Part shown: in pieces, positions 1-13,106 of the stretch
Numbering within the stretch: position 1 is the stretch's first letter
Layout: each line of letters opens with the position of its first letter
Source: Candidatus Nanohaloarchaea archaeon
GTDB taxonomy: Archaea; Nanohalarchaeota; Nanosalinia; Nanosalinales; Nanosalinaceae
Direction of reading: 5' to 3'
DNA length: 13,106 nucleotides
NCBI GenBank assembly: GCA_042217695.1
Contig: JBDGSE010000015.1
Span: 1 to 13,106 of the forward strand
Translations under genes and position numbers: made by a program
The notes under the pieces: model-generated
Told to the model about the DNA's origin: nothing
The model's input: only the letters and a program-made list of their open reading frames with translations
Databases searched by the model: none

Positions 1-157
1 TAACTGATATCCAGTGCCCCAGGTGCGCGGGTCCCGAGGTCTCGTAGCCGACATAGGTCCTTGGAGAATCCTTTTCCAGTACATCATCAAGTTCGTCTTC
101 TGTAACGATTTCCTCGGTGTTCCTTAACACCAGCTCCTTTCTCTCTTTCTTGTCCAT
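1..157 (-). CDS. tyrS: Tyrosyl-tRNA synthetase, 5' part (runs off the left edge of the window)
   Basis: Manual translation from ATG at 157: MDKKERKELVLRNTEEIVTEDELDDVLEKDSPRTYVGYETSGPAHLGHWISV. This has the archaeal TyrRS N-terminal pattern (RNTEEIVT..EL; Y-x-G-Y-E-x-S-G) and the class I HIGH-type motif HLGH. SD-like AGGTGG lies just upstream. Not in the ORF track. Confidence 0.92.
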   Translation of the reverse strand, partial: MDKKERKELVLRNTEEIVTEDELDDVLEKDSPRTYVGYETSGPAHLGHWISV

Positions 158-302
158 CAGTTCCACCTACAAGATGTTTGAGAAGGAAATTCTTAAGTCA
201 GAGCTGGGTCTGGAGGGTTTTGAATGTTCAAACACGGCCGGGATAAAAGTACCCACCTTTCATTGGAGGTCAACACTGTTTTCTTTCTCGATTATTAAAA
301 CT

Positions 303-818
303 CTATTCCCCGGCGATGTCCGCTGTTTCTCCATCTGTTACCTCTTTCAGTTTTTCCGGGGAGAGTTTCGCGCCGACCAGTCTTGAGCCCGCCGCCGGCC
401 TCACCATGTCGTTTTCCATCACCGATTCCTCGATGTAGACAGGGATGTCCAGGTCGAAGGGGGAGACTCCACCGACCACGTACCCGGTAGCCTCTTCCAC
501 CTCGGAGGGAGATGCCAGCTCCACTTCTTCTTCAAGAAGACGTTCCAGTTTTTCCTCCGATACCCGTTTATCTCCGGCGCAGAGGACCGCGACAGGCTCT
601 TCTCCCATGAAAACGAGAGTCTTCACTATCTGGGATTTATCGATGTTGGAGTGCTGGACGGATTCTTCGACGGTCTCTGCCTTGGCGTGTATCTCGAAAT
701 CCAGGTCCAGGCCGTTTTTCCTGGCGTATTCCACTACTCTCTGTATGTTTTCGAGGTCTTCCTCCAGGAACTGTGTGAATGTCTCCATCTCCTCCAGGGT
801 CTGGTCAAAAGCTTTCAT
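303..818 (-). CDS. YbaK/EbsC-family aminoacyl-tRNA deacylase (trans-editing, INS superfamily)
   Basis: Motifs QIVKTLVF (conserved Lys), ATGYVVGGVSPF and AAGS. The track start (941) overlaps the pilin gene; ATG 818 (upstream AGGTAAG) or ATG 788 (upstream GGAGG) is more likely. Confidence 0.88.
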   Translation of the reverse strand: MKAFDQTLEEMETFTQFLEEDLENIQRVVEYARKNGLDLDFEIHAKAETVEESVQHSNIDKSQIVKTLVFMGEEPVAVLCAGDKRVSEEKLERLLEEEVELASPSEVEEATGYVVGGVSPFDLDIPVYIEESVMENDMVRPAAGSRLVGAKLSPEKLKEVTDGETADIAGE

Positions 819-847
819 CTTACCTGTGTTCTGCTCCAAAATTTTTT

Positions 848-1288
848 CTAACTCTCGATGTTCCAGGTGATATCTCCGCTGGCCCTCAGGTTTTCCAGAC
901 CGGCCTTGTCGTACTTCAGTCTCACGTCGAAGGTGTTGCATGACTCCGACCGGTTGAACCCATCTATCCTTGCCACGGTCGAGGCACCGACGGCCAGAGT
1001 GCTCTCGAGTTCGCGCCTGATTTCGGTGTTTTTCCGCTTCAGGGTTAGATCTGTTAAAGTGATCTGTCCTGTCCCCGCGTTTACGAACTGGATCTTCAGG
1101 ACGTGTTTTTCGATTCCGAAGTCCTTCACCTTTACCGGCTCATCCGACCAGCCCGAGTTGGTCCTGGTGCAGTCTGCCGAGGAAGTGTACATCAGGCCGA
1201 CCATGACGATGACCATTATGGCCACGAGCCCGGTCACCGCAAATATACCTATCCCGTAGGTGAGTTTTCCTCCGCCTTTAGAGGGCAT
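848..1288 (-). CDS. Type IV pilin-like surface protein (DPANN 'TYG'-type N-terminus)
   Basis: Short basic leader with KG, then LTYGIGIFAV and a hydrophobic helix. Beta-rich globular domain with two Cys and an NRS sequon; not acidic. Confidence 0.65.
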   Translation of the reverse strand: MPSKGGGKLTYGIGIFAVTGLVAIMVIVMVGLMYTSSADCTRTNSGWSDEPVKVKDFGIEKHVLKIQFVNAGTGQITLTDLTLKRKNTEIRRELESTLAVGASTVARIDGFNRSESCNTFDVRLKYDKAGLENLRASGDITWNIES

Positions 1289-1311
1289 AAAGATTTTTTC
1301 AAGGAGGCTGA

Positions 1312-1317
1312 CTTAAG
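1312..1317. promoter_or_regulatory. Putative shared TATA-like element (CTTAAG) of the divergent pilin/rtcA promoter
   Basis: Palindromic CTTAAG at the centre of a 51-nt spacer, 22-23 nt from both start codons, neither of which has a well-placed SD. CTGACTTAAG also occurs on the minus strand upstream of tyrS (192-201). Confidence 0.45.
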
Positions 1318-1339
1318 CTTTTCCTACTTTAACAGCGTT

Positions 1340-2335
1340 ATGATCGAGATCGACGGGAGCCGGGGAGGCGGACAGATGCTCCGGAATGCACTGAGTCTCT
1401 CTGTGATAGAGCAGGAGCCTTTCCGGATGGAAAACATAAGGGGTTCCCGGTCCAGTCCCGGCCTGAAAAGGCAGCACATGGAGGCGGTGAAGGTGCTCGC
1501 ACGGATTTCCGGTGCGAAGACAGAGGGTCTGTCGGAGGGCTCGACCAGCCTGGAGTTCGTTCCCCGGGGCCTGGAGCCGGAACCGTTCACCGCGAATATC
1601 GGGACTGCGGGAAGCACGACACTTCTGCTGGACGCTGTTATGCCCGTCACGACACAGTTCGACGACTCTTTCCGTCTCCGTGTGAAGGGAGGTACGGATG
1701 TGAGATGGTCGCCTACCGAGCTCTACCACCGTTACGTAAAGCTGCCCTTGCTGAAGAGATACGGTTTTGAGGCAGAGCTCGAACTTGGGAAGACGGGTTT
1801 CTACCCGAAAGGTGGGGGCGAACTCACGCTGGAGACAGAACCCTTCTCCATGCAGCCCGTAAGACCTGGCAGGGGCGAACTCCGCCGCTTTGAGATCTAC
1901 TCCAAGGCCTCTGCCGGACTGAGAGATGCGTCAGTCGCGGAAAGACAGGCCGGTAAGGCCGCGAAAAGGTTGAAGAAGTCGCATATCTCCGTTCCCGTTG
2001 AGAAAAAGCACTGGTACGAGGACACTCTTTCGCCCGGCTCCTCGCTACTGGTAAAAGCGGTCTACGAGGACACGGTCGCGGGCTTTGATGCGCTGGGAGA
2101 GAAAGGCAAGCGCGCGGAAAAAGTCGCTGAGGAAGCCGTCGAGGATTTCGAGGCCTTCCATTCAACGGACGCGAACGTCGACAGCCACATGGCCGACCAG
2201 CTGGCGGTGTTCCTCGGTGTCGTCGGCGGAGAGATCACTGTTCCGGAGGTCACGGATCACGTCCAGACCGGTCTGGAAGTGGTCAGGAAGTTCGGTAAAG
2301 AGGGCGGACTAGACGGACGTTTTATCTCCTTCTGA
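1340..2335 (+). CDS. rtcA: RNA 3'-terminal phosphate cyclase
   Basis: MIEIDGSRGGGQMLRNALSLS, NIRGSRSSPGLKRQH, IGTAGSTTL, GGTDVRWSP, GFYPKGGG, and VDSHMADQL containing the adenylylated His. True start is ATG 1340; the track start 1103 overlaps the pilin gene. The 3' end overlaps the convergent gene by 27 nt. Confidence 0.95.
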   Translation: MIEIDGSRGGGQMLRNALSLSVIEQEPFRMENIRGSRSSPGLKRQHMEAVKVLARISGAKTEGLSEGSTSLEFVPRGLEPEPFTANIGTAGSTTLLLDAVMPVTTQFDDSFRLRVKGGTDVRWSPTELYHRYVKLPLLKRYGFEAELELGKTGFYPKGGGELTLETEPFSMQPVRPGRGELRRFEIYSKASAGLRDASVAERQAGKAAKRLKKSHISVPVEKKHWYEDTLSPGSSLLVKAVYEDTVAGFDALGEKGKRAEKVAEEAVEDFEAFHSTDANVDSHMADQLAVFLGVVGGEITVPEVTDHVQTGLEVVRKFGKEGGLDGRFISF

Positions 2336-3268
2336 CTCCCACCTTGGCGGCAGCTGGTCGGGCCGCTCACGGGCTTTCTGGTCTATCTGGTCGGCTCTGA
2401 ACCGGCTCTGCAGCGGGAAGTACTCTGTCTGCTGATTGTGTTCTGTGCGCGGAACCTTTACGCTGTAGAGCTGCGGTTCTCCCCGGTCGAACAGCAGGTG
2501 TTCAAATATCTCGTCGTGTTCTGCATCGAAATGCAGTTCGTGTACGTGTCCATCGTCAAACGAGGATAGGTGGAGGCTTCTTTCTGGCAGAACGTCTTTC
2601 CTCTGGTAGTTGTAACGCCTGCCGCCCATACCCACCAGGAACTTGTCCTCTATCGCTCTGGCGTAAGGCATGTGCACGTGGTCGTATATGAACATGTCAG
2701 AGTTTTCCAGGCTTGGAGTAACGCCTTTCACCGTGTTCTCGTTCGTGTAACGTTTTACGGAGAAAAGGTTTTCCAGGAACCCTTCGCGTGTGTCGGGCCA
2801 GTTCAGTTCATCTTCCCGCTTGTCATGACTGGGGTGGTGGGCGGCCTGTATCCGGGTTCCCTCTATCTCTGTCTCGAAACCTTCATCGAATATCTCGTAG
2901 TCGACATCTACATCAAATGGTTCCGAGGAGTTTATCTGCCTGAACCATCCGGTAAAGTTCCGTCCCGAGACCTCTTTCTGGTCCTTGTCCTCGTCTCCTG
3001 CCACGAGTTTTACCTCGACATCTTCCAGCGATTCGAGTATCCTGTAGACATCGTTGAAACTGCCGGAGTCGCCGAGTATCCAGGTCTCGTCCACGTCATA
3101 GAACTCTATGTACTCGTTAAGCTGGGAACCGACCTCTTCCAGTTACTGGTCGTGCCGGTTTACCTCTTCGAAGGCGTGTATCTCGGCTATCTTGAGGACG
3201 TTGTAGTTTTCTTCGATTCCAGAGTCTGGCTTGTAGTTGGGCCCGGAGTTGCCGCGCCCACGTCTCAA
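2309..3268 (-). pseudogene. Degenerate calcineurin-like metallophosphoesterase (YfcE/Vps29-like), interrupted by an in-frame TAA at 3143-3145
   Basis: Reading upstream of the track ORF (2309..3094) in frame gives ...NYNVLKIAEIHAFEEVNRHDQ*LEEVGSQLNEYIEFYDVDETWILGDSGS. Motif equivalents: I KIAEIH, II LGDSGS, III VAGDED, IV AAHH, V YDHVHMP. The start is uncertain (TTG 3268, or ATG 3307 with a further TGA at 3284-3286). Confidence 0.6.
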
Positions 3269-3399
3269 GGCAGACCCCGTGTTTCAGAACGCTCCGGATT
3301 TGGACATTCGAGGGGTGGTATGGATACCTCCGCTGAGACCCCTCTCCTCATGGATGAAAATGGAGAAAAATGAATTAAATATGTAACCCATTACAGGCT

Positions 3400-3825
3400 T
3401 TACTCTATCTCCACGTCTCTTCCGCTGTCCTCCGTCTTCTCTGCGCTTACTTCCAGGACCCCGTTCTCGTACTCTGCAGTCACTGTTTCGGGGTCTACCG
3501 GAGAAGGCCAGGCGATTTTCCTTCTGTAGCCACGGGAGGAACGTTCTCTCTGGTAGTAGTTCTCTCCCTCCTCTTCTATCTCCTGGTTCACTTCTGCGGA
3601 GATCTCTACCATCTCCTCGTCGGCCTTCACGTTTATCTCGTCTTTCTGGACGCCTGGCAGATCCGCGGTGAGAACGTATTCGCCGTTCTCTTCACGTAGA
3701 TCTACAGGCGTCTTCGTGGCGATGCTTCCTGCAACATCTCTTCCGAAGTCCTGGAACTGGTTGAAGAACTCCTCCATCTGGTCGAAGAAGTCGTCAAAGC
3801 TGTCCCGTCTTCTGAGTCTTCTCAT
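3400..3825 (-). CDS. hsp20: Small heat shock protein (Hsp20/alpha-crystallin family)
   Basis: TPVDLRE, ADLPGVQKDEINV, YQRERSSRGYRRKI, AEYENGVLEV and a C-terminal VEIE (IxI-type) motif. ATG 3825 is preceded by SD AGGTGGT. Confidence 0.95.
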   Translation of the reverse strand: MRRLRRRDSFDDFFDQMEEFFNQFQDFGRDVAGSIATKTPVDLREENGEYVLTADLPGVQKDEINVKADEEMVEISAEVNQEIEEEGENYYQRERSSRGYRRKIAWPSPVDPETVTAEYENGVLEVSAEKTEDSGRDVEIE

Positions 3826-3837
3826 TGTTACCACCTG

Positions 3838-3859
3838 TTTTTATTTACGTCGATAAAAA
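3838..3859. promoter_or_regulatory. Inverted repeat TTTTTAT-N8-ATAAAAA upstream of hsp20 (candidate operator/promoter)
   Basis: Perfect 7-bp arms filling most of the 36-nt spacer just upstream of the hsp20 SD. Confidence 0.4.
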
Positions 3860-3861
3860 TT

Positions 3862-4065
3862 TTAATCTTTCTGTTTTATGCGTTCCATCTGTTCCTCGAG
3901 GAACTCCACCTGGTCGTGTATCTCGTTTATGAGCTGCTGGGCCTGGTCCTGTTTCTTCTTCATGCTTCCCTTCGCGTTCTCGTCCTTGACCTCTTCGAAC
4001 TCTTCTTCGGCCTCCGTCACTTCCTCTTCCAGCTCCTCCAGTAGCTCGTCGTAGTCCTCTGTCAT
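3862..4065 (-). CDS. Small acidic coiled-coil/helical-hairpin hypothetical protein (67 aa)
   Basis: Acidic composition like the neighbouring genes, heptad pattern, and TTTAAA about 23 nt upstream of the ATG (leaderless-type promoter). Confidence 0.75.
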   Translation of the reverse strand: MTEDYDELLEELEEEVTEAEEEFEEVKDENAKGSMKKKQDQAQQLINEIHDQVEFLEEQMERIKQKD

Positions 4066-4102
4066 AGAAAGGTTTTTCTTCTCGCTGGTTTAAACAAGCT
4101 TT

Positions 4103-4312
4103 GTGAAACGTAAAAACCGCGTAAAGCAGAAGGCAAGAGAGATAGTGGAGGCCGGAGAGAGGCCCTCGGCCGCCCGACTGTCGTCGGAGCTTGACTGGCC
4201 GGAGCAGGACGTCCACCGATGCCTCAACTCTCTCGAAAAGGAGGGCGAGGTCTCCACCTACGGTAGAGAGGTCCTGGGAAAAAAGTACAGGATGGTGGGT
4301 TTGAACCGCTGA
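4103..4312 (+). CDS. Small winged helix-turn-helix protein
   Basis: PSAARLSSELDWPEQDVHRCLNSLEKEGEV followed by a beta-hairpin wing (STYGREVLGKKYRMV). The GTG start is uncertain. Confidence 0.75.
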   Translation: MKRKNRVKQKAREIVEAGERPSAARLSSELDWPEQDVHRCLNSLEKEGEVSTYGREVLGKKYRMVGLNR

Positions 4313-4313
4313 A

Positions 4314-4706
4314 TCACTGTACCTGTGGCGTGGGTACAGGCGGCAGCAGGTTCAACGTGTCCGCGACGCCAACCGCTTCCGAGATAAGCTTGCGGTATAG
4401 CTCGTTCATCAGGGGTGCAGATACCTGATCTGGCAGGTCGTTCTCTTCCTCCCAGGTCTCGAGTATTTCCTCTAGCTGGCCTTTCCAGAGCACGTTGCCT
4501 GACATCTGGATCTCCGCGATCACGGAGTCGTCGGCCTCGTACTGGACCGTGAACTCGTAATCTATCTTCGCCACCTTCTCCTCGAAGGCGTCCACCTCGA
4601 CTTCCTCGACGTCTTCAAGCTCCGGGAGGTAGTTTATCTGGATGTTGCCGGCGGCTTCCTGTTTTTTTGAGGCTTCGAGATTGTCGACATTAAATCCTAC
4701 TATCAT
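4314..4706 (-). CDS. Conserved archaeal hypothetical protein, possibly SecB-like fold
   Basis: MIVGFNVDNLEASK... gives four predicted beta strands followed by helices and a C-terminal LNLLPPVPTP, resembling a family common in DPANN and Euryarchaeota. The SecB-like call is an inference from the secondary-structure pattern. Confidence 0.7.
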   Translation of the reverse strand: MIVGFNVDNLEASKKQEAAGNIQINYLPELEDVEEVEVDAFEEKVAKIDYEFTVQYEADDSVIAEIQMSGNVLWKGQLEEILETWEEENDLPDQVSAPLMNELYRKLISEAVGVADTLNLLPPVPTPQVQ

Positions 4707-4757
4707 ATCTACGTCTTCACACCAAGTTCTTTATTATTTCCGCACCACACCTCTTCC

Positions 4758-5279
4758 ATGGGGTACATCGAACAGTATGGAACACTTATCGTCGCCCTTA
4801 TGCTGGGAGGAGGCTTTGCCTTTGGAGGTATAGCCTCCTACGCAGGTATAGTCGGGGGCGGCTCCTCGAACACCGCCAACCAGGGCCAGCGCAATTTTAC
4901 CCTGCCATCCAGTAATTACGTTGAAGGTGGTTTCAACCGGAGCCTGCAGGTGCAGCGTTACCTGGCGTCCCAGAAGGACGTGGTGTTCACGACTGTTTAC
5001 TACAGTGAAAGGAAGGGGCTGGAGGCTGCAAGGCAGCTGAAGAGCCTGAGGGACGTATTCGGGGACCGGCTCTACATAGCGGCTGCAAACAAGTCAAGAC
5101 ATCAGGTGCCTCTCAGCGAGAGCAGTATAAAGAGTTATCCTGTAGCTGTGCTGCTCGGCGGCAACCAGAACTCGCCCACGGCGGTTGTCAATGAGGTTAC
5201 CTCCAATAGGGTTAGTTCGGCGGCCTGTAGTGTTATTAGAGATCTTGGAGAGCTTGCGGCGTACTGTACTACTAACTAG
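4758..5279 (+). CDS. Membrane-anchored extracellular protein (N-terminal TM helix; possible degenerate thioredoxin-like domain)
   Basis: Hydrophobic residues 9-33, a Gly/Ser/Asn linker, sequons NFT/NRS/NKS, a 'YPVAVLLG' cis-Pro-like strand and a C-terminal Cys pair. Confidence 0.75.
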   Translation: MGYIEQYGTLIVALMLGGGFAFGGIASYAGIVGGGSSNTANQGQRNFTLPSSNYVEGGFNRSLQVQRYLASQKDVVFTTVYYSERKGLEAARQLKSLRDVFGDRLYIAAANKSRHQVPLSESSIKSYPVAVLLGGNQNSPTAVVNEVTSNRVSSAACSVIRDLGELAAYCTTN

Positions 5280-5419
5280 GCGTGGCTCGGGCCGTTATAC
5301 CTGTATCTTATCGCTACACGTCTCTGTTACAGAGTCTCCAGTGTTTCTGAGTATGTTTTAAGGATTTGCAGCTCTGTGTTCCATAGAAGGCTTCCCCGGC
5401 TTTAAAGCGCTCGTGGCTA

Positions 5420-8221
5420 TTAAATCTGGATGTCGAATGCCTTGGCGAACTCTTCGTCGCCCTGGACGTTGTCCGAATACTTCTCCAGGTTCTCGTCCGC
5501 GTCGTAGTCCTCGTGATAGGATGCCGAGACCGCGCCTTTCTCTCCTAACAGTGTTACAGAGGCTTTGTAGTCTTTCGCAAGCTGACGGGCCAGCTGTATC
5601 AGGAGCCCGACGTTCTCTGTAGGTATTTTTTCTTCCAGAGCCCTGTCCTCTATCCTGGGTCGTAGGAAGGATTCCAGGCTGTTCTCCAGCCTCTCCAGCT
5701 CTTTCTCGTTCTCTTTCCAGGCTCTGTAGAGGCTCCTGGCTCTTTTAATCAGTGTACCGCTTTCCGTTTCCTCCAGTTCAGCTTCCTCGTCCATGTAATC
5801 TGCCAGTCTCTCTGCCTTTTCCCGCTTCTCCTGGTTCTCCTGTTTGAATCTTTCCACGGTGTCTATCAGCTGTTCCGGTTCAACCGAGAAGATGTCGCAC
5901 AGTTCTCTCTGTACCTTCCTGGGTGTTCCTCCAAGAACTTCTTCGCGGAGAGAGTCTGCTTCCAGTCCGAGTTCGCTGGCCGCTTTATCTACCCTGTTTT
6001 CTATGGCCGACAGGAACTGTTCTGCTGCCTCTCCGGCCCTGTATTCGATCCTTATGACGCCGTCCTGGACTTTCTTGCTGCCGGTGATCACGAACTCTCC
6101 GGCCTCTCCTGTCCGGGCCAGGTGGGTTCCGCCGCATGCCTCGACGTCGAACTCCTCCTCGTTTTCTATCCTTACAATCCGTACAGTGTTTTCTGGAGCG
6201 GCACCTCCCTGGTAGATGCGGAAGCCGTACTGATTCTCTGCCTCGGTCTTCGGGACACGTTCCTTCTCTATCCTCATGTCCTCCTGGATTACATCTCTTA
6301 CCTGGTCCTCTATCCGGTCCAGTTCTTCCCTGGAGAGCTTCTCGTAGTGCGTGACATCGAGTCGGCCCTTTTCGACCGTCTTGTGGGCGCCCGCCTGCCA
6401 TATATGGTCTCCCAGGAGTTCTCTGGTAGCTCCGTTTACCATGTGGGTGGTGGAGTGGTGCTGCATCAACTGCCTGCGGCGCTCCCACTGTATCCTGGCC
6501 TTGACGGTGTCTCCCTTTTCGAGGTCGTGGTCCGGAGCCCTGTGGAGCACTATGTTGTCCTGTTTCTGTACGTCCACCACTTCTTCGTCATCGATTCTCC
6601 CGTGGTCAGGTTCCTGGCCGCCGCCTTCAGGGTAGAATACTGTCCTGTCGAGGACCACCCAGTCATCTCGTAGCGCGACCACTTCTGCGTCGCATTCTCT
6701 CCGGGTCTCGTCTCGGTAGTAAAGCAGTTCTGTCTCTTCCACTCCATCGAGGTCGAACTTTTTCTCCACGTCCTCCACTGTTTCCTCGTCCGTGGCCAGC
6801 CGGGCATAGAAGTCCTCGGGCACCTTGAAACCGTGTTCCTCCATCATCTCGGGTGATACGCCGTGACTCTCGTAGAGCTCTATCATCCTGTCGAGGGACG
6901 GTTCTCTGTCCAGGGAGGCCAGTTTTTCACGGGCCTTCTGCCGCGATTTCTCGTATTTCTCTTCTTCGACCTCCAGTATCTTTTCCACCTCGTCCATCCT
7001 GTCTTTCAGTTCGGGGAACATCGGCTCGAGTTCCTCGGCGTGCCACTCCATCACCTCTTCGATCTCGAGTTCCCAGTCGTACTTCTCTATGAAGTCTTTT
7101 GCTCTCCGGTACACCATCCGCAGGTTGTGGCCTCCTCCCGTGTTCGAAGGGAGCTTGCCGTCAGCCAGGGCGAAGAGCAGGGCTCGAGCGTGTTCCGCCA
7201 CCGAGTAAAGTGCGGCCGCGGGCTTTATCTCGTCCTTGAGTTCTTCGACGGGGACGTTCATCTCGTCGGCTATCTCCGCCCATTTCTCGTCTATATCCTC
7301 GACTTCGTCCACGTTCAGGTATGAGGAGTATGGCAGGAAGTCCTCCCACAGACCAGGGTCGACTTCAAGTCCCGTGCGCTCCTTCATTTTTCCGATGGCG
7401 AGAGGCATCACGGATTCGTAGGATGTCTGGTCTCCGCGGGATATCCAGGTTATCCTCTCGTGACCCATCCCCATGTCAAGGACTTTCAGGTCCAGTTCCT
7501 CGTATCCTTCCGGTGTCACCTCGTAGAACATGTAGACCTGGTTCCACAGCTCGAGACCATCCACGAAGAACTCCATGCATGCGCCGAGATTTCCTCCGCC
7601 GCCCCAGGAGTCTTCGTGCAGTATGAGTTTTTCTTCAGGTATACCCAGCTCGTCGACAGCGAACTCGAACATGTCCCGGAAGTAGCGATCCTGGTCGTAC
7701 TGTTCCGATTCCTGGAAACAGGTCTGGCCTATGTGGTCGTGCAGTACATAGTGTCTTCCAGTTACACCGACATTGTCTACATCGTTAAACCTGAGAGAGG
7801 GTTGAGGTACAACGAGTTCGGGTGCAGGAGGTTCCGCCTCCCCTGAAACCACGTAGGGCTGGAAGTCGTAGATCGCTGCGCCGACGAACTCGACGTCATC
7901 CCGCCACCGGGCGACTACCGGGTATCGGTCTATGGGTTCGTATCCGCGTGAGGCCATGAAGTCCCGGAATATCTGCCAGGTCTCGACGTAGCTGTATTCT
8001 TCTTCAGTCGGGGAGTCGCCTATGAACGTGTACCCTCCCGAGCATTCGGGTTCTCCGCAGACCTTCCTGTCCGGGTCGGAGCTCCAGAAGTACATCCCAC
8101 AGTTCTCGCACTGTGAGCGCTCAAAACCTTTTTCTCTGAGTACGTCTGTGGCGAAGAATTTTTCCGGGTTGGAGGAGGCCTCCTCCTTTATCTCGGATTT
8201 CAGCTCGTCGAGGCTGGGCAT
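5420..8221 (-). CDS. alaS: Alanyl-tRNA synthetase (archaeal type, full-length)
   Basis: N-terminal Zn-ribbon CENC...CGEPEC, YPVVARWRDD, QPSLRFNDVDNVGVTGRH, LDMGMGHER, FYPEGGGQEPD, and editing motifs HHSTTH and EACGGTH. Confidence 0.98.
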   Translation of the reverse strand: MPSLDELKSEIKEEASSNPEKFFATDVLREKGFERSQCENCGMYFWSSDPDRKVCGEPECSGGYTFIGDSPTEEEYSYVETWQIFRDFMASRGYEPIDRYPVVARWRDDVEFVGAAIYDFQPYVVSGEAEPPAPELVVPQPSLRFNDVDNVGVTGRHYVLHDHIGQTCFQESEQYDQDRYFRDMFEFAVDELGIPEEKLILHEDSWGGGGNLGACMEFFVDGLELWNQVYMFYEVTPEGYEELDLKVLDMGMGHERITWISRGDQTSYESVMPLAIGKMKERTGLEVDPGLWEDFLPYSSYLNVDEVEDIDEKWAEIADEMNVPVEELKDEIKPAAALYSVAEHARALLFALADGKLPSNTGGGHNLRMVYRRAKDFIEKYDWELEIEEVMEWHAEELEPMFPELKDRMDEVEKILEVEEEKYEKSRQKAREKLASLDREPSLDRMIELYESHGVSPEMMEEHGFKVPEDFYARLATDEETVEDVEKKFDLDGVEETELLYYRDETRRECDAEVVALRDDWVVLDRTVFYPEGGGQEPDHGRIDDEEVVDVQKQDNIVLHRAPDHDLEKGDTVKARIQWERRRQLMQHHSTTHMVNGATRELLGDHIWQAGAHKTVEKGRLDVTHYEKLSREELDRIEDQVRDVIQEDMRIEKERVPKTEAENQYGFRIYQGGAAPENTVRIVRIENEEEFDVEACGGTHLARTGEAGEFVITGSKKVQDGVIRIEYRAGEAAEQFLSAIENRVDKAASELGLEADSLREEVLGGTPRKVQRELCDIFSVEPEQLIDTVERFKQENQEKREKAERLADYMDEEAELEETESGTLIKRARSLYRAWKENEKELERLENSLESFLRPRIEDRALEEKIPTENVGLLIQLARQLAKDYKASVTLLGEKGAVSASYHEDYDADENLEKYSDNVQGDEEFAKAFDIQI

Positions 8222-8303
8222 GGGACTGTCTTCCGGGTGGAGTCTTTTATCTGGTTTGGATAGATAGAAAAAGAAAGGTTAGGAAGTTGCAGAGGCGGAG
8301 AGC

Positions 8304-8615
8304 TTAGAAAAGCTCGCCCAGTCCTTCTGCAGCTTCTTCTTCGGAGGCTTCTTCCTCTTCTTCCTCCTCTTCTTCTGCTTCCTCTTCTTCCTCTTCTGCG
8401 GATTCCTCTCCGCCAGAGGTGGCCGGTGCTGCGCCGGTTGCGACCGCTGTCTCCATCGCTTCCTCGATGTCGACATCCTCGAGAGCGGCTACGAGAGCCT
8501 TGACCTCGGAATCATCGACGTCGAGATCCGCGGCGTCAACAATGGCCTGCAGGTTGTCTTCGTTTACTTCCTTTCCTGCCTCGTGAAGAGTAAGTGCTGC
8601 GTATACAAGTTCCAT
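8304..8615 (-). CDS. rpl12: 50S ribosomal protein L12 (aP1, stalk protein)
   Basis: [38 protein letters not shown], an Ala/Glu hinge and C-terminal EGLGELF. SD GGGTGA upstream. Confidence 0.97.
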
Positions 8616-8651
8616 ATTTGATTCACCCTGGTGTCCCGTTCCCCGCCAACC

Positions 8652-8659
8652 CTTAAAAA
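8652..8659 (-). promoter_or_regulatory. Putative TATA box (TTTTTAAG) of a stand-alone rpl12 promoter
   Basis: AT-rich box about 37-44 nt upstream of the rpl12 ATG, leaving room for a short SD-containing leader. Confidence 0.45.
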
Positions 8660-8693
8660 GATATAGTACATAGATGAATACAAACAGGTTTTC

Positions 8694-9404
8694 GTGGTGA
8701 GGTTTTCCGAGCTGCCAGGCTGGACCCGTGTGAAACTGACAGATACAGGAGAGAAAGAACTTTGGCGCAGGGTGGACGAGTTCGGAGGTGTTAAACAGCT
8801 CTCAGAGGCGTTCGATTACTCTTCTACAAAGATGTACAACTGGCGCAACAAGCACTCTTTTCTGCCCGTGGGTTTCGTGAAACAGGTGATGGGCAACGAG
8901 GCCACTGGCGAGGTCCTCGCGATCAAGGGCAGGGGAAGAAGTTCCGTGATGAAAGACCCGGAGTTCCCGCTGGATGCTGGAGACGAGCTCTTGACGCGTG
9001 TGGATGAATCAGTGGTCGTCAACTCTGAAGGTACACCGGTGTACCAGGCCCGGGAACGTTCACTGGTGGACCGTTTCGACGAACTTCTGCAGGAACTGGG
9101 AGATGTCCCCACCACGTTTTACAGCAGAAGCCTGTACGAGTTAAGGTTCCCGAAGTTTCTCCACGAGCTGTTCGATTCCATGAACCATCAGGAGGACTTC
9201 GCCGCACTGGTTGACGAAACCGGCAAGATAGAGGACGGAAGAGTTGAGGCGGACGGGAAGTCCCTTGATGTAGCTGATTTCGGAGCCGAACTATACTCGC
9301 GTGAGAAACGTATGGAACTGGCGCTGGAACGCGGTGACTCGGAAGAGGTTATACGTTTGATGAACAAAGAGGCAGAAAAGATACGGAAAGCGTTTGGAGG
9401 ATAG
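8694..9404 (+). CDS. HTH-domain protein with degenerate LAGLIDADG-like region, antisense between rpl10 and rpl12
   Basis: XRE-like HTH ([28 protein letters not shown]), then [25 protein letters not shown] (aa ~99-113) and [11 protein letters not shown] (aa ~169-179), which resemble decayed LAGLIDADG helices. Codon and amino-acid usage match the host genes. Confidence 0.8.
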
Positions 9405-9426
9405 GAAGGAGAAAGAAGAGAGGGTT

Positions 9427-10491
9427 TTACTCCTCTTCTTCGTCCTCGGAATCGGATTCTTTGTCGGTCTCTTCTTCGTCAGATTCGTCTTCCGAGTCCT
9501 GTTCCTCAGCTTCCTCCCCAGAGCCCTCTTCGGATTCTCCCTCTTCTGTTTCTTCTTCATCCTCTCCCTGTTCGGAAGATGGTGTCTCAGAAGATCCTCC
9601 AGAATCTTCGTCTTCTTCGAGGTCTACGGATTCAAGCTCGAGTTCCGAGTTCAAACCTTCCGCGTTTGAAGAGGCGTGGGCGAGGATCTCCTCGATTGTG
9701 TCCTCGGTGGGGATTCCCTCGCTGATGGAGAGGTTCTTCGCCTCCTGGACGGCCTGCGCGATGACTGTCGGCGCGGTTCTCCCGGTGACGTACCCGGAGT
9801 TGACGGCCAGGTTGAAGGCTGCACTCGATGCGGATTCGATATCTGCGCGGTACTGTTCGGTGTCGATGTCGAGTTCTTCCGCGGTGAACAGTTCTCCATT
9901 GCTGTAGGCCACGTCGAGGTCGAGCCCTATCTCCAGGGGTTCGATTCCGACCTGGTTCAGGATCTCGGCGGTATCGTCGTCGATCACTTCGCCTTTTTCC
10001 ACGATCACCGCATCTTTCTGGACGTGGATGGTACCGTCCTCTACCTGTACCTGGGCTCCTGCGCTCTGCAGTTTGCCAAGCATGGGTCCGGGACCGATAC
10101 CTGTGTCGCCTTCAGGCAGCACGATGTCGTTTGGTGCGACCTCTCCTCCCTGTGCTGCGGCCGAGGTCTTGTTCGACTGGATAAGGGAGTAGAGCTGGAA
10201 CGGGTCCCTGTTGGAGAAGATGAAAGCCGGCTGTACAGCTTCGTTCTCCCTGAGTTTTTCGATATCCTCCTTTCCGGAGTTCTCGATGGCGATATCCATC
10301 AGGGTCTTCCGGGACATCTTGATCTCGGCGAAATCCTTCATCTCCTTCTTGATCTCCTGGAGCTGTTTCGCCGGGAGGTTGTGCATGTCCAGGATGCCGA
10401 TCACCGGGTATTCCTCCAGTTTTTCTGCGAACTGTTCGACTTTCTTCTCTTTCTGCTCCCGGGTCATCCGCTTTGGTTTGGGTTGCACCAT
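9427..10491 (-). CDS. rpl10: 50S ribosomal protein L10/P0 (uL10) with long acidic tail
   Basis: LPAKQLQEIKK, MSRKTLM, AQGGEVAPNDIVLPEGDTGIGPGPML, LNQVGIEPLEIGL and AFNLAVNSGYVT. SD GGAGGTG upstream. Confidence 0.97.
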   Translation of the reverse strand: MVQPKPKRMTREQKEKKVEQFAEKLEEYPVIGILDMHNLPAKQLQEIKKEMKDFAEIKMSRKTLMDIAIENSGKEDIEKLRENEAVQPAFIFSNRDPFQLYSLIQSNKTSAAAQGGEVAPNDIVLPEGDTGIGPGPMLGKLQSAGAQVQVEDGTIHVQKDAVIVEKGEVIDDDTAEILNQVGIEPLEIGLDLDVAYSNGELFTAEELDIDTEQYRADIESASSAAFNLAVNSGYVTGRTAPTVIAQAVQEAKNLSISEGIPTEDTIEEILAHASSNAEGLNSELELESVDLEEDEDSGGSSETPSSEQGEDEEETEEGESEEGSGEEAEEQDSEDESDEEETDKESDSEDEEEE

Positions 10492-10595
10492 TATCTGGAC
10501 ACCTCCGTGTTTATGGTGACGCTGAAAACGAAGATTCTGGAGAATCTTCTTGGAAAAGATTCCTCCGGAAATCTTTGAATCTCTGATCTTCGCAT
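10491..10595 (-). CDS. Putative 34-aa bridging mini-ORF between rpl1 and rpl10 (MRRSEIQRFPEESFPRRFSRIFVFSVTINTEVSR)
   Basis: ATG immediately follows the rpl1 TAG and is preceded by GGAGGTGA. It is open for 34 codons and its TAA overlaps the rpl10 ATG (TAATG). Confidence 0.45.
   Translation of the reverse strand: MRRSEIQRFPEESFPRRFSRIFVFSVTINTEVSR
10530..10576. repeat. Two related tandem palindromes (AAGATT...AATCTT)
   Basis: GAAGATTCT-GG-AGAATCTTC (10530-10549, perfect 9-bp arms) and AAAGATT-CCTCCGGA-AATCTTT (10555-10576). Confidence 0.75.
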
Positions 10596-11216
10596 CTAGC
10601 TCACCTCCACTGTCGGACCCATGGTGGTCTTTACCAGGACCGACTTCACGTTGTTGTCGCCCTGTGGAAGCCTGTCGCGCACGAAGTCGTATACTGCGCT
10701 TGCGTTCCGCGCGGCTTCTTCTACTCGGTCCTCCTTGCCTATCTTGACCTGCATAAGAGGCTGCTCTCCCAGTCTCAGGGTCACAGTGTTCCGCAGGTCT
10801 TCGATCTCGTCCGTCGGATCGCTTCCGGGAGGCATCGGGTCCGGCATCATGTTGCGCGGACCGAACACCTGTCCCAGGTGCTGACCGATGTCGGGCATCA
10901 GGGGAGCCTCCGCGATGAGGAAGGAGTACTCCTCTGCCAGGTCCTTTGCCTTGTTCGGGTTTTCGTAGTATTCCTCGAGTTCGTCCTCGGTTATCTCAAG
11001 GTCGGCGTTGTCGGCGTTCTTTGCGAGTGTGTCGCCGATCACCGCGACCTTCACGTCCTCGTCGGCCTGGTACGGAAGTTTCAGGTCCTCGTTGAAACGG
11101 TTGTTGGGGTCTGAAAGATCCAGGCTCTTGAAGTTGATCACGAGGTCGAGGCTCTGCAGGAAATTGCGTTCATCCGAGTTCTCGACTGCCTCTTCGACTG
11201 CTTCTTCAAAGTTCAC
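10596..11216 (-). CDS. rpl1: 50S ribosomal protein L1 (uL1)
   Basis: RNFLQSLDLVINFKSLDL, FLIAEAPLMPDIGQHLGQVFGPRNMMPDP and VKTTMGP. GTG start with SD GGGTGAT. Confidence 0.97.
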   Translation of the reverse strand: MNFEEAVEEAVENSDERNFLQSLDLVINFKSLDLSDPNNRFNEDLKLPYQADEDVKVAVIGDTLAKNADNADLEITEDELEEYYENPNKAKDLAEEYSFLIAEAPLMPDIGQHLGQVFGPRNMMPDPMPPGSDPTDEIEDLRNTVTLRLGEQPLMQVKIGKEDRVEEAARNASAVYDFVRDRLPQGDNNVKSVLVKTTMGPTVEVS

Positions 11217-11260
11217 TGGAGATCACCCTGTGATTTCTGTGTAGGAGAAAATCTTTGCAT
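11213..11260 (-). CDS. Putative 15-aa bridging mini-ORF between rpl11 and rpl1 (MQRFSPTQKSQGDLQ)
   Basis: SD GAGGTGG overlaps the rpl11 TGA, ATG is at 11260, and the TGA overlaps the rpl1 GTG (GTGA). Confidence 0.4.
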   Translation of the reverse strand: MQRFSPTQKSQGDLQ

Positions 11261-11272
11261 TTTCGTTCCACC

Positions 11273-11770
11273 TCAGATACCTTCCTCGGCTTCCAGCCGG
11301 TCGTCGTATTCTCCGTTGTCGATTTTCTGCTCGAATTCGTATGCCTCGGTTCCCTCGACTGTTACTCCCATGGACTGCGCGGTTCCGATGACCTCCTTCA
11401 CCGCGCCTCTCAGGTCCATGGCCAGCAGGTCGGAGGCCTTCATCCTTGCGATTTTACAGGCCTGTTCAAAGCTCATGTCTGCGACCTTGTTCTGGTTGGG
11501 TTCGCCGGAGCCTGAGTCTATACCGAGCTCGTCCTTTATCAGGACTGCTGTTGGAGGCTTACCGACCTCTATCTCGAAGTCGCCGGTTTCCTCGTCGATG
11601 GTGACATCGACGGGCACCTCCATTCCCTCGAACTCCTCAGTTTTATCGTTGATGGCGTTTACAACCTCTCCCACGTCTACCGGCAGAGGCCCAAGTTCTG
11701 GTCCTAGCGGAGGGCCTGCGGATGCAGATCCGCCCTCGACTAGTGTGGAAATCGTTTTCTTGTCTCCCAT
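11273..11770 (-). CDS. rpl11: 50S ribosomal protein L11 (uL11)
   Basis: LVEGGSASAGPPLGPELGP, FEGMEVPV, VGKPPTAVLIK and KEVIGTAQSMGVTVEG. Confidence 0.98.
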   Translation of the reverse strand: MGDKKTISTLVEGGSASAGPPLGPELGPLPVDVGEVVNAINDKTEEFEGMEVPVDVTIDEETGDFEIEVGKPPTAVLIKDELGIDSGSGEPNQNKVADMSFEQACKIARMKASDLLAMDLRGAVKEVIGTAQSMGVTVEGTEAYEFEQKIDNGEYDDRLEAEEGI

Positions 11771-11792
11771 GTTTATCTTTCCTCGTCAAGTA

Positions 11793-12227
11793 TCAGTTAC
11801 TGGCTTTTTTGCGTACCATGTCGACATCGACCGTTGTAGGAATTGGTACCGCGGCATCGAGTAACTCGATCGTGACCTCGCGGTTGGTCTTGTCTACCCT
11901 GTTTATCTTTGCCTCCTCGCCCTTGAACGGTCCGCCCACGACTTCTACCGTGTCGCCGACCTCGAGCTTGATCTCCTCTGCTTCATCGCTGAGGTATTTC
12001 TCGATCTCGTCTATCTCGACTTCTTCCTCGATAACCCCGTTGATGTTCCTGGAGTTGCTTGCGAGCTGTTTTATGTCGGCCTCGTTCCCCTCGATGAAGA
12101 TGTAGCCTCGAAGGTCTTCCGGGTGGAAGAGCGCCTTTATATCCAGGTTTTTGTTCTTGATCTTGCTGTGGACCGTGTTGATGGCGGTCTTTTCTCTTCC
12201 ACGCGTGGTTCGGGCAGTGAGTATCAT
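11793..12227 (-). CDS. spt5: Transcription elongation factor Spt5 (NusG homologue)
   Basis: NGN domain (RTTRGRE, LRGYIFIEG) and KOW motif (GDTVEVVGGPFKGEEAKI), in the canonical position between secE and rpl11. Confidence 0.97.
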   Translation of the reverse strand: MILTARTTRGREKTAINTVHSKIKNKNLDIKALFHPEDLRGYIFIEGNEADIKQLASNSRNINGVIEEEVEIDEIEKYLSDEAEEIKLEVGDTVEVVGGPFKGEEAKINRVDKTNREVTIELLDAAVPIPTTVDVDMVRKKASN

Positions 12228-12530
12228 CTATCTAACCTCCTCTGAATCCAGGGTTTTCAGTCCCCCCGTTATCAGGACCAATCCCTGGCTCGCGGTCTGG
12301 TTTCCAAAGCTGATGTACTGTGGTAACAGGTTTGCCATTATATAGAACGCGAAGCCTATCAGGCCGATTATGATTATGCCTGCGCCGGTCACTTTCGCGC
12401 TCATCTCGAACTCTTCCCGGTCCGGCTTCTCCGATATCTTCAGCACACGGCGGTACTCCTGCAGCCGGTGCTTGATTCCTCTGGCCGATTTCCTCAGCTT
12501 CTCGGCAAACTTTTCAGGGGTTAACTCCAT
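12228..12530 (-). CDS. secE: Protein translocase subunit SecE/Sec61-gamma with N- and C-terminal extensions
   Basis: EYRRVLKISEKPDREEFEMSAKVTGAGIIIIGLIGFAFY. SD GAGGTG upstream; the stop abuts the spt5 ATG. Confidence 0.95.
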   Translation of the reverse strand: MELTPEKFAEKLRKSARGIKHRLQEYRRVLKISEKPDREEFEMSAKVTGAGIIIIGLIGFAFYIMANLLPQYISFGNQTASQGLVLITGGLKTLDSEEVR

Positions 12531-12545
12531 TTTTTACACCTCTTA

Positions 12546-12609
12546 AACCCGCAGCTAGAAGAGAACTCGAAACTCGAGTCCCTCCCACCAGAGGTGGTGC
12601 CAACGGGTT
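12546..12609 (-). promoter_or_regulatory. Structured 5' leader (three-way junction) of the secE-spt5-L11-L1-L10 operon
   Basis: Outer stem AACCCG/CGGGTT (12546-12551 with 12604-12609) encloses hairpins CACCA-N4-TGGTG (12586-12599) and ACTCGA-N3-TCGAGT (12565-12579, extendable by G-U pairs). Confidence 0.5.
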
Positions 12610-12630
12610 ACAATAGATAGGAGAAGAAAG

Positions 12631-12638
12631 TTTTATAA
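12631..12638 (-). promoter_or_regulatory. Putative TATA box (TTATAAAA) for the secE operon
   Basis: Close to the archaeal TATA consensus; the predicted start site (~12610) coincides with the start of the structured leader. Confidence 0.55.
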
Positions 12639-12648
12639 GCCGACTGGC

Positions 12649-13053
12649 TCAGTCGAGCTGGAGACACCGGTGATATATGGCGTCTCCGTTGTAAACCAGT
12701 TTCACCCTTGATTCTCGCTGGATCGTGTTCTGGAGATTGATGGTGAAGGATTCCTGTGGCGGCACCAGCTGGGGGGAGAACGATCTCACGTCTGCAGGCG
12801 CTCCCTGCACGAACACTCCCAGTTCAGTAACGTTTATCGTCTTCGGGTTCCCGTTCCTCACTACGATATGTGTCCTCGAGTTCTGGTTGTAGCACTGTTC
12901 CACGTTCAACTCGGTCAGCCTGTAGTTGAAGCCGCTTCTTGGCTGGCTCTGCATGAGGTCCCTGGAGGTGAAGTACAGGGTTGAGGCTCCTGCCAGGGTT
13001 ATCGTTATCAGGAGTACCGTGGCGACTATCGGGGTGATTCCTTTACGGTTCAC
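12649..13053 (-). CDS. Archaeal type IV pilin/archaellin-like protein with class III signal peptide
   Basis: MNRKG|ITPIVATVLLITITLAGASTLYF is a PibD/FlaK-type cleavage site plus hydrophobic helix. Also VVRNGN strand, two Cys and an NVT sequon. Confidence 0.88.
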   Translation of the reverse strand: MNRKGITPIVATVLLITITLAGASTLYFTSRDLMQSQPRSGFNYRLTELNVEQCYNQNSRTHIVVRNGNPKTINVTELGVFVQGAPADVRSFSPQLVPPQESFTINLQNTIQRESRVKLVYNGDAIYHRCLQLD

Positions 13054-13106
13054 GGTTGGAGTTTGGACTCTCGAGATTTAACAGTTGATGGAAAAAGGAG
13101 GGAGGG

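What the first reader, a model, noticed from the sequence alone, without database searches (positions are those of the whole stretch)
10491..11275. Two palindrome-encoded 'bridging' mini-ORFs keep the L11-L1-L10 operon translationally coupled and share an in-frame QRF motif
Seen: each spacer is essentially one open mini-ORF with a strong SD at the end of the upstream gene. L11/L1 reads TGAGGTGG-AACGAAA-ATG...MQRFSPTQKSQGDLQ, with the stop overlapping the rpl1 start as GTGA. L1/L10 reads GGAGGTGAGC-TAG-ATG...MRRSEIQRFPEESFPRRFSRIFVFSVTINTEVSR, with the stop overlapping the rpl10 start as TAATG. Both contain CAAAGATTT in the same frame (Q-R-F) within a hairpin (GAAAAT-N6-ATTTTC at 11247-11264; AAAGATT/AATCTTT at 10555-10576). 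The downstream genes also keep their own SD. Known: stop/start overlaps mediate termination-reinitiation coupling in archaea. Inference: either a family of palindromic inserts (REP/RPE-like) tolerated in essential operons only when frame and coupling survive, or translated leader peptides that melt hairpins to tune ribosomal-protein stoichiometry. Two exact overlaps in consecutive spacers seem unlikely by chance, though this was not quantified.
Basis: partly seen in the sequence, partly recalled or inferred. Interest (0 to 1): 0.8.

Follow-up and report, generated by a model that had tools for sequence, protein, structure and literature searches.

The report
Start-codon hairpin inserts with relay mini-ORFs
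The two spacers in this ribosomal-protein operon are copies of a small repeated hairpin insert that lands on gene start codons in tiny salt-loving archaea and carries a short open reading frame that probably hands the ribosome on to the displaced start, much like the MIRU repeats of mycobacteria; the peptide itself does not seem to matter.

Summary
Confirmed. Both spacers are open mini-ORFs (15 and 34 codons) ending on the next start (GTGA, TAATG). They are patchy inserts of a two-hairpin repeat (GAAAATC-nnn-GATTTTC; GAAAACAC-GAG-GTGTTTTC with its own SD). Most relatives keep a short junction. All 21 long L11/L1 or L1/L10 spacers are bridged (2.8-4.8 expected). In a held-out operon 43 of 45 inserts are bridged (7.8 expected). 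The mini-ORF starts where the gene's old start lay (rho 0.82). All three frames are used and QRF occurs in 7 of 64, so the peptide is a by-product. Best reading: selfish inserts that survive only if termination-reinitiation is relayed across them (MIRU-like), not a ribosomal-protein regulator. No mobilising enzyme found (Y1, RT, small GIY-YIG); translation is inferred, not shown. I found no description in archaea in the papers searched. This scan noted the same nanohaloarchaeal family on other genomes before (e1-7174014, e1-6892898).

The parts
11273..11770 (-). rpl11 (uL11)
   Evidence: NCBIfam PRK01143 223 bits, above cut-off
11268..11275 (-). SD (GAGGTG) overlapping the rpl11 stop; the ancestral rpl1 SD, now in front of mini-ORF 1
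   Evidence: empty relatives read TAG-AGGTG-7 nt-ATG at the same place
11213..11260 (-). mini-ORF 1, 15 codons, MQRFSPTQKSQGDLQ*; starts +12 from the rpl11 stop, stop overlaps rpl1 GTG by 4 (a second, GTG-started frame ends at -11)
11247..11264 (-). hairpin H1 of insert 1 (GAAAATG-CAA-AGATTTTC); its 5' arm runs into the old spacer and ATG
11219..11237 (-). hairpin H2 of insert 1 (GAAATCAC-AGG-GTGATCTC) carrying the new SD (AGGGTGA) for rpl1
10596..11216 (-). rpl1 (uL1), GTG start where most relatives have ATG
   Evidence: PRK04203 216 bits, above cut-off
10601..10608 (-). SD GGAGGTGA at the end of rpl1; ancestral rpl10 SD, now in front of mini-ORF 2
10491..10595 (-). mini-ORF 2, 34 codons; ATG abuts the rpl1 TAG, TAA overlaps rpl10 ATG by 1; 'long' subtype of the insert
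10555..10576 (-). inner hairpin AAAGATTTCC-GGA-GGAATCTTT of insert 2
10530..10549 (-). inner perfect hairpin GAAGATTC-TCCA-GAATCTTC of insert 2; both inner hairpins are enclosed by an outer CGAAGAT/TTTTCAG stem
   Evidence: RNA fold of 10480-10610 z = -3.17
10500..10506 (-). new SD GGAGGTG for rpl10, in a degenerate H2
9427..10491 (-). rpl10 (uL10/P0)
   Evidence: PRK04019 models, best 303 bits

Best explanation
A family of short non-coding palindromic inserts (about 45-150 nt; basic unit H1 + 5-12 nt + H2, with nested extra hairpins in long forms) lands at or just behind a gene's start codon (inferred from position). The gene's old SD and ATG now open a frame through the insert; the insert's 3' end supplies a new SD (in H2) and a stop that overlaps or abuts the displaced start (shown in sequence). 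Because downstream genes here probably depend on termination-reinitiation, which dies beyond about 20 nt in Haloferax (PMC10666635), only copies whose frame is open and ends on the new start survive, and later indels are filtered the same way (selection shown statistically; translation and reinitiation inferred). The peptide is junk. The spreading enzyme is unknown.
For: 21 of 21 long L11/L1 and L1/L10 spacers bridged vs 2.8 (shuffle) or 4.8 (frame freed) expected (two are identical). Held-out S10-spc cluster of 40 relatives: 43 of 45 profile-positive spacers bridged vs 7.8 after a 1-2 nt deletion; by eye the 2 exceptions are a two-ORF relay and a TTG start. Stops end at -4 (24), -1 (25), 0 (11) of 64. 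Off-frame stops 93 of 2172 codons. Start offset tracks the empty-site spacing of each junction (rho 0.82 over 23 junction types). Sister genomes of one genus differ. The window's L1/L10 insert is closest to inserts at S19/L22 in another genus and has a relative behind a tRNA-like 3' end in the same genome. 13 of 13 profile hits of G000 that end at a start codon have such an ORF ending within -10..+10, three of them before genes with a TATA-like box upstream.
Against: No RNA, ribosome or peptide data. No mobiliser: Y1 transposase 0 of 36 family genomes, RT 6 of 36 and not beside inserts, small GIY-YIG not hairpin-flanked. No general target duplication (long ones in about 4 of 81 cases; position-wise excess at most z 2.6). 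Nearest neighbour lies in the same genome for only 2 of 67 inserts, so recent within-genome hopping is not shown, and some sharing at one junction (27 of 67) may be inheritance with loss. Kin are not independent. Reinitiation limits are from Haloferax, a distant lineage.
Confidence: 0.74

Rival explanations
1. The frame is kept open mainly to cover the U-rich insert with ribosomes and so avoid premature transcription termination (polarity by FttA/aCPSF1); the new SD starts the next gene de novo.
For: G000 encodes aCPSF1/FttA (TIGR03675, 839 bits); the review PMC12548453 names FttA as the likely cause of archaeal polarity; every insert has its own SD.
Against: Coverage alone would not need stops at exactly -4, -1 or 0 (60 of 64); Haloferax transcripts with long untranslated parts were stable (PMC6728339).
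Confidence: 0.1
2. Domesticated regulators: leader peptides or hairpin switches that set ribosomal-protein ratios or mediate L1/L10 feedback.
For: Inserts are frequent in ribosomal operons; H2 arms covary (5.8 vs 4.58 paired, 0 of 2000 arm swaps reach it; other spacers 3.29 vs 3.19); long subtype has 8 of 24 pairs with double changes.
Against: Absent in 35 of 44 L11/L1 and 21 of 33 L1/L10 junctions scored; three frames, no conserved peptide; no Rfam leader; SD accessibility not lower than elsewhere; covariation may come from whatever makes or recognises the DNA hairpins.
Confidence: 0.07
3. The bridge is a fixed built-in design of the element and needs no selection on each copy.
For: Recurrent 3' ends carry SD plus stop/start (TTTTCGA-GTGA, TTTTCAAC-TAATG); fresh long-duplication inserts copy SD, stop and start automatically (L061 L15/SecY, L090 and L092 L6/L32e).
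Against: ATG-to-start distances take 22 values from 38 to 145 nt, in three frames, and the element is not stop-free in its other frames; a fixed register would give one length and one frame.
Confidence: 0.06
4. The inserts are mRNA introns removed by the tRNA splicing endonuclease.
For: Related hairpins lie inside long tRNA introns of G000 (read by eye).
Against: An excised intron would need no open frame; the predicted folds show no bulge-helix-bulge at the borders (by eye, no motif search run).
Confidence: 0.03

Closest known systems
Mycobacterial interspersed repetitive units (MIRUs; Supply et al. 1997, not read; as summarised in PMC12548453 and PMC3184786)
   Same: 40-100 bp repeats with internal inverted repeats, inside operons, inserted at start codons, with a small ORF coupled to the next gene at -4; empty and filled sites in relatives.
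   Different: Archaeal; A/T-rich GAAAA/TTTTC arms instead of G+C-rich ones; three frames and -4/-1/0 endings; no uniform tetranucleotide duplication; nested hairpins and two-ORF relays; no tandem (VNTR) arrays seen; no sequence comparison with MIRUs was run.
Termination-reinitiation coupling in Haloferax volcanii (PMC6728339, PMC10666635)
   Same: -4/-1 overlaps with an SD inside the upstream frame; strict dependence and loss beyond about 20 nt would explain the filter.
   Different: Here the upstream frame is a disposable mini-ORF made by an insert; shown only by comparative statistics.
Neisseria REP2 repeats (PMC3184786)
   Same: Two internal stem-loops plus an RBS and start codon, found in front of genes.
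   Different: REP2 carries a promoter and acts at 5' ends; no relay from an upstream gene is described in the passages read.
REP/BIME with RAYT (Y1), and Ssn/SRM hairpin repeats (PMC11893778)
   Same: Short extragenic hairpins in clusters.
   Different: No Y1 enzyme in 36 family genomes and no hairpin-flanked small GIY-YIG gene found; inserts sit on start codons.

Membership tests
MIRU-like coupling inserts (works like) | Short repeat at start codons within operons | tested here: met
   (rho 0.82 with ancestral start position)
MIRU-like coupling inserts (works like) | Internal ORF overlapping the neighbouring stop and start | tested here: met
   43 of 45 and 21 of 21
MIRU (membership) | Mycobacterial host and G+C-rich inverted repeats | tested here: not met
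   strict pattern hits: 15 of 17 in nanohaloarchaeal or unnamed archaeal records, none mycobacterial; arms are A/T-rich
MIRU (membership) | Tetranucleotide direct repeats flanking the filled site | tested here: inconclusive
   mostly only the start codon plus 0-2 nt repeats; 15-28 nt in about 4 of 81
REP/RAYT | Cognate Y1 (HUH) transposase in the genome | tested here: not met
   PF01797: none in G000 (83% complete) and 0 of 36 family genomes
MITE | Terminal inverted repeats and fixed-length target duplication | tested here: inconclusive
   about 6-bp CGAAAA/TTTTCG ends seen by eye in some copies; no fixed duplication
MITE | Partner IS with matching ends | not tested
   only Y1, RT and GIY-YIG families were searched; DDE transposases were not
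Ssn/SRM | Single-domain GIY-YIG gene flanked by the hairpin | tested here: not met
   12 short-hit loci read, none flanked by the motif
RPE (Rickettsia; recalled) | In-frame insertion inside protein-coding genes | tested here: inconclusive
   one 27-nt look-alike in the acidic rpl10 tail; not surveyed further
Ribosomal-protein autoregulatory leader | Conserved RNA mimic at a fixed position across relatives | tested here: not met
   patchy; no Rfam match at gathering level
Termination-reinitiation coupling | Downstream translation depends on upstream termination | not testable with these tools
   needs reporters or ribosome profiling

The most novel reading that the evidence does not exclude
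The repeat is a transposase-free, start-codon-homing element: host machinery acting on structured single strands puts the same hairpin modules into translation start sites, tRNA introns and tRNA 3' ends, and the start-site form has evolved into a self-contained 'ribosome relay cassette' (old start in, own SD and stop/start out) that spreads between essential genes. It would be a new mode of selfish DNA spread and a running source of microproteins and tRNA introns in minimal archaeal genomes.
Probability: 0.15. Interest if true: 0.85.

Novelty: new variant of a known kind. Interest (0 to 1): 0.62.

Why it matters
Dozens of insertions at 23 junction types form a natural mutagenesis experiment: they suggest that symbiotic DPANN archaea cannot start most operon genes de novo and must keep ribosomes terminating within a few bases of the next start, which bears on the open reinitiation-versus-unfolding question. 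It extends the MIRU design to archaea, predicts many unannotated 13-46-residue translated ORFs in these genomes, warns against reading such spacers as riboswitches or leader peptides, and leaves a real puzzle: how the repeat moves without an evident transposase.

Tried and rejected
QRF as a conserved motif: rejected (7 of 64; three frames). Known RNA family: 5 weak Rfam hits in 8000-13106, all below gathering score and none in the spacers. SD hidden by H2 more than usual: not seen. Mobilisers: Y1, RT (four YADD proteins of about 330 aa or a cut piece, three long ones, two of them after pilin-like genes, DGR-like by my reading; two weak hits not RTs; no profile hit in the six loci), GIY-YIG. 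Viruses: 0 matches with two strict patterns in IMG/VR; exact patterns are insensitive. General long target duplication: not found. No RNA holder listed; this says nothing on expression. The careful tree did not finish; the quick tree was used, 47 rows, 10 of 57 loci left out. ARAGORN at lowered threshold was noisy (190 calls); only loci read by eye were used, and no tRNA was called in L098. My own gene caller mis-set some starts (for example rpl11), so the genome-wide table (269 spacers, 30 bridged) was used only for leads. Papers: searches gave no description of such repeats in Nanohaloarchaeota or other archaea; the library lacks most subscription papers and no supplements were read.

Full report
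OBSERVATION. rpl11, rpl1 and rpl10 lie on the minus strand. The 56-nt L11/L1 spacer holds a 15-codon ORF (11260-11213) that starts 12 nt after the rpl11 stop and ends GTGA on the rpl1 start. The 104-nt L1/L10 spacer holds a 34-codon ORF (10595-10491) that abuts the rpl1 stop and ends TAATG on the rpl10 start. Contigs of runs X1 and X2 match the L11/L1 spacer, and X1 the L1/L10 spacer, without differences (one study, X1 may be the source). The host is inferred to be a nanohaloarchaeon: 757-kb assembly, salt-lake runs, and a strict form of the motif found almost only in records titled Nanohaloarchaea, Nanohalobium, Nanosalina or Asbonarchaeaceae or unnamed archaea (15 of 17 hits; the others an Anaerolineales and a Woesearchaeota record without the arrangement).

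RELATIVES AT THE SAME JUNCTIONS. I read 57 rpl1 loci from 61 genomes. Among junctions whose downstream start aligned with residue 1, 35 of 44 L11/L1 and 21 of 33 L1/L10 junctions are short (-11 to +15 nt); junctions with unaligned starts, an N run or a missing gene were dropped. All 21 long spacers (34-112 nt; two identical) hold a bridging ORF; 20 end at -4 to 0 and one only at -11. Expected: 2.8 after dinucleotide shuffling, 4.8 if start and end are kept and the frame is freed. On a quick tree of 47 rows, sister genomes of one genus differ in which junction is filled. The short junction is therefore the ground state and the long one an insert.

THE INSERT. Aligned spacers share hairpin H1 (GAAAATC-nnn-GATTTTC) and hairpin H2 (GAAAACAC-GAG-GTGTTTTC), whose loop and 3' arm form the SD. 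The H1 pattern occurs in 43 of 61 genomes, up to 20 times, and its reversed control in none. H2 arms covary: 5.8 of 7 positions pair against 4.58 when arms are swapped between 59 distinct copies (0 of 2000 swaps reach it); 31 other SD-bearing spacers show no such effect. The window's 104-nt insert belongs to a longer subtype with two hairpins nested inside H1; five members align at 76% column identity, two at S19/L22 of another genus, one at L1/L10 of a third, and one in G000 behind a tRNA-like 3' end; 8 of 24 consensus pairs have a double change.

HELD-OUT TEST. I fetched the S10-spc cluster of 40 relatives. Of 747 junctions scored (S17 starts left out as not determinable), 603 were under 30 nt and 135 were 30-160 nt without N. 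A profile built only from L11/L1/L10 spacers marked 45 of the 135. Of these 43 have an ATG/GTG frame starting -8 to +20 from the upstream stop and ending -8 to +4 from the downstream start; 7.8 are expected after deleting 1-2 nt. The two others are, by eye, a two-ORF relay and a TTG start. Of the 90 unmarked spacers 20 are bridged (7.1 expected); several are weak-scoring inserts, and the unbridged ones are mostly at S3/L29, L15/SecY and the last two junctions, many with TATA-like boxes by eye. The binomial value (1e-30) overstates because kin share inserts, but bridged inserts occur at 21 junction types of this cluster. The other two frames of the inserts hold 93 stops in 2172 codons, so the element is not stop-free by nature. 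In the unbiased pattern scan, 13 of the 15 nanohaloarchaeal-type hits precede a start codon; 12 are bridged from ATG/GTG and one from TTG by eye; six repeat inserts already counted.

WHERE IT LANDS. The mini-ORF start sits where the gene's own start sits in empty genomes (Spearman 0.69 over 63 inserts, 0.82 over 23 junction types). In the window the ATG at +12 behind GAGGTG matches the common empty form, and rpl1 now starts with GTG, as do 14 of 64 filled sites. In G000, 13 profile hits (E up to 2.2) end at a start codon: rpl1, rpl10, DnaJ, S7, RpoP, S4, L10e, S6e, S15, L39e, two ATP synthase subunits and an RFC-like gene. All 13 have an ORF ending within -10 to +10 (five further sites there were picked because they were bridged and are not counted). 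L10e, S6e and S15 have a TATA-like box upstream (by eye), so the target is the start site itself, not only internal junctions. About 4 of 81 bridged inserts keep a 15-28 nt duplication of SD and start; overall there is no such signal.

THE PEPTIDE. GATYTT of H1 is read in all three frames (23, 11, 7), lengths run from 13 to 46 codons, and QRF occurs in 7 of 64. What is kept is the open frame and its end point: -4 (24), -1 (25), 0 (11).

MECHANISM. Shown: the insert family, its position, the selection on frame. From papers: in Haloferax downstream genes of 9 tested pairs depended on upstream translation and the SD does not start translation de novo (PMC6728339, passages); reinitiation fell 60% at 13 nt and vanished at 22 nt (PMC10666635, abstract and section 5). 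Inferred: a 50-100 nt insert would silence an essential gene unless a ribosome is carried across; copies that do so persist, others are lost. Not shown: translation, and how the element moves. Y1 transposase is absent from the 36 family genomes searched, RTs occur in 6 of 36 and are not beside inserts, small GIY-YIG genes are not hairpin-flanked (lead from earlier scan notes and PMC11893778, passages). Only 2 of 67 inserts have their nearest match in the same genome, 37 in another genus at another junction: old dispersal or horizontal spread fits better than a recent burst. G000 has FttA, so anti-polarity may contribute.

KNOWN KIN AND NOVELTY. It works like MIRUs, which insert at start codons with a coupled internal ORF (PMC12548453 passages; PMC3184786 passages; Supply 1997 not read), but is not a MIRU by host or sequence. 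REP/RAYT and Ssn tests failed; MITE tests were inconclusive. Eight searches and passages of PMC13343696 and PMC10969869 gave no account of such inserts in archaea; subscription papers and supplements were not seen. I reached the MIRU reading before reading the scan's notes; these show that other agents reported the same nanohaloarchaeal cassette and similar ones in other DPANN and CPR genomes, which is repetition, not independent support. Verdict: real, a new archaeal variant of a known kind; interest 0.62.

Noticed in passing
window 9589-9615 and 10524-10550: 27-nt inverted repeat (93%) between the L1/L10 insert and the part of rpl10 coding EDEDSGGSS. Could pair across 908 nt or be an in-frame relic of the element; relatives' acidic tails are too variable to tell, chance is likely.
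   Followed up: partly
window 8694-9404 (+): A 236-aa ORF without Pfam or NCBIfam hit lies on the opposite strand between rpl10 and rpl12/P1, splitting the usual L10-L12 pair.
   Followed up: no
G000 C6:15735-15930, C12:6305-6498, C28:11127-11319, C30:51598-51733: tRNA genes with long anticodon-loop introns built of similar GAAAA..TTTTC hairpins; other copies follow tRNA 3' ends or a terminator with 15-22 nt direct repeats (C1:113-260, C15:12750-12840) (by eye).
   Followed up: partly
G000 C6:32510-32646; L089 L23/L2; L097 L2/S19: Two mini-ORFs in tandem relay across one long spacer (dnaK/dnaJ and two ribosomal junctions), read by eye.
   Followed up: partly
window 10526-10578: One contig of run X2 (depth 8) joins across a 51-nt skip in the L1/L10 spacer, a multiple of three; may be a shorter in-frame variant or another species.
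   Followed up: no
L090-L097, between L32e and L19e: A conserved 50-residue CxxC zinc-ribbon ORF inside the spc operon of families f3 and f4.
   Followed up: no
L007, L016, L023 rpl10 C-terminus: uL10 of genus g10 carries an extra 45-residue helical-looking tail domain after the acidic linker.
   Followed up: no
L115-L119: RT genes of about 330 aa with YADD, in two cases downstream of pilin-like genes, probably diversity-generating retroelements.
   Followed up: no
G000: No L14 gene, so the S10-spc cluster is probably missing from this 83% complete assembly.
   Followed up: yes
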